DNA of 61,342 bases, counting the filler, from Anaerolineae bacterium (GTDB lineage: Bacteria; Chloroflexota; Anaerolineae; Epilineales; Epilineaceae), in assembly GCA_029262755.1 (NCBI GenBank). It is 6 parts of 6 records of this genome, joined end to end, with 100 filler letters (N's around TTAATTAATTAA, not from the genome) between each part and the next. Parts side by side here need not be neighbours in the genome. Positions count along the whole stretch, not along the records: positions 23,489 to 29,008 come from JAJCYU010000286.1; 5 more parts are not named here. One strand, given 5' to 3'. Shown in pieces: positions 1 to 61,342 of this stretch (its first letter is position 1; every line of letters begins with the position of its first letter). The translations under genes were made by a program, and so were the position numbers. Below the pieces are notes generated by a model, which was not told the origin of the DNA, searched no databases, and worked only from the letters and a program-made list of their open reading frames with translations.

Positions 1-40
1 CGCGCACGACGCTCCGTAAGGCCAGGAGGAGAGTTCGGAC

Positions 41-1720
41 ATGCAGCCATTCCTGGAACAAATTTCGATCCTGTCGTTGATCACCTTCCTTCCCCTCGTG
101 GGAATGGTATGGGTGCTCTTCCTGCGCGACGACGACAGAATCAAGAAGTTCGCTACGTGGTTCAGCGTGATTCCCTTGATCTTGTCCGTGCTCCTGTGGT
201 TTGGATATGACAAGGACGCTGGCGGCTTCCAGTACGAGGCGTTCTTCAGCTGGATTCCGAACGTGGGTATCAACTACCACGTGGGCGTCGACGGCTTCAG
301 CGTTCCGCTGATCTTCCTCACGACGCTGCTGACCACCATCAGCCTTTGGTATTCAGCGGGCGTCATCCAGACGCGGGTGAAGGAGTACTACGCCTTCTTC
401 CTGCTCTTGGCCACGGGCATGCTCGGCGTGTTCATCAGCCTCGATCTCTTCCTCTTCTATGTGTTCTTCGAGATCGGCCTCGTTCCGATGTACTTCCTCA
501 TCGGCATCTGGGGCGGCCCGCGGCGGGAGTACGCCGCGATCAAGTTCTTCCTCTACACCTTGGCCGGCAGCGTCCTGATGCTGCTCGGCTTGATCGCCGT
601 GGCCTTCAACACACCCGGCGACAATCCCTTCACGCTCGTGCGCGGCGGCATGACTTCGGATTGGCTGACCGCCGCACCGATACCCTTCGCAAGCGATCCG
701 ACCGGAGCGCTTGCGGTCGCAGCCTTCCTCGGGTTCTTGATCGCGATGTTGATCAAGGTGCCGAGCTTCCCCTTCCACACGTGGCTGCCCGACGCGCACG
801 TCGAGGCGCCGACAGCCGGTTCGGTCATCCTGGCCGGTGTGTTGCTGAAGCTGGGCACCTACGGTCTCGTCCGTGTGGCCATGCCTCTGTTCCCCGAAGC
901 GTTCCAGATGCTCGCGGTGCCGATCGGCTTCCTGGCATTCACGAGCATCGTGTACGGCGCGCTGGTTGCCATGGCGCAGTGGGACTTCAAGAAGTTGATT
1001 GCCTACTCGTCGGTCAACCATATGGGCTACGTCACCCTGGGCATCGTGGCGACGGTTGCTGCGGTCAACGGCGTCACGCCCGAGGCTCTCGCCGCGGATC
1101 CGATGCTTGCGGAGAACCTGGAGGCGGCTCGCGTCGCAGCGTTGGACGGTGCGGCCCTTCAGATGTTCACCCACGGTGTGATCACCGGAGCGCTCTTCCT
1201 CTTGGTGGGTCTGATCTACGACACGCGGACCCACGAGCGAGACTTCCGTGAGCTCGGCAGCGGGCTGTGGCGCACCGTGCCCAAGTACGGCACGATGCTG
1301 ATGATCGCGGCCTTCGCCTCCCTCGGCTTGCCGGGTCTGGCCGGGTTCGTGAGCGAGTTCCTCGTGTTCAACGGCGCATTCCGTGTCGGCCTGGCCGGGA
1401 ACCAACCGCTGCTGATTCTTACGGCGCTCTCCGTTCTCGGCATCTTGTTCACGGCTGCGTTCATCCTCTGGAAAGTCATCCAGATGCTGCTGCTCGGTCC
1501 GCAGAACGAGCGCTGGATCGGTACGCCGGACCTCACCAACAACGAGCTTGCCATGCTCGCGCCGCTCATGTTCTTCATCATTGCCTTCGGCGTGTACCCG
1601 TGGCCGATTCTGGAATTCATTCACGGTGCGTCGCAGTCGCTGGTCGCGCACATGAACGTCGACGCGAACCTCATCGAGGTGGCTCGCGCCGCCTCCGCCG
1701 CGCTGACGTCCCTGCGCTAG
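41..1720 (+). CDS. nuoM: NADH-quinone oxidoreductase subunit M
   Basis: Polytopic membrane ORF with NuoM motifs (LFLFYVFFE, IKVPSFPFHTWLPDAHVEAPTAGSVILAGVLLKLG, KKLIAYSSVNHMG). AGGAGG ribosome-binding site upstream. Directly precedes nuoN. Confidence 0.96.
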   Translation: MQPFLEQISILSLITFLPLVGMVWVLFLRDDDRIKKFATWFSVIPLILSVLLWFGYDKDAGGFQYEAFFSWIPNVGINYHVGVDGFSVPLIFLTTLLTTISLWYSAGVIQTRVKEYYAFFLLLATGMLGVFISLDLFLFYVFFEIGLVPMYFLIGIWGGPRREYAAIKFFLYTLAGSVLMLLGLIAVAFNTPGDNPFTLVRGGMTSDWLTAAPIPFASDPTGALAVAAFLGFLIAMLIKVPSFPFHTWLPDAHVEAPTAGSVILAGVLLKLGTYGLVRVAMPLFPEAFQMLAVPIGFLAFTSIVYGALVAMAQWDFKKLIAYSSVNHMGYVTLGIVATVAAVNGVTPEALAADPMLAENLEAARVAALDGAALQMFTHGVITGALFLLVGLIYDTRTHERDFRELGSGLWRTVPKYGTMLMIAAFASLGLPGLAGFVSEFLVFNGAFRVGLAGNQPLLILTALSVLGILFTAAFILWKVIQMLLLGPQNERWIGTPDLTNNELAMLAPLMFFIIAFGVYPWPILEFIHGASQSLVAHMNVDANLIEVARAASAALTSLR

Positions 1721-1745
1721 CCCCGCCCGCCGAGGGAGGCCTTTC

Positions 1746-3296
1746 GTGCTCGACCTGAGCCCCGACTGGGGCGTCATACTCACCCATTTTGCGCCGGAGC
1801 TGATCCTTGTGATCGGTGCATTGGGCCTGTTGTCATACGATCTGTATGTCCGTGGCAAGGACGGTTTGCAGCCATGGATCACCTTAGGCGTGCTGCTCGC
1901 GGCGGCCTTGGCCACCGGCTGGTTGTATACGATGGACCCGGCCGAGGTCTTCGAAGGCCGTAGTGCCGGCGAGGTCTTCCGATCCGGCGCATTCCTTAGC
2001 GACTCCTTCACGCACTTCTTCCGCTTGATGAGCGTCCTGACGGCGGGACTCGTGACTCTGTCCGGCATCGCCTACATGCGCGGCAAGACGGCGTTCAAGG
2101 GCGAGTTCTATGCGTTCGTGTTGTTCGCGGCCCTCGCCATGAACCTTATGGCGGGCGCGAACGATCTGATCGTGATTGCGCTCGGCATCGAGTTCCTCTC
2201 GTTGGTCAGCTACATTCTTACCGGGTACATCCGTGAAGACCGCCTCTCGATTGAGGGTGGCTTGAAGTACTTCTTGTACGGGTCCATCACGAGCGCCGCG
2301 ATGCTCTTCGGTCTGACCTATCTGTACGGAATCGCCGGATCCACCTCGTTGCCCGTGATTGCCGAGGCCGTGCGGCAGCCGGAGAACCTGGTCGTCACGC
2401 ATCTATCCACGTTCATCGTGCCGGCGGCGCTGTTCCTGGTCTTGGCGGGCATCGGCTTCAAGGTGGCCATCGCACCGTTCCACCAGTGGTCGCCGGACGC
2501 CTATCAAGGTGCCCCAACACCGGTCACGGCCTTCCTCAGCGTGGGACCGAAGGCAGCCGGATTCGCGGTCATGATGCGCTTGTTCATCACCGTGTTCGGC
2601 ACGCCGGAATTGTCCGCCACGTGGTTGGGCGTTCTCGGCGCCTTAGCCGGTCTCACCATGATCCTGGGCAACGTGGCCGCACTCACGCAGAGCGATGTGA
2701 AGCGGATGATGGCCTATTCTTCCATCGCCCAGGCCGGCTATATGCTGGTGGGAATCGCCGCGTTCGGGGGCACGGCCTTGATGGGCACCACGCCGCTGGG
2801 CGCGGTGCTGTTCTTCATCCTCGCGTACCTGTTCACGAACCTCGGCGCGTTCGCGGTCATCATCGCGGTCGATCGTCTTACCGGCTCGTCCAGCGTCAGC
2901 GCCTTTGCGGGCCTGTCCAAGCGTTCGCCGTTCCTGGCGATTGCGCTCACCATCTTCTTCCTCAGCCTGATCGGGATCCCGCCGCTTTCCGGCTTCTTCG
3001 GAAAGTTTGCGGTCTTCGGTGCCGCTGTCGCTAGCGACATGTTCGGTCTTGCGGTAGTCGGCGTGCTGACGGGCGTTGTGTCGGCCGTGTACTACTTCCA
3101 GATCGTCAAGACGATGTACTTTGGGGACCCTGCGGAGGGCGGCGCGCTCCGTCCCTCCCCGGGCGTGGTGTTCGTCGTCGCTACCGCGCTGGTCATGACG
3201 CTGATCATCGGTCTGGTACCGCAGCCCTTCATCGAGATCGCCAACCAGGCGGTAACCGCGCTCGAGCCGATCGCCGGTTCGATGGTGGCGCGCTAG
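1746..3296 (+). CDS. nuoN: NADH-quinone oxidoreductase subunit N
   Basis: NuoN motifs (EGGLKYFLYGS, GFKVAIAPFHQWSPDAYQGAPTPVTAFLS, KRMMAYSSIAQAGY). GGAGG site before the GTG start. Confidence 0.96.
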   Translation: MLDLSPDWGVILTHFAPELILVIGALGLLSYDLYVRGKDGLQPWITLGVLLAAALATGWLYTMDPAEVFEGRSAGEVFRSGAFLSDSFTHFFRLMSVLTAGLVTLSGIAYMRGKTAFKGEFYAFVLFAALAMNLMAGANDLIVIALGIEFLSLVSYILTGYIREDRLSIEGGLKYFLYGSITSAAMLFGLTYLYGIAGSTSLPVIAEAVRQPENLVVTHLSTFIVPAALFLVLAGIGFKVAIAPFHQWSPDAYQGAPTPVTAFLSVGPKAAGFAVMMRLFITVFGTPELSATWLGVLGALAGLTMILGNVAALTQSDVKRMMAYSSIAQAGYMLVGIAAFGGTALMGTTPLGAVLFFILAYLFTNLGAFAVIIAVDRLTGSSSVSAFAGLSKRSPFLAIALTIFFLSLIGIPPLSGFFGKFAVFGAAVASDMFGLAVVGVLTGVVSAVYYFQIVKTMYFGDPAEGGALRPSPGVVFVVATALVMTLIIGLVPQPFIEIANQAVTALEPIAGSMVAR

Positions 3297-3344
3297 CGAG
3301 GCTACTTCTCGCCGCACGTCAGATCGGACCTATCGTAGAACCTA

Positions 3345-3385
3345 AGAACGGGGCGCCCACGTGGGCGCCCCGTTCTCTTTCTCTT
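3345..3385 (+). terminator. Intrinsic terminator of the nuo operon
   Basis: Perfect 32-bp palindrome AGAACGGGGCGCCCAC|GTGGGCGCCCCGTTCT (3345-3376) followed by CTTTCTCTT, about 50 nt after the nuoN stop. Confidence 0.75.
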
Positions 3386-3575
3386 GATAGATAGCGCCGC
3401 AGTACATCCGGTCGTTCGTTCGCGGGGCACCCATGACCGAGCGCAGGCGCGGCACCGTCAACGCGGCACGTGTCGGTGCGCACCGATCGGCTGAGCACCG
3501 ATCGGCTGTGCAGGCGAAGGAACAATAGCAATGGACGGCGGTGGCCAATGGACGCCGAAGGGGCAACCTCCACCG

Positions 3576-3607
3576 TGTCCCAAAATGACGCGCGTCGTTT
3601 CGGGACA
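3576..3607. terminator. Imperfect hairpin, possible terminator for the convergent sortase gene
   Basis: TGTCCCAAAATGACG-CG-CGTCGTTTCGGGACA inverted repeat between nuoN and the sortase 3' end. No clear U-tract. Confidence 0.3.
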
Positions 3608-3741
3608 GGCGCTCGGGCAATGGTGCGAACCCTTTCGCGCCGAACCGATTCCGGCCGCCTTGCGTCTCGGGTGCCTACGCGCGCCTGCGTGCCCTCGGCT
3701 GCGGCCCGGCGATCGCGGAGTCGCTCACCCGACGACCGGCA

Positions 3742-4689
3742 TCAGTCGTAGATGCCGTCGTCCTCAACGTTGACGCGCACCGTCAGCTCCGGCACCAAGG
3801 ACGTGAACACCACGAGCCGCTTGTCGTACGTGCTGTTCGAACGGTCCCAGTTGCCCTGGCAGGTGATGAGGTTGAGATCATTCGTGGGAGAATCGCCGAA
3901 GATCAAGTCGATAACCTCGCCTTCTGCGTTGTACGAATACTCACCCGATTCCTGCACGATAAAGGTATAGCGGTCCCCGTTGGAATAGGTGACGTTTACC
4001 TCGTCGCCGGGCAGCAATTGGTCCAGATCCCAGAACACGGCAGGGCCGCCAGACGTCGTGTCCAAGTGGCCCGCGATCACAGCATTGCCTTGCTCCCCGG
4101 GGCGGTATCCCTTGTCATACCATCCAACGTTCTGCCACTCCTTGGGCACGTCCATCGCGCGATCAGGCGTCAGCCCGACTTGCTCGATGTAGGTATCAAT
4201 GCCGAGGGAGGGCACCTCGAGTCGGGTCGGTACGCCCGCCAGCGTGAACGGATCGATCGTTGGGCTCGGCGGCGCGGTCGGAGACGGTACCGTGGTTTGC
4301 GTCGGCGTTGGGGTGGGAGGGACCGGAGTTCGCGTCGGTACCGGGCTTGGCGGGATGACGGTCGGCAACGGCTGGGCCGATCGGAAGGCCGCGACCGTGG
4401 CCTCCACAGCCGCCTGCCCGTCCAACCGGTTCTCGGCCGCCGTATCACTATTCGAGGTCTGTCCACGACCGGCTTCCGACGTCCAGTCTTCGTTGCGCGA
4501 TCCGGTACCGCCATCGCCGTCGTCGGTACCGTTTCGTTCATCGGAGCGGGCGGCCTGTGCGGCTTGATCCATGGCGCCAGCGCCCATCTCCAATACGATA
4601 CAACCGCCCAAACCAGGGGCAGCGAGGAGGGCGATCAGCGGCACGATCCAGCGCCGGATTCTCATTCGTGGGGGGGATGTTTCGAGCAT
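3742..4689 (-). CDS. Class F sortase with N-terminal signal/lipobox and Pro/Thr linker
   Basis: Catalytic motifs IAGHLD, LNLITC and YDKRLVVF. PGEQGNAV is typical of class F. Hydrophobic N-terminus with GLGGC. Start uncertain (4698/4689/4666). Confidence 0.85.
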   Translation of the reverse strand: MLETSPPRMRIRRWIVPLIALLAAPGLGGCIVLEMGAGAMDQAAQAARSDERNGTDDGDGGTGSRNEDWTSEAGRGQTSNSDTAAENRLDGQAAVEATVAAFRSAQPLPTVIPPSPVPTRTPVPPTPTPTQTTVPSPTAPPSPTIDPFTLAGVPTRLEVPSLGIDTYIEQVGLTPDRAMDVPKEWQNVGWYDKGYRPGEQGNAVIAGHLDTTSGGPAVFWDLDQLLPGDEVNVTYSNGDRYTFIVQESGEYSYNAEGEVIDLIFGDSPTNDLNLITCQGNWDRSNSTYDKRLVVFTSLVPELTVRVNVEDDGIYD

Positions 4690-4867
4690 GGCGGGCAAAG
4701 CCTCCGCAGCGGGTTACGGCCATGTTAATGTACCTGTAGGAACTCGCCTCGTCAAGTACTGGGGCGTTGTTTTCTGCCTCTACGCCCCACGCCGTCCCCA
4801 CGTTCAACCGACGCTGGCGGCGTGCCTGCTACAATGCCCGCCTCCAAGGTCCCCGTAGGGAGGAATC

Positions 4868-6013
4868 GTGCACGTCGCGATCGACGGCCGCGTGATCAAC
4901 GACCACTTTCCGGGCATCGGTCGTTATGTCTACCATCTAGCAGAGGCCCTGGGGCGCCGGACGGACGATCATCGCTTCAGCCTCATTGCCGGATCCGAGC
5001 GCACGGCTTCCTCTCGATTCGACGTCGGTTCGCTTGCGTCCGAAGATGGCCTCGCAATAGCCACGATCGATGCCCCCGTCTTCAGCCTCCGTTCGCAATG
5101 GCGGGTGCCCCGTGCGCTGCGCCAACTGCAAGCGAACGTGTTTCATGCAACCTATTGGGTAACGGCGTACCGGCCGGGCGTGCCAACCATACTTTCCGTG
5201 TACGACACGATTGGCTTGGACGAAGCGAACGCCGTGCCTCCTGCGCGGCGCGCGGCACTGCGCTTTACCTTACAAATGGCGCTGCGTTCGGCTGCGGGCG
5301 TAATCACCCTTTCCGAAGCCGCGCGGCAAGACATCGTCCGCGTGTTCGGCATCGCGCCGGAGCGCATCAGCGTAACCCCCCTCGCGGCCGACCAGCGCTT
5401 TCGTCCGCAGCCTGAGGACGCGGTGCGGGCACTACGTGCGCGACTTGGCCTCCCCGACGCATTCGTCCTGTACGTTGGATCGAACAAGCCCCACAAGAAT
5501 CTCGCGCTGCTTCAGGAGGCTTGGCGTTCGTCGGCCCTTCAGGGAGACGGGGACGGGGACGGGGCAACCATCCCGCTCATCTTGGCGGGTTCCCGCGACC
5601 CACGCTATGCACCTTTCGGATCTCGACCACAACCAGGCGTGCGCGATCTCGGCCCCATCGAAGAGCGGGATCTGCCGACGCTCTATGCCGCTGCAACGCT
5701 CTTTGTTTTCCCCTCTGTACGGGAGGGCTTCGGCCTACCCGCGCTCGAAGCAATGGCATCCGGCACGCCGGTACTGGCCAGTCACGCTTCCAGTTTGCCG
5801 GAGGTGGTTGGTAACGCCGGTGTACTTCTGCCCCCCGACGATGCCGCGGCGTGGGCTCACGCGATCCGCGGACTCTGGAACGAACCGGCGCGCCGCCACG
5901 AGCTCGCCGGCATGGGCATTGCGCGAGCGTCGGAGTTCCATTGGGACCGCACCGCCGATCTCACGCTGGCCGCCTACAAGAAGGCCGCTTCGAGCGCGAA
6001 GGCTGCGTCCTAG
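4868..6013 (+). CDS. Glycosyltransferase family 4 (group 1)
   Basis: GIGRY N-terminal motif, VGSNKPHKN, FPSVREGFGLPALEAMASG. AGGAGG site upstream. Confidence 0.92.
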   Translation: MHVAIDGRVINDHFPGIGRYVYHLAEALGRRTDDHRFSLIAGSERTASSRFDVGSLASEDGLAIATIDAPVFSLRSQWRVPRALRQLQANVFHATYWVTAYRPGVPTILSVYDTIGLDEANAVPPARRAALRFTLQMALRSAAGVITLSEAARQDIVRVFGIAPERISVTPLAADQRFRPQPEDAVRALRARLGLPDAFVLYVGSNKPHKNLALLQEAWRSSALQGDGDGDGATIPLILAGSRDPRYAPFGSRPQPGVRDLGPIEERDLPTLYAAATLFVFPSVREGFGLPALEAMASGTPVLASHASSLPEVVGNAGVLLPPDDAAAWAHAIRGLWNEPARRHELAGMGIARASEFHWDRTADLTLAAYKKAASSAKAAS

Positions 6014-6182
6014 CCCGGCGCGTTCAACCTGGCGCAGAACACGCAGATTGCACGGAGTGTGCTAGCGTTGTGGGTTGACTATCGGTTTGGATGTAGCCGA
6101 CACGCGCCATGCTCCCCCGCTCTTTTGATCGCATCCGGATGGCCAACACGCGCCGTTCGCCCGCTACGGAGTGAGCTGCACT

Positions 6183-9100
6183 ATGCAGGACGTCTCGTTG
6201 GCCGGGATCCACGCGCGGCTGATGCTCGACCCTGCCGTCGCGGCGTTCGCGCTCCGCGTGTCCGGCGCGTTACCGGGTGAGGCCATTGGACCCGTTTGGA
6301 TTCCCGAGGCCGTGCAACCGGCCGTCGTGGCGGCAGCACTTCAGGCGGCGTCGGGCCGCAACGTGCCCGTGCTGTGGCTCACCGTCGAACCCGACGAAGC
6401 GCGCACTCTGGCCGAGATGCTGCGGACCTATGTCCGACGTTCGGACCGAGTCCTGCTATTCCCTGCGCCCGATCCGATGCCCCACGAGCGCATTGCCTGG
6501 GATCCTGCCACCCGTGAAGCACGCATGACGGCGCTGGCCGCATTGTGGCGCTGGCGAGCCGAGGGCCAGAAGCCCATGGCGCCGTGGATCGTCGCACCGC
6601 TTCGCGGCGCCATGACCTGCACGCTGCCTTTCGGGGCGTACAGCGACGCCGTGCGCCTCGTGCGCAAGGACGAGCGGGTACCGATCACGGCGCTGATCGG
6701 GCAGCTCGAGCGCTTGGGCTACGAGCGCGTAAGTCAGGTCAGCGAACCCGGCCACATGGCGCAACGGGGTGGCATCGTCGACTTCTTCGCGCCTGCCCTA
6801 CCGGATCCAGTGCGGCTGGAATGGTTCGACGACGAGATCGAGTCGCTGCGAGCCTTCGATCCGAACACCCAACGTTCCCTGTACGCGTTGGAGGCCTGCG
6901 CGATCACGCCGGCTTCCGAGTTGCTGCCCTCCTTTGGACCGCGCATCGCAGAGCAAGTCGGATCGCAAGACGACACGAACATGCACCCCCTCGCGCAGAT
7001 GGAATGGCGACGGCATCGGGAACACCTGGCGGCTGGAGAACGATTCGCGGGGATCGAGCTGTTCGCATCCTTGCTGCATCCGGAACGCACGTCATTGTTG
7101 GATCACTTCCCCCCCGATGGCCTGCTCGTGCTCGACGACCCTGAGCGCTTGGAGATTGCGGCCGAGCATTTGCATGCCCAAGCGGCCGTGGTGTTTCGTG
7201 AGCAGGTGGAAGCGGGCGAGTTGCCTTCGGATTGGTCGGCGCAGCCACTGGCGGACTGGTCGCAGCTTGCGGAATCGTTCCGTACGCACGCGCGCATCGA
7301 GCTAGGACAGGACAGCAGCGCCCTTGCGTTCGACACGAAGGCAGTTACGCAGGGAGCTCCGTCCATCGCTTCCGCGTTCGGAACGCCCGCGCGCTTCGGC
7401 GGTCGTGTCGAGGAGATGGTGCTCGACGCGATGGCGCTCATGGAGCAGGGCGAGGCCGTCGTGGTGGTTTCGCGTCAGGCGCCACGCATCGCGGAACTCT
7501 TCGGAGAGGCCGGGATGAGCGTTCAGGCTCTGCCCGCCCTGGCACGCGCGCCCGGGCCGGGCGGTCTCGCCGTCATCCACGGTGCGCTCGGTGCGGGTTG
7601 GACGCAGCGCGCCGAGGGCGAGGCGCCGGCGCTCACCGTGTGGAGCGACGGCGAGATCTTTGGCTGGCGTATGCCCCATAGGCGGCGCAAAGCACGCGAG
7701 CGCAGCGCGGTGAGCAACGATGAGTTCAGCGAGCTTCACGACGGCGACTTCGTGGTGCATATCGAGCATGGCATCGGGTTGTTTCGCGGACTGCACCGCA
7801 TGGCGGTCGGCGACGTCGAGCGCGACTATCTGCACCTGGAATATGCCTCTGGTGATGTTCTCTATGTCCCGACGCACCAGGCCGACCGGGTCGCCCGCTA
7901 CGTAGGCGCCGGCGATGTCTCGCCTTCGGTGACCCGACTGGGCACGGCGGATTGGGAACGCGCGAAGGCCAAGGCCAAGCGCGAGGTCGAGGACATTGCG
8001 GAAGACCTGCTCGCCCTCTATGCGCGGCGGGAGACGAGCCGTCGGGCGGCCTTTGCGTCCGATACGCCGTGGCAGGCCGAGATGGAGGCGTCGTTCCCGT
8101 ATGTGGAGACCGACGACCAACTGCGCGCCATCGAAGCGGTGAAGGCCGACATGGAGAGCCCGCGCCCCATGGACCGGCTCGTCGTCGGCGACGTCGGCTT
8201 CGGCAAGACGGAGGTCGCGTTGCGCGCTGCATTCAAGGCCGTGATGGACGGGCGGCAGGTCGCGGTGCTCGCGCCGACGACCGTGCTCGCGCAACAGCAT
8301 TACGAGACGTTCCGCCAACGGATGGCGGCCTTTCCGGTCAAAGTGGACGTCCTAAGTCGCTTCCGAAAGAAGAAAGACCAACAGGCCGTGCTGGATGCGC
8401 TGCAACGCGGCGAGGTCGACGTACTCATCGGGACCCATCGTCTGCTCAGCGGCGACGTCGTGTTCAGCCGCCTGGGCTTGCTGATCGTCGATGAGGAGCA
8501 TCGATTTGGCGTCAAGCACAAGGAAACCCTTCGCCAAATGGCCGAGGGTGTCGATACCTTGACGCTCACGGCCACACCGATTCCGCGCACGATGCACTTG
8601 GCACTCACGGGTCTGCGTGATCTGACCAAGATCGACACGCCGCCCTCCGAGCGGCTTCCGGTCGTCACCCACGTTGGTCCCTACGATGAGACCTTGATCC
8701 GCCAGGCCATCCGACGTGAGATCGGCCGCAGGGGCCAAACGTTCTTCGTGAGCCATCGCGTGCGCGGCATTGCGATGATCGAACAGCGGGTACGTCGCCT
8801 CGTGCCGGAGGCGCGCACCGCGATCGCGCATGGACAGCTGGCCGAGGCCGAGCTGGCCACCGCGATGCTGAGCTTCGTGAGCGGCCAAGTCGATGTGTTG
8901 ATCTGCACGAGCATCATCGAAAGCGGCCTCGATATTCCCAACGCCAACACGTTGATCGTCGAGCGGGCCGATCGGTTCGGGCTAGCCCAGCTCCACCAGT
9001 TGCGTGGCCGCGTGGGTCGCAGCGCGCAGCGGGCCTACGCCTACCTCCTGCATCCCGCAGGCTGGGACCTGCAACCCGAGGCGCGCAGGCGGCTGCTTGC

Positions 9101-9803
9101 GCTTGCCGAACACGACGATCTCGGCGCGGGCTTTCGGCTTGCCATGCGCGACCTCGAGATTCGCGGCGCCGGCGAGATTCTCGGAGCGCGGCAGCACGGG
9201 CAGGTTGCGGCGATCGGGCTGGATCTCTATACGAAGCTATTGGCGGAGGCCATCAAGAAAGTGCGCGCGGACCGCGACCGGGATTCGGGCGAGCCCTCAG
9301 CGGTGTCCGAGACGGTCCAGCGCGAGCTGGAGTCCATCGATCCGGGCACCCTGCCTACGGTCGACCTGCCGCTCGATGCTTTCCTGCCCGAAACCTACGT
9401 CAGCGAGACGCGCGAGCGAACACGCCTGTACCGCCGCATGGCCTCCGCCCACACGCTCGACCAGGTGGACGAGATCGAGACCGAGTTGTTGGATCGCTTC
9501 GGTCCCGCTCCGCGGCCGGTGCTCAACCTGCTTCAGGTCTTGCGCCTGCGGGTGTTGGCCCACATGGCGGGAGCGCTCAGCATTGCGCTGGAAGGTGACG
9601 TCGTAGCTGTTCGGTGGGGCGAGGACAATCCAATTCACCGTACGGCGCTCAAGAAGGCGCTCGATCCGACGGCGCGCATCGGCCGGCACCGGGTGGGCTT
9701 GCCCGTGCAACGTAACCAGAAACCGGAGGCCTGGCTGACCATGTGCACCGAGCTTCTGAACGCGATCGTAATGATCGAGCAGGTGACGCCGTCCGAAGAC
9801 TAG
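6183..9803 (+). CDS. mfd: Transcription-repair coupling factor
   Basis: UvrB-like N-terminus, RID (GDFVVHIEHGIG), helicase motifs GDVGFGKTEVA, DEEH and QLRGRVGRS, TRG motif DLEIRGAGEILG, C-terminal TRCF domain. Start 6183 (ATG) or 6171. Confidence 0.97.
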   Translation: MQDVSLAGIHARLMLDPAVAAFALRVSGALPGEAIGPVWIPEAVQPAVVAAALQAASGRNVPVLWLTVEPDEARTLAEMLRTYVRRSDRVLLFPAPDPMPHERIAWDPATREARMTALAALWRWRAEGQKPMAPWIVAPLRGAMTCTLPFGAYSDAVRLVRKDERVPITALIGQLERLGYERVSQVSEPGHMAQRGGIVDFFAPALPDPVRLEWFDDEIESLRAFDPNTQRSLYALEACAITPASELLPSFGPRIAEQVGSQDDTNMHPLAQMEWRRHREHLAAGERFAGIELFASLLHPERTSLLDHFPPDGLLVLDDPERLEIAAEHLHAQAAVVFREQVEAGELPSDWSAQPLADWSQLAESFRTHARIELGQDSSALAFDTKAVTQGAPSIASAFGTPARFGGRVEEMVLDAMALMEQGEAVVVVSRQAPRIAELFGEAGMSVQALPALARAPGPGGLAVIHGALGAGWTQRAEGEAPALTVWSDGEIFGWRMPHRRRKARERSAVSNDEFSELHDGDFVVHIEHGIGLFRGLHRMAVGDVERDYLHLEYASGDVLYVPTHQADRVARYVGAGDVSPSVTRLGTADWERAKAKAKREVEDIAEDLLALYARRETSRRAAFASDTPWQAEMEASFPYVETDDQLRAIEAVKADMESPRPMDRLVVGDVGFGKTEVALRAAFKAVMDGRQVAVLAPTTVLAQQHYETFRQRMAAFPVKVDVLSRFRKKKDQQAVLDALQRGEVDVLIGTHRLLSGDVVFSRLGLLIVDEEHRFGVKHKETLRQMAEGVDTLTLTATPIPRTMHLALTGLRDLTKIDTPPSERLPVVTHVGPYDETLIRQAIRREIGRRGQTFFVSHRVRGIAMIEQRVRRLVPEARTAIAHGQLAEAELATAMLSFVSGQVDVLICTSIIESGLDIPNANTLIVERADRFGLAQLHQLRGRVGRSAQRAYAYLLHPAGWDLQPEARRRLLALAEHDDLGAGFRLAMRDLEIRGAGEILGARQHGQVAAIGLDLYTKLLAEAIKKVRADRDRDSGEPSAVSETVQRELESIDPGTLPTVDLPLDAFLPETYVSETRERTRLYRRMASAHTLDQVDEIETELLDRFGPAPRPVLNLLQVLRLRVLAHMAGALSIALEGDVVAVRWGEDNPIHRTALKKALDPTARIGRHRVGLPVQRNQKPEAWLTMCTELLNAIVMIEQVTPSED

Positions 9804-9866
9804 CGGTGACGGTAACCCGCGTGCGTCCATAGTCTCGAACACCGACCACATACCGGCCTGGGGGAG

Positions 9867-10508
9867 ATGACGTTGAGCCATCAGCCCGAAGCGAGCGAGG
9901 ACGATGTCAAGTTGGTTGAGCGTGCGCGTGCAGGCGATCGCGCCGCATGGCTCACGCTCTACCGTCGCTACGTGGGCGAACTCTTCGGATTTTGTTTCAA
10001 CGAGTTGGGTGCGGCCCAGGACGCGGAAGACGTCGTGGCCGAGACCTTCCTTCGGGTCGTCAACGGTCTTCACAGCTTCGATGGGCGCAGCAGTTTCCGA
10101 ACCTGGCTCTACTCCATCGCCCGCAACCAGCTGCGAGATCGGTGGCGCCGCAGCGGCCGGCGGCCCCAGACGATCGCGTTGACGGATGCCGCTCCGCTAC
10201 ACCTTCGGGTCGCAGCCTCCGCCGACCATGAACAAGAATCCGACCCACATCCCCAGAGTACGGCGTTCGGACGCGCCGTCTTGGATGCGCTGCCTCCTCA
10301 CTACCGGCGCGTGCTCACCCTGCGCATCATGGATGGGCGCTCCATCCGCGATACGGCCGAAGAAATGGGCATCCAGCCCGGCAACGTCAAGGTAATGCAG
10401 CACCGCGCGCTCAAGCGCGCTCGCATCGTTGCGCAGGAGATGGAGGCACCGGCCCGAGTCGGCGCGGTGGCGCCGACTCCGGTGCCATCGACCGGTGGCG
10501 CGTCATGA
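9867..10508 (+). CDS. ECF-type RNA polymerase sigma-70 factor
   Basis: Region 2 (DAEDVVAETF, SSFRTWLYSIARN) and region 4 HTH (SIRDTAEEMGIQPGNVKVMQHRA). GGGGAG site upstream. Confidence 0.92.
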   Translation: MTLSHQPEASEDDVKLVERARAGDRAAWLTLYRRYVGELFGFCFNELGAAQDAEDVVAETFLRVVNGLHSFDGRSSFRTWLYSIARNQLRDRWRRSGRRPQTIALTDAAPLHLRVAASADHEQESDPHPQSTAFGRAVLDALPPHYRRVLTLRIMDGRSIRDTAEEMGIQPGNVKVMQHRALKRARIVAQEMEAPARVGAVAPTPVPSTGGAS

Positions 10509-11065
10509 TCCAACGCAATGTTGCGTTTCGAAGTGCCGCGGATGCCACGAGCGCCGCGTTGAGCGCGCTTGCGCACGGGGATGAGGCGCGTGCACACGGC
10601 ACACAAGCAGCCAGCCTGGCCTACCTCGCTGCCCGCATGCGCCGACGCGGCCTGCGCCCGACGCCGACCGTCCGCGCAGACTTCGTGGAAGACCTGGAAC
10701 TCCGTTTGCTCGATGCGTTGCCGGCGCCTGCACACGCTCTGAGCACCTCCCCCACCACCGCGCCATTGATGCCATTCACGCGGGGAACCGAATTCCTCGG
10801 CTCGTGGCTGCTCGCCGCATCGCTCGCACTCGCGTTCGGAACCGCCGGTTGGCCGGCCGCACGGGACGGAATATTCGTTCCGGCAACGCACACACCGACG
10901 GTGCACGCCGCCCCGCGCACACCATCGCCGGAACCGCCACCGGTGTCGGGCCGGCCGAAGCCGCCGAAGCACCTCGCCTCCTCGGTCGTCGCGCTCGATC
11001 TCGCGGCACCGGAGCCGGCTCCGGTGCCGCGCAGCACGCCGCGGGCATCCGGTCGCAGCGGCTAG
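10505..11065 (+). CDS. Hypothetical single-TM protein, possible anti-sigma partner
   Basis: ATGA overlap with the sigma gene. One hydrophobic segment (WLLAASLALAFGTAGW) and a Pro-rich C-terminus. Confidence 0.55.
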   Translation: MIQRNVAFRSAADATSAALSALAHGDEARAHGTQAASLAYLAARMRRRGLRPTPTVRADFVEDLELRLLDALPAPAHALSTSPTTAPLMPFTRGTEFLGSWLLAASLALAFGTAGWPAARDGIFVPATHTPTVHAAPRTPSPEPPPVSGRPKPPKHLASSVVALDLAAPEPAPVPRSTPRASGRSG

Positions 11066-11151
11066 CGGCCATACGGGATGCGCCGGGGTGTGGATCAATC
11101 GCTTCGGCGTAAGGATGATCTCTCGGGACCCTGCGAAGCGGCACCTAGCGC

Positions 11152-12564
11152 CTAGCGCTCCGCGTTGGGCGTCGGTGGATCGCTAGCAGGAACGGGCATC
11201 CCGCCGCGCGCAGCCCAAGCTTCCCGCACATCGCCTGCCAAGAAGATCGATCCCGTGGCTACGATGACGGCGCCTACCGGTGCACGATCCAGCGCATGGT
11301 CCAGCGCGGCCGCGGGTGATGCCGCCACCCGAACGAATCGACTTACATGCTGCGCTGCCGTGTGATCGCGCACCGCGTGCTCGATATCGCGGGCGGGAAA
11401 GGCCTTCGGGTGATCGGCGCGGGCCGCGATTACCTTCACCGCTCCGGGCAGAAGTGCGTCCAGCACGCCGGCGAGATCTTTGCCCCTCCCGGCACCCAGA
11501 ATCAGCCAGCGGGGCGCGTCGGGAACGTGCACGTCAAGTGCCTCGACGAGGGCCCTAGCGGCGTGTGGATTATGCGCCCCATCAATCACGAGTAGGCCGT
11601 CGCGCGGACCACCGGCACTCCCGCCGGTCACGAAGGTCTCGAAGCGAGCGGGCCATCGCGCAGCGGCGAGGCCGGCGAAGAGATCTCGCTCGCCCACCGA
11701 CCAACCCAAACGCGCAAGCGTGGCGATCACAGCCGTCGCGGTAGCAGCGTTCTCACGTTGATACAGGCCGACCATTCCCAAATTGGGCCGAATCTCCCGT
11801 GACCAACCGGAGGGCGTAGTGTCGCCCAAGTCGATGACGGTACGCCGAGCGCCCCCGCCCGCATCCTCGTCTCGCCAACGCACATCACGTCCCACGACCG
11901 TGAGAGGGCATGCGAGACGTCCGGCCTCCGCTTCGATGACCGTGGCGGCCTCTTCGACCTGCGAGGAGCTCACGACGGGAACGCCGGGCCGAAAAATACC
12001 GACCTTGTCCGAGCTGATCTGACGAATCGTATCGCCGAGGATCGCACGGTGGTCCAACCCGATCGGCGTCAACACAGAGACGACCGGCCGCACGATGCGC
12101 GTCGTATCGAGACGTCCGCCGAGACCGACCTCGATGACCGCAATGTCGACCGCGGATTCCGCGAAATGATCGCATGCCAAGGCAGTGAGGGCCTCGAAGG
12201 TCGTGAGCTCCGGCTCTGCATCGAGTATGGGTGCTCTATGCTGCAACCAGGCGATCACCTCATCCTCGCCGATCGGGACTCCGTTCACCTGAACGCGTTC
12301 GCGCACCGTATGTACATGCGGCGACGTGAACAGCCCGACACGCAGCCCCGCTTCCCGCAAGCACGCGGCCACCATCGCGCAGGTTGAGCCCTTCCCGTTG
12401 GTTCCGCCAACGTGGACGGCAGGCCACCGGTCCTGCGGGCGCCCCATGTGCTCGAGGACGCGCTCGATTCGCGCCAACTCGAATGTGAACGGGGTTCCCG
12501 GTGGACGGGTCTCCCAGTTCGCAAATCCGTAGAGGCGGTCGAGCGCCCATTGCCATTGGCTCAT
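11152..12564 (-). CDS. folC: Folylpolyglutamate synthase / dihydrofolate synthase
   Basis: HVGGTNGKGS P-loop, FTSPH, EVGLGGRLDTT, IGLDH, DGAHNP. Likely start is the ATG at 12564 (MSQWQW), not the longer ORF-track start. Confidence 0.93.
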   Translation of the reverse strand: MSQWQWALDRLYGFANWETRPPGTPFTFELARIERVLEHMGRPQDRWPAVHVGGTNGKGSTCAMVAACLREAGLRVGLFTSPHVHTVRERVQVNGVPIGEDEVIAWLQHRAPILDAEPELTTFEALTALACDHFAESAVDIAVIEVGLGGRLDTTRIVRPVVSVLTPIGLDHRAILGDTIRQISSDKVGIFRPGVPVVSSSQVEEAATVIEAEAGRLACPLTVVGRDVRWRDEDAGGGARRTVIDLGDTTPSGWSREIRPNLGMVGLYQRENAATATAVIATLARLGWSVGERDLFAGLAAARWPARFETFVTGGSAGGPRDGLLVIDGAHNPHAARALVEALDVHVPDAPRWLILGAGRGKDLAGVLDALLPGAVKVIAARADHPKAFPARDIEHAVRDHTAAQHVSRFVRVAASPAAALDHALDRAPVGAVIVATGSIFLAGDVREAWAARGGMPVPASDPPTPNAER

Positions 12565-12715
12565 GATCGCGCGATTGTAGCAGCGCAGGGGCAGCCTCCT
12601 AGCGACGGCGGCCCCCTTTGTTGTCCAAGAACGTAGGAGCCTCCGCAATTCTCTTTGCCGCGTGCGGCCCACCGAGGATCGCCCGTGGGTGGCCGCTTTG
12701 CTACCATCCCCCGCC

Positions 12716-14374
12716 ATGAGCCTATTTCGCTGCGCGCCCTCGATTGCAACGCCCGCCTCATCACGAGTCGCGCGCTCTGGTCCTATTGGCATTCCAATTC
12801 CGCTACGGCTTGGTCTCGTAAGCGCGCTCGTTGTCGGGCTCGCTGCGTGCGCGTCCGCGCCCTTGCTTTGGGGGCTGGACGTCTCGCCAAGCGCGATTAC
12901 GCCGAACCGCGACGGTGACCGTGATGTCGCCCGCATCCGCTACCACATCGGCCGTCCTGCACGGGTCCAGGTGGAGCTCGAAGCTTCCGACGGCACGGTG
13001 TTCGTCGTGCGCGAGGACAAGCCGCGCGCACCAGACGACGAGTCCTATGAGATTCTGTTCGGCGGCGTGTTGGGCGAGCGCATGCTCCCCGACGGCGACT
13101 ATGAGCTACGCATTCGCGCCTCCCCGCTCGATGGCGGACCTGACGAAACGGAGCGCGCGACGCTGCAAATCCACGACGGTGATGCGGAGCCGCCCTCGCT
13201 CGGTGGATTCAGCGTACAACCGTCTCGATTTACACCGAATCAGGACGGGCTGGACGACCGGGTAGCCATCAGCTACCGACTCGACGAACCAGCCGAGATG
13301 AGCCTGCGTTTGCTCACCGAAGACGGGGAATGGGTTGCGGACATCCTCGAGAGCCTCAAATCAGCCAGCGAGCCCGGAGAGCCGGGCCCCCACGTCTACG
13401 ACTACGACGCGGGCGTCGATGCCGACGCACCCCCACCGCCGGATGGGCGATACCTTGTGGAAGCGGTGGCGCGCGACAGCTCCGGCAATGTCGCGCGCGC
13501 GTCCCGGCCGCTTGAGATCGCGAACGGAGGACGGCCGCGCGCGGCTCTCATGGGCGACGTACAGTGGAGCGCTCGGCGTCTCGTGATCGGGGAGACGTTG
13601 CGCTTCACGGCAACGGTAAAAAACGTCGGCGGGACTCCGATTCGAACCCGGGGCCCGGAGCCGGGTTTCGTGTATTCGGAGTCCGCGACCTTCAACCAAT
13701 CGGCGCCACCCGGATTCTTGCTCTTGACGCGAACCGAGGACGGCCGCGTGGCCAGCCTGCTCGTTCCGCCCGATGCGGGATCCGTGCGCTTGGAGGTGGC
13801 GAAACCGGATGGTGCTCCCGTGCCCTCGCCGCGTTGGCCCAACCAAGACGCGGAAACGTCCGATCCGATCACGAGGACGGGCCGGACGGTATCGCTATGC
13901 GGGGTCGTGGTCGACGCGGTCGACCAGCGCCCGATTGAAGGCGTGACCGTTCACGCGTTCCAGTCCGACGGCGACAAGGGCCAGGCCGAGGTGACGGACG
14001 AGCACGGTGCGTTTTGCTACGACGCCCTGTCCTTGGCGGAGCCGCACGCGCTCAACTACGCCCGGAGCCCCGGCGCTTTGCGCATCGGCGTTGAACACGA
14101 CGCACGTCGCGGCGACGTCGATCATCCGTGGCGATGGCAGGTGGGCCCCACCACCGCGCTGCATGCCTGCGAGGCGGAGCGAGAAACGTATCTGTGCTTG
14201 CCACCCGGAACGACCGTCACGGTCGGGGGCGGTATTCGCTTTGATGAGCCCATCTTCGGCACCACGTTTCAGATGTGGCTCACCCTCATGCATGAAGACG
14301 TGCGCCGGATGCACGGTCCCTATCAGCCCGAACAGCTCTTTCTGGACTATGGACCCAGCGACCTGACGCCGTGA
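12716..14374 (+). CDS. Secreted lipoprotein with two FlgD-Ig-like repeats
   Basis: Lipobox-like VGLAAC. Two repeats, SPSAITPNRDGDRDVARIRY and SVQPSRFTPNQDGLDDRVAISY, each followed by PDGxY. Start uncertain. Confidence 0.65.
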   Translation: MSLFRCAPSIATPASSRVARSGPIGIPIPLRLGLVSALVVGLAACASAPLLWGLDVSPSAITPNRDGDRDVARIRYHIGRPARVQVELEASDGTVFVVREDKPRAPDDESYEILFGGVLGERMLPDGDYELRIRASPLDGGPDETERATLQIHDGDAEPPSLGGFSVQPSRFTPNQDGLDDRVAISYRLDEPAEMSLRLLTEDGEWVADILESLKSASEPGEPGPHVYDYDAGVDADAPPPPDGRYLVEAVARDSSGNVARASRPLEIANGGRPRAALMGDVQWSARRLVIGETLRFTATVKNVGGTPIRTRGPEPGFVYSESATFNQSAPPGFLLLTRTEDGRVASLLVPPDAGSVRLEVAKPDGAPVPSPRWPNQDAETSDPITRTGRTVSLCGVVVDAVDQRPIEGVTVHAFQSDGDKGQAEVTDEHGAFCYDALSLAEPHALNYARSPGALRIGVEHDARRGDVDHPWRWQVGPTTALHACEAERETYLCLPPGTTVTVGGGIRFDEPIFGTTFQMWLTLMHEDVRRMHGPYQPEQLFLDYGPSDLTP

Positions 14375-15426
14375 CCGTGGACGAGGCCTACGCCGCCGCT
14401 GCGCCCGAATTGGGTGTCGTCATCGTCAGCTTCAATACGCGCGACGTGCTCGCCGAGTGCCTTGACGCGCTGCACGTCGCGCTGTCGCAGGCCGATTTCG
14501 TGGCCAGCGACGACCGCGACCCAAACCCGTCCAGCCAATCGAGTTCCGCAAGCCCGCATGCTCCCCTTGCCTGCACCTGGGTTGTAGACAATGGCTCCAA
14601 GGACGGCAGCGCCGACATGGTCGAGCGCGCGCATCCCTGGGTGCGGCTCGTGCAGGCGGGAGCCAACCTAGGCTTCACCGCTGCCAACAACAGGATCCTG
14701 GAACCATGGATCCGGCGCGGGGATTGTCCGCGATACGTGTTGCTGCTCAATCCAGACGCCGTGCTCGATGCGAACGCAATCACAATCCTGCGTGCCGCGA
14801 TGGACGCGCTGCCCAGGGCCGCCGCCGTGGGACCGAGTCTGCGCTACGCGGACGGGCGCTTCCAACATGCCGCGTTCCGGTTTCCCGGTCTCGTCCAGAC
14901 GGCGTTGGATTTGTGGCCGATTCCCCGACTGCAAGACTCGCGGTGGAACGGACGATATTCCATGCAGATGTACGAGGGCGGCGAGCCATTCCGCGTCGAT
15001 ACGATCCTCGGAGCGTGTATGTTCATTCGAGGCGCGGCCCTAGAGGAGATCGGCCGCTTGGACGAAGGCTACTTTATGTACTGCGAGGAGCTCGACTGGT
15101 GTCGCAGAGCCGAGCGCGCAGGCTGGGACGTCTACTGCGCTCCGCTCGCGGGCGCTGTCCACTACGCCGGCGCCAGCAGCGGACAGTTTCGCGAGCATAG
15201 CTTCCTGCACCTTTGGCGCAGCCGGCTACGCTACGCGGAACGTCATCTGCCCCCGTGGCGACGACGCGCCGTACGCGCGATGTTGCAGCTTGGACTCACG
15301 CAGCGCGCGCGGCTGGAGCGGGCAGAGGTGGAGGCCGGGGCGCTGAGCGAGCCGGACCGCATTCGAAGGGCGGCCGCATACCGTTCGTTACTCCGTGATT
15401 CTGTCCCGCCCCGCAGCGCACCGTGA
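14371..15426 (+). CDS. Glycosyltransferase family 2
   Basis: VVIVSFN, VVDNGSKDGS, NLGFTAANN, LLLNPD, YFMYCEELDWC. Overlaps neighbours by 4 nt. Confidence 0.92.
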   Translation: MTVDEAYAAAAPELGVVIVSFNTRDVLAECLDALHVALSQADFVASDDRDPNPSSQSSSASPHAPLACTWVVDNGSKDGSADMVERAHPWVRLVQAGANLGFTAANNRILEPWIRRGDCPRYVLLLNPDAVLDANAITILRAAMDALPRAAAVGPSLRYADGRFQHAAFRFPGLVQTALDLWPIPRLQDSRWNGRYSMQMYEGGEPFRVDTILGACMFIRGAALEEIGRLDEGYFMYCEELDWCRRAERAGWDVYCAPLAGAVHYAGASSGQFREHSFLHLWRSRLRYAERHLPPWRRRAVRAMLQLGLTQRARLERAEVEAGALSEPDRIRRAAAYRSLLRDSVPPRSAP

Positions 15427-16250
15427 CCCGCGTGGGCCCGACGGAGCTCGGGCAGGCTGCGCGCTTCGGTCGTCCAGCCGCGACATCGGCGCGTTCCTTG
15501 AGCGTAATCGTGCTGACGCTCAACGAAGAACGCCATCTGCCCGCGTGTCTTGCCAGCCTACGCTGGGCGGAACACGTGCTGGTCTTCGACTCTGGTAGCA
15601 CGGACCGAACGGCTGAGATCGCCCTCTCTGCAGGCGCCATGATGCAGGTGCATCCGTTCGAGAACTATTCGCGTCAACGCCAGGCCGCGTTGGAAGCGGT
15701 CGCCAGCGAGTGGGTGTTGTTCATCGACGCGGACGAGCGTGTGCCACTTTCGCTTGCAGCCGAGATCCAGGCGGCACTGCGCGACCCGCAACACAATGCC
15801 TATTGGATTCCGCGGCGCAATGTGTTTTGGGGTCATGCGATGCGCGGAGGCGGCTGGTGGCCCGATCGGCAGCTGCGCCTGCTGCGGCGCGACGCGAGCC
15901 GCTACGACCCGACCCGCGCCGTTCACGAGCTGGCGGAAGTCACCGGCAGCTGCGGCGCATTGACCGTTGCCATGGATCACATCAACTACGAGTCCCCGAA
16001 AGAGTTTCGGGCAAAGCAGCGCTCCTACCTCGCGTTGGAGTCCGATCGGCGCATTGCAGCAGGCCGGCGGCCAAAAACCCGCGCGTTCGTGCTGCAACCG
16101 GCCCGCGAGTTTCTTCGCCGCTACGTACATCTGGGCGGCTGGCGGGACGGGACGGTCGGCGCGTACGTATGCGCCCTCATGGCATGGTACGAGCTACGGA
16201 CCTTGCTGGCTCAACGTGCCGCTTTGCGCAAAGGGCTCATCAAACAATAG
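15423..16250 (+). CDS. Glycosyltransferase family 2 (beta-1,4-glucosyltransferase-like)
   Basis: VIVLTLNEE, DSGSTDRT, WVLFIDADE, WWPDRQLRL, VHE. Confidence 0.9.
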   Translation: MTRVGPTELGQAARFGRPAATSARSLSVIVLTLNEERHLPACLASLRWAEHVLVFDSGSTDRTAEIALSAGAMMQVHPFENYSRQRQAALEAVASEWVLFIDADERVPLSLAAEIQAALRDPQHNAYWIPRRNVFWGHAMRGGGWWPDRQLRLLRRDASRYDPTRAVHELAEVTGSCGALTVAMDHINYESPKEFRAKQRSYLALESDRRIAAGRRPKTRAFVLQPAREFLRRYVHLGGWRDGTVGAYVCALMAWYELRTLLAQRAALRKGLIKQ

Positions 16251-16390
16251 CAGGCGCTATTGGGCCACCGCTAGACTGCCCCAGCGCCCCGCTGCTCCTC
16301 AGCAATGGCGCTGCCATTACCTCGTCACCGCGAACCACTGGAACAGCCAAGCCGCGCCCTCGGTAGTTGCCTCTTATTGCTTGACGAGCC

Positions 16391-16843
16391 CTAAGGGCTC
16401 AGGATCTCCCATCCCTCGTCGATGAGCCGGGCCAACTCATCGCGTGTCGCGCGATAGTCCGAGAGGCTGCCGCCGACCGGATCCGCAATATCCCAACGGC
16501 CGCCCGCCAGACTGCTCATCTGACATAGGATTCCGGCCGCCCACGGGAATTCGGCGGCGAGCGCCTCCACGTGCCCCGCGGTCATGGCGAGGACGAGGTC
16601 TGCGGCGCGCATGTGGGCCTCGTCCACCAGCTCGGACTGGAAGGCTGGAAGGCTCAACCCAATCTCTGCAAGCGCCGTGGTTGCGTGCGGCGTCGGGGGC
16701 TGGCCTGTCACGGCCCACGTCCCCGCGGACCGAACCTCGAGCGTCTGGTGCCCGTTGGCGAGTGCTCGGTCTCGAACGATCGCCTCGGCCATCGGGGAAC
16801 GGCAGCGGTTGGCCGTGCACACGACCAACACCGTGCGGCTCAA
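16391..16843 (-). CDS. Low-molecular-weight protein (Tyr/Arg) phosphatase
   Basis: P-loop VCTANRCRSPMAE and general-acid motif IADP. TTG start overlaps the hpf stop. Confidence 0.9.
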   Translation of the reverse strand: MSRTVLVVCTANRCRSPMAEAIVRDRALANGHQTLEVRSAGTWAVTGQPPTPHATTALAEIGLSLPAFQSELVDEAHMRAADLVLAMTAGHVEALAAEFPWAAGILCQMSSLAGGRWDIADPVGGSLSDYRATRDELARLIDEGWEILSP

Positions 16844-17391
16844 GCGTTGATGGGCTCGATCAGGCCAAGCCCGCCGTCCTGCCGACGGTAGAGCAGGCGA
16901 ACCGCGCCGTCGTCCGGATCGCGATAGAGAAAGAAATCGTGGCCGAGCAAATCGATCTGCTCGACGGCCTCCTCTTCGTCCATCGCATAGACTTCGAATC
17001 GCTTGCGACGCACAACGCGGGGCGCCTCTTCCTCGTCCGCCTCGAGCTCCGGCTCGTCAAAGATCGGCACGGGTTTGCCGTGATCGTGCCACCGATCGAC
17101 CCGCCGATCCTTATAGCGCTTGATCTGACGATGAAGCTTGTCCGCGGCCAAGTCGATTGCCGCGAGCAGATCGGGGTGCATCTCCTCCGAACGCAGGATC
17201 TTTCGATCGACGAACGCGGTCATCTGCGCCGTGTAAACCTCACCCTGACTGCGGGTGCTTCCGTGCCGTAAATCTACTCTTGTGGCGTGAATGTCCTTCA
17301 GATAGCGCTCAAGCTTGCCGATTTTCTTTTCGACATGCTCGCGTACTCGTGGTGTCAGCTCGACGTTTCGTCCTTGAAGTTCTACGTCCAT
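16840..17391 (-). CDS. hpf: Ribosome hibernation promoting factor (long HPF/RaiA)
   Basis: N-terminal GRNVELTPRVREHVEKKIGKL, C-terminal S30AE-type domain (MDEEEAVEQIDLLGHDFFLY...LYRRQDG). Confidence 0.93.
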   Translation of the reverse strand: MDVELQGRNVELTPRVREHVEKKIGKLERYLKDIHATRVDLRHGSTRSQGEVYTAQMTAFVDRKILRSEEMHPDLLAAIDLAADKLHRQIKRYKDRRVDRWHDHGKPVPIFDEPELEADEEEAPRVVRRKRFEVYAMDEEEAVEQIDLLGHDFFLYRDPDDGAVRLLYRRQDGGLGLIEPINA

Positions 17392-17412
17392 GCCGGATTC
17401 ACGCTCCGCTCT

Positions 17413-17512
17413 NNNNNNNNNNNNNNNNNNNNNNNNNNNNNNNNNNNNNNNNNNNNTTAATTAATTAANNNNNNNNNNNNNNNNNNNNNNNNNNNNNNNN
17501 NNNNNNNNNNNN
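17413..17512. other. Artificial contig spacer
   Basis: 44 N + TTAATTAATTAA (stops in all six frames) + 44 N. Confidence 0.98.
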
Positions 17513-18651
17513 CGGCCGCCGGCGTCGAGATCGGCGAGCAGCGCGCTTAGTGCCGCGGCCGTCGCCTCCTCGTCTTCGGGCGGCATCACGCGGCCGAGGT
17601 TCTCGGTGCGCACCAGATCGGCGAGCACGTCGCCTTCGGTGACCAGCAGCGGCAGGCCCGCCCACAGCGCGTCGAGCAGGCGCGTCCGGAACGCGAACCG
17701 CGTCTCGACGTGCGGCAGGTGCGTGCTCACCGCCACGTCCGCTTCGAGCAGCCAGCCGCCACGCTCTTCGTAGGGCACCCAACCGTCGTTGAAGTGCACG
17801 ACGTGACCGGTCAGGCCCAGCTGGTCTGATAGCGCCCGGGCCTTGGCGGCCATCGTCTGCTTCGGTTGGTAGAGGCTCGGCGTGGCGGTTCCCAGGAACA
17901 CGAGGCGAAGATCGTCGCGGACATCCGCCACGCGGCGCACGGCGCGCAGCAAGGTGAGCGGATCGAACCAATCCCAAATTCCGCCGCCCCACAGCAGGAT
18001 GTGATCATCGGGCCCGATGCCGGGCAGCACGCCACGCATCACCGGCGTCGGAGCCGGCCGCGGCGGCGTATCCGGCAGGCCGAAGGGCGCGAGATCGATC
18101 AACCTGCGCAGCGAGGGATCGTCGTCATAGGTGGACGGATTGATGCGGTCCAAGGCGGTGAGGCAGCCCAACCAATAATCCCGCTGGGGCTCGCTGGCGC
18201 AAAGAAAGAAGTCGCCTCGCCGCAGCTGGTCGACCAGCGCCGCGAGATCGGTCGTATGCGCGCGTGTCCGGCCCGAGCGCGTCTCGTCGAGCCGCGCGTG
18301 CAGGTTCTCCAGGACGAAGGGATCGTAGAGGTCGACGACTACGGGCAGGTCCATCGCGGCCAGAAACGGATATTGCGCCAAGGTCATGCCTTGCACGAGG
18401 ACCGCGGAAGCCCCGGCCGCGGCGTCGCGCAGGCCGCCGCCCCGCACGTCGAAGGCGTGCAGCGCGAACGGCGCCGTGATGTCGATCGCGCCCGGCGCAG
18501 CCAATGCAACGGGCAGGCCGCGCCGATGCAGCGCATGGGCCATCTCCCACGACCGGATGCTCGGCCCGGCCATACGCGCACCGATCTTGTCGCCGCAGAC
18601 GATCAGCAGCGGCCGGTCGGTCGCGTTCGCTGCGTCGTTGGTGACACCCAC
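17513..18651 (-). CDS. Glycosyltransferase (GT4-like), 3'-truncated at contig end
   Basis: MAGPSIRSWEMA, VVDLYDP, LWGGGIWDWFDP, ETRFAFRTRLLDALWAGLP. Runs into the spacer. GTG start inferred. Confidence 0.8.
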
Positions 18652-18766
18652 GTTCCTGGTTTCTGTCGTGGCGCCCAAAGTCGACCCCCGGTTGCGCGCG
18701 AGCCGGTGCGCTCGTGGCGGAGGGGATGATAGTGCAATCCCGCTTGCGCCGGCGCCCAGCTCGAGC

Positions 18767-18877
18767 CTATCGGAACCAGTACACGAGCACCGCACCGACG
18801 GCGAGCAGTATTGCGCTCAGCGCAAGCATCACGATGAAGGTTCGGGGCGAACGGGCGCGCAGGTGGCGAAGGTGCAT
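18767..18877 (-). CDS. 36-aa single-pass membrane microprotein (not in ORF track)
   Basis: Read by hand: MHLRHLRARSPRTFIVMLALSAILLAVGAVLVYWFR*. AGGAG 6 nt before the ATG. Basic N-terminus plus a ~20-aa hydrophobic helix. Confidence 0.6.
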   Translation of the reverse strand: MHLRHLRARSPRTFIVMLALSAILLAVGAVLVYWFR

Positions 18878-19135
18878 GACGGACTCCTGGGTGCAGCGGC
18901 GATACTCGATCCGCGGGATTGTTGGCGGGGTCGATGGTAGGTACGCCTATAGGCTCACACGGTCGCGGACGTTTCGAACGTTGGAGCTCGCCCGTCGCGC
19001 GGCCGGGATGGCACGTCCCAACTTCGGCTCGCGCATTGATCGTCTTTGACGGCGGCCTGTACCGACTGTGATTCGGCGCCGCAAGCTTGGATCGCAGTCT
19101 TGGGAAGCAGCTCGGGATGCACGCCTACGACCCCA

Positions 19136-20914
19136 CTACGGATCTTCCGTCGCTACCCGTAGCGGCGCGGCGCCCGTATTGCGCACGTCGTGCCGGTAGC
19201 TGGGCCACACCGCCTGCGGGTCCAGCCCGCCCTCCGCGCCTTCGATGGCCACGAGCCGGCCCGTGTCCGACCCCGCGATGACGCGTCCGTCGGGCGCGAG
19301 CGAGATGGCGGTCGTCACCAGGCCGCCGATCGGGGCGGAGCGCCAGGCGATCGCGCCGTCCGCGCGGTGCAGCGCGAGCACCCAGCCGTCTACGCCCGCG
19401 TAGAGTAGGCCGTCCGCACCCAGGGCGGGCGCCCCGGCCGCGGCAGCACCGAGGACGCGTGACCAGCGTTCGCGTACCGGCATCGCCTCGTCATCGGGCA
19501 CGTCCAACACGGTGAGCGTGCCGTTTGTCTGCAGCGCGATCACCGTCAGCGATCCTCCATCGCGCCGGCCCAGGATCGGCGAACCGGCCACGGGCGCCGT
19601 GAGCGGCACGAAGCGCACGAGGCGCGCTGCCACGTCCGGCTCGACGACGTAGGAAACGAGCGCGGCGCGCGGCGCGGTGACGCCGAACCAGATCGTGGTG
19701 CCGTCCGCCGCGAGCGAGCCGGGCCCGTCCATGCCATCGAGATCGTGCACGCGCACATCGAGAGGATCGTCGCCGATCACGTGCAACCTGGCCGGCACGG
19801 GGACGGTCACCCACGGCGAGGGCCGTGGTTGTGACGCAAGCGCGCCGGACGGACTGAGCAAGGGACGACCGCGGCCGGGAGATACCGGTGTGCGCAGCGA
19901 ATAGGGAGGCTCGCCGCGAGCGCCAGGCTCGAAACGCGCCGCACCGTTTGCTGGATCTGCGCGACCGGGCGACTCGACCGGTGAATCGGATGCCGCGTCA
20001 TCGTTCGGCGCCGGGGTGGCACCGGCCGATCCATCGGTCCCGCTGCGCGTCGATTCCGATCCGCGCCCCTGGCCGCTGGACGCCGTTGCCGGCAGGGGAT
20101 CGGTACGCGCATAGGGGAGGAAGCCACGCACCGGCAGCGGCGTGCCGATACGCGGCGTCCGGGTCGGCGCGGACGTAGGGGTTGCTGCCGGTGTTACGGT
20201 GGCACTCGCGATCGGCGTGGGGGTCTCTTCCTGGCCTTCTGGGGTGGGGCTCGGCAACACCCATTCCTGGTGCACCGGGGCCGCAAACACGACACGGTCA
20301 TCGTCCAACACGGCTGGTGATGCCAAGATGGGCCCCGTGTCTTCCGTCGACCCGATGCGGAAACCTCCGTCGATCAGGACGAGCAACGAGCCATAGTCAA
20401 CCCCGGCGCCCCAGCCATGCATGCCGGCATAGAAGCGCCCGCGACGATCCAGCGCCGGCGAGGTGTCGATCTGGCTGTAGCCTCCCCAAGTCTCATAGGT
20501 CCACCGAGATCGTCCATCCGGATGGACCGCGAAGAAGTAGTTCGGCACGACGATATCGTCCCCGATATAGATCGTCCCGTCTTCACCAAGGGCCGGCGCT
20601 CCATGAAACGCCTGCGCGCCGGCCCTTCCGTGCTCGGTGTACACGAATACCCAGCGCTGGGTTCCCGCGTGGTCGACGGCGTGGAGCAGCCCGTCGAGCG
20701 CGCCGACGTAGGCCGTCCCGTCCTCGGCGATCGACGGCGCTCCGCTGAGGCGCGCCCCGGCCTCGTAGGTCCATAGGACGGCGCCGGGGGCGGCGTGGAG
20801 GCTCGGTCGTTGGGCAACGGCGACGGCCAGCGCCATCACGGCCGCGGCAATCGCCGCACGTGGCGGAAACTTGATTGGGCTGCGATCCCGACTGGACGGG
20901 TCGTCGATGTCCAT
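19136..20914 (-). CDS. Secreted PQQ-like beta-propeller repeat protein with central Pro/Thr-rich insert
   Basis: Signal-like N-terminus. Repeats such as PSIAEDGTAYVG, PALGEDGTIYIG and PALGADGLLYAG. C-terminal WPSYRHDVRNTG. GGGAGG site before the ATG at 20914. Confidence 0.8.
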   Translation of the reverse strand: MDIDDPSSRDRSPIKFPPRAAIAAAVMALAVAVAQRPSLHAAPGAVLWTYEAGARLSGAPSIAEDGTAYVGALDGLLHAVDHAGTQRWVFVYTEHGRAGAQAFHGAPALGEDGTIYIGDDIVVPNYFFAVHPDGRSRWTYETWGGYSQIDTSPALDRRGRFYAGMHGWGAGVDYGSLLVLIDGGFRIGSTEDTGPILASPAVLDDDRVVFAAPVHQEWVLPSPTPEGQEETPTPIASATVTPAATPTSAPTRTPRIGTPLPVRGFLPYARTDPLPATASSGQGRGSESTRSGTDGSAGATPAPNDDAASDSPVESPGRADPANGAARFEPGARGEPPYSLRTPVSPGRGRPLLSPSGALASQPRPSPWVTVPVPARLHVIGDDPLDVRVHDLDGMDGPGSLAADGTTIWFGVTAPRAALVSYVVEPDVAARLVRFVPLTAPVAGSPILGRRDGGSLTVIALQTNGTLTVLDVPDDEAMPVRERWSRVLGAAAAGAPALGADGLLYAGVDGWVLALHRADGAIAWRSAPIGGLVTTAISLAPDGRVIAGSDTGRLVAIEGAEGGLDPQAVWPSYRHDVRNTGAAPLRVATEDP

Positions 20915-21074
20915 GACGCCTCCCTGGCCAACGGTCCGGCGCACGGCGTAGCTGGGGCTTGTCGAGGCGTCATTGTAGCAATCGCGTATGACGGGCAGCA
21001 CGCGAGGTCGGCGGGAGCGCACGGGAGAGCAGGTGCGGATCCGTGCGGCCGCGTTGCGGTCATACCGCCTCGCC

Positions 21075-22028
21075 TTAGGCTGGATACAGGCCGTGCGTCC
21101 ACCGGATCAGGTGGAAGTAGAGCGGCGCGACGAAGATCAGGCTGTCGACGCGATCGAGCACACCGCCGTGACCTGGAATTGCGCTGCCCATGTCCTTGAT
21201 GCCCAGATCGCGCTTGATGACGCTGATCACCAGGTCACCCAACTGCCCCGCAACACCGACGATCAGGCCGATCGCGATCAGCTCGGCCCCGTTCACGTGC
21301 GGGAAGGAGAAGCGCAGCAGCCAGGGCAGCACCATGGAGATCGCTAGCGCGCCGACGGCCCCCTCCCAGGTCTTGTTCGGGCTGATCGCCGGCCGTAGGG
21401 CGCGACGGCCGAACAGCCGGCCCCACGTGTAGGCGGCCACGTCGTTGAGCGCGACGGCGAAGATCAGGAACATCAAGTAGCCATAAGCATGTTCGGTGTT
21501 GGCCAAGTAGCCGACATGACCGAACATCCAGCCGAAGTAGAGGAAGCCCATGATGCCCACGGAGGTCGAGCCCAGTGCTCCGGTCGAACGATCGCGCACG
21601 ATGGGCACAACGAGCAGCGCCAAGACGACGTACGCCGGCAAGGCCATGAATAGGCCGTACCAACCGGGTACCCCGAGGCGCGGATCGGTCAGCCACTGCG
21701 ACGCTGCGATGGCCACGATGCCCACCTGTGCGATGGCGACGAGCCAGCGGTCCTCGATCAACGCCGTCGCCCTAGCGTATTCGTGGAAGGCCCGCAGGGA
21801 GATGGCGGCAAAGAAGACGATGGTCGCCCCGCGACCCAGGAATAGCGCGACAAGGACGAGCGGCACCATCCCCATCCAACCCGCGAGCGAACGCCATGCG
21901 TGGTCCGTTCGCTTGTGCAGGCACACCCGGATTCCCACCAGCAGGGCGGTCACGACACTGATCAGCCCGATCGACAGGGCAAAGTACGTGCGAAAGACGT
22001 CGCTGGCCCACGCTGCCGAGGGGCTCAT
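21075..22028 (-). CDS. Phosphatidate cytidylyltransferase (YnbB/CdsA-like)
   Basis: NDVAAY, ISPNKTWEG, GDLVISVIKRDLGIKDMG...PGHGGVLDRVDSL signature. Confidence 0.92.
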   Translation of the reverse strand: MSPSAAWASDVFRTYFALSIGLISVVTALLVGIRVCLHKRTDHAWRSLAGWMGMVPLVLVALFLGRGATIVFFAAISLRAFHEYARATALIEDRWLVAIAQVGIVAIAASQWLTDPRLGVPGWYGLFMALPAYVVLALLVVPIVRDRSTGALGSTSVGIMGFLYFGWMFGHVGYLANTEHAYGYLMFLIFAVALNDVAAYTWGRLFGRRALRPAISPNKTWEGAVGALAISMVLPWLLRFSFPHVNGAELIAIGLIVGVAGQLGDLVISVIKRDLGIKDMGSAIPGHGGVLDRVDSLIFVAPLYFHLIRWTHGLYPA

Positions 22029-22702
22029 GCCTGCACCTCTCCCCCGCGCACGTCGGACAGGCGGCTATGCATGAGGCGCAAGCGCACGAACATGGTTTGC
22101 ACGCAGCCCGCCACGATCACGAGCATCGTCAGGTCGAGTACCGTCCAAGTTCCGCCAAGCACACCGGGTATGTCAACCCGTGCCAACGAAAGGCCTAGCG
22201 TTGCCAGGGCGCCGACCCCGAGCGCAACCATGCGCCACGGCTTGGACATCCAACCGCCAAACTGTCTTCCGGCGCCCACGGCCTGGCCCAACGTGCCGAC
22301 ATATGCCGTGAGCAGTGCAGCCACGGCCGCCAGGTACCCGCCCGGCAACCACACCAAGCCGCTGTGCGCCACCCCGAAGAAGATCAACGCGTCGGAGACT
22401 CGGTCCGGAAGCTCGTTGACAACGGCTCCCCAACGGGTTGCCTGCCCTCCAGCCAGCGCCACCATGCCGTCGAGCATGTTGAGCCAGAGACGAATCGCAC
22501 ACAAGATGACGGCGGGTAGGAGCAGCCACGCGGAGCGGCCCGCTTCGACGACGCACACGGCCGCGCCCGCGGCTGCGAGGATCGATGCGTAGGACACGGC
22601 ATTCGCCGAGATGCGCCAGCGCAGACAGGCATCCACTGCGGAGAGGGCCGTGCTGCGGAAGAGATCGGCGATCGGACGTCGCTGTTCGTAATGTGAGTTC
22701 AT
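22025..22702 (-). CDS. CDP-alcohol phosphatidyltransferase (YnbA-like)
   Basis: NMLDGMVA...GAVVNELPDRVSD motif, SKPWR. ATGA-coupled to the cytidylyltransferase gene. Confidence 0.88.
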   Translation of the reverse strand: MNSHYEQRRPIADLFRSTALSAVDACLRWRISANAVSYASILAAAGAAVCVVEAGRSAWLLLPAVILCAIRLWLNMLDGMVALAGGQATRWGAVVNELPDRVSDALIFFGVAHSGLVWLPGGYLAAVAALLTAYVGTLGQAVGAGRQFGGWMSKPWRMVALGVGALATLGLSLARVDIPGVLGGTWTVLDLTMLVIVAGCVQTMFVRLRLMHSRLSDVRGGEVQA

Positions 22703-22801
22703 CCTCACATTGTATGAGATGGAGTTCGCATGTCAAGGCATTCGCGTGAACAGCCGGCGCCTTGTCTCCCCTCTCGCGTCCCGCCCCGCACTCCCCTCGC
22801 G

Positions 22802-23388
22802 CTACTCCCCGCTCCCCGCCCAGTCCGCCCGATACACCGCCGCGCCGCCGTCGGCGTAAACGCGCGTCCAATTCGGGCTCGCATCCAGCGCGTCCGTGCG
22901 AAGCGTGCGCGCGGTCGGGCCGACGTAAGCCCAGCCGAAGCCGGCGCCACGTAGGATCTCCGGCACGCCGCCGCCGTCCAGGTCCGTGCGCCAGGCCTCG
23001 TTCAGCGCGTTGACTTGTTCGCGCCAGCCTGGCTCGATGCTCGGCTCGAGGCCGTAGGTGATGGGCGGCAGCGTCGTGCGGCGCTCTGCGAGCAGCGGCA
23101 GCCACCAGCCGCCGTCCTCGCCCGCCACGACCGTGTCGCCGTAGGCAGGGCCCGCGCTGACCAGGAAGCCGGCGTCCGCGGGCGTGTTCTGCGTGATCCA
23201 CGCGATCGCCCGCTCGTCGGCCGGCGTGACGAGCACGTGTTGTGCTTCGATCACGTCGCGGTCGCGCCACGGCACGACGGCTGCCATGAACAAGGCCGCG
23301 GCCAGCACGAGAGTCTTGCCGCGACCAACGTCTGGACCCAGCACCGGCGCAAGGCCGCGCGGGACCGCGTCGGCCCAGGCCGCGGTCG
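22802..23388 (-). CDS. C-terminal fragment of a membrane protein (5'-truncated)
   Basis: TM segment followed by AIAWITQNTPADA...DGGWWLPLLAER, a tail resembling those of polytopic glycan-related membrane proteins. Starts at the contig edge. Confidence 0.6.
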
Positions 23389-23488
23389 NNNNNNNNNNNN
23401 NNNNNNNNNNNNNNNNNNNNNNNNNNNNNNNNTTAATTAATTAANNNNNNNNNNNNNNNNNNNNNNNNNNNNNNNNNNNNNNNNNNNN
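23389..23488. other. Artificial contig spacer
   Basis: Same N44-TTAATTAATTAA-N44 linker. Confidence 0.98.
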
Positions 23489-24258
23489 TTTGGAGTAAAA
23501 CTGTCGTGTACTGTTGTATGCTTAAATGGAGCAATCAGTTTATAGAATAGACCATAGATAACAGGCCTTGTTACTAATGAATACGCTGTAAGGACAAATG
23601 GGATTTTTATCTTAAACGAAAACTCCTGCTCCGGAAGTAAATCTCTCTCTTCTTTTATGATATTTGCAAGTTTGTCAGAGTTTGTTACAAGCATGCCTCC
23701 ATTAAAAGTAGAGAAATTTTTGCCTCTGCATAAGCTAAAACAACCGGCATCTCCCAGCGTTCCAACCTTTTTGCCGTCTAATATTGCCCCAGGTGCCTGT
23801 GCTGTATCTTCCAGGACAAAAAACCCATTCTCTTTAGCAAGCTTTAATAATAAATCTATCTTGTATGGAAAGCCGAAATGATATATCGGTAGAACACATA
23901 GCGTGTCGTCATTAATAACTTCAGGCAGGTGTTCGAAATCCATAGTGAAAGTTTCTAAAGAGCTTTCACAAAGTACCGGTTTTAAACCGGCTTTCCGTAT
24001 GGGAAGGACCAGGGTCGGTACAGTATAAGCAGGTATAACTACTTCTTGCCTGTTTGAAAGTTTCTTTAATGCCTTGATAAATATATATATGGAAGAAGTA
24101 CATTTATTAAAGGAAAAAGCATGGTTTGTCCCCATATACCTTGCAAAGTTTTGTTCAAATTCCTCAATATAAGACTTATTTCCAAGGTATGATTTAAACC
24201 CTTTAAGTATTTCAAATATTGATAACGGAACTGCTGTCGTTGGAATCTTTTTTAGCAA
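23489..24258 (-). CDS. DegT/DnrJ/EryC1/StrS-family PLP aminotransferase, 3'-truncated
   Basis: EVVIPAYT, VLEDTAQAPG, GDAGCFSLCRGKNF (PLP Lys). GGAGG site before the TTG start. Confidence 0.88.
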
Positions 24259-24387
24259 ACCAATAACCCTCCATTTTTGTGAAGTTACATTCTGGTCGGT
24301 TAGGAAACTCCAGGATTATAGACTAACAGCCAGATATATTCAAGCTGTCCTGCTCGCAATTTGTAAGAAATATTGAGCCGGTAATTA

Positions 24388-25050
24388 CTAGTATCCCGCT
24401 TTTACCAGAATTATTGGTGCAAACATTGTTATCGGAAATCCTATGGGTATTGTTTCTTTTATAACAAGGCCTTTGGATGTTAAAATCGTGGTTAATTCCT
24501 TTAATGAATATGCTTTTAAGGTTACGTGAGTATCGTAAATCCACACAAATTTGAAGCTGAGATAAACAAAAGGGTTTATCTTATTGCGGACATCAAATAT
24601 TATAAAACCGTCTCGTTTGCATACTCTTTCCATTTCTTCGAGAGTTTCAACGACATTGTCTTTAGTATGAAAATTGTAAAATATATTTATGCAAATTACA
24701 TTATCTATAGTTTTATCAAGAAAGGGTAGATTTTGTGCATGTGCTTTCAAGAAACTTAATCTATTCTGTTCCTTCTTTCTAAACTTTTTTTTAGCAGTCG
24801 CCAGTATCTCATATTCTGTATCGACACCTATGCATCTGAGTTTGTTCTCTTTTGCCATAAGGTTTTCATACAAGAGTCCATCTCCACAACCAATATCCAG
24901 TAAAAAACCATTATGGTTATTTATAAGTTGTCTTGCCTTTGCCCTTATTTTAAAACGAAATAGATCAGATGTCAGGTCACCTCTTTCATCAGGTTTTGAT
25001 AGAAAATCACGGACTAGATTAGTTAATGGACGTAATATTTTACTAAGCAT
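24388..25050 (-). CDS. Class I SAM-dependent methyltransferase
   Basis: LLDIGCGDG motif I, AQNLPFLDKTID. Confidence 0.88.
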   Translation of the reverse strand: MLSKILRPLTNLVRDFLSKPDERGDLTSDLFRFKIRAKARQLINNHNGFLLDIGCGDGLLYENLMAKENKLRCIGVDTEYEILATAKKKFRKKEQNRLSFLKAHAQNLPFLDKTIDNVICINIFYNFHTKDNVVETLEEMERVCKRDGFIIFDVRNKINPFVYLSFKFVWIYDTHVTLKAYSLKELTTILTSKGLVIKETIPIGFPITMFAPIILVKAGY

Positions 25051-25066
25051 TTAAATATTCATAATC

Positions 25067-26191
25067 TTATGAAGATGATACATTATTGATGCTTTCTCTG
25101 AAAAGTGGTTTTTCTGTGATCATCTCCGTCAAAAGAGATTCTACTCTCTCCCATACCATATCAGTCGTAATACTTTCCATGCATTCATGAGTTCTGCACG
25201 TATGTTTTAGACAAGGGCTGCATGATACTTTCATACCGGTAACTATACGGCTTTTGGATCTTGTATCATAAGGACCGTATCGGTAGGGATTTTCTGGCCC
25301 AAACAGTACTACATACGGTGTATTTATTGCGTCTGCAATATGAAATGGCCCCGTGTCATTTGAAATAAAGAGATGAACACGTTCCAAAAGAGCACCAAGT
25401 CTGCTAAGTGGTAGCCCAACTGCCAGGATAGGTTGAACATCCTTAAGATCGTTGTTTATTTCGTTAGCAATATTATCATTATTACCACCTGTAATGATAA
25501 TCTGGGCTTTATAATTTTGGAATAGCCTTCTCCCTATCTCAACAAATCCCTTACTTTTCCATTGCCTGGAAGGAACAAATGCTCCGGGTTGAAGAGCTAC
25601 GATTGTCCTGTTATCGTCAATACCTGCATCCATTAGCCAGTTGTTTATGAATTCTTTGTCTTCTTCTGAAATATAGAATTCCTGTTTTGTATTTTTCGTT
25701 TCTGCACCTAACGCTCCTGCAATTAACAGTTTTCGATCAACCTCATGGACCTTTCCAAAAAGATCATCGCCTACCTTAACATCCAGAAAGAATCCCTTTC
25801 CATCAGAATTTCTGCCTACTCTGTTTTTTGCCCCTACACCTTTGTAAAATATATATCTTCGCAAAGAGGCTTTCCATGTTTCTATTGCTTCCAAATCTAT
25901 CATCATGTCAAACTTCTCTTTACGCAAAGCCAATAGTAATTTAATATTCGAGAATATTTGTTTATAGATAGATTTTGATGGGCCCTTGCTGAATGCTTCT
26001 TGTTTGAAGTATAGTATCCTGTCTGCGTATTGTTTGACATCTATCGTCTGCGCCGTTCGCGGCACCGTAAGCAATACTATATCACTATCCGAAAATCTTT
26101 CACGTAATGCTCTTAATGCAGGTGTTGACATTATCATATCACCAATCCCACCTGCTTCCATAATTAAAATTTTCTTATTCTTAACAGACAT
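25067..26191 (-). CDS. Glycosyltransferase family 9 (LPS heptosyltransferase-like)
   Basis: GGIGDMIMSTPALRAL, ISNDTGPFHIA, VLFGP, CSPC...CM tail. Confidence 0.92.
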   Translation of the reverse strand: MSVKNKKILIMEAGGIGDMIMSTPALRALRERFSDSDIVLLTVPRTAQTIDVKQYADRILYFKQEAFSKGPSKSIYKQIFSNIKLLLALRKEKFDMMIDLEAIETWKASLRRYIFYKGVGAKNRVGRNSDGKGFFLDVKVGDDLFGKVHEVDRKLLIAGALGAETKNTKQEFYISEEDKEFINNWLMDAGIDDNRTIVALQPGAFVPSRQWKSKGFVEIGRRLFQNYKAQIIITGGNNDNIANEINNDLKDVQPILAVGLPLSRLGALLERVHLFISNDTGPFHIADAINTPYVVLFGPENPYRYGPYDTRSKSRIVTGMKVSCSPCLKHTCRTHECMESITTDMVWERVESLLTEMITEKPLFRESINNVSSS

Positions 26192-27380
26192 CCTTTTTTG
26201 CGTATATCGTAGGATCTTTCTCAGGATGGAAAAATTTTAAACGTTTCAGTTGTTCCTTTACAGCAGACAGAAAATCATTTGTCTCGATCAGTTTCATACA
26301 CTCATGCGTCTTACAAATCCCCTTTTTGCATGGACTGCAGTCTAAATCTTTTCTTAATACTATGTGATTTTTGCCATATGGCCACCAGTGATAAGGGACT
26401 GTAGGTCCCATTGTTGAAACTGTTGGAATATTTAAGGCCGTTGCTATATGGAGAGGCCCGGAGTTATTACAGAGAAACAGACTGCAGTGATTCAACGTCG
26501 ACATAAACTCCCTTAAGCTGAGATCTTCGAGAATGATGGGTGTCTTAACCGCATAATCTTTATATTCTGACATGAGCTGCTTTTCTTCTCTGCCTGCAAA
26601 AAGAATTACGTTTATGTCATAGCTGGTTATTAGATAATCTGATATAGCTGCAAATCTTTTTATGGGCCATCTCTGGCTCTCATAATGTCCGCCAGGGTGT
26701 ATGCCAATAATTCTACTCTCCGGATTTACTCTATTTTTTATCAATAGTTTAGTAGCATTTCCCTTTTCATCTGTACTCAAAAAAATTTCCGGTTGTCTCT
26801 TTTGTGCCTGAATACCTAAATATGCTAATAAATTCAGATTGTAATCAATCATATGTTTCTTTTCAGTAGAAACAGGAAAAACATTTGGATGATACCTGAT
26901 GTTATAGAAAATTCCTCTTCCGGCAAACTCAAAACCAAGCCTGAATCTATTTCCAACAAAACGAGTTATAAATGATGTTTTAAGTTCGTAATCTAGATAC
27001 GGATCAATAACAAGATCAAATTTCCTTTCCCTTATACCCCTGAAAAAAATTAATCTGCTATTGAAACTTTTGTGCTCATTCTCTCTGTCATAGACCAATA
27101 TGCAATCAATAAACGGATTTTTGATTACTATATTTTTATTTATCGGATTAGTCAGGACAGTAACTTGTACATCAGGCCACCCTTCTTTTAATGCCCTGAA
27201 GATTGGGGTTGTCATTACCATATCACCAATCCTATCGAGCCGTATTACTAAAATTTTTTTGATACTTGAGTCTGATAAATCATCTTTCTTATAAGTTTTT
27301 GTAAAAGAACATAAACTTCTAAATATAATATTTCTGAGTGCGAGGTATAAATCTTCTAGCTTTCTATTTCTTGATTTCAT
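26181..27380 (-). CDS. Glycosyltransferase family 9 (LPS heptosyltransferase-like)
   Basis: RLDRIGDMVMTTP, HPGG...RWP, CNNSGPLHIA, CSPC. Likely start is the ATG at 27380 (MKSRN). The ORF-track extension lies in a repeat arm. Confidence 0.92.
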   Translation of the reverse strand: MKSRNRKLEDLYLALRNIIFRSLCSFTKTYKKDDLSDSSIKKILVIRLDRIGDMVMTTPIFRALKEGWPDVQVTVLTNPINKNIVIKNPFIDCILVYDRENEHKSFNSRLIFFRGIRERKFDLVIDPYLDYELKTSFITRFVGNRFRLGFEFAGRGIFYNIRYHPNVFPVSTEKKHMIDYNLNLLAYLGIQAQKRQPEIFLSTDEKGNATKLLIKNRVNPESRIIGIHPGGHYESQRWPIKRFAAISDYLITSYDINVILFAGREEKQLMSEYKDYAVKTPIILEDLSLREFMSTLNHCSLFLCNNSGPLHIATALNIPTVSTMGPTVPYHWWPYGKNHIVLRKDLDCSPCKKGICKTHECMKLIETNDFLSAVKEQLKRLKFFHPEKDPTIYAKKDVC

Positions 27381-27391
27381 ATCAGTTATAG

Positions 27392-27424
27392 GCCACGAAG
27401 TCACAAAGACACCAAAACACAAAA
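27392..27424. repeat. Left arm of octamer-periodic inverted repeat flanking the GxxExxY gene
   Basis: GCCACGAAG-TCACAAAG-ACACCAAA-ACACAAAA, complementary to 27826-27850. Confidence 0.8.
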
Positions 27425-27425
27425 A

Positions 27426-27818
27426 CTAAAGAATCATTCGCTTTATACCGTCTTTAATATACTTATTATTGAAATTAATAAGAAAGCCTAAGCGTTTTCC
27501 AGTAAGTTTCAAATGACTCAGTATTTGTGCTTCCCAAACTGGATTTAAATTATCAACTGCTTTAAGTTCACAGATGATAAGATTCTCAACTAATACATCC
27601 AATCTTAAACCTTCTTCAAATACTTTACCATCATAGACAATAGGAACCTCTACTTGTCTTTGATAAGCGAGTTTCCTTTTCGTAAGCTCATGACAAAAAC
27701 AAACCTCATATACTTTTTCGAGCAAACCAGGACCTAGTTCTTTATGTACACAATATACCGCATCAACAATTTTTGTTGCTATATCTTCTTCCTTTTTGGA
27801 AAGCGGTTTGAACATCAT
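27426..27818 (-). CDS. GxxExxY protein (PD-(D/E)XK nuclease superfamily)
   Basis: 130 aa with ELGPGLLEKVY (GxxExxY), RLDVLVENLIICELK (D...ExK) and AQILSHLK...GFLINF. Confidence 0.93.
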   Translation of the reverse strand: MMFKPLSKKEEDIATKIVDAVYCVHKELGPGLLEKVYEVCFCHELTKRKLAYQRQVEVPIVYDGKVFEEGLRLDVLVENLIICELKAVDNLNPVWEAQILSHLKLTGKRLGFLINFNNKYIKDGIKRMIL

Positions 27819-27825
27819 GTTATTG

Positions 27826-27850
27826 CTTTGTGTCTTAGTGCCTTAGTGGC
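27826..27850. repeat. Right arm of octamer-periodic inverted repeat flanking the GxxExxY gene
   Basis: Minus strand reads GCCACTAAG-GCACTAAG-ACACAAAG. It contains the GT4 stop codon. Confidence 0.8.
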
Positions 27851-29001
27851 AAGATTGAAATTTCCTTAACCTTGGTTTCTAGCAATTCTAAATAAACATT
27901 TTCTGTCTCTTTAATGTTCCTTTCAATTGTAAACATCTCCTCAACTCTTTTTCTGCCGGCTTTTCCATACTGCTCTGAAAGAGATTTATTATGTAGCAGC
28001 TTCATTATGTATTTTGCCATACTTGAAGGATCTTTCGGTTTTACTAAAAACCCCGTAATACCATCCTGCACAACTTCCGGTGTACCTCCTGCATTAATTG
28101 CTACAAGGGGTTTTTGCATTGCCATAGCTTCAAACAATACCCTGCTGCAGGCATCTATCTCTGACGGTAATACGACTACATCCATACTTGCAAGAAGTTG
28201 TGGTATGTCCCTTCTGAATCCGGTAAATATAGTCTTTTTCTCTATTCCTTTCTCAACTGATATTTCATAGAGCGATTTTTCAAGTGAAGGATTATTAAAC
28301 GCCTTGCCGACAACGAGAAAACGTACATTCCGGACATCCTGTAAAATAATCCTCGCGCTCTCCAGAAAACGCTCATAACCTTTTTCCGGGTCGATACGGC
28401 CAATGGTTCCTACTACGAGTTCATCTTCGCCAATGTCAAACTCTTTTCTAATTATTCTTCCGTTTACTTCAGGATCAAATTCTCTTAAGTCTACACCATT
28501 GAATATTGTCTTAATTTTGGTGTATATTTTTTCTTTTGTGAATCTGTTCCTGACTGCATTTGAATTGCAAATAATCCTGTCTGGTAAAAAGGAAAAAATA
28601 TTGTCACTGTCAAATCTGCCTCTTTCAAGACATCTCTCATGCCATACTATGGGAACATTTTTTATCTTTGCCGCAATGGCACCAAACAAATTGGAGCGAG
28701 GCTGGTTTGAGTGAATCAAGTCTATATGTTTCTTTTTTATGATATCTGCCAGATCCCTGATAGTTTTGCAAATTCGCACGGGATTTGGCCATCGTATGCT
28801 GGGGAATTGAACAAAGTCAGGCAGGATTTTTATATTTCTCAGTTCATCTATAAAAGGCCCCTCCTTGGAACAGGCAAAGTGGGCTTTAAAAAGTTTCTTA
28901 TTTAATCTCTTTACTAAATTTAATAAACTTATCTCTGCCCCACCCATTATGGATTCATTGTGAAGATAGAGGATATTAAACTTTTTACCATCATTAATCA
29001 T
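27835..29001 (-). CDS. Glycosyltransferase family 4
   Basis: GGAEISL, IFNGVD, GRIDPEKG, VLFEAMAMQKP...GGTPEVVQDG. Confidence 0.92.
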   Translation of the reverse strand: MINDGKKFNILYLHNESIMGGAEISLLNLVKRLNKKLFKAHFACSKEGPFIDELRNIKILPDFVQFPSIRWPNPVRICKTIRDLADIIKKKHIDLIHSNQPRSNLFGAIAAKIKNVPIVWHERCLERGRFDSDNIFSFLPDRIICNSNAVRNRFTKEKIYTKIKTIFNGVDLREFDPEVNGRIIRKEFDIGEDELVVGTIGRIDPEKGYERFLESARIILQDVRNVRFLVVGKAFNNPSLEKSLYEISVEKGIEKKTIFTGFRRDIPQLLASMDVVVLPSEIDACSRVLFEAMAMQKPLVAINAGGTPEVVQDGITGFLVKPKDPSSMAKYIMKLLHNKSLSEQYGKAGRKRVEEMFTIERNIKETENVYLELLETKVKEISILPLRH

Positions 29002-29008
29002 GTAACCT

Positions 29009-29108
29009 NNNNNNNNNNNNNNNNNNNNNNNNNNNNNNNNNNNNNNNNNNNNTTAATTAATTAANNNNNNNNNNNNNNNNNNNNNNNNNNNNNNNNNNNN
29101 NNNNNNNN
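29009..29108. other. Artificial contig spacer
   Basis: Same linker. Confidence 0.98.
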
Positions 29109-29170
29109 AGCAGGTTGAGGTTGGGGCCGTGCAGCACCAGGATGTGCTCGGGCGTTTCGCTGTTGCTCAT
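29109..29170 (-). CDS. aroQ: Type II 3-dehydroquinate dehydratase, N-terminal fragment
   Basis: Read by hand: MSNSETPEHILVLHGPNLNL, containing the AroQ signature (H/N)GPNLNL. Sits at the end of the aro operon and is cut by the contig end. Confidence 0.85.
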
Positions 29171-29253
29171 CTCAGGTCTCCCGTGATGCACGGCGCGATC
29201 CGGTCGGTTGGTCGGGCTCTACGAGCGCCCCGGATCGATCCCGCGACGCACCC

Positions 29254-30531
29254 TTAGCCGAGGCTCTCGAAGGTGGCCCGCAGGGTGTCCACGGTCAGAT
29301 CGACCTGCGATTCGTCGATGACGAGCGGCGGGGCGATGCGAATCACGTGCTCGTGCGTTTCCTTGCATAGCACGCCCCGTGCGCGCAGGTCTTCGGTGTA
29401 GCGACGCGCGCCGCCCGCTTGCTCCCACAGCTCGATGCCGATCCACAAGCCCGTCTGGCGAACCTCACGGATCGAGCCGAAATCGAAGCGATCCAGGGCC
29501 TCGGCGAAGCGCGCACCCATCGCGGCCGCGTTGTCGATCATGCCCTCGTCCTGCAGCACCCGGATCGCTTCCGTGGCCACCGCCGCACCGAGCGGATTGC
29601 CGCCGAAGGTCGAACCGTGGTCGCCCGGTCCGAAGACGTCCATGACCTCGTCGTCCGCCAGAAATGCCGAGACCGGATACATGCCACCGGAGAGCGCCTT
29701 GCCGAGCGTCATCGCATCGGGCCGCACGCCGGCATGGTCGCACGCGAAACGCTTGCCCGTGCGACCTAGGCCGGACTGGATCTCGTCGGCGATCATCAGC
29801 ACCCGGTGTTGGTCGCACAGGGCGCGGACCCCCGGCAAGAAGTCGGCTGGAGGAATGATGATGCCGCCCTCTCCCTGAACCGGCTCCAGCAACACGGCCA
29901 CCGTGTTGGGCGTGATCGCCCGTTCGAGCGCGGCCAGGTTGCCGTAGGGCAGGATGCGGAATCCCGGCGTGAAGGGGCCGAAACCGAAGCGGTACTGCTC
30001 ATCGTCCGAGAAGGAGATGATCGAGATCGTACGTCCCGCGAAGTTGCCATCGAAGACCAGGATCTCCGCCTCACCGTCGGGCACGCCCTTGACCGTGTAG
30101 CCCCACTTGCGCGCCGCCTTGAGGGCCGTCTCAACCGCCTCGGCGCCGGTATTCATCGGCAGGACGCGCGTGTAGCCGCTGAAGTCCGAGAGCTCCTGAT
30201 AGAAGGGCGCCAGTTGGTCGTTGCGGAACGCACGCGAGGTCAGCGACATCCGCCCAAGCTGCGCGGTCATCGCGGCTACGATCCGCGGATGCTGGTGCCC
30301 CTGGTTGACCGCCCCGTAGGCCGCCAACCCGTCCAGATAGCGTGTGCCCTCGACATCCCACACCCAGCACCCTTCGCCCCGCGTGATCACCACGTCGAGC
30401 GGCTTGTAGTTGTGCGCGCCGATGCGCTGCTCGATGGCGATGAGTTCTGCGGCCGAGAGTGCATGGCCGGTTGCGTTGCCGATTCCGGCACCGGAGTGCG
30501 AATCGGACGGTGTGGACTTCGAGCGGGACAC
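29254..30531 (-). CDS. rocD: Ornithine--oxo-acid aminotransferase
   Basis: GAHNYKPLDVV, TSRAF, MNTGAEAVETA, FGPFTPGF, DEIQSGLGRTG, LGKALSGG, HGSTFGGNPL. GTG start with GGAG inferred. Confidence 0.9.
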   Translation of the reverse strand: MSRSKSTPSDSHSGAGIGNATGHALSAAELIAIEQRIGAHNYKPLDVVITRGEGCWVWDVEGTRYLDGLAAYGAVNQGHQHPRIVAAMTAQLGRMSLTSRAFRNDQLAPFYQELSDFSGYTRVLPMNTGAEAVETALKAARKWGYTVKGVPDGEAEILVFDGNFAGRTISIISFSDDEQYRFGFGPFTPGFRILPYGNLAALERAITPNTVAVLLEPVQGEGGIIIPPADFLPGVRALCDQHRVLMIADEIQSGLGRTGKRFACDHAGVRPDAMTLGKALSGGMYPVSAFLADDEVMDVFGPGDHGSTFGGNPLGAAVATEAIRVLQDEGMIDNAAAMGARFAEALDRFDFGSIREVRQTGLWIGIELWEQAGGARRYTEDLRARGVLCKETHEHVIRIAPPLVIDESQVDLTVDTLRATFESLG

Positions 30532-30583
30532 GCGGCGCTCCGGAGCGGGAATACGGTCGGAGAATCCAACCGATGGATGGATG

Positions 30584-32653
30584 TCAGCGCAAGGCCAGAA
30601 GTATATCAGCCCGCGTGATACGGTCGCAGACCCGCACGTCGCCGGGGGCCACGGGCAACACGAAGCGCAGTCCTTCGGGACCACGCTTCTTGTCGCCCTC
30701 CATGGCATCGATCAAGCTCGCTCGATCCAAGGTGTCGGCATTCCGGCCGTCCATACCCCGGCCCGCATCGGCACGCTCGCGATCGGCGTTGCGTGCGTCG
30801 ATCTCCGTCCTTTGCTCGAGCGCCTCCTCGACCGTGGTCGGCAGGCCGAGCCGGCGTAGCAACAGCACCATTCGTTCTGCGATCGGCTCCATCGCGATTC
30901 CCCGCGCTTCCGACAAGCGTGCGGCCGCGACGAGCCCCACGGCCACGGCCGCACCGTGGCGCACGCGATAGCCGCTTGCGCTCTCGATCGCGTGGGCGAA
31001 GGTGTGCCCCAGGTTGAGCAGGATACGACGACCGCCAGGGCCCTCGGTCGGATCCTCGCTCACGATTGCGGCCTTCACGGCCGCAGCGCGTGCTACGAGC
31101 GCCGTCCACCCCCCCGGCCCCGTCCACGCACCGTCCGAGGCGACGGTGTGCATCTCAAGCTCCGAGAGCAGCGTCGGATCGCCGATCCACGCCGTCTTGA
31201 CGACTTCCGCAAGGCCCTCACGCAGTACGTCTCCGTCCAGGGTTCCCAGAACACGCGGGTCCACCACGACCAAAGCCGGCTGCCAGAATGCGCCCGCGAG
31301 GTTCTTCCCCGCGCCAAGGTTGACGCCCGTCTTGCCGCCGATGGCCGCGTCGACCATCGCCAGCAGCGTCGTGGGGACGGCCGCCCAGCGCAGCCCGCGT
31401 AGCAGCGTGGCGGCCGCAAAGCCGGCGACGTCGGTCACGACCCCCCCGCCCAATCCGACGATCACGTCATCCCGCGACGGCGCCGCTCCGGCCAGGGTCT
31501 CCCACAAGGCCGCGATCGTCGCAGGCGATTTGGCGGGCTCCCCCTGACCGATGCACAGGATCCCGCGACCATCGGCCGCCACGTCCAGCGTCGGTGGCGC
31601 GTCGAAGCTCGCGGCACCGGATGGTGCGTGGGATGCGCGGGGTGCGTGTGCGTCCAACACGGTTCGCGCAGCGTTCGCCGCGGTATCGTCGCCCGCGAGC
31701 TCGTGCTCGAACTTGTGCTCGTGCCCGTGCTCAACCGCGGGCCCGCTGCTCGCCCCGTCGAGCGGCAGCACGCCCGCGGTCACGAGCGAGCGGGTTGCCG
31801 TGGGCCCATACAGCGGCGCCACAAGGCGGTCGCTGACGAGCGCCGCGCGCCCGTCTAAGCCGGCGGCGGACATCAACGCCCCGAGGACCTCGAGCAGCCT
31901 GTCGCCCACATGGACCGCGTAGCGCGCGCCGCCCGCCGCAACGGGGACCGCCCGCCACGACCTACCCGCGGTCGCGGTGAGCAACGCGAGCACGTGTCCG
32001 GCGACCTCGTCGATCGTCCGCCCATCCACGGCGACCTGCCGCGGCACGGCGCCGTAGGTCGCCCAGCGTTCGTCGAGCAGCGAAGCGATCCGGGACGTGA
32101 GCGCGCCGGGGCCTGCGAGCATCGGGCGCGCATTCGACGTGGCTCCGGATGCCCCTCCAGGCACCCCACTACGCTCGCGGCCCTCGCTAGCGGTCTCAAG
32201 CTCCAGGCCCTCGCTACCGGCCTCGCCGACAAGACCGGCCGGTTGCGCGTTCGAACCAGCCTCCGTGACGCGCGAGGCGATCGTCTCCGGCGTCGCCGTC
32301 AAGCACACGAGCGGTCCAAGTTGCTCGAGCGCAGCACGGCTCCGCGCGTCCCCGATCGTCCAGCCGCCGGTCGCGATCACGACCTCGCGCAGCGCATCGT
32401 CGCGCGCGAGATCCGCGACCGCATCACGTTCGCGCGCACGAAAGCCGGCCTCGCCTTCGTCGGCAAAGATCGCAGGGATCGACCGCCCCGCCTTCTGCTC
32501 GATCAACTCATCGAGATCGATGACGTGCCACCCGATCCGTGCTGCGATCGCCTGGGCTACGACGCTCTTGCCGACGCCGGTCATGCCCGTGAGAACGATC
32601 ATGCGGCGCGCGCCCCCGATGGCCTCGGGGTCGATAGGAGCGTCGTCGCTCAT
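30584..32653 (-). CDS. aroKB: Bifunctional shikimate kinase / 3-dehydroquinate synthase
   Basis: AroK part: GMTGVGKS, GEAGFRARE. AroB part: GGGVVTDVAGF, PTTLLAMVDAAIGGKTGVN, LNLGHTFAHAIE, DKK. Carries three low-complexity inserts. Confidence 0.92.
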   Translation of the reverse strand: MSDDAPIDPEAIGGARRMIVLTGMTGVGKSVVAQAIAARIGWHVIDLDELIEQKAGRSIPAIFADEGEAGFRARERDAVADLARDDALREVVIATGGWTIGDARSRAALEQLGPLVCLTATPETIASRVTEAGSNAQPAGLVGEAGSEGLELETASEGRERSGVPGGASGATSNARPMLAGPGALTSRIASLLDERWATYGAVPRQVAVDGRTIDEVAGHVLALLTATAGRSWRAVPVAAGGARYAVHVGDRLLEVLGALMSAAGLDGRAALVSDRLVAPLYGPTATRSLVTAGVLPLDGASSGPAVEHGHEHKFEHELAGDDTAANAARTVLDAHAPRASHAPSGAASFDAPPTLDVAADGRGILCIGQGEPAKSPATIAALWETLAGAAPSRDDVIVGLGGGVVTDVAGFAAATLLRGLRWAAVPTTLLAMVDAAIGGKTGVNLGAGKNLAGAFWQPALVVVDPRVLGTLDGDVLREGLAEVVKTAWIGDPTLLSELEMHTVASDGAWTGPGGWTALVARAAAVKAAIVSEDPTEGPGGRRILLNLGHTFAHAIESASGYRVRHGAAVAVGLVAAARLSEARGIAMEPIAERMVLLLRRLGLPTTVEEALEQRTEIDARNADRERADAGRGMDGRNADTLDRASLIDAMEGDKKRGPEGLRFVLPVAPGDVRVCDRITRADILLALR

Positions 32654-34026
32654 CCCACCGGACCGTCGTAGCCGAAACGCCACGGTACGTTGTCCATCGG
32701 AAGCTCGCTTAGTCGGCCGCGACGTAGCGCAGCGATGCGCGGCGCAATCTCGTCGATCGAATCGCCGCCGACCTTGGCAAGCAAGGCGTCCGCGAGGACG
32801 AAGGCCACCATGGCCTCGCCGATGACACCGGCGCGTGGAACGGAGCAGAAGTCGCTGCGCTCGTATGCGGTTTCGGCCGGCTTGCCGGTGGCCAAGTCGA
32901 CGGAAGCCAGGGGCGATAGCGTCGTCGAGATCGGCTTCATCGCCGCGCGCAGGATCACCGGCGCGCCCGTCGTGATGCCGCCTTCCAATCCGCCACCGCG
33001 GTTGCCGGCGCGCCCGATCACGGTCTCGCCCGAATGTGCGTCGTCATCGAGGATGAACCGGTCGTGCACCAGCGTTCCGCGGCGCGTGGCGTTCTCGAAG
33101 GCCGGACCGAGCTCGGCGCCCTTCACGGACGGTACCGACGTAATGGCGGCAAGCAACCGGCCGGTCAGGCGGCGGTCCCATTGAACGTGGCTCCCCAGAC
33201 CGGGCGGCACGCCGAGGGCCACTACCTCGAAGCAACCACCGAGCGTGTCCCGCGCCTTGATCGCCTGCTGGATCTCGGTGCGCATTGCGGCCGAGGCCGC
33301 GGCATCGTAGCAGCGGAGCTCGTCGGCGTCCGCCGTCGCGAAGCGCGTGCGGTATGCGGCCGCCGCAGCCCGCGCATCCGGCTCGTCGAAGAGCGGATCG
33401 TGGCACACGTCGCGGCGGATTTCTTCGTCGCCCCCGTGCCCGTCCCCATCCCCATCCTCGTGCCCGCCCCCGTCTCCAGCACGCTCGCCTCTATCACGAT
33501 CGCGTCCGGGTCCGCTTCGCGATTCGGTCGCTTCCGGCAAACCCATCACCGTCACCCGCCCGATGCGCGTGACATAACTGCCGATCGTCACGCCGAAGTG
33601 CGCCAAGAGCTGCAGGCAGAGACCGCCGACCGCGACGCGTGCAGCCGTTTCCCGCGCGCTCGCGCGTTCAAGCGATAGGCGCAACTCGCCGTAGCCATAC
33701 TTCACGGCGGCGGAGAGGTCCGCGTGTCCGGGCCGGGGTGTGGTCAGGGGAGGGATATCGCGATCCGCCCAGGCCGCGAAGTCCAGGTTCTCGATCGTGA
33801 GGCCGACCGGAGCGCCGGTGGTGAGACCGCCGAGCACGCCGCCGTGGATCGATACCGCGTCGCGTTCGATGGCCATGCGCCCACCCGTGCCGAACCCGGC
33901 CTGGCGACGCGCCATGAGCGCTGCCAGCGCGGTTCGGTCGAGCGCCAGCCCCGCGGGCAGCCCGTCGAGGATCGCGGAAATTCGCGGTCCGTGAGACTCG
34001 CCGGCCGTCAGGAAGCGCAGCGTCAT
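32650..34026 (-). CDS. aroC: Chorismate synthase
   Basis: LRFLTAGESHG, PRPGHAD, ERASARETAARVA, GGLEGGIT, MKPIST, ERSD. Start is the ATG at 34026. Confidence 0.96.
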   Translation of the reverse strand: MTLRFLTAGESHGPRISAILDGLPAGLALDRTALAALMARRQAGFGTGGRMAIERDAVSIHGGVLGGLTTGAPVGLTIENLDFAAWADRDIPPLTTPRPGHADLSAAVKYGYGELRLSLERASARETAARVAVGGLCLQLLAHFGVTIGSYVTRIGRVTVMGLPEATESRSGPGRDRDRGERAGDGGGHEDGDGDGHGGDEEIRRDVCHDPLFDEPDARAAAAAYRTRFATADADELRCYDAAASAAMRTEIQQAIKARDTLGGCFEVVALGVPPGLGSHVQWDRRLTGRLLAAITSVPSVKGAELGPAFENATRRGTLVHDRFILDDDAHSGETVIGRAGNRGGGLEGGITTGAPVILRAAMKPISTTLSPLASVDLATGKPAETAYERSDFCSVPRAGVIGEAMVAFVLADALLAKVGGDSIDEIAPRIAALRRGRLSELPMDNVPWRFGYDGPVG

Positions 34027-35081
34027 GGGGTCCTCGTTTCGCCGGTCCGACGATGCAGCTGTCGACGTCGGGCGATCTCCGCCGTGGCGGCCGCGTGCAT
34101 TGTCTCGATGGGCGCCGGGAGTCCGGTCCACAATCGGAAGCTGGCCGCAGCCTGCGCGACCAACATTCCGAGCCCGCCCTCAGCCGCGGCGCCCGCCGCA
34201 CGGGCATGATGAACGAGCGCTGTCTCCGTGGGCCACGCGATCAGGTCGATCAGCGCCAGATCCGCCGGCCACGGGACGTCGAGCGGCCAGGGCGACGCGA
34301 CGGTCGCGGATCCGGCCGCCGACAGCGCTGGGGGCTCCGACAGGGACTTCGCTGCGGGCTCCGCTGCCGATCCAGTCGCCGACTCCGCTGCGGACTCTCT
34401 CGCGGGGTCGGCTAGGTCTTGGATCTCCGGCGCGGTGATCGTTGGCACGCCGGCTGCGCCGACCGGGGTCGCGTTGACGAGCAACGCGGCTCGCGCCGCG
34501 CGGTGCACGACCGTGGCGTCGTCGAGCAGGCACGTGGAGACGACGGCGCCGCGTACGTGGCGGCTCATCTGTCCGGCAAGGACCGCGGCGCGCCCGCTGG
34601 AGCGGTTGAGCACGTCGACGGTCCAGCCTCCGTGGAGGAGGACGCCGGCAACGGCCCGCGCCGCACCGCCAGCGCCGAGCAGTACGGCGTGTCGGCCGCG
34701 ACCGTCTTCCAAGCCCATGCCGCGCAGAACATGCAGAAAACCCGACGCATCGGTGTTTTCGCCGCGCAATAGCCCGTCGGGGTCGCGCACGATGGTGTTC
34801 ACCGCACCAACACGCGTGACGATGCCGCTCTCGTCCTGCACGAGATGGCGCGCGGCCACCTTGTGCGGGACCGTGATGTTGGCCCCGGCGAGTCGGGCGT
34901 CCTGTAGATCCTCGAATGCAGCACGCAGCGGAGCGTCGCCCGGCGCGCTCGGCGTGGGGCGCAGCACGTAGCGTGCGTCGATGCCGGCCTCCGCGAAGGC
35001 CGCCACGTGCAGCGCGGGCGATAGCGATGCGGCGACGGGATCGCCCACAAGGGCGTAAATCAAAGCGCTCATGTCGCCCAT
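34023..35081 (-). CDS. aroE: Shikimate dehydrogenase
   Basis: GDPVAASLSPALH, GANITVPHK, GAVNT, NTD, LGAGGAARA, NATPVG, GLGMLVAQA. Confidence 0.94.
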   Translation of the reverse strand: MGDMSALIYALVGDPVAASLSPALHVAAFAEAGIDARYVLRPTPSAPGDAPLRAAFEDLQDARLAGANITVPHKVAARHLVQDESGIVTRVGAVNTIVRDPDGLLRGENTDASGFLHVLRGMGLEDGRGRHAVLLGAGGAARAVAGVLLHGGWTVDVLNRSSGRAAVLAGQMSRHVRGAVVSTCLLDDATVVHRAARAALLVNATPVGAAGVPTITAPEIQDLADPARESAAESATGSAAEPAAKSLSEPPALSAAGSATVASPWPLDVPWPADLALIDLIAWPTETALVHHARAAGAAAEGGLGMLVAQAAASFRLWTGLPAPIETMHAAATAEIARRRQLHRRTGETRTP

Positions 35082-35082
35082 T

Positions 35083-36447
35083 CTAGGCGCGCCTGATCTC
35101 CGCCCCCAGCCCGCGCAATGTCTCTACGAAGCCGGGGAACGAGTCGGCCGGGCGGTTCCCGTCGCTGATCACCGTCTCACCGGCAGCCGCAAGGGACGCG
35201 ACGGCCAGGCTCATCACGATCCGATGATCGCCGTGTCCCGCGAGCTTCGCCCCGATGAGCGGCGTTGGGCCGTCCACGACGAAGCCATCGCGCCGGGCCT
35301 CGATGTGAGCGCCCATGCGGCCGAGTCCTGCCACGATCGCCTCGATTCGGTCGGATTCCTTGGCCCGCAGTTCCGCGGCGTCGGCAAGCACGGTGCGTCC
35401 CGTGGCGAAGGCGCCGAGGACGGCCAGGAGCGGTAGCTCGTCGATGGCGCGCGGTATCAGCGTTCCCGCAACGCGCGTTGCGCGCAGCGGCGCATGTCGC
35501 ACGGTCACGTCCGCCACGGGCTCGCCGTGGGCGACGCGCCAATCGTCGATCGCCACGACGGCACCCATCGCGCGCAGAATCTCAAGGATCCCATCGCGCC
35601 CTGGATTCAAGCAGATGCCGGGCGTATGGACTTCGCCTCCGGGCGAGATCGCGGCCGCGACCCACAAGAAGGCCGCGCCCGACGGATCGCTTGGGACGTG
35701 GTAGTGCCCGTCACCGGGCGGAGCCAGGCCGGCCACGGGGCCGTGCAATACGCTTGAGCGCGGGCTCCAACGCAGCGGCGCGTCCATGTCGGCCAGCATG
35801 CGCTCCGTGTGGTCCCGCACGGCGGAGGGGTAGCGCACGCTGCTCTGCCCGTCCGCGTTGAGCGCGCCGAGCAGCACGGCACTGCCTACCTGCGCGCTCG
35901 CCTTCTCCAGGAGAATATCGGCACCACGTAGCCCACCGCCCGCACCGACCACGGGCGCACGCCCATCGGTGGCGGCCACGTCGGCGCCCATGGCCCGTAG
36001 CGGCGTCACGATGCGTTGCATGGGACGTGCGCGCAGCGCTTCCGAGCCGAAGAGCACGAAGGTGCGGTCCTGGCCCGCGAGCAGGCCCGCCAGCAGGCGG
36101 AGCGTCGTTCCGGAATCGCCACAGTCGACGGCCACGGCCGGTCCGGCAAGGCCACGAGGCCCGCGTCCCTCGATCCGCAGCAATGGGGCGGCTGCAGGCG
36201 ACGGCTTGTCTTCCGCGTCGACCTCCGGGGAGCGCGCGACCGTTTGCACAGCAACGCCCATCGCCTCGAGCGCGGAGAGCGTGCGTCCCACATCGCGACA
36301 GGTCGACAGGCCGCGGACTTCGGTGCGGCCGTCTGCGATCGCTGCGAACATCAGAACGCGATGAGAAAGCGACTTGTCGCCGGGTACGGTTGCGGCTCCG
36401 GCGATCGTCGCGCCTCCATTGACATAAAGACTTGGGGCGGCTTCCAT
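35083..36447 (-). CDS. aroA: 3-phosphoshikimate 1-carboxyvinyltransferase (EPSP synthase)
   Basis: VPGDKSLSHR, DCGDSGTTLRL, RPMQRI, SAQV, RDHTE, IDELP, ELRAKESDRI, DHRI. Start uncertain (36447 or 36591). Confidence 0.95.
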   Translation of the reverse strand: MEAAPSLYVNGGATIAGAATVPGDKSLSHRVLMFAAIADGRTEVRGLSTCRDVGRTLSALEAMGVAVQTVARSPEVDAEDKPSPAAAPLLRIEGRGPRGLAGPAVAVDCGDSGTTLRLLAGLLAGQDRTFVLFGSEALRARPMQRIVTPLRAMGADVAATDGRAPVVGAGGGLRGADILLEKASAQVGSAVLLGALNADGQSSVRYPSAVRDHTERMLADMDAPLRWSPRSSVLHGPVAGLAPPGDGHYHVPSDPSGAAFLWVAAAISPGGEVHTPGICLNPGRDGILEILRAMGAVVAIDDWRVAHGEPVADVTVRHAPLRATRVAGTLIPRAIDELPLLAVLGAFATGRTVLADAAELRAKESDRIEAIVAGLGRMGAHIEARRDGFVVDGPTPLIGAKLAGHGDHRIVMSLAVASLAAAGETVISDGNRPADSFPGFVETLRGLGAEIRRA

Positions 36448-36788
36448 GAGGCGGGATGTCCTTGGGCCGATGCCGTGTTGTTCCCGTGTGCCTTGGGACG
36501 CGCCCTTGGCCGCGGAACCGACGAGGGCGTCATCGACCGCGCAAGCAAGTTCGCAGGCGTCCAGGGTCCATTGTTGGGTCCCGGTGGCCACATCGTCAAG
36601 ATGGACGAGCCCGCAAGGCGCGTCCGATAGGAAGATGACCGAAGAAAGGGTGCCGAAGCGCCGCTCCAGGGGCCGGATGAGACGAGGTAATCGTGGAGCT
36701 ATTGCTGAGGAACAGCAGGGCGCTGGTGCGGATGCAGCGGAACCCGTACCCGATTTGGTCAGGTGCTAGTTGGACGTGCCCTTAACGA

Positions 36789-36819
36789 AGTAGCCCCCGG
36801 CGTCTCGCCGGGGGCTACT
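36789..36819. terminator. Strong hairpin between the small ORF and aroA
   Basis: Perfect 14-bp stem AGTAGCCCCCGGCG-TCT-CGCCGGGGGCTACT with only a weak U-tract on the minus strand. Confidence 0.6.
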
Positions 36820-37002
36820 CGCTGTCTATGTGTTCACACACGTGGGTTCATCTCTCTGGGCAAGCCCTCTTCTCGCGCCTGTTCACGTCGTTCGCTCGGG
36901 GCCGTTGTGGGTACCGACCTCCGACATCTCCGCGACGGGCGTGGCTGGGGACTCGCTAGCGCGCCTCACCTGCCAAGCGGGGCGCGTGGGCGGTTGAAAA
37001 GA

Positions 37003-37206
37003 CTAGCGTACGGCAGCCTCACGTACGCGAACCGGGATCGTCGCCGGCATCGGTCGGCGCAGCTCAAGGATGCGACCCTCCGTGCGGGCATCGGTCTCGG
37101 GCTCGTCGTCGCTAAGAATCGCACGCAACAACATCAAGCTTCCGATCGCCTTCAGGCGTTCGCTGCGGCCGTGATACCCGTCTTGTTCCAAACGTTGCTC
37201 GTTCAT
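37003..37206 (-). CDS. Small hypothetical protein (67 aa)
   Basis: AGGTAGGA ribosome-binding site a few nt before the ATG. It is the most plausible ORF in the aro/men intergenic region and ends IPVRVREAAVR. Confidence 0.55.
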   Translation of the reverse strand: MNEQRLEQDGYHGRSERLKAIGSLMLLRAILSDDEPETDARTEGRILELRRPMPATIPVRVREAAVR

Positions 37207-37660
37207 CAGAATTCCTACCTATTGTGCTGGCCAAAACGGCCTGTGGACCAAAGGCGGCCACGCCGCCACTACCCTCCAAGCAAGACCAATTCCAAGGACC
37301 GCGACCCCTAAGCTACCTAGCGCGGTGTGCTGCCTCGCCAACCAAAACCGCTCCCAACGTTGCGACAGACCCGAATCAAGCCCTCCAACCAAAGTTGTCC
37401 TGCCTACTCCAACACCACCAAACTCCAACTGTCCGAAGCGAATTGGGTCCTGCTTCTTCGACCAGCCTAACGATGTAGACGAATCAAGGTTCGATGTGCT
37501 TAGCATCTACTACGTGATTCAGAAGCCGATCGTGACCCTTACAACACCTGAAGCACCGTCTCCCTGACCTGTGTCTACATTACGCGAGAACGAGCACCAG
37601 GTTGCACATCTTGCCCCCCATGACGCCGAAACGCATGCGAAGGGTACGTCCCAAGCCTGA

Positions 37661-39244
37661 GTGTTTGATGATCGTCAGCCATCCGTCAGCCCGCCGTATG
37701 GTCGCCGACTCCCCAGCGTCACCTTGGAAGTGCACGGGATCCCTTGGTCCGGCGACGTGCGCCGGGTACCATTCGACGCTGTGAGCCCGGTCGCGAAGTC
37801 CCCGGTTGCCTTCGAGCGAGTCCTGAGCGGCCCGGTCGATGCGCTGGCCCTGTTCCAGGCCGCCGGAAGTCGGGCGCCCCGCTTCTACTTTGCGCCCGCG
37901 GACGGTCCCATCGTGGTAGGCGTTGGTGCCGTTGAAACCGTGCGCGCCGACAGCCCCACCGAAGCGATACTCGCGATCGAGCGGCACGATCCAGACCGCG
38001 TGGGCACCTGGCTTGGTGGATTCGCCTTCGATCCGCGCGCCCCGACTTCCGATTCGGGCACGAACGGTTCCTGGCACGCGTTTCCCGCCTCCTTGTGGTT
38101 CCTGCCCGAGGCCCTCCTTGTCGTCGGGGAGGACGAAACACGCCTGACGCTCTTCGGGCCTGGCGGTGCCGATCGCGATCTGCTGGCGGTTCGGGCGGCG
38201 TCGATTGCACTCCACGTGGGCGCAGAACACGCGGGCGGAGGGCATCGAGCCGGGTTTGACGCGGCCGTGGAGGGAGCTGGGTTCGGGGCCGATCAGGCGC
38301 TCGATGCCGTGGCCCGCGACGCCGGCCGTGCCCTCGAGGCTCGGATCGGCCGTGCGATCGAAGCCGTTCATCGTGGAGACGTCGAAAAGGTCGTCTTGGC
38401 CGCGACGAAGCGCCATCGCCTTGACGCCGCGCCCGACATCGTGCCGTTGCTCCTGCGTATGCGTGAGGCCGCGCCCGGCTGCACGGTGTTCTTCGTCGAA
38501 CCGCAAGCAGGCCATGTACTCCTTGGCGCAACGCCCGAGTTTCTGCTGCGCAAGCGCGGAAGACGGGTGCAAACCATGGCGCTGGCCGGATCCGCGCCGC
38601 GGGGCGCAACGCGCGAAGACGACGAACGGCTCGGGTCCGCGCTCTTGGGCAGCGAGAAAGATCAGCGTGAGCACGAGGTGGTTGCCGACGCGATCGTCGC
38701 CGCGCTGCGGAGCGCCGGCGGCCACGTCGCGCCGTTGGAAGCGACACGCCTGCGCAAGCTGGCTCGCATCCAGCATCTTGAAACGCCGATCTCGGCACGC
38801 TTCGAGGCGGGTATCGACCCGCTCTCGCTCGCCGATGTGCTGCATCCGACGCCCGCTCTCGGCGGCCACCCGCGCGACGCGGCCCTGGCGCTGATTCGCG
38901 CATTGGAGCCGGCGGGAAGAGGCTGGTACGGCGGCGCCGTCGGGTGGCGCGACGCCGCCGGCGACAGCGACCTGGCCGTGGTCATCCGCGCGCTTCGCCT
39001 CACCGGCCGCGACGTCCTCGCGCTGGCGGGCGCCGGCCTCGTCGCGGCCTCGGATCCGGCGGCCGAGCGTCGCGAGATCGAGCTGAAGCTGAGGGTCGCC
39101 CTGAGCCCGCTCACGGCGGATCTCGGCGGGGATCTCGATGAAGATCCCACCGCCACAGCCACAGCCGGCCTACGGGCGGCGGCCCATTCGGACGCGGATG
39201 TGGATCTCACAGCCGATCCGCAGCGCGATCGGAGCGCGCGATGA
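37661..39244 (+). CDS. menF: Isochorismate synthase
   Basis: KVVLA, GATPE, MALAGS, KDQREH, IQHL, LHPTPALGG, RGWYGG, AGAGLV. First gene of the men cluster. Start uncertain. Confidence 0.88.
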   Translation: MFDDRQPSVSPPYGRRLPSVTLEVHGIPWSGDVRRVPFDAVSPVAKSPVAFERVLSGPVDALALFQAAGSRAPRFYFAPADGPIVVGVGAVETVRADSPTEAILAIERHDPDRVGTWLGGFAFDPRAPTSDSGTNGSWHAFPASLWFLPEALLVVGEDETRLTLFGPGGADRDLLAVRAASIALHVGAEHAGGGHRAGFDAAVEGAGFGADQALDAVARDAGRALEARIGRAIEAVHRGDVEKVVLAATKRHRLDAAPDIVPLLLRMREAAPGCTVFFVEPQAGHVLLGATPEFLLRKRGRRVQTMALAGSAPRGATREDDERLGSALLGSEKDQREHEVVADAIVAALRSAGGHVAPLEATRLRKLARIQHLETPISARFEAGIDPLSLADVLHPTPALGGHPRDAALALIRALEPAGRGWYGGAVGWRDAAGDSDLAVVIRALRLTGRDVLALAGAGLVAASDPAAERREIELKLRVALSPLTADLGGDLDEDPTATATAGLRAAAHSDADVDLTADPQRDRSAR

Positions 39245-41460
39245 GTGCCGCGGAGCCGGCCACCGAACAGGCCGCGGCCAACGCGCAGTGGGCCCGCATG
39301 CTCGTGGACGAACTCGTGCGCGGCGGCGTCGCGCACGTGGCGCTCTCGCCCGGCTCGCGCTCGACGCCGCTAGCGCTCGCGATCGCGGAGCGCGCCGGCG
39401 TGGTCGGTGGTATCGGCGGCGCCAAGGTGCGCGGTCGCGACGATATTCCGGCGGCCGCGCATCCGGACCTGGCGCTCACCGTGCACATCGACGAGCGGTC
39501 CGCCGCGTTCTTCGCGCTCGGACGTTCCCGTGCGAGCGGCCGACCGAGCGCCCTCGTCTGCACTTCCGGCTCGGCCGGCGCACACTACCTGCCTGCCTTG
39601 ATCGAAGCCCACCACAGCCGCGTTCCGTTGCTCGTGCTGACCGCCGACCGTCCGGCCGAGTTGCGTGAGAGCGGCGCCTGGCAGACCATCGATCAAACCG
39701 GTCTGTTCCGCGACTTCGTCCGGTGGTTCTTCGATCTCCCAGCGCCGGATCCCGCCGACCTGGACGGCGGCCTGCGCACACGCACCGTCCGCTTGATCGC
39801 GGCGCGCGCGGTCGCCGTCGCGCTGACATCACCGGCCGGCCCCGTGCACCTGAACGTGCCGTTTCGGGAGCCCCTGGTTCCCGTTGCGCGGTTGGACGAA
39901 GGGATGAGCTCGATCACGTCGTCCGCGGCGGAAGCATCGCCTCGTTCGCCGGTCGAATTCCATCCACACAATGTCTTCCGCGGCCGGCCCGGTGGCGCAT
40001 CATGGACGGTTTCGGCCGCCACCGTCCGCACTCCGACGGCTGCAATCATCGACGCGCTCGCCGCGCGCTGCACGGCTCACGCGCGGGGATTGATCCTGGC
40101 AGGCACGACCGTAGCGCCGCTACGACATGGCGACGCGTGGTCGGACGCCGTGCACGGACTGAGCAAAGCCCTTGGCTGGCCGATCCTCGCCGAAGCGACA
40201 AGTGGGCTGCGCTTCGGACCAAACGCGCTCATTCCCCCGATTACGGGCTACGCATCGGCGCTGCGACATGCCCCGGTGCGGCACGACCCCGGCAACGCCC
40301 CGGACGCCGTGCTGCGCCTCGGAGCCAGCCACGTATGGAAGCACGTCGCACAGTTCGTCGACGAAGCAGCACCCGAACTGCACATCGTCCTCGATCCGGA
40401 GGGCACATGGGATGACCCCACTCGATCGGCAACGCTGCGCCTGCAGAGCGATGCGCTGCCCACGATACGCATGCTCGCGGAGCGTGTCGCAGCGCTGCCC
40501 GCACCCTCCCGCTCGCGATCCCAAGCCAACGAGGCATGGCGCGAGCGCTGGGCGGCCCTCGATCGCGCGGTCGCAATGGAACGTGCGCTCGCTTGCGCAG
40601 AGACCACGAGCGGGTCGGGCAAAATGGACGACGCGGCCCCGAGCGTAGCGCCGTTCTACCCCGCGCTGCTGGCAAACCTGCCCGCCGGCACGCTGATCTG
40701 GGCCGCAAACAGCATGGCCGTCCGCGATCTGGACACCTTTTCCGCCGCCGATCCACGGCGGCTCTACGCGCTGGCCAGCCGGGGGGCGGCCGGGATTGAC
40801 GGCACCATCTCGACGGCGCTCGGGGCCGCCGCGGGGCATCCCGGTCCCGCCTGCCTGATCACAGGCGATCTGGCATTCTTGCACGACCTGAACGGCGTCG
40901 GCGTGCTCGACGGCCGTGGCGGCCCCCTAACAGGCGTGGACCTTCTGGCCGTGGTCTTCGACGATCGGGGAGGCGGCATCTTCGAGCTTCTACCCGTTGC
41001 GCGAGGCGATCGCGGCGCCTTCGAGAACCTCTTCGCTACGCCGCCGACCCTGGGTCCGGCGACGGCCTGTCGCATGGTCGGCCTCGCGCACGCTGTTGTC
41101 ACGAGTCCCGAAGATCTCGCGATCCACGCCGCCCGTTGGCGCGCTACGGGCGGCCTGCGCGTCCTCGTCGTCCCCATCGACCGGGCCGCGAACACGCAGG
41201 CGCACCGGCGCCATTGGGCCCGCGTCGCGACCGCGCTCGACCGCCCCACCGCGCCCACCGCGCGCGACGGCGGCGATACGCCTGCCGTGGATCCGTCCGA
41301 CCTACGGGGAACGACCGGCGCGCTCGGCGACCCCGACGCCGCGCGCGACGGCGGCGAGCGTCGCGCGATCGACGCGGCTGGCACGGCCGACGTGCCCGGC
41401 GCCTTCGATGCGCCCAACTGTTTCGATGCGCACAACGGTGTCGAGGACGAGAGCGGATGA
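39241..41460 (+). CDS. menD: SEPHCHC synthase
   Basis: SPGSRSTPLA, DERSAAFFALG, CTSGSA, TADRP, GPVHLNVPFREPL, NSMAVRD, RGAAGIDG, GDLAFLHD, GGGIF. Confidence 0.95.
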   Translation: MSAAEPATEQAAANAQWARMLVDELVRGGVAHVALSPGSRSTPLALAIAERAGVVGGIGGAKVRGRDDIPAAAHPDLALTVHIDERSAAFFALGRSRASGRPSALVCTSGSAGAHYLPALIEAHHSRVPLLVLTADRPAELRESGAWQTIDQTGLFRDFVRWFFDLPAPDPADLDGGLRTRTVRLIAARAVAVALTSPAGPVHLNVPFREPLVPVARLDEGMSSITSSAAEASPRSPVEFHPHNVFRGRPGGASWTVSAATVRTPTAAIIDALAARCTAHARGLILAGTTVAPLRHGDAWSDAVHGLSKALGWPILAEATSGLRFGPNALIPPITGYASALRHAPVRHDPGNAPDAVLRLGASHVWKHVAQFVDEAAPELHIVLDPEGTWDDPTRSATLRLQSDALPTIRMLAERVAALPAPSRSRSQANEAWRERWAALDRAVAMERALACAETTSGSGKMDDAAPSVAPFYPALLANLPAGTLIWAANSMAVRDLDTFSAADPRRLYALASRGAAGIDGTISTALGAAAGHPGPACLITGDLAFLHDLNGVGVLDGRGGPLTGVDLLAVVFDDRGGGIFELLPVARGDRGAFENLFATPPTLGPATACRMVGLAHAVVTSPEDLAIHAARWRATGGLRVLVVPIDRAANTQAHRRHWARVATALDRPTAPTARDGGDTPAVDPSDLRGTTGALGDPDAARDGGERRAIDAAGTADVPGAFDAPNCFDAHNGVEDESG

Positions 41461-42389
41461 ACGTCGCCACGATCGATGCACCGCACCTTGTCATCACCGA
41501 GCTCCTCGCGGCGCCGGAAGCAGACACTCCCGGCGCGCCGCAATCGCAGCCGGCTCCCTCACCTCCCCTACCGCCACTCCTGCTCCTGCACGGTTTTAGC
41601 GGCGACACATCGACCTGGGGCCCTTTCGTGACCGCTTGGGCGGCTCTCGGGCGCTCGGACCGCGCGGTATGGGCGGTTGATCTAGCGGGCCACGGTCGGT
41701 CGCCCACACCGGCGTCCGACGAGGGCTACACGGTGCCCGCTCAGGCGGCCGGCGTCGCATCGGCGCTTCGCCGACTTGGTGCGGCTTCGGCGGTGTGGCT
41801 CGGCTACTCGATGGGCGGGCGGGTTGCGCTCACGGCGGCGGCGCAGGCCGACCCGATGGTCACCGGTCTCATCCTCGTCGGCGCTTCGCCCGGTATCGAC
41901 GATTCCGGGCAGCGTGCGGAGCGCGCCGCTGCGGACCACGCGCTCGCGGATTCGATCGAGCGCGACGGGCTGGCGGCCTTCGTGGCCCGCTGGGAGGCGC
42001 TGCCGCTGTTCGCAGGTCAAGCGCGACTGGGTCCGGAGCACGCAGCGCAGATGCGCGCACAGCGCATGGCAAACGATCCCGCCGCGCTCGCCGCGAGCTT
42101 GCGCAAGGCGGGCCAAGGCGTGATGCCGCCTCTCGGCGACGCGCTGGACCTGCTGCGGCCGCCATGTTTGTTGGTCGCGGGGGCAGAGGACGAGCGCTAC
42201 GTGCGTCTCCATGCCGCCATGGCCGCACGCATCCCCGATGCGGAACATCGTACGGTGCCCGACGCGGGGCACGCGGTGCAGCTCGAGGCGCCCACGGCGT
42301 TGGCTCGCCACGTGCGTGCCTGGCTCGACCGCCGCCGGACGGAACCGCCTTGCGAAGCTTCCGGCTCCGGAGGGCTCGGGCTACGATAA
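41457..42389 (+). CDS. menH: SHCHC synthase (alpha/beta hydrolase)
   Basis: [41 protein letters not shown] overlap with menD. Confidence 0.88.
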
Positions 42390-42457
42390 AGGCCGGTCGG
42401 TCCCGCTGGAAGGGGCCCGCCGATTGCACATCCCAACCCGCTGATGAGGAGACGCCG

Positions 42458-42983
42458 GTGAGCGTCGTGGACTGGCAGAGCGTTCAAGAGTTTGAGGACA
42501 TTCGCTACGAGAAGGCCGAAGGGATCGCCAAGGTCACGATCAATCGGCCTGAGGTGCGCAACGCCTTCCGGCCAAAAACGGTCAAGGAGATGATCGAGGC
42601 CTTTGATCTGGCGCGTGACGACCCGGAGGTCGGCGTCGTGATCCTGACCGGCGAAGGCCCGCTGGCCTTCTGCTCCGGCGGCGATCAGCGCGTCCGCGGT
42701 CAGGGCGGCTACGTCGATTCCGGTGGTGTACCCCGTCTCAACGTGCTCGATCTGCAGATGCGCATCCGTCGCCTGCCGAAGCCCGTTGTGGCCATGGTCG
42801 CCGGCTACGCGATCGGCGGTGGACACGTGCTGCACGTGGTCTGCGACCTGACGATCGCGGCGGACAACGCGATTTTCGGTCAGACCGGTCCCAAGGTCGG
42901 CAGCTTCGACGGTGGCTTCGGCTCTAGCTACCTGGCATCGATCATCGGCCAGAAGAAGGCGCGCGAGATCTGGTTCCTGTGCC
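42458..42983 (+). CDS. menB: 1,4-dihydroxy-2-naphthoyl-CoA synthase, 3'-truncated
   Basis: [58 protein letters not shown] site upstream. Confidence 0.96.
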
Positions 42984-43083
42984 NNNNNNNNNNNNNNNNN
43001 NNNNNNNNNNNNNNNNNNNNNNNNNNNTTAATTAATTAANNNNNNNNNNNNNNNNNNNNNNNNNNNNNNNNNNNNNNNNNNNN
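42984..43083. other. Artificial contig spacer
   Basis: Same linker. Confidence 0.98.
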
Positions 43084-43230
43084 TCCGTCGTCCCGGTGTC
43101 GGCGTCGCCGCCTTCCGGCTCGGCGAACATGTCCTCGGGAACCTCGAAATCGGACTCGCCCTTGAGGTTGCGCTCGACGATTTCGTCGATCTGCTGCCAC
43201 ATGTCCTCGATCCTGCGCACGGCGCCGCCG

Positions 43231-46200
43231 TTGCAACGACTCGACCTTCTGATCGACGACGGGTCCGCGGCTTCACCGCCGAGCGCTACGCCGCCGAGCA
43301 CCTCGCCTCCTGGCGCTACGCCGACCGGTACTTCGCCGGCCACCGCCACCCCGCCCGGCGCCACCCCGACCACCGGACCAACCGCCGTCGGAACCGGCAC
43401 GGCGACGGCGACCTCCGCGGTTCCCACGACGAGCCCAACGGCACCGCCGCCGAGCGCGACCGCCACCAGTACGTCCACCAGCACCTCGACACCATCGCCG
43501 ACACCGCCTCCGACGGCAACGCATACGCCCGGTCCCACGGCGACGTCGACCGCGACGCGCACGCCGATCCCTACGCCGACGGCCACACCGCCACCGGCCA
43601 CGCAGACGCCGACGGCGCCCCCGGCCAGCGCGACGCCCACCGCCAGCGTCACTCCGTCGCCCACCGCAGGGCCGTCCGAGAGCCCGACCGCATCGCGCAC
43701 CCCGCGCCCGTCCGCCACGCCCAGCGTGACGCCGACGGCGACCGCGACCGTGACGCTCACGCCCTCCATCACGCCGACGCCCACCCGGACCGCGACACCG
43801 TCGATCACCCCGTCGCCGACGAACACGGCCGGGCCGTCGCCGACGCCGACCGCCACGTTCACGCCGCGCCCGACCGCGACGCCGCGCGCGACGGCAACGT
43901 TGGGTGCACCCACGGAAACGCCCGGCCCCGATGCGCCGGGCCTCGTGCCGCGCTTCCGCCTGCCGCAGGAGCCGCCCGGCGTGCCCGCGACCGGCAGCGA
44001 GATGGACGTGCCCCGCCATCGCGGCATCGACATCGTCTCCGAGCTACCCCCCTTGCCTGCGTGGCTGGCAGAGGGCGTGCCGGGTCTACCCGGTGGGCCC
44101 GACCCGTGGGGGCGACCGTTGCTCGAGCCTTGGCTTGGCGATCCCGCCGCCCAGCGACCGGAGCTCGACGCGTTGGTCCTTGCGACACCTGTCGCGACCG
44201 CGCGGCCCTGCGCCGAACCCTGCGGCGCGTGGGAGCCGTCATCCCCTTCCGCCACGGAGGTGGCAGCCGGCGTAGGCGGTGCTCACCCGTTCGCAGCGCC
44301 CGATCCGCGCACGCTGGTACGCGACGAGGCGCTCGCTCGCGACACGGGCCTGCGCGGCCCAGGTGAAACGGGGGACCGCGTCGGGGTCTTCCTCCACAGC
44401 GGCGAGCCCTACGTGCACGCGGTGGACCTTGTGGTGGGCGGGCGCGGCTTCGATTGGCGGCTCGAACGGCGTTGGCGGGGCGGCGCGGCCATCCAAGGCG
44501 CGCTCGGCCACGGCTGGAGCCTGTCCTTCGAACGACGCATGGTGCGGGTGGATGACACGAATCTAGGCACGATCGACCCCGGACTCTTTCCCATCGAGAG
44601 CGGCGATTGGCTGCGGCTGGACGGCTACGGACGCGTCGACCGCTATGCCGTCATCCCCGGCGCCGCGACGACGTGGCGCTCACCGCCCGGCTTCCACACG
44701 ACCCTGGTCGCGAGCGACGATGGTGGCCTGGTGGAGCGCGATCGGCGCGGAGTCGTCGCGCGCTATCTGCCGCCGGACGGTCAGGGTGTGGCGCGGCTAT
44801 CGACCTTGGCCGATCGCCACGGCAACACGATGACCTTCCGCTATGACGGCTCGAGTCGTCTGGTGGCCATCGAGGACACCTTCGGCCGCACCATGACGCT
44901 GCGCTGGGGCGTGGAATTGCCGGTGCCCCTGCTGGCGGAAGTCGAAGACCATGCGGGGCGTATCGTACGCTATGAGTACGATGCACAGCGCCGTCTCACG
45001 GGGGTCATCGGGCCGCGCAGTGCGGCGGGTCCCGGCGCGTTCGAACAGCCCATCGTGCGGCGCTACGAATACGACGCGTTTGCCGACGGCGCCGGCATCC
45101 ATCGCCTGCGCCGCGTTTCGGAGCCGGCCTTCGACGAATTCGGCCTGTTGCCGACCCGTGCGCGCCTGGACTGGAGCCCTGGGGGCCGTCTTGTTGCCTT
45201 CACCTTCGGCCCCGAGGACGCGGCCCGACCGGGTGGCGGCACAATCCGCTACACGCGCGGCCCCGGCGAGGACGGCGCGGATTCCGTGATGGGTGTGCTC
45301 GACGAGAACGGCCGACGCGTCGACTACGGGCTCGACCCGGACGGGCGCATGGTGTGGCGCAAGGTCCACGCCGATCGTGACCTCGACCCCGAAGCACCCG
45401 AGCATTGGATCACGCGCTACGAGTACGGCGCGCTCGGACAGGTGCTCGCCGTGCATCGGCCGGAAGGCAACAGCCTGCGTTGGGGCTATGCGGAGGGTCT
45501 GGACACGCTGGCCGCCGGCGATGTCGTGCGCCAGAGCCACCACGCTGATGGGGTGCGCGGGGGCAGCCAGTCGGTCGTGACCACGACCTGGACCTACGAT
45601 CCGGTGTACCGGCGGGTCGTCGGCGTCACCTTTCCCCGAGGCCACGACCCGGATTTCTCGCCGAGCGTCGGCGCGTCGATGAGTCCCGGACGCTATAGCA
45701 TCACGCGCACCTTGGATTACCAGGAGGGGATGGATGTCTTCGCCCTGGCCGCCGAGGCGGGTCTTTCGCCGCCGGAGATGCGACAGCGGCTGGATGCGGC
45801 CGGCATGGAGCTGGATCTGGGCGATGTCAACGGCGACGGCCGGATCGATGCGCGCGCGGGCGACGCCGTCGTCGTGCGCTGGCCGGACGTCGCGCTGCGC
45901 GAGGACGACCCGTGGGCCGCCCGCTACGGCGAAGCACGGCAGGTCGTGGAGAGCCGCATCGTGTGGGACGACGTCGGCCGACCGGTGGCGTGGACGGACC
46001 CCGAGGGCAATCGCACCCGGATCGAGTTCATGCCGGAAAACGACCCGGAGGGCGACGGACGGGATCACCTCGACGGCCGCGGCAATGCGCCGCTCGGCCT
46101 GCCCGCCGCCCGCGTGCGCGACGCCGATCCCGAGGCGCCGCCCGGTCCGAGCCCCACGGCCTCGCCGTCGCCGCCGGCCACCGTGCCGCCGCCGACCGCG

Positions 46201-49200
46201 ACCGCAGGCCCCACCGACACCGCTACGGTCCCCGCGCCCACAGCGACGGTCGCGCCCGCAAGCCCCACGCCGGATGCGAGCGCGACGCCCGAGACGAGCG
46301 CAACGCCGGGCGCCACCCCCACCCCGGGCGGGCCGTCGCCGACTACGCCCGCGGCAAGCGCAACTCCGCAGGCGAGCCTCACCCCACCGATCGGCGGGCC
46401 GACGCCGACCGTGGGGGACGGTTCGACCATCTTCCTGCCCTACACGGAGAACGAGGCGCCGACGACGCTCGAATCCGCCGATGCCGCGGACGGTGCCACG
46501 GGGGCCGGCGGTTCGCACGCCGCACAAGCCGCGGCGATGGCGCAAGGCCCGACCCCTATCGCCCTGCCACGCAATGGAGGGGAGGGCGGTGACTACCTCG
46601 CGGTGCGCGAGAGCTTCGGCTACGACCGGATCGGCCGGCCTCGTCGCTGGGTAGACGGCCGCGGCGTGGCCCACGAACGGCGCTTGGACGCCGCGGGCGG
46701 CGTCCAAGTCATGATCCGCGCGTTGGATGTGAGCGAGGCGATCGCGCGATCCGAACAGGGCGCCGCGCCGCCCAATTGGTCGGGATGCGTCGACGCTGCC
46801 CTACCCGAATGCGAGGCCATGACCGCATACGCGCACCAGATCCGGTTCTGGCGCAACGCGGACGGACTGCCGGTCCGGCGAGAGGTCGATCACTTCGGTG
46901 CGCCGACCGACTATGCACCGGAGGTCCTGGCTCCGATCACCGTCGTCGATCAACGGGACTATGACCCTCTCGGAAGGGTGGTCGAGGAGCGCAGGCGGAT
47001 GCGCGCCGAGCCACCGCAAGATATGGTCGCGCGGCTGAGCTACGACCGGGCGGGCAATGCGATCCTCCTGCGCAGCCCCATCGCCACACTAGCCGACACG
47101 GATCCGCTGCGTCAGCCTGCGGCAGTGACGGCGTGGGTCTACGACCCACTCGACCGGCCCGCGCGGGTGACCACGGGCGGCCTCCCGGACGGATTCGCGC
47201 AGCGGGCCGGGCACGGATGGCTCTCCGCCTCCGTCGTGGCGGCGATCAATGCCGATCCGGCCGCTCTACCGGTCACGGAAGATTGGCGCTACGACGGAAA
47301 CGGCAACGCGCGGCTCCACACGCATGCGGTGGATCGCAACGGCGACGGGCGGCCGGAATCCACGCACTACGCCTACGATGGATTCGACCGTTTGATCAGC
47401 GTGATCGACGCCGCGGGCGGGCAGGAACTGCGCGAGCACGACCCCGAAGGCCGGCTCGTCACCACCTCGCGCTACGGTCCGTCCGGGGGGCCGAGCCCGC
47501 TGACGAACGCGGCGGCAACCTTCGATCCGCCCTTCGTTCATGCCCGCATGAACCAGGCCTTGCTTGAACGCAGCCGCTTCGACCACGATGAGCTCGGCCG
47601 GCTGATCGCCCGCCGAGACTGGCTGGGCAGCTATACGGACGTGCTCTACGTACGGGCACCCGCGCTGCGCGACGGGCCGCTCGGAACACCGGGCGACGGT
47701 TGGATCAGCACCCATTGGCATTACGATCGGGCGAGCAGGGCAAGCCACGTGGTCCTGGACGACGGCGCCGTCACCGCGTACGCACACGACGGCCTGCATC
47801 GCCTCGTGCGCAAGGAGGACGCGGAGGGCGGAGAGCGACGCTGGGCGTGGGACGGCGCCGGCCTGCTTCGCACACACGCCGAGCGCTGGACACCCCGGCC
47901 ACGTGACCTCGTCCTCGGCCGAATGCCGGAGACGGAGCTCTCGCGCATCACCGCGCTCACCTACGACGCATTGGGCCGGCCTGTGCGCGCCGTGGACGGG
48001 CTGGGCGAGGCGGTCCGCTGGTCTTGGGACAGCCTCGACCGATTGGTCGGGATTTACGATGCGCGGCACGACGGTGCGGACGCGCAGCGCATCGCCGATC
48101 CCCTCGGCCAGCTCACGAGCCTGCGGACGACAAGCGGCGAGCTGCTGCCCACCGCGCGCCTGACCCGTCCGGGCAACGAAACGGCGTTCGCCTGGGACGC
48201 GGCCGGTCGGCGCGTAGGCGAGATGCGTTGGCTGCGTGCGGACGGCACCGCGTCCGGCCCCTTGGAAGCTGGACAAGAACCAAACCGGGACGGGCGGGTC
48301 GCGGTGGACTTTGCCTGGGATCCGAATGGCCGGCTCGTCGCCCAGGCGGACGACGGGACGACGACCGGCGACGACAATGACACGCCCGGCTGGATCGAAC
48401 GCCCCTTCGACGCCGCCCGTGGCAACGTCACCCAGCGCAGCTACGACGTCCACGGTCGCCACGTGGGGACCGTCCGCGCCGACGGCGGTCGCCTCGCCTA
48501 CACCTGGGATCCCGACGGCGTACTTCGCGCCTCGGTCGACGCCAACGGCACGCGTGTCGAGCGCGTGCTCGATGTACTCGGTCGCGCGACGCGGTTGCAA
48601 ATCACGCCCGGCACATCCGAACTGCCCCATCCCGCGGGCGGCGCCCGACGCGGCGAGGTGACGTGGGCGGTCACCGGCACCCGAACCGTTCGCTACGAGT
48701 GGGACGGTCTTGACCGCCTGACCTCGGCGGTGGCCGAACAACCCGGCGATGTCGCGGGCGCGCCCGCACGGCGCATGGTCGTGAACCTGGCCCGCGACAC
48801 GATCGGCCGGGTCGTCGAAGAGCGCGCCGGCGATCTCATTCTTAGCCGCGAGTTCGCGGGGCGCGGCACGCGGATCGGCCTGGTCCACCCGGACGGCACG
48901 CGGCTGCGCGATCGCAGGGACCGGCTCGGTCGTCTCGAGGAGCGTGAGCTGGTCGGCACCGCGTCCAACGAGCCACCCTTGGTGCGCTACGCGTGGTTTG
49001 GTCCGCTCGTGGCGGAAGCACTCCGATCCGACGGAAGCCGCGCCACCCTGTTGCTGCCCGATTTGGTGCCGGACGCCGAAGCACAGCGACTCGCGGGTCT
49101 TGACCCCATCGGCCGGGTCGTGGCCGTGGATACACGCGGGCCCGCCGGCACGCCGGTACTGGCGGTCTCGCGGACCTTCGAAGTAGGAGGGCTCGTCGCG

Positions 49201-50331
49201 ACCCGCGGCTCACGACCCGGCGGCGGCACGGGAACGGCCTTTGCATATGACAGCCTTGGCCGCGTGACCGGCATCGCGCCAAGCGGGGACGCGTCGGGGC
49301 CCTTCGAGCCGCTCCGCCTGGACGGCGCCGGCAATCGCGTGTCCGTCGGCGACGCCCCGTGGCAAGCAGACGGTGTGCACGCCTACGTCGCGGTCGACGG
49401 TCTGGCGCGCGCCCATGACGACAACGGCAACGTCGTGCGCGACAATCGCTTCACGTACCACTGGGACTATGCGGACCGTCTCGTCGCGGTAGACCGAGCG
49501 GCAGACGGCGCCCGCGTCGCGCGCTATCGCTACGACGCGTTCGGCAGACTCGCGGGCCGCATCATCTATGACGTGGACGGCGTCCCGCGCGACATCGTGC
49601 ACCTCAATGACGCCCGAGACGTGGTCGAGGATCGGGACGGACAACGCTTGCGCATGCTGCGGCGCTACTACTACGGGCGCAGCTCCGGGGCGCCGCGTGT
49701 CCACGCCTATGGTTCAGGCCTCGACCACGATGAGCGCGCCGCACTGAGCGCCATCGATGTCGTGCTCGACGGCGACGGTGTGGCCGACGATCGCTTCTTG
49801 GTCCACCTAGACCCGCGCGGCGACTTATTGGCTTTGACCGCCCGCCGTGTCGAGCTGGACGACGAAGAACGAGAGATCCCGCGCATGGAGCTCATCGGTC
49901 GGGCGTCGGTGGGCCCGTGGGGCGAACCGCGGGGCGAATTGCTGCCGGGCGATATCGCCCACCGCTTCGCCGGCATGCCGGTCGATCCGGAGACCGGTCT
50001 GTATCGCCACGAGAGCGGCCGTCTCTACGATCCGGCCCTCGGTCGGTGGCTGCAGCCGGATGCCGCGGGCGGCTGGGCGGAGCCATGGGAGCTTGGCAAC
50101 CCCTACGCCTTCGCGGGCCATCGTCCTGCCCTCGGCGACGGCATGCGCGGCGTGTGGGCCCCGGTGGTCGTGCCACCCGAGACCCGTGTCGCGATCGTGC
50201 GCGCGCCGGCGGCGTGGCCGCGGGACGCGGGGCCGGGCATGGCCGATGCGCACGTGGCCGCACCCAGCACTGCGAACGGCTTCCGTGACGCCGATCCGCG
50301 GTTGGGGCTACCGGTCACAGGCACGCGGTGA
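43231..50331 (+). CDS. Large RHS/YD-repeat protein with Pro/Thr-rich regions (5' end incomplete or uncertain)
   Basis: DUF6531-like segment (VFLHSGE...GRGFDWRLER...LGHGWS), many YD repeats (YDAQRRL, YDPLGR, YDGFDRL, YDAFGR), RHS core (PETGLY...RLYDPALGRWLQPD...NPYAF). Confidence 0.85.
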   Translation: MQRLDLLIDDGSAASPPSATPPSTSPPGATPTGTSPATATPPGATPTTGPTAVGTGTATATSAVPTTSPTAPPPSATATSTSTSTSTPSPTPPPTATHTPGPTATSTATRTPIPTPTATPPPATQTPTAPPASATPTASVTPSPTAGPSESPTASRTPRPSATPSVTPTATATVTLTPSITPTPTRTATPSITPSPTNTAGPSPTPTATFTPRPTATPRATATLGAPTETPGPDAPGLVPRFRLPQEPPGVPATGSEMDVPRHRGIDIVSELPPLPAWLAEGVPGLPGGPDPWGRPLLEPWLGDPAAQRPELDALVLATPVATARPCAEPCGAWEPSSPSATEVAAGVGGAHPFAAPDPRTLVRDEALARDTGLRGPGETGDRVGVFLHSGEPYVHAVDLVVGGRGFDWRLERRWRGGAAIQGALGHGWSLSFERRMVRVDDTNLGTIDPGLFPIESGDWLRLDGYGRVDRYAVIPGAATTWRSPPGFHTTLVASDDGGLVERDRRGVVARYLPPDGQGVARLSTLADRHGNTMTFRYDGSSRLVAIEDTFGRTMTLRWGVELPVPLLAEVEDHAGRIVRYEYDAQRRLTGVIGPRSAAGPGAFEQPIVRRYEYDAFADGAGIHRLRRVSEPAFDEFGLLPTRARLDWSPGGRLVAFTFGPEDAARPGGGTIRYTRGPGEDGADSVMGVLDENGRRVDYGLDPDGRMVWRKVHADRDLDPEAPEHWITRYEYGALGQVLAVHRPEGNSLRWGYAEGLDTLAAGDVVRQSHHADGVRGGSQSVVTTTWTYDPVYRRVVGVTFPRGHDPDFSPSVGASMSPGRYSITRTLDYQEGMDVFALAAEAGLSPPEMRQRLDAAGMELDLGDVNGDGRIDARAGDAVVVRWPDVALREDDPWAARYGEARQVVESRIVWDDVGRPVAWTDPEGNRTRIEFMPENDPEGDGRDHLDGRGNAPLGLPAARVRDADPEAPPGPSPTASPSPPATVPPPTATAGPTDTATVPAPTATVAPASPTPDASATPETSATPGATPTPGGPSPTTPAASATPQASLTPPIGGPTPTVGDGSTIFLPYTENEAPTTLESADAADGATGAGGSHAAQAAAMAQGPTPIALPRNGGEGGDYLAVRESFGYDRIGRPRRWVDGRGVAHERRLDAAGGVQVMIRALDVSEAIARSEQGAAPPNWSGCVDAALPECEAMTAYAHQIRFWRNADGLPVRREVDHFGAPTDYAPEVLAPITVVDQRDYDPLGRVVEERRRMRAEPPQDMVARLSYDRAGNAILLRSPIATLADTDPLRQPAAVTAWVYDPLDRPARVTTGGLPDGFAQRAGHGWLSASVVAAINADPAALPVTEDWRYDGNGNARLHTHAVDRNGDGRPESTHYAYDGFDRLISVIDAAGGQELREHDPEGRLVTTSRYGPSGGPSPLTNAAATFDPPFVHARMNQALLERSRFDHDELGRLIARRDWLGSYTDVLYVRAPALRDGPLGTPGDGWISTHWHYDRASRASHVVLDDGAVTAYAHDGLHRLVRKEDAEGGERRWAWDGAGLLRTHAERWTPRPRDLVLGRMPETELSRITALTYDALGRPVRAVDGLGEAVRWSWDSLDRLVGIYDARHDGADAQRIADPLGQLTSLRTTSGELLPTARLTRPGNETAFAWDAAGRRVGEMRWLRADGTASGPLEAGQEPNRDGRVAVDFAWDPNGRLVAQADDGTTTGDDNDTPGWIERPFDAARGNVTQRSYDVHGRHVGTVRADGGRLAYTWDPDGVLRASVDANGTRVERVLDVLGRATRLQITPGTSELPHPAGGARRGEVTWAVTGTRTVRYEWDGLDRLTSAVAEQPGDVAGAPARRMVVNLARDTIGRVVEERAGDLILSREFAGRGTRIGLVHPDGTRLRDRRDRLGRLEERELVGTASNEPPLVRYAWFGPLVAEALRSDGSRATLLLPDLVPDAEAQRLAGLDPIGRVVAVDTRGPAGTPVLAVSRTFEVGGLVATRGSRPGGGTGTAFAYDSLGRVTGIAPSGDASGPFEPLRLDGAGNRVSVGDAPWQADGVHAYVAVDGLARAHDDNGNVVRDNRFTYHWDYADRLVAVDRAADGARVARYRYDAFGRLAGRIIYDVDGVPRDIVHLNDARDVVEDRDGQRLRMLRRYYYGRSSGAPRVHAYGSGLDHDERAALSAIDVVLDGDGVADDRFLVHLDPRGDLLALTARRVELDDEEREIPRMELIGRASVGPWGEPRGELLPGDIAHRFAGMPVDPETGLYRHESGRLYDPALGRWLQPDAAGGWAEPWELGNPYAFAGHRPALGDGMRGVWAPVVVPPETRVAIVRAPAAWPRDAGPGMADAHVAAPSTANGFRDADPRLGLPVTGTR
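43270..43935 (+). repeat. Coding Pro/Thr-rich low-complexity repeat (TPTP/TATP linker)
   Basis: About 220 codons dominated by ACG/ACC/CCG. Confidence 0.85.
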
Positions 50332-50333
50332 TC

Positions 50334-50413
50334 GCACGGGGATACGGGGGCACAGGAGGTAGGGCCGCTGAGGCACAGAGGCGCTGAGGAGCAGGGGCGC
50401 TCGGGGTGCGAGG
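50334..50413 (+). repeat. Degenerate 8-nt tandem repeat (about 10 units) after the RHS stop
   Basis: gcacgggg/atacgggg/gcacagga/ggtagggc/cgctgagg/cacagagg/cgctgagg/agcagggg/cgctcggg/gtgcgagg. Confidence 0.5.
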
Positions 50414-50518
50414 GATCGCGTACGGTGCTCGGGACGACCGCTCACGTGCGTTTCAATGACGCGCGCCACCTGATGAGCAATGCCTGAGGAATGCAGGGGA
50501 CCGGCCGTCGGTCGTACA

Positions 50519-52399
50519 ATGGTCGACGTGAACGATCAATCGCAAGGCCACAGCGGCACGTCCTACAGCGCTCGATGCTCGATTTTCTTGGGGCTCGTGC
50601 TTGCAGGCACGATGCTCGGCGCCTGCTCGCCGGGCGGCGATCCGGCCCCCGTGGCCGAGCTTCCGGCGTCGTCCACACCGGCGCCCACGGCCACCGCGAC
50701 CGTCCCTCCCTTGCTCATCGTGGACGCCGCCGCGAAGCCGCGCGACGTCGCCCCGGTTCCCGGTGCGGGCGCACCGTGCGGCATCGTCGACACGTTGGAC
50801 GCGCCGCTCGAGCCACCGGACGGTCTCGGCTCGGGCGTGCGCTGGCCCTACGGCATCAAGAGCCGGCGCTACGGTGGCAAGTACCACGCGGGCGAAGATT
50901 GGGGCCTGCGCGGTGGGCGCAACCTCGGCAAGCCCGTGTACACGATTGGGCACGGCCAGGTGATCTATTCGGCTCCGCTCGGCTGGGGCCGCGATCAGGG
51001 CGTGATGATCGTCCGCCATGCCTTCGAAGACGGCGATACGGTCCTGTCCTTCTACGGCCATCTCGACCCGCCGAGCGTGACGCTGCCGGTCGGCTCGTGT
51101 GTCGCGCGCGGCGCGATGCTGGCACGCATCGGGAACCCACGCACCTCGCCCCACCTGCACTTCGAGATCCGCGACCACATGCCCAACGAGCCCGGCCCCG
51201 GCTATTGGTCGGTTGACCCCGCGCTCGCGGGTTGGCACCCGCCCTCGTTGTTCATCTGGACGCAGCGCATCCGAACGACGCCGGGCGTCGCCTGGACGCG
51301 TACCGTAACCGAGCCGCTGCGAGCCGCGTTGGGACCGGCGGCGGACGGTACCATCGTGATCCAGCCCGATGTGCGACGGTTGATCGGCTTGGATGCCGCC
51401 GACGGCACCGAGCGCTGGACGATCACCGTCGCCCGGCCCTTGGCGGACGCCGTCCTGGATGCCGACGGCGATACGCTGTACCTGCTCGACCGACTCGGCA
51501 GCGTTGCCGCGTTGGCGCTCGGCGGGACGACGGGCGACGATCCCGCGGCGCTGGACGGGTGGATCACAGCGCGCGCGGGCCGCGCCGGCGCGCCGAGCGT
51601 GCTATGGGCGGACGACGCCGGTCGCGGCGCGAGCCCGACCATCATCGCCCTGCCGGGCCCCGGCGGCGGTGTCGCCGTCCAGGCCGGAGAGATCTTACGC
51701 GGCTTCTGGCCGGACGGGCGCGTCGGATGGTCCGTCGCCGGTCTGCCACCGGTCGATGGCCACGCGCTCGCGGACGGTTGGATCGTGCTCACCACCCCCG
51801 AGCAGAGCGGCTCCGTCCGTCGCGAGACCGTGCCCGCCGAAGGACCCGGCGGCGGCCTGCGTATCGTCGCGCTGCCGCTACCCGGTCGGCCGGCCGTGGC
51901 CGGCAACCGCGCGTTCGTGCTTCACGCCGAGGGCGTGTGGTCCGCGCGGCTCGACGGCCCCGACGTCGTGCGCCGCCACCCCTTGCCCCGCGGCGTGCTC
52001 GACGAAGGCCAGATCCTTACGCTGGCCGATGGCGGCGCGCTCGTGACCCACCGCGGTGTTGCCAATCGCAGACTGCTGCGGCTCGATGCCTCGGGCGGCC
52101 TCGTCTGGGATCGCCGCATCGACCACGTCGACCCCCGCCTGCCCAGCCTGTTGCGCACACGCGGCCTGACCGGGCCCGCGCCGCGGCTCGTCACCGCTTC
52201 GAGTGACGTGTTGCGGCTGGACCTGCTCACCGGCGAAGCCACGCGCGTCTTCGCGGGTGGCGCACGGGTCAGCGGCGGCCGAGCACTCGCCCCGCCCCAA
52301 GCCCTGAACGAGGGCACGCTGCTGGTACAACTCGATACCGGCGGGCCTGAGGGGCTGCTGGTCGCCATCGAGCCCGAAGGCGACGTGCAGGCCGAGTAG
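50519..52399 (+). CDS. M23-family metallopeptidase lipoprotein with C-terminal beta-propeller-like region
   Basis: Lipobox MLGAC, HAGED (HxxxD), YGHL, PHLHFEIR. PQQ-like repeats downstream (GLDAADGTERW). Start uncertain. Confidence 0.85.
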   Translation: MVDVNDQSQGHSGTSYSARCSIFLGLVLAGTMLGACSPGGDPAPVAELPASSTPAPTATATVPPLLIVDAAAKPRDVAPVPGAGAPCGIVDTLDAPLEPPDGLGSGVRWPYGIKSRRYGGKYHAGEDWGLRGGRNLGKPVYTIGHGQVIYSAPLGWGRDQGVMIVRHAFEDGDTVLSFYGHLDPPSVTLPVGSCVARGAMLARIGNPRTSPHLHFEIRDHMPNEPGPGYWSVDPALAGWHPPSLFIWTQRIRTTPGVAWTRTVTEPLRAALGPAADGTIVIQPDVRRLIGLDAADGTERWTITVARPLADAVLDADGDTLYLLDRLGSVAALALGGTTGDDPAALDGWITARAGRAGAPSVLWADDAGRGASPTIIALPGPGGGVAVQAGEILRGFWPDGRVGWSVAGLPPVDGHALADGWIVLTTPEQSGSVRRETVPAEGPGGGLRIVALPLPGRPAVAGNRAFVLHAEGVWSARLDGPDVVRRHPLPRGVLDEGQILTLADGGALVTHRGVANRRLLRLDASGGLVWDRRIDHVDPRLPSLLRTRGLTGPAPRLVTASSDVLRLDLLTGEATRVFAGGARVSGGRALAPPQALNEGTLLVQLDTGGPEGLLVAIEPEGDVQAE

Positions 52400-52452
52400 G
52401 GGTGCAGGCCGAGTAGGCGGCGGGGCTGGGTAGGTGTGCAGGTTGCGTAGGC
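52385..52452 (+). repeat. 17-nt tandem repeat (4 degenerate units) spanning the M23 stop codon
   Basis: gtgcaggccgagtaggg / gtgcaggccgagtaggc / ggcggggctgggtaggt / gtgcaggttgcgtaggc. Confidence 0.6.
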
Positions 52453-52684
52453 CCGCCGGTCGACAAGTCGTGTAGGCCGAGGAAGTGCCCATTCGATCGG
52501 CATGGCGGATCGTGTTGGCGGCATCACCGGTTTATCGACCTAGTCGCGACGGTCGCCGTTTGCCGAATCGCTACCACGAAACAGCGCACGCGGGCGTTCG
52601 ACTCCAACTTGCAACCCGCGCTCATCGCGACGAACCTCACGACCCACCGTCGCCGCGATTCGTTCGTTCCCGCTGGAGTGCCCC

Positions 52685-53998
52685 ATGTCCCTGCATCCCG
52701 CGCCGGGTGATCATCTTCCACCATTCGGTGGCGACGCCGCCTTCCCCTCCTTCGATGCGGCGTGCACGCATGCCGGCGAGCTGAACCTGGGCATGAAGAC
52801 GCCGCCCCTCTCGCCGCCGATCGTGCGTGCGTCCGTCTTCGCGCCTGGCGATCTCGACGCGTTGGAGGGAGCCATCACCGGCGCCGAAGACCACTGGGCC
52901 TATGCGCGCAACGCGAACCCGACGGTCGATGCCTTCGAGCGCGCCGTCGCGGCGCTGGAGTGCGCCGTACGCGCCGTTGCGGCGGCCAGCGGCATGGGCG
53001 CCATCGGTTCCGTGCTCCTGGGGCTGTGCGCCGCGGGTGACCGCGTCGTGACGACGGACGCGCTCTACGGCGTGACGCGTCGCCTGATGGACGAGCATCT
53101 AGGTCCTGCGGGGGTCCAGGTCGAGCACCGGTCCGGGCCGGCAATAGCGAAGCTGGTTGCCGCGGGCGGCGCACTGCCGGCCGATACCCGCATGGTCTAT
53201 ACGGAGCTCGTCGCCAACCCGATGCTCGAGGTGGCGGACCTCGATGCCTTGGCCGTCGCGGCGCACGCCGTGGGCGCACTGCTGGTGGTCGACGCGACGT
53301 TCGCGACGCCGGCGTTGTGCCGGCCCTTGTCGCATGGCGCGGATATCGTCATCCATAGCGCTACGAAGTACCTGGGTGGCCACGGCGACCTCATCCTCGG
53401 CGTCGCGGCGGGTACGGCGGAAACCATGGCCTCCGTGCACAACACGATGGCCACCCTGGGCGCAAGCGCCGACCCGACCGCGGCGTGGCTGGCGCTGCGC
53501 GGCATGCGTACCCTCCACCTGCGGATGGAGCGCCACGGAGCCAACGGCGCCGCGGCGGCCGCGTGGCTGGATGGCCGACCGGAGGTCACGCGTGTGTGGT
53601 ATCCAGGACTGGCCACGCACGGCACGCATGCCGCAGCGGTGCGCATGCTGGGCGGTGGGCCGCCGGCACGGGCAACGGACGGCGGATCACCCGGTACGCC
53701 GCGCTCGGATGCGTCGGACCCCGCGCCCAACTTCGGGGGCATGGTCAGCTTCGAGCTCGCAGGGGGTAGGCCCGCGGTGGAGCGCTTCTTGGGTGGTGTG
53801 CGCTTGATCCGGCTCGCACCGAGCCTTGCGGATGTGACCACGACGCTCTCCTACCCGGCCACGACATCCCATCGCGGGGTCGGGGCCGAAGTACGCGCCG
53901 CTGCAGGCATCACCGACGGCGTACTGCGCCTCTCCTGCGGCCTGGAAGCCGCACGCGACGTGCTCGAGGATCTCGAGCGCGGGCTCGGGGCGCTCTGA
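52685..53998 (+). CDS. Cys/Met metabolism PLP-dependent enzyme (cystathionine gamma-synthase/lyase family)
   Basis: YARNANPT, ASGMGAI, VVDATFATP, HSATKYLGGHGD (PLP Lys), FGGMVSF, LRLSCGLE. Confidence 0.92.
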   Translation: MSLHPAPGDHLPPFGGDAAFPSFDAACTHAGELNLGMKTPPLSPPIVRASVFAPGDLDALEGAITGAEDHWAYARNANPTVDAFERAVAALECAVRAVAAASGMGAIGSVLLGLCAAGDRVVTTDALYGVTRRLMDEHLGPAGVQVEHRSGPAIAKLVAAGGALPADTRMVYTELVANPMLEVADLDALAVAAHAVGALLVVDATFATPALCRPLSHGADIVIHSATKYLGGHGDLILGVAAGTAETMASVHNTMATLGASADPTAAWLALRGMRTLHLRMERHGANGAAAAAWLDGRPEVTRVWYPGLATHGTHAAAVRMLGGGPPARATDGGSPGTPRSDASDPAPNFGGMVSFELAGGRPAVERFLGGVRLIRLAPSLADVTTTLSYPATTSHRGVGAEVRAAAGITDGVLRLSCGLEAARDVLEDLERGLGAL

Positions 53999-54014
53999 GC
54001 GGGAATCGGTTGCC

Positions 54015-54962
54015 CTACGTTTCGTCCGCTGCCTCGTCCGCCGGCTCGTCCGGTGCGCGATGCATGTACACGGTGCGCACGGGGAAGGGCATATCGAAGC
54101 CGTTCGCGTCGAGGGCTTCCTTGATCGCGGCAACGACTCGGCTCTGGGTGTGCACGAGGGAGCCGCGCTGGGCGTCGGTCCACCAACGGGCGCGCAGGAC
54201 CACGGCCGAGTCAGCCAGCTCGGTGGTCAGCACATCGGGCGCCGGCTCTTCCAGGACGCCCTCGATGCCGCGCACGGTCTCCAGCAGGAGCGCGGCCCCC
54301 GCCTCGCGGTCGTCCTCGTAGCCGATCCCGACGTCGAATTGCGATCGACGGACCGGATGGGCGGTGTTGATCGTCACGGCCTTCGTGAAGATGTAGGCGT
54401 TCGGGATGACCACGAGGCGGTTGTCATAGGTCTTTATGCGCGTGGCACGGGTCTCGATGGCGACGACCGTACCCTCATGGCCGTCGATGACGATCTGGTC
54501 GCCGATGCGGAAGGGCTCCTGGGCCAGAAGGAGCAGGCCGGCGATGAAGTTCTCGAGGATGTCACGGAATGCGAACCCGATCGCGACGCTGCCCACGCCA
54601 AGGGCGCCCACGATCTGGCCGAAGTTCATGGAAGGCGACACGATGGTCATGGCGACCAGCCCGCCCACCAACAGCACGAACCAGCGTGTCAGGCGGCTGT
54701 AGAGCACCTGCGCGCCTGTCGACAGGCCGGCGCGATTGATTGCGCCGGCCATGACGCGACGCGCGAGACCCGCCAAGAACCAGAATGCGACGAGCGCACC
54801 CAGCGCAACGGCGAACTGCGGCAACCGCGCGACCACGCCCTCCACCATGCTATCGAGCGTGTTGACGGCTAGGTCGAGCGACGCACCGACATCGCCGGCG
54901 CCTTCCGGTGAGCCCGGCAGGCCGTCGGATGGGGTCGTGGGAACGGGCTGCATGAGGCGCAT
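54015..54962 (-). CDS. Small-conductance mechanosensitive channel (MscS family)
   Basis: GVGSVAIGFAFRDILENFIAG, PFRIGD, IPNA, DMPFP. Start inferred. Confidence 0.92.
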   Translation of the reverse strand: MRLMQPVPTTPSDGLPGSPEGAGDVGASLDLAVNTLDSMVEGVVARLPQFAVALGALVAFWFLAGLARRVMAGAINRAGLSTGAQVLYSRLTRWFVLLVGGLVAMTIVSPSMNFGQIVGALGVGSVAIGFAFRDILENFIAGLLLLAQEPFRIGDQIVIDGHEGTVVAIETRATRIKTYDNRLVVIPNAYIFTKAVTINTAHPVRRSQFDVGIGYEDDREAGAALLLETVRGIEGVLEEPAPDVLTTELADSAVVLRARWWTDAQRGSLVHTQSRVVAAIKEALDANGFDMPFPVRTVYMHRAPDEPADEAADET

Positions 54963-55044
54963 AGGTTCTTGTCCGGGGGCGGGGGAAACGCTGGCGGGTA
55001 GGAATGCGACCGGGGGACGATGACCGCCCCCCGGTCGGACGGGA

Positions 55045-55479
55045 TCAGCTCTCCGATTCTTCCATCTCGAGGTCGAGATCGATGCCATCGGCGTCATCGC
55101 CGCCTTCCACCATCTCGGCGAGCGCCATCACGGCGCCGGCGGGATCCTTGATCACGATGAAGCCGTGGGGCGTACGGTCGGACACGATTTCGCCGCCCAA
55201 GTTGACGGCGCGCGCCGCGGACGCCGCGAGATCATCGACCGTGACGTACATCATCCACTGCGCGGGCATGCCCAGGTTGGGACCGCGGTGGTGGACGATC
55301 CCGGCGACGGCTTCGCCCGTGCCCGGCGGTGCCATCAGGTAGTCTTCGTAGCCATCCATGTCGGCCTCGCCGACCTCCCAGCCGATCACCTCCGAGTAAA
55401 AATCACGGAGGGCAGGGGCATCTTCGACGGTCAGGTCGATCCAAACCGGCTGGCCGGCGGGCATGCTGTCGTTGCTCAT
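55045..55479 (-). CDS. VOC/glyoxalase family protein
   Basis: VWIDLTV...FYSEVIGW, WMMYVTVDDL, IKDPAGA. GAGGAG site upstream. Confidence 0.88.
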   Translation of the reverse strand: MSNDSMPAGQPVWIDLTVEDAPALRDFYSEVIGWEVGEADMDGYEDYLMAPPGTGEAVAGIVHHRGPNLGMPAQWMMYVTVDDLAASAARAVNLGGEIVSDRTPHGFIVIKDPAGAVMALAEMVEGGDDADGIDLDLEMEESES

Positions 55480-55689
55480 CGGGCAGGACTCCTCAAGGTG
55501 TGGGACGTGTGATTGTGCAGATTGCTACAGCTACGGGTGCCGAAATGGGCCCAAGAATGCAAGGGCCAGAGCCCAAGAATAGACGGACATGTATATACGA
55601 GTCGATGGGACGCGCTTCTAGGAGATGCGGCGCGCGACTCCCCGACCGTATGTGCAAGAAAATCTGACGCTGCGAGCGTAGCAGCCGCG

Positions 55690-57270
55690 TCAACCCTCGG
55701 CCACCCCTGGCTCGAGGTGGATCGTCACGCGCTCGAGCTCGGGGGCCGCGGCGCGGAGCCGATGCTCGAGCCGCTCGGCGAGGGAGTGCGCCGCGCCCAA
55801 CGAGAGATCACCGCGGGCATAAACGTGGGTCGAGAGGCGAACGTCGGAGCTCGTGCGTACGGCCTCGACGTCATGTCCGTTCCACAGGCCGTCGATCGCC
55901 GCGACGTGCTCTGCAACGAGGGCCGGCCAGTCCCGTTCGCCGGCCGCACGGACCGCAACCGTCTTACCGTGCCGCGGCTCGAGGTGGCTGACCACGCGAT
56001 CGACGCTCGGCGCGGTTCTGCGCACGGCAGCCTCGACGGAGTCGGCAACGGCGTGAGCCTGCGCAAGGGTCAATCCAGGATCCAACTCCAAGTGCAGCGC
56101 GACTTCCACGTAGCCCGAGGCGCTCTCGTGGACGACGATCTCATGCGCCTCGACGTCGAAGTCCGCGAGCGCAAGGCGGACGCGCCGCCCGACGGCGCCT
56201 TCGGCCAGCGCCCACTCGGGCTCGACGTGCACCACGACATCGCGGGCCGCGGGGAAGGCGCCGCGCAGTCGGTCTTGCACGGCGTGCCCGATCGCGTGGG
56301 CGCGGCCGATGCCAAGGTGCGGATCCACTTGAACGTGCAGATCGACGGCAACGGCGTCGGCCGTGCCGCGGCTGCGAACCTTGTGCGTGCCCGCCACGCC
56401 CGCCACATCGCCCGCGATCTGCCTTACCGCGGCCGGATCGAGTACCGCGGCATCGGCCAGCACCGCGCCCGTGTCGCGCACGATGTGCCAGCCGACGCGT
56501 GCGACGTAGGCGGCCACGGCGAGCGCGAGCAACGGATCGACGAGCGTCCAGCCGGCGCGAATCGCGAGCAGGCCGACGATCAACACCAGCGAGATGAGCG
56601 CATCGGCGCGCGTATGGCTGGCATCGGCCTCCAAGAGCTCGCTGCCCAACTCGCGGCCGCGCCGGCTCTCGTACATCGAAGCCGTGATGTTGAGCACGAA
56701 CGCGACGAGCGGCGCACCGAGGGCAATTGCGCCGATCCGCGGCACGACCGGCGCTTCGACCAAGCCGGCCAAGGGGCCGGCGGTTCCGGGGGCCATGGCG
56801 GCCAAGCGAAGCACGGCCTCCCATCCCAACCGCCCGCACGTGAGCAGCAACAGCCCCGCGATCCCGACGGCGACGAGCGTTTCGACCTTGCGGTGGCCGT
56901 AGGGGTGGTCATCGTCCGGTGGGCGGGCCGCGATGCGGGTGGCGATCAAGGCGGCGATGTTGGCCAGCCCGTCGAAGGCCGCATCGATGCCGCCGGCGAG
57001 CAGCGCAAGGCTGCCGCTCAGCGCACCGGCCGCGAGCTTCACCGCCGCCGCGCCGAGGTTGAGACCGAGCGTGATCCAGAGCACGCGGGAGATCGCGCGC
57101 GCCCGAACCGCAGGCTCGAGCGGCGTGAGCGCAGTTGGGTGTGGATCGGCGGTCGCCTGTGGATCGGACGGCGTCGGAAACGGTTTGGGAGCCGTGACGA
57201 CCGGTTCGCTATCGCCCGATTTCTCCGCGTCCTTCTTCGCGGGATCCGTAGGGCGCAGGGCGCTAGCCAT
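55690..57270 (-). CDS. Cation diffusion facilitator transporter with tandem C-terminal dimerisation domains
   Basis: [33 protein letters not shown], followed by three similar domains each ending (V/S/I)H(V/L)EP. Start is the ATG at 57270. Confidence 0.88.
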
Positions 57271-58491
57271 CGGCCTCGTCCAACACAGTGTGGACGATCG
57301 TCTCGCTCTCCAACGTACGGTGGACGGGGCATTTGTTCGCGATGTCGAGCAGGCGGGCGAGTTGTTCCGGGTCGAGCGCGCCTTCGAGCTGCAACGTGCG
57401 CTCAATGCGGTCGACGCGGCCGCTCTTGGTCTCACATTCGGCGCAGTCGCGCGCGTGGATCTTTTCGTGGCTCAGCAGGACCGTGGCGGATTCGAGCGGC
57501 CAACCCTTGCGGTCGGCGTACATGCGCAGCGTCATCACCGTGCAGGCGCCGAGGCCGGCGAGCAGCAGACCGTAGGGCGTGGGGCCCAGGTTTCCGCCCC
57601 CGACCGCCAACGGCTCGTCGGCGATCGAGCGGTGGCCGTTGGCCACGATCTCGGTGCGGAAGCCGCTGCGGCCGATGCGCGCAGCGACGCGCTCGCCGGC
57701 GACAAGCGACGCGGCTTCGGACGCCGGCTCGTCGACCACGTAGCGCTCCGCCCAACAAGCGAGCATCTGTGCGCAGTACAGCGCATCGGCCTCATCGCTC
57801 AGCAGATGATCGGCGCCGTCCAGGGCGATGAAGCTCTTGGGATGGCGTGCGCCTTCGAGTATGCGCTGCGCGTTCTCGATGCCGACGATGTTGTCCAACG
57901 GGGCGTGAAAGACAAGCAGCGGTACATCGAGGCCCGCTACGGCGGCGTCCATCGCCGATTCGCGGATGTCGTCGAGAAAGTCTTTGTGCAACGTGAACGG
58001 CCGGCCGCCGATCGACACCTCCGCGGCACCGGACTGATCCACGGCATCGACCGCGTCGCCGAGGTGCTGCAGCACGTGATCCGGACTGGCGGGCGCGCCG
58101 ATGGTCGCCACCGCACGGACGCTCTCTATCTGCGCCGCGGCGCGCAGAACGGCGGCGCCGCCCAAGGAGTGCCCGACCAGGAGCGAAGGGCTCTGCCACC
58201 GGTCCGCAAGGAACTGCGCGGCGGTGACAAGATCGGACACGTTGCTCGAAAAGCCGGTGCGGCCGAACTCCCCCTCGCTCTCACCCAGGCCGGTGAAGTC
58301 GAAACGCAGCACCGCGATGCCGCGTGCCGCAAGCAGACGCGAAATGTGGCCGACCGCGCGCAGATTTTTCGTGCACGTGAAGCAATGCGCGAACAAGGCG
58401 TAGGCCGATGGCGGCCCGTCTTCCGGCAGATGGAGGCGTCCGGCGAGCTCGTGACCTTCGGCGTTTTCAAACGTAACCCGCTCGGTGGGCA
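57263..58491 (-). CDS. Alpha/beta hydrolase - OsmC fusion protein
   Basis: [27 protein letters not shown]. OsmC part: ADEP...GPTPY...LGACT...KCPVHRTL. The contig edge cuts the start codon ((A)TG CCC ACC GAG). Confidence 0.93.
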
Positions 58492-58591
58492 NNNNNNNNN
58501 NNNNNNNNNNNNNNNNNNNNNNNNNNNNNNNNNNNTTAATTAATTAANNNNNNNNNNNNNNNNNNNNNNNNNNNNNNNNNNNNNNNNNNNN
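58492..58591. other. Artificial contig spacer
   Basis: Same linker. Confidence 0.98.
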
Positions 58592-58592
58592 C

Positions 58593-59726
58593 GTCGCGAC
58601 CGGCGTCGTCCACGGTCGTGACGACGCGGGCACGCCCCACCACGGCGCGCAGGTGGCCGGCTTCACCGAGCTCGCGGACGATGGCAGCACGGCCTGCGGG
58701 TGTTGGATCTACGCCGGTGTGTACGGCCCCGACGGGATCAACCGCGCGAACCGGCGCTCGCCGTCGGGCCCCTATGGTCACGGTTGGGGCTACGCGTGGC
58801 CCTGCGATCGGCGCATCCTCTACAACCGCGCCTCGGCCGACCCCGAAGGGCGTCCGTGGAGCCCTGGCAAAGCGCTCGTCTGGTGGGATCCGGAGGCCGA
58901 GCGCTGGGTGGGCCACGATACGCCCGACTTCCCGGCCGACAAGCCACCGGGATTTGTGCCCGAAGCGGGCGCTACGGGCGCGGATGCGCACGGCGGGGAC
59001 CATCCCTTCCTCATGCACCCCGAAGGCGTCGCTCGCCTCTTCGTACCCACGGGCCTCGAAGACGGCCCGCTGCCCAGCCACTTCGAGCCGCTGGAAAGTC
59101 CGTTGCTCAATCCGCTCTACGATCAGCAGAGCAATCCGCCCGTGCGCTGGTTCGACCGGCCCGACAACCCCTACGCCGACGTCGGCGACCCGCGCTTCCC
59201 CTACGTGCTCACCACCTACCGCTTGACCGAGCATCACACGGCCGGCGGGATGAGCCGTTTCCTAAGCCGCTTGCAGGAGCTGCAGTCCACGTTCTTCGCG
59301 GAGATCTCACCCGAGCTCGCCGCCGAGATCGGCGTGAACGAGGGCGATTGGATGACGATCGCCACGATCCGCGGCGCGGTGGAGGTCCGGGCGCTGGTGA
59401 CCCCGCGCATGCGCCCCCTCCAGATGGACGGCCGCACGGTCCACCAGATCGCCATCCCGTTCCATTGGGGGCACGCGGGCCCGGCCAAGGGCGATATCGC
59501 CAACGACCTGATCGCGATCAGCGGGGAGCCCAACGTGACCATCCACGAGGCCAAGGCCCTCACCTGCGCCGCCCTCCCCGGCCGCCGGCGCCGCGGCGCG
59601 GAGCTCGTCGCGTGGCTCGATGCGCTGGCGGCGACTCGCGCCCAGGTCCCGCCGGATCCCGGCGCGGCCGCTCGACCAAAATCACAGGCAAACGGCGACC
59701 AGCCGAAGCCCGGAGGTACGCCATGA
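58593..59726 (+). CDS. fdnG: Formate dehydrogenase alpha subunit, C-terminal part (5'-truncated)
   Basis: DDGSTACGCWIYAG, RRILYNRASAD, DGPLPSHFEPLE, TTYRLTEH, molybdopterin-binding domain (IPFHWG). Confidence 0.88.
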   Translation, partial: VATGVVHGRDDAGTPHHGAQVAGFTELADDGSTACGCWIYAGVYGPDGINRANRRSPSGPYGHGWGYAWPCDRRILYNRASADPEGRPWSPGKALVWWDPEAERWVGHDTPDFPADKPPGFVPEAGATGADAHGGDHPFLMHPEGVARLFVPTGLEDGPLPSHFEPLESPLLNPLYDQQSNPPVRWFDRPDNPYADVGDPRFPYVLTTYRLTEHHTAGGMSRFLSRLQELQSTFFAEISPELAAEIGVNEGDWMTIATIRGAVEVRALVTPRMRPLQMDGRTVHQIAIPFHWGHAGPAKGDIANDLIAISGEPNVTIHEAKALTCAALPGRRRRGAELVAWLDALAATRAQVPPDPGAAARPKSQANGDQPKPGGTP

Positions 59727-60808
59727 CCGCCCGCCAGGACGCGCCGGCTCCGCGCAGCCCGGCCGAAGCAGGACCAACGACGGGCTTCTTCACTGACCCG
59801 ACGGTCTGCATCGGCTGCAAGGCCTGCGAGGTCGCGTGCAAGGAGTGGAACGACGTCCCTTCGAAGAGCCCGACGGGCCCCCGCAAGGGCCGCGGCTACG
59901 ACCACACCGCGGAGCTGGGCGCGTCCAGCTGGCGGCACGTCGCGTTCGTGGAGCGGGAGGTGCCGCTGACGGCAGCCGGAGTCGTCGATCGGACGTCCGC
60001 GTCGCGAAGCTCATCGCGGGACGAATCGGGTGGCCAGTCGAAAGGCGAGTCGCACGGCACGTCGCAAGGCACGTCGCAAGTTGCGTCGCAAGTTGCGTCG
60101 CCAGGCACGTTGGGGGACCGGTCACGAGGCACGTCGACTGGAATGCCGGTGTTCCCGGTCGGTGGCTCTCCAGTCACCGGAGGCGGGGCCCTCTCCGCGA
60201 TGGGCGCCAACGACGACCCCGGTCTCGGCGTGCCGTTGCTCGAGTGGGTGTTCCTGTCGGACGTCTGCAAGCACTGCGAGCACGCCGGCTGCCTCGAAGC
60301 ATGCCCCACTGGCAGCATCGTGCGCACAGGTGCGGGCGCCGTCTACGTTCAGGAAGAAGTGTGCAACGGCTGCGGCTACTGCGTGGTCGGCTGCCCCTTC
60401 GGCGTGATCGATCGTCGCCCGCACGAAGACCCGGGCGGAGGCGGCGCATACAAGTGCACGTTGTGCTCCGATCGCCAGGCGGACGGCCTCTTGCCGGCAT
60501 GTGCACGAGCCTGCCCCACGGACGCCATTCAGTTCGGCGAATTGGGAGCGCTACGTGCGCAAGCAGACGCGCGTGTCGCACGACTCCACGCGGACGGCCG
60601 CTCCGACATCACGCTCTACGACGCGGCCGACACGTCCGTCGGCGGCGCGCACGCGTTCTTCCTCGTCCCGGGCGACCCACTCGACTACGGCCTCCCGCAA
60701 CGCCCCGCCGTGCCGACGGAGTGGATGGGCGCGAGCTGGCTGAGCGCAGCGCTGACGTCCGTGGCAGCCTTCGCGGCGATTGCGATTGCATTCGGGATGC
60801 TGCCGTGA
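59723..60808 (+). CDS. fdnH: Formate dehydrogenase iron-sulfur (beta) subunit
   Basis: CIGCKACEVACKEWN, CKHCEHAGCLEACP, CNGCGYCVVGCP, KCTLC...CARACP, C-terminal TM helix. GGAGG site and ATGA overlap. Confidence 0.9.
   Translation: MTARQDAPAPRSPAEAGPTTGFFTDPTVCIGCKACEVACKEWNDVPSKSPTGPRKGRGYDHTAELGASSWRHVAFVEREVPLTAAGVVDRTSASRSSSRDESGGQSKGESHGTSQGTSQVASQVASPGTLGDRSRGTSTGMPVFPVGGSPVTGGGALSAMGANDDPGLGVPLLEWVFLSDVCKHCEHAGCLEACPTGSIVRTGAGAVYVQEEVCNGCGYCVVGCPFGVIDRRPHEDPGGGGAYKCTLCSDRQADGLLPACARACPTDAIQFGELGALRAQADARVARLHADGRSDITLYDAADTSVGGAHAFFLVPGDPLDYGLPQRPAVPTEWMGASWLSAALTSVAAFAAIAIAFGMLP
60001..60108 (+). repeat. In-frame 12-nt tandem repeat (9 degenerate units) inside fdnH
   Basis: Last six units read gtcgaaaggcga/gtcgcacggcac/gtcgcaaggcac/gtcgcaagttgc/gtcgcaagttgc/gtcgccaggcac. 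Confidence 0.8.
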
Positions 60809-61342
60809 GTGGGCGACGGGTTGGAAAGGGCGTAGGCGAAGCGCTGGGAGACGATGGTGCGGCCTCGGGGGGTGCGGCGAGCGGCGGTGCGGCGAGCGGT
60901 GGTGGGGCAGCGGGCGGCGCGGTGAGCGGCGAAGCGGTGACCGGTGGTGGGGCAGCGGGCGGCGCGGCGAGCGGTGGTGCAGTGACCGGTGATGGGCCAA
61001 TGGGCGGCGCGACGACCGGCGGCGGCGCAACCGGCGGCGCGACGACCGGCGGTGGGAGCGAGCGTCCGGTCGAAGAGTCGGCGGTCGGCGCTGGCCAACA
61101 TGAAGGCGACGCCTTCGAGGCGCGACTGGACGCGCTGCGCGAGGCGGCGCAGACCTTTGTGCCGGAGGGCGGGCACGGCCGCGTTGGTCGGCGTGGTGGC
61201 GGGGATCCGCGCCCGTCGGGGTCGAGCGGGCGCGGCGACGAACGTGCAGGATCGTCGGCCACCGAGTCGCAAGCTCCCGGTTACAACGGGCAATCGTGGC
61301 TCAAACCGCCGGTGTGGACGTGGGAAGTGCCGCTCTATTTCT
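60805..61342 (+). CDS. NrfD/polysulfide-reductase-type membrane anchor, N-terminal part (truncated by window end)
   Basis: Read by hand from a GTG overlapping the fdnH stop. Gly/Ala/Thr-rich leader, then GYNGQSWLKPPVWTWEVPLYF, the typical start of NrfD-family anchors next to fdh genes. Confidence 0.75.
   Translation, partial: MSGRRVGKGVGEALGDDGAASGGAASGGAASGGGAAGGAVSGEAVTGGGAAGGAASGGAVTGDGPMGGATTGGGATGGATTGGGSERPVEESAVGAGQHEGDAFEARLDALREAAQTFVPEGGHGRVGRRGGGDPRPSGSSGRGDERAGSSATESQAPGYNGQSWLKPPVWTWEVPLYF

Follow-up and report, generated by a model that had tools for sequence, protein, structure and literature searches.

A 130-aa GxxExxY gene in the window (the whole stretch of DNA that was analysed, 61,342 nucleotides) is enclosed by two inverted arms built of 8-nt units, and comparison of junction alleles shows that this cassette is an insertion, in the sense direction, at a junction of a Scalindua-type glycan operon where GT4 and GT9 used to overlap. 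We lean, with confidence only a little beyond even, towards reading the 459-468-bp unit as a copy of a widespread miniature mobile cassette family, in which octamer arms are combined with a PD-(D/E)XK nuclease that would drive spread or retention of the cassette. The features of the locus are collected in Table 1.

Table 1. Features of the cassette and its flanks, in window coordinates and in the order of transcription.
Feature	Position	Strand	Basis or remark
GT4 glycosyltransferase, upstream host gene	27835-29001	(-)	PF00534 + PF13439
TTCAATCTT, ~9 nt outside the 5' arm	27851-27859	(-)	TTCA-R-K-Y-TT in all Scalindua alleles
5' arm, three octamers GCCAC-T-AAG-G-CAC-T-AAG-A-CAC-A-AAG	27826-27850	(-)	sequence; GT4 stop inside
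GxxExxY / PDDEXK_3 gene, 130 aa, intact	27426-27818	(-)	profile matches, alignment, structure model, dN/dS
3' arm, ~four octamer units ending ...CTT-C-GTGGC	27392-27424	(-)	sequence; foreign contigs diverge at 27392
CTATAACTGAT, host remnant of the ancestral GT4/GT9 junction ATATTAAGA	27381-27391	(-)	right flank aligns with empty junction
GT9 heptosyltransferase, downstream host gene	26181-27380	(-)	PF01075

The cassette lies on a 5.5-kb contig of 36% GC (window 23489-29008), which is misbinned in an assembly of 67% GC; its closest relatives are Candidatus Scalindua contigs, and TIGR04256 has only 1 match in its own assembly. The site is the interval between the GT4 and GT9 genes and not helix 25 or 45 of 23S rRNA, and an Rfam search of the contig with E up to 1 gave no match. 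On the mRNA strand, the 5' arm GCCACTAAGGCACTAAGACACAAAG (27850-27826) terminates 7 nt ahead of the nuclease ATG and contains the GT4 stop codon (27835-27837, ..ILPLRH*), just as an earlier note on this DNA had read it, and the GT4 C-terminus in the window now reads into the cassette. The same note had the second arm directly after the nuclease stop, which needs correcting, because the 3' arm begins 1 nt past the TAG; the GT9 ATG sits 11 nt past this arm. Both arms follow the pattern GCCAC-N-AAG-N-CAC-N-AAG. By eye they pair at 20 of 25 positions, in agreement with the previous count, and a repeat search returned 24 nt at 83%. Other inverted pairs of 20-28 nt at 70-85% are present in the same contig, and the inverted repeat alone is not exceptional for 5.5 kb of such AT-rich DNA. 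With at most 1 mismatch allowed, the 61-kb window has 4 occurrences of the double-octamer motif CACNAAGNCACNAAG, all of them in the two arms, against 0.17 expected from shuffles (none of 100 reaches 4). The predicted RNA duplex of the arms reaches -28.8 kcal/mol; shuffling the arms gives -14.0 +/- 3.3, and none of 500 shuffles is as good. The MFE fold of 27380-27870 has the arms paired (z = -2.59), as the earlier note had thought possible for the transcript.

The gene between the arms is what that note took it to be, a 130-aa GxxExxY gene with nuclease residues between GT4 and GT9. Its protein matches the TIGR04256 profile with 139.8 bits (cut-off 35) and PF13366 with 134.2 bits (cut-off 22), and sequence and alignment place the motifs at G31-L-L-E34-K-V-Y37, D74, E84-L-K86, and Q98. 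Across 38 aligned sequences E34, Y37, E84, K86, Q98, and N115 are invariant, and D74 is conserved in at least 90%. With a dN/dS of 0.04-0.28, the gene is under purifying selection, in keeping with a functional protein. The structure was predicted confidently as a PD-(D/E)XK model (pLDDT 94.6) with Z scores of 7.0-7.6 to Cas4, restriction enzymes, and Hjc, and on this model the protein is a minimal PD-(D/E)XK nuclease fold, confirmed at the generic level. A sequence search of the PDB gave no match, and Foldseek with the model gave none at E up to 0.001; the substrate could not be inferred because the wide structure search returned generic PD-(D/E)XK matches tied at Z ~7. The nuclease is the sole ORF of the cassette: genes for DDE, serine, tyrosine, and HUH transposases are absent, and profile searches of the arm-flanked gene found PF13366 and no Y1 transposase match. 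This bears out the description of a self-contained element without DDE transposase or recombinase, with none inside and ends at or near the arms. GxxExxY genes are multi-copy, with 3-12 per genome. We know of no activity for any GxxExxY protein, and a PD-(D/E)XK nuclease alone cannot join strands. In the literature, PDDEXK_3 is listed with unknown function and multiple transfers.

The insertion was read from 16 alleles of the GT4/GT9 junction: 5 with the ORF, 3 with decayed remnants, 4 with a CGC-N-AAG hairpin, 1 with another palindrome, and 3 empty. The empty site in relatives that the earlier note proposed to look for was thus found, in three related Scalindua-type contigs in which GT4 overlaps GT9 by 11-17 nt. 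These junctions read ...GATATTAAGAATGAAATC... or ...GAGTTGTTAAATGAAATC..., which differs from the predicted ...ATCTTCTATAACTGATATG.... Exact deletion of 27392-27850 does yield ...ATC TTC TAT AAC TGA T ATG, and the meaning once seen in this in-frame product gives way to coincidence, the GT4 stop lying upstream of the arm at loci L002 and L003. Contigs from other metagenomes cease to match the window exactly at 27392 and 27849/27850. Against the empty allele, the left breakpoint lies ~9 nt outside the 5' arm, and TTCAATCTT, which compares with GTTCA-GCCAC in other family copies, probably still belongs to the inserted DNA. The right flank matches the empty junction from (A)TATTAA onward, and CTATAACTGAT may be the right-hand copy of a short duplicated target; the flanks of the window and of the Scalindua alleles are compatible with a possible duplication of 4-8 nt, which is not clear. 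No clean empty junction was seen in reads of runs X1, X2, X3, and X20; the last, which might have been RNA, is probably DNA, its contigs cover little of the cassette, and no RNA run was listed as carrying the sequence. With sides no longer than 21-24 nt, the read joints from 27412/27415/27423 to 27823/27826 are taken as gene-less hairpins from elsewhere, and an X3 read joint from 27380 to 27878 has unknown letters between its two sides. Altogether, the alleles also show that inserted cassettes can lose the ORF, leaving hairpins or arm remnants.

Nucleotide identity drops stepwise at the arm ends. The dS of the cassette is 0.17-0.43 versus 0.66-0.85 for GT4 and 0.44-1.35 for GT9. Synonymous divergence is 2-5 times lower in the cassette than in the flanking genes. 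Measured against these two glycan genes, the cassette at this junction is apparently younger than the genes around it and has therefore moved between lineages into the same site. The low values could instead be due to the glycan genes being unusually divergent recombinant alleles.

Arms are a family trait of GxxExxY genes, in line with the earlier note: among 81 ORFs (80 loci and the window) from close relatives in many phyla, 61 are enclosed by strict arms. Fifty-three loci have exact GCCAC/GTGGC ends, with GTGGC closing the 3' arm; their elements have a median length of 452 nt, and 727 of 742 cells at the fixed positions are paired. The idea that the helix is kept by covariation did not hold, since the variable octamer positions pair in 80 of 212 cases, and shuffling the partners gives 68.9 +/- 6.4; only the fixed positions therefore support the RNA stem of the model. 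The linkage of gene and arms persists across many phyla at 67-88% protein identity; part of their co-occurrence is trivial, as every gene comes with two arms. Among paralogues below 60% identity, 17 of 19 are without CACNAAG arms, and many have other octamers; the distant paralogues keep the arm layout with these other octamers. The same layout is seen around genes for the four-helix-bundle "23S rRNA IVS protein" (TIGR02436), where inspection by eye found inverted tandem-repeat arms in 21 of the 22 printed members in the examined genomes, with units of 8 nt in most and of 7 or 16 nt in a few. Neighbours lie on the same strand as the cassette in 68 of 76 cases upstream and 64 of 69 downstream, and one EPS operon (L088) has a hairpin in nearly every gap. 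At another locus (L028), a CACNAAG arm pair surrounds a different ORF of 371 aa, for which no Pfam family was found.

Copies without the gene are abundant. Of 151 genomes from one order, 44 carry arms, and arm matches numbered 10-84 per genome in 5 genomes, with 0 for a reversed control pattern. In 29 of the 44 arm-bearing genomes, whose assemblies are incomplete, a close GxxExxY gene was not seen. The gene-less copies amplify as subfamilies with identical arms and some, by eye, retain the last codons of the ORF beside the 3' arm; they resemble products of internal deletion and are more numerous than the coding copies. The earlier note saw no target-site duplication, and younger copies of the family do show duplications of 8 bp. 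In the Desulfobacteraceae genome G005, the 8-bp duplications of gene-less copies are perfect in 8 of 19 and match at 7 or more of 8 positions in 18 of 19, against 9 of 342 perfect and 32% at this lower level in control pairs. They are also clear at three ORF-bearing loci (L010, L015, and L018), and a search around 53 ORF-bearing loci gave a weak excess (8/8 in 4 of 53, versus 2.9% of controls). These results show that copies without the gene multiply inside a genome and duplicate 8 bp of target as they insert. Inspection of their flanks by eye suggests a preference for A-run targets (about GAAAAAnC). In G005 the outer end GTAACTnnTCAGGT is common to GxxExxY cassettes and to cassettes carrying four-helix-bundle genes. 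IS66-type elements have GTAA ends and an 8-bp duplication, and an IS66-type transposase was considered as mobiliser; a search of G005, an incomplete MAG, turned up no IS66-type DDE. One copy of an IS66-type transposase is present in the Scalindua genome G002.

In the explanation towards which we lean, the nuclease would drive spread or retention by cleaving sites that are empty or lack the gene, or by cleaving the element ends, and host repair would copy the cassette in; such spread would be homing-like, unlike the reaction of a classical transposase. The octamers differ between protein clades under a constant design, and for this reason they would be the units that the cassette's own protein recognises. 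The cassette would rely on read-through transcription of the host operon, and the arms would close the ORF in a transcript stem, in the manner of 23S rRNA intervening sequences that carry an ORF. Classical transposases, however, typically give rise to an 8-bp duplication together with outer inverted ends, and these features speak for an alternative that we consider serious though unlikely: an unlinked (DDE-type) transposase would act in trans on a MITE-like vehicle made up of the arms and outer inverted ends, and the nuclease or the four-helix-bundle protein would be cargo with a role of its own, e.g., in defence, addiction, or nucleic-acid processing, and not the mobility enzyme. The outer end that precedes two arm/cargo types in G005 fits a trans-acting enzyme better than two unrelated small-protein transposases, and the arm-bearing genomes (incomplete assemblies) that showed no close GxxExxY gene and the different ORF inside the arm pair of L028 point the same way. 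On the other hand, no transposase gene was seen with these ends; G005 had no arm pairs 1-2 kb apart among the matches listed (30 more were unlisted) and, as an incomplete MAG, no IS66-type DDE; the gene-arm linkage holds across phyla; and a pure passenger would not require octamers that change with the protein clade. Mobility may be due either to the nuclease or to a transposase encoded elsewhere.

The strong sense orientation within co-directional gene strings, the intercistronic position, including the hairpin-rich EPS operon, and the stable predicted arm duplex could also be accounted for if the arms act mainly as a transcript stem, which RNase III cuts or which stabilises or insulates the operon mRNA, like REP or the rRNA IVS; DNA mobility would then be historical and the present role regulatory. 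Size and layout resemble those of the Coxiella burnetii IVS of 428/444 nt, whose 28-bp stem is cut by RNase III (PMC4990558). We judge this improbable as the main explanation, given that each stem, without covariation, has a mismatch about every fourth base and that target duplications, bursts of identical copies, and a young cassette are DNA-level phenomena, although an RNA-level function is compatible with the homing-like reading. That a chance inverted repeat surrounds an ordinary resident gene can be given almost no credence: a repeat of 24 nt at 83% is equalled by other pairs in the AT-rich contig, but the octamer arms in many phyla, the empty alleles, and the four motif occurrences in place of 0.17 refute it.

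More speculatively, and with doubt clearly outweighing confidence, the GxxExxY and four-helix-bundle IVS cassettes could be two cargo classes of one operon-riding superfamily, in which the arms would be binding-site arrays for the cassette's own protein, the nuclease a structure- or sequence-specific homing enzyme acting transposase-free on hairpin-bearing or empty junctions, and the rRNA IVS those members that landed in rRNA. The cassette family is widespread and seemingly undescribed, as no published description of an octamer-armed cassette was found in the literature on GxxExxY, PDDEXK_3, IVS, four-helix bundle, and MITE. Two large multi-copy protein families without known function, GxxExxY/PDDEXK_3 and the four-helix-bundle IVS proteins, are here tied to one architecture, namely tandem-octamer inverted arms, sense insertion at operon junctions, and gene-less derivatives with target duplications. 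The GxxExxY protein thereby gains a concrete, testable candidate function, action on its own arms, and ORF-bearing rRNA intervening sequences would be placed within a much larger class of mobile cassettes. Cassettes and hairpins disrupt operon junctions and lengthen or shorten adjacent ORFs, as at the GT4 C-terminus of this locus; they are also a probable cause of fragmented metagenome assemblies. Should a 130-aa nuclease and 25-nt arms suffice for site-directed spread, the cassette would rank with the smallest autonomous mobile units known.

Among known systems, a free-standing homing endonuclease gene shares with the cassette a small nuclease ORF, filled and empty alleles of one site, and an element less diverged than its flanks; the cassette differs in lying outside any intron or intein, in its structured inverted arms, and in its many ectopic and gene-less copies, and cutting of the empty site is only proposed. 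To our knowledge the REPINs of RAYT carry no target duplications, whereas the gene-less copies of the cassette carry 8-bp duplications. REPIN-RAYT systems are otherwise similar in that gene-less copies amplify as subfamilies and in palindromic repeats numbering tens per genome with few coding copies flanked by the same repeats (PMC3116915, PMC3337134); RAYT is an HUH tyrosine transposase that usually occurs once per genome and is inherited vertically, whereas the cassette protein is a multi-copy PD-(D/E)XK protein that crosses phyla. With MITEs and their parent IS elements (PMC3184786), the cassette family shares terminal inverted repeats, which are present at the ends of the inserted DNA as in a TIR transposon or MITE, target-site duplications that are clear in the gene-less copies of G005 and at some ORF-bearing loci, and gene-less derivatives that outnumber coding copies, but its coding form has no recognised transposase and its arms are internally repetitive with 8-nt periodicity. 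The 23S rRNA IVS of Coxiella burnetii and Leptospira (PMC4990558) is likewise a unit of ~430-450 nt with one small ORF in a terminal-inverted-repeat stem loop, located within a host transcript, with a patchy distribution and signs of horizontal transfer. The cassette, in contrast, lies between protein genes and not in rRNA helix 25 or 45, it encodes a PF13366 PD-(D/E)XK nuclease in place of S23p / PF05635 / TIGR02436, and its arms are octamers mismatched at every variable position, whereas the IVS stem is a near-perfect helix of 28 bp.

The contig carrying the cassette (positions 23489-29008, 5,520 bp) has 36% GC against a median contig GC of 67.5% in the assembly, and it is among 20 low-GC contigs, totalling 131 kb, in the same bin; the window is a chain of contigs whose joints are N runs and TTAATTAATTAA spacers. 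The nearest relatives of the GT4, GxxExxY and GT9 genes are found on Candidatus Scalindua contigs (the cassette protein is 83-90% identical, GT9 74-87%). Because of the GC mismatch with the bin and the Scalindua affinity of all three genes, we treated the contig as a binning contaminant, presumably a fragment from a Scalindua-like anammox bacterium that was misbinned. The window's GxxExxY gene is the only one in the source assembly.

Features of the cassette locus in window coordinates, and sites of the GC-rich mini-hairpin in the loci compared
Feature	Position	Strand	Remarks
GT4 glycosyltransferase gene	27835-29001	minus	
5' arm	27826-27850		read from sequence
GxxExxY/PDDEXK_3 gene, 130 aa	27426-27818	minus	TIGR04256 139.8 bits, PF13366 134.2 bits
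3' arm	27392-27424		read from sequence
GT9 heptosyltransferase gene	26181-27380	minus	
GC-rich mini-hairpin sites	L011:2975-3000, L089:598-625, L045, L047, L142, L165, L167		

The arms lie where an earlier note on this DNA had placed them and the GT4 stop codon falls inside the 5' arm, as claimed there; the 3' arm, described as following directly after the stop codon of the nuclease gene, starts 1 nt past it instead. By itself, the inverted repeat (24 nt, 83%) is ordinary for this AT-rich contig. The double octamer CACNAAGNCACNAAG occurs four times in 61 kb, always within the arms (shuffle expectation 0.17, with 0/100 shuffles reaching four), and the arm duplex has an energy of -28.8 kcal/mol versus -14.0 +/- 3.3 for shuffled arms. 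The AlphaFold model of the GxxExxY protein is of high confidence (pLDDT 94.6) and shows a minimal PD-(D/E)XK domain; its motif residues are E34, D74, E84-x-K86 and Q98-x-x-x-Y/H, the last of which resembles the RecB/Cas4 family. Structural matches were generic and tied at Z 7.0-7.6 (Cas4 SSO0001, CinB, BpuSI, SwaI and Hjc), and Foldseek returned lambda exonuclease and Cas4 at E ~0.01; these matches confirm a nuclease fold and do not indicate a substrate.

We compared 80 loci that encode relatives (67-88% identity); they are spread over Planctomycetota, Desulfobacterota, Bacteroidota, KSB1, Nitrospinota, Cloacimonadota and further phyla. When the flanks were read, nearly all of these loci had GCCAC-N-AAG-R-CAC-N-AAG-R-CAC-N-AAG ahead of the gene and the reverse complement of this sequence, with GTGGC at its end, behind it. 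Strict patterns bracketed 61 of 81 ORFs (the 80 loci plus the window), bearing out the expectation that GxxExxY genes have complementary octamer arms; the remaining 20 mostly showed hairpin-ORF-hairpin arrangements, looser arms or N runs. Among the 53 loci whose ends are exactly GCCAC and GTGGC, the median element was 452 nt, and the most frequent distances are 32 nt from the start of the 5' arm to the ATG and 26 nt from the stop to the end of the 3' arm. In many loci the last octamer and the next bases (..AAAGGATAAAT-ATG) read like a ribosome-binding site, and the N-terminus that looks annotated in some Bacteroidota (MPQSHEDTK...) is translated arm. The gene shares its strand with the upstream neighbour in 68/76 loci and with the downstream one in 64/69 (median gaps of 63 and 78 nt), and therefore the cassette sits in sense inside operons; its expression probably relies on read-through transcription.

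Fixed arm positions were paired in 727 of 742 cells across the 53 loci. The covariation looked for at the variable positions (6, 10, 14 and 18) did not materialize: they pair in 80/212 cases versus 68.9 +/- 6.4 with partners shuffled among loci (P = 0.05), so real covariation is absent there. The arms are each conserved as an inverted sequence array, the stem is mismatched about every fourth base, and pairing in shifted register is also possible because the units are tandem. A Scalindua-type allele (L157:1430-1500) has six octamer units in its 3' arm (cttttgtgtttttgtgtttttgtgcctttgtgcctttgtgcctttgtggc), and arm length therefore varies by whole units in a slippage-like manner. In a Desulfatiglandales EPS-type operon (L088, G001:C2:5934500-5946500), seven CACNAAG hairpins occur within 12 kb, almost one per intercistronic gap, and a complete hairpin stands on either side of the GxxExxY gene there, in place of a single arm. 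In the Bacteroidales contig G003:C4 (e.g., 4165947-4166008 and 4689209-4689270), arms are often tail-to-head (..GTGGC, 12 nt, GCCAC..), the reverse of the hairpin with GCCAC at its base, and no ORF of at least 70 aa lay between or beside them at the three places examined.

Orthologous GT4-GT9 junctions were taken from species-representative genomes and metagenomes, and 16 loci, window included, were counted, leaving out L153 (different upstream gene), L154 and L156 (GT9 5' end off contig) and L161 (29% identity). An intact cassette ORF was present in 5/16 (the window, L082 (= L002), L003, L086 (= L004) and L157); 3/16 kept the 5' arm and lost the ORF (L083, L087 and L160); 4/16 had a short hairpin with CGC-N-AAG octamers (L084, L152, which equals L084 where shown, L150 and L159); one had an unrelated palindrome (L085, S. 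rubra), and three were empty (L151, L155 and L158). This comparison of alleles shows the cassette to be an insertion at the GT4/GT9 junction whose ends are the arms or lie close to them. The earlier note computed the arm-to-arm deletion correctly and the empty alleles that it sought exist, but their junction differs from the predicted one: GT4 terminates in ...LELLDIKNEI(KK)*, with an overlap of 11-17 nt with the start of GT9. With the flanks aligned to the empty site, the right breakpoint is the 3' arm end (within 1 nt) and the left breakpoint is displaced outward from the 5' arm by ~9 nt; at this divergence, about 4-8 nt (ATATTAA) may be shared by the two sides of the Scalindua-type insert. 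Contigs from other metagenomes that match the cassette part from the window precisely at 27392 and 27849/27850. The CGC-N-AAG hairpins on other Scalindua-type contigs (L084:2359-2500, L150 and L159) are gene-less, ~100 nt long and of the arm type of a different GxxExxY clade; as they occupy the same junction, this is a repeated landing site. The GT4 upstream of the L086/L004 cassette matches only residues 1-82 and the last codons, and because of this internal deletion it is probably a pseudogene beside an intact cassette.

Pairwise among cassette alleles, dS was 0.17-0.43 for the cassette gene (84-98% nucleotide identity over cassette columns), 0.66-0.85 for GT4 (72-93%; L086, whose GT4 is deleted, excluded) and 0.44-1.35 for GT9 (65-97%), and the identity step coincides with the arm ends; the cassette thus appears younger than the genes on either side. 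The exception is the pair L003-L086 (GT9 dS 0.25 versus cassette dS 0.35). The cassette protein is under purifying selection (dN/dS 0.04-0.28). The simplest reading is that the Scalindua-type lineages had already split when the cassette reached this one junction or was replaced there; alternatively, the contrast being measured against GT4 and GT9, these glycan genes could be unusually divergent alleles.

Five genomes each carry 3-12 GxxExxY genes. At 33-49% identity, paralogues keep the arm-ORF-arm layout but use different octamers (CGCAAAG, CGCAGAG, CACAGAT, CACGGAA, ACAGGATA and ACGAAA). Among the 19 paralogues below 60% identity, two have CACNAAG-type arms and nine have flanks complementary at 14/16 positions or more, versus 9% of mismatched controls. 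The same genomes each contain 7-23 four-helix-bundle genes of TIGR02436, the family to which the ORFs of 23S rRNA intervening sequences belong, and by eye 21 of 22 genes whose flanks were inspected had inverted arms made up of short repeats in tandem, most with 8-nt units (including GGTTCAAG, AGTTAGGA, GTCCAAAG, GCGATGTG, AAGTTTCA and CGAAATCC); none of the 22 had CACNAAG arms. The arm octamers differ with the protein, and the four-helix-bundle genes are, judging from these flanks, a second cargo of the same design. Right behind a normal GxxExxY cassette, a CACNAAG arm pair surrounds a 371-aa ORF (MNNNPQAFVLMPFDPEF...; L028:1346-3033) that matches no Pfam family and may be different cargo within the same arms. 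A GC-rich mini-hairpin (cctgcccgcc...ggcgggcagg) is nested at varying positions within cassettes and gene-less copies, e.g., in the gap separating the 5' arm from the ATG, and appears to be another mobile hairpin of smaller size.

The 25-nt arm pattern (at most 2 mismatches) gave 38, 10, 35, 13 and 84 matches in five genomes, mostly paired 75-180 nt apart, and the reversed control gave 0. The 6-kb loci contained 22 more arm pairs with loops of 2-235 nt, one of which (L089) is a decayed cassette with only 19 codons left. Gene-less copies in the Desulfobacteraceae genome G005 fall into subfamilies whose arms and loops are almost identical, and the likeness reaches 11-19 nt past the arms into outer inverted ends (GTAACTnCTCAGGTATCTT-GCCAC ... 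GTGGC-TGAATAGTTAC, or GTAWWAGTTCA ... TGAACTWTTAC). After removal of one duplicate locus (n = 19), an 8-bp direct duplication was perfect in 8/19 copies and matched at 7/8 or better in 18/19, versus 9/342 and 32% for mismatched left/right pairs; ORF-bearing copies of the same clade have it at 8/8 (L010 and L015) or 7/8 (L016). In a sample of 151 genomes of the same order, arms were present in 44 and the protein (at least 71% identity) in 15, all among those 44, with none in the 107 arm-less genomes; this positive association is partly trivial, and because the genomes are MAGs, absence of the protein, seen also in 29 arm-bearing genomes, is weak evidence. Altogether, these genome comparisons show a compact inserted cassette that recurs across phyla, decays to hairpins and has gene-less copies spread with 8-bp duplications, and they show its apparent spread between Scalindua lineages at one junction.

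In G005 (L182-L211), CACNAAG arms at some places have the outer end GTAACTnnTCAGGT in front of them; at others the same end precedes GGTTCA-type arms, which enclose four-helix-bundle genes. Because two unrelated small proteins ride in vehicles that share their type of outer end and an 8-bp duplication, this suggests either a shared trans-acting mobiliser or recombination between element families giving chimeric ends. The main rival explanation, serious if on balance unlikely, is a gene carried as a passenger by a MITE whose movement depends on an unlinked transposase; a transposase carrying these outer ends was not found. IS66 elements have GTAA ends and generate an 8-bp duplication, and IS66 had 0 matches in G005, an incomplete MAG.

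The only statement found in the literature searched on PF13366 is "function unknown, multiple transfers" (PMC3424549), and no description of this element was found there. We propose that the octamers would be recognition units for the cognate protein. By cleaving sites that are unoccupied or lack the gene, or the ends of the element, the nuclease could help the cassette to spread or persist, the host's repair machinery copying it into the break. On the operon transcript, the arms might close the ORF in a stem, much as in the intervening sequences of 23S rRNA (PMC4990558).
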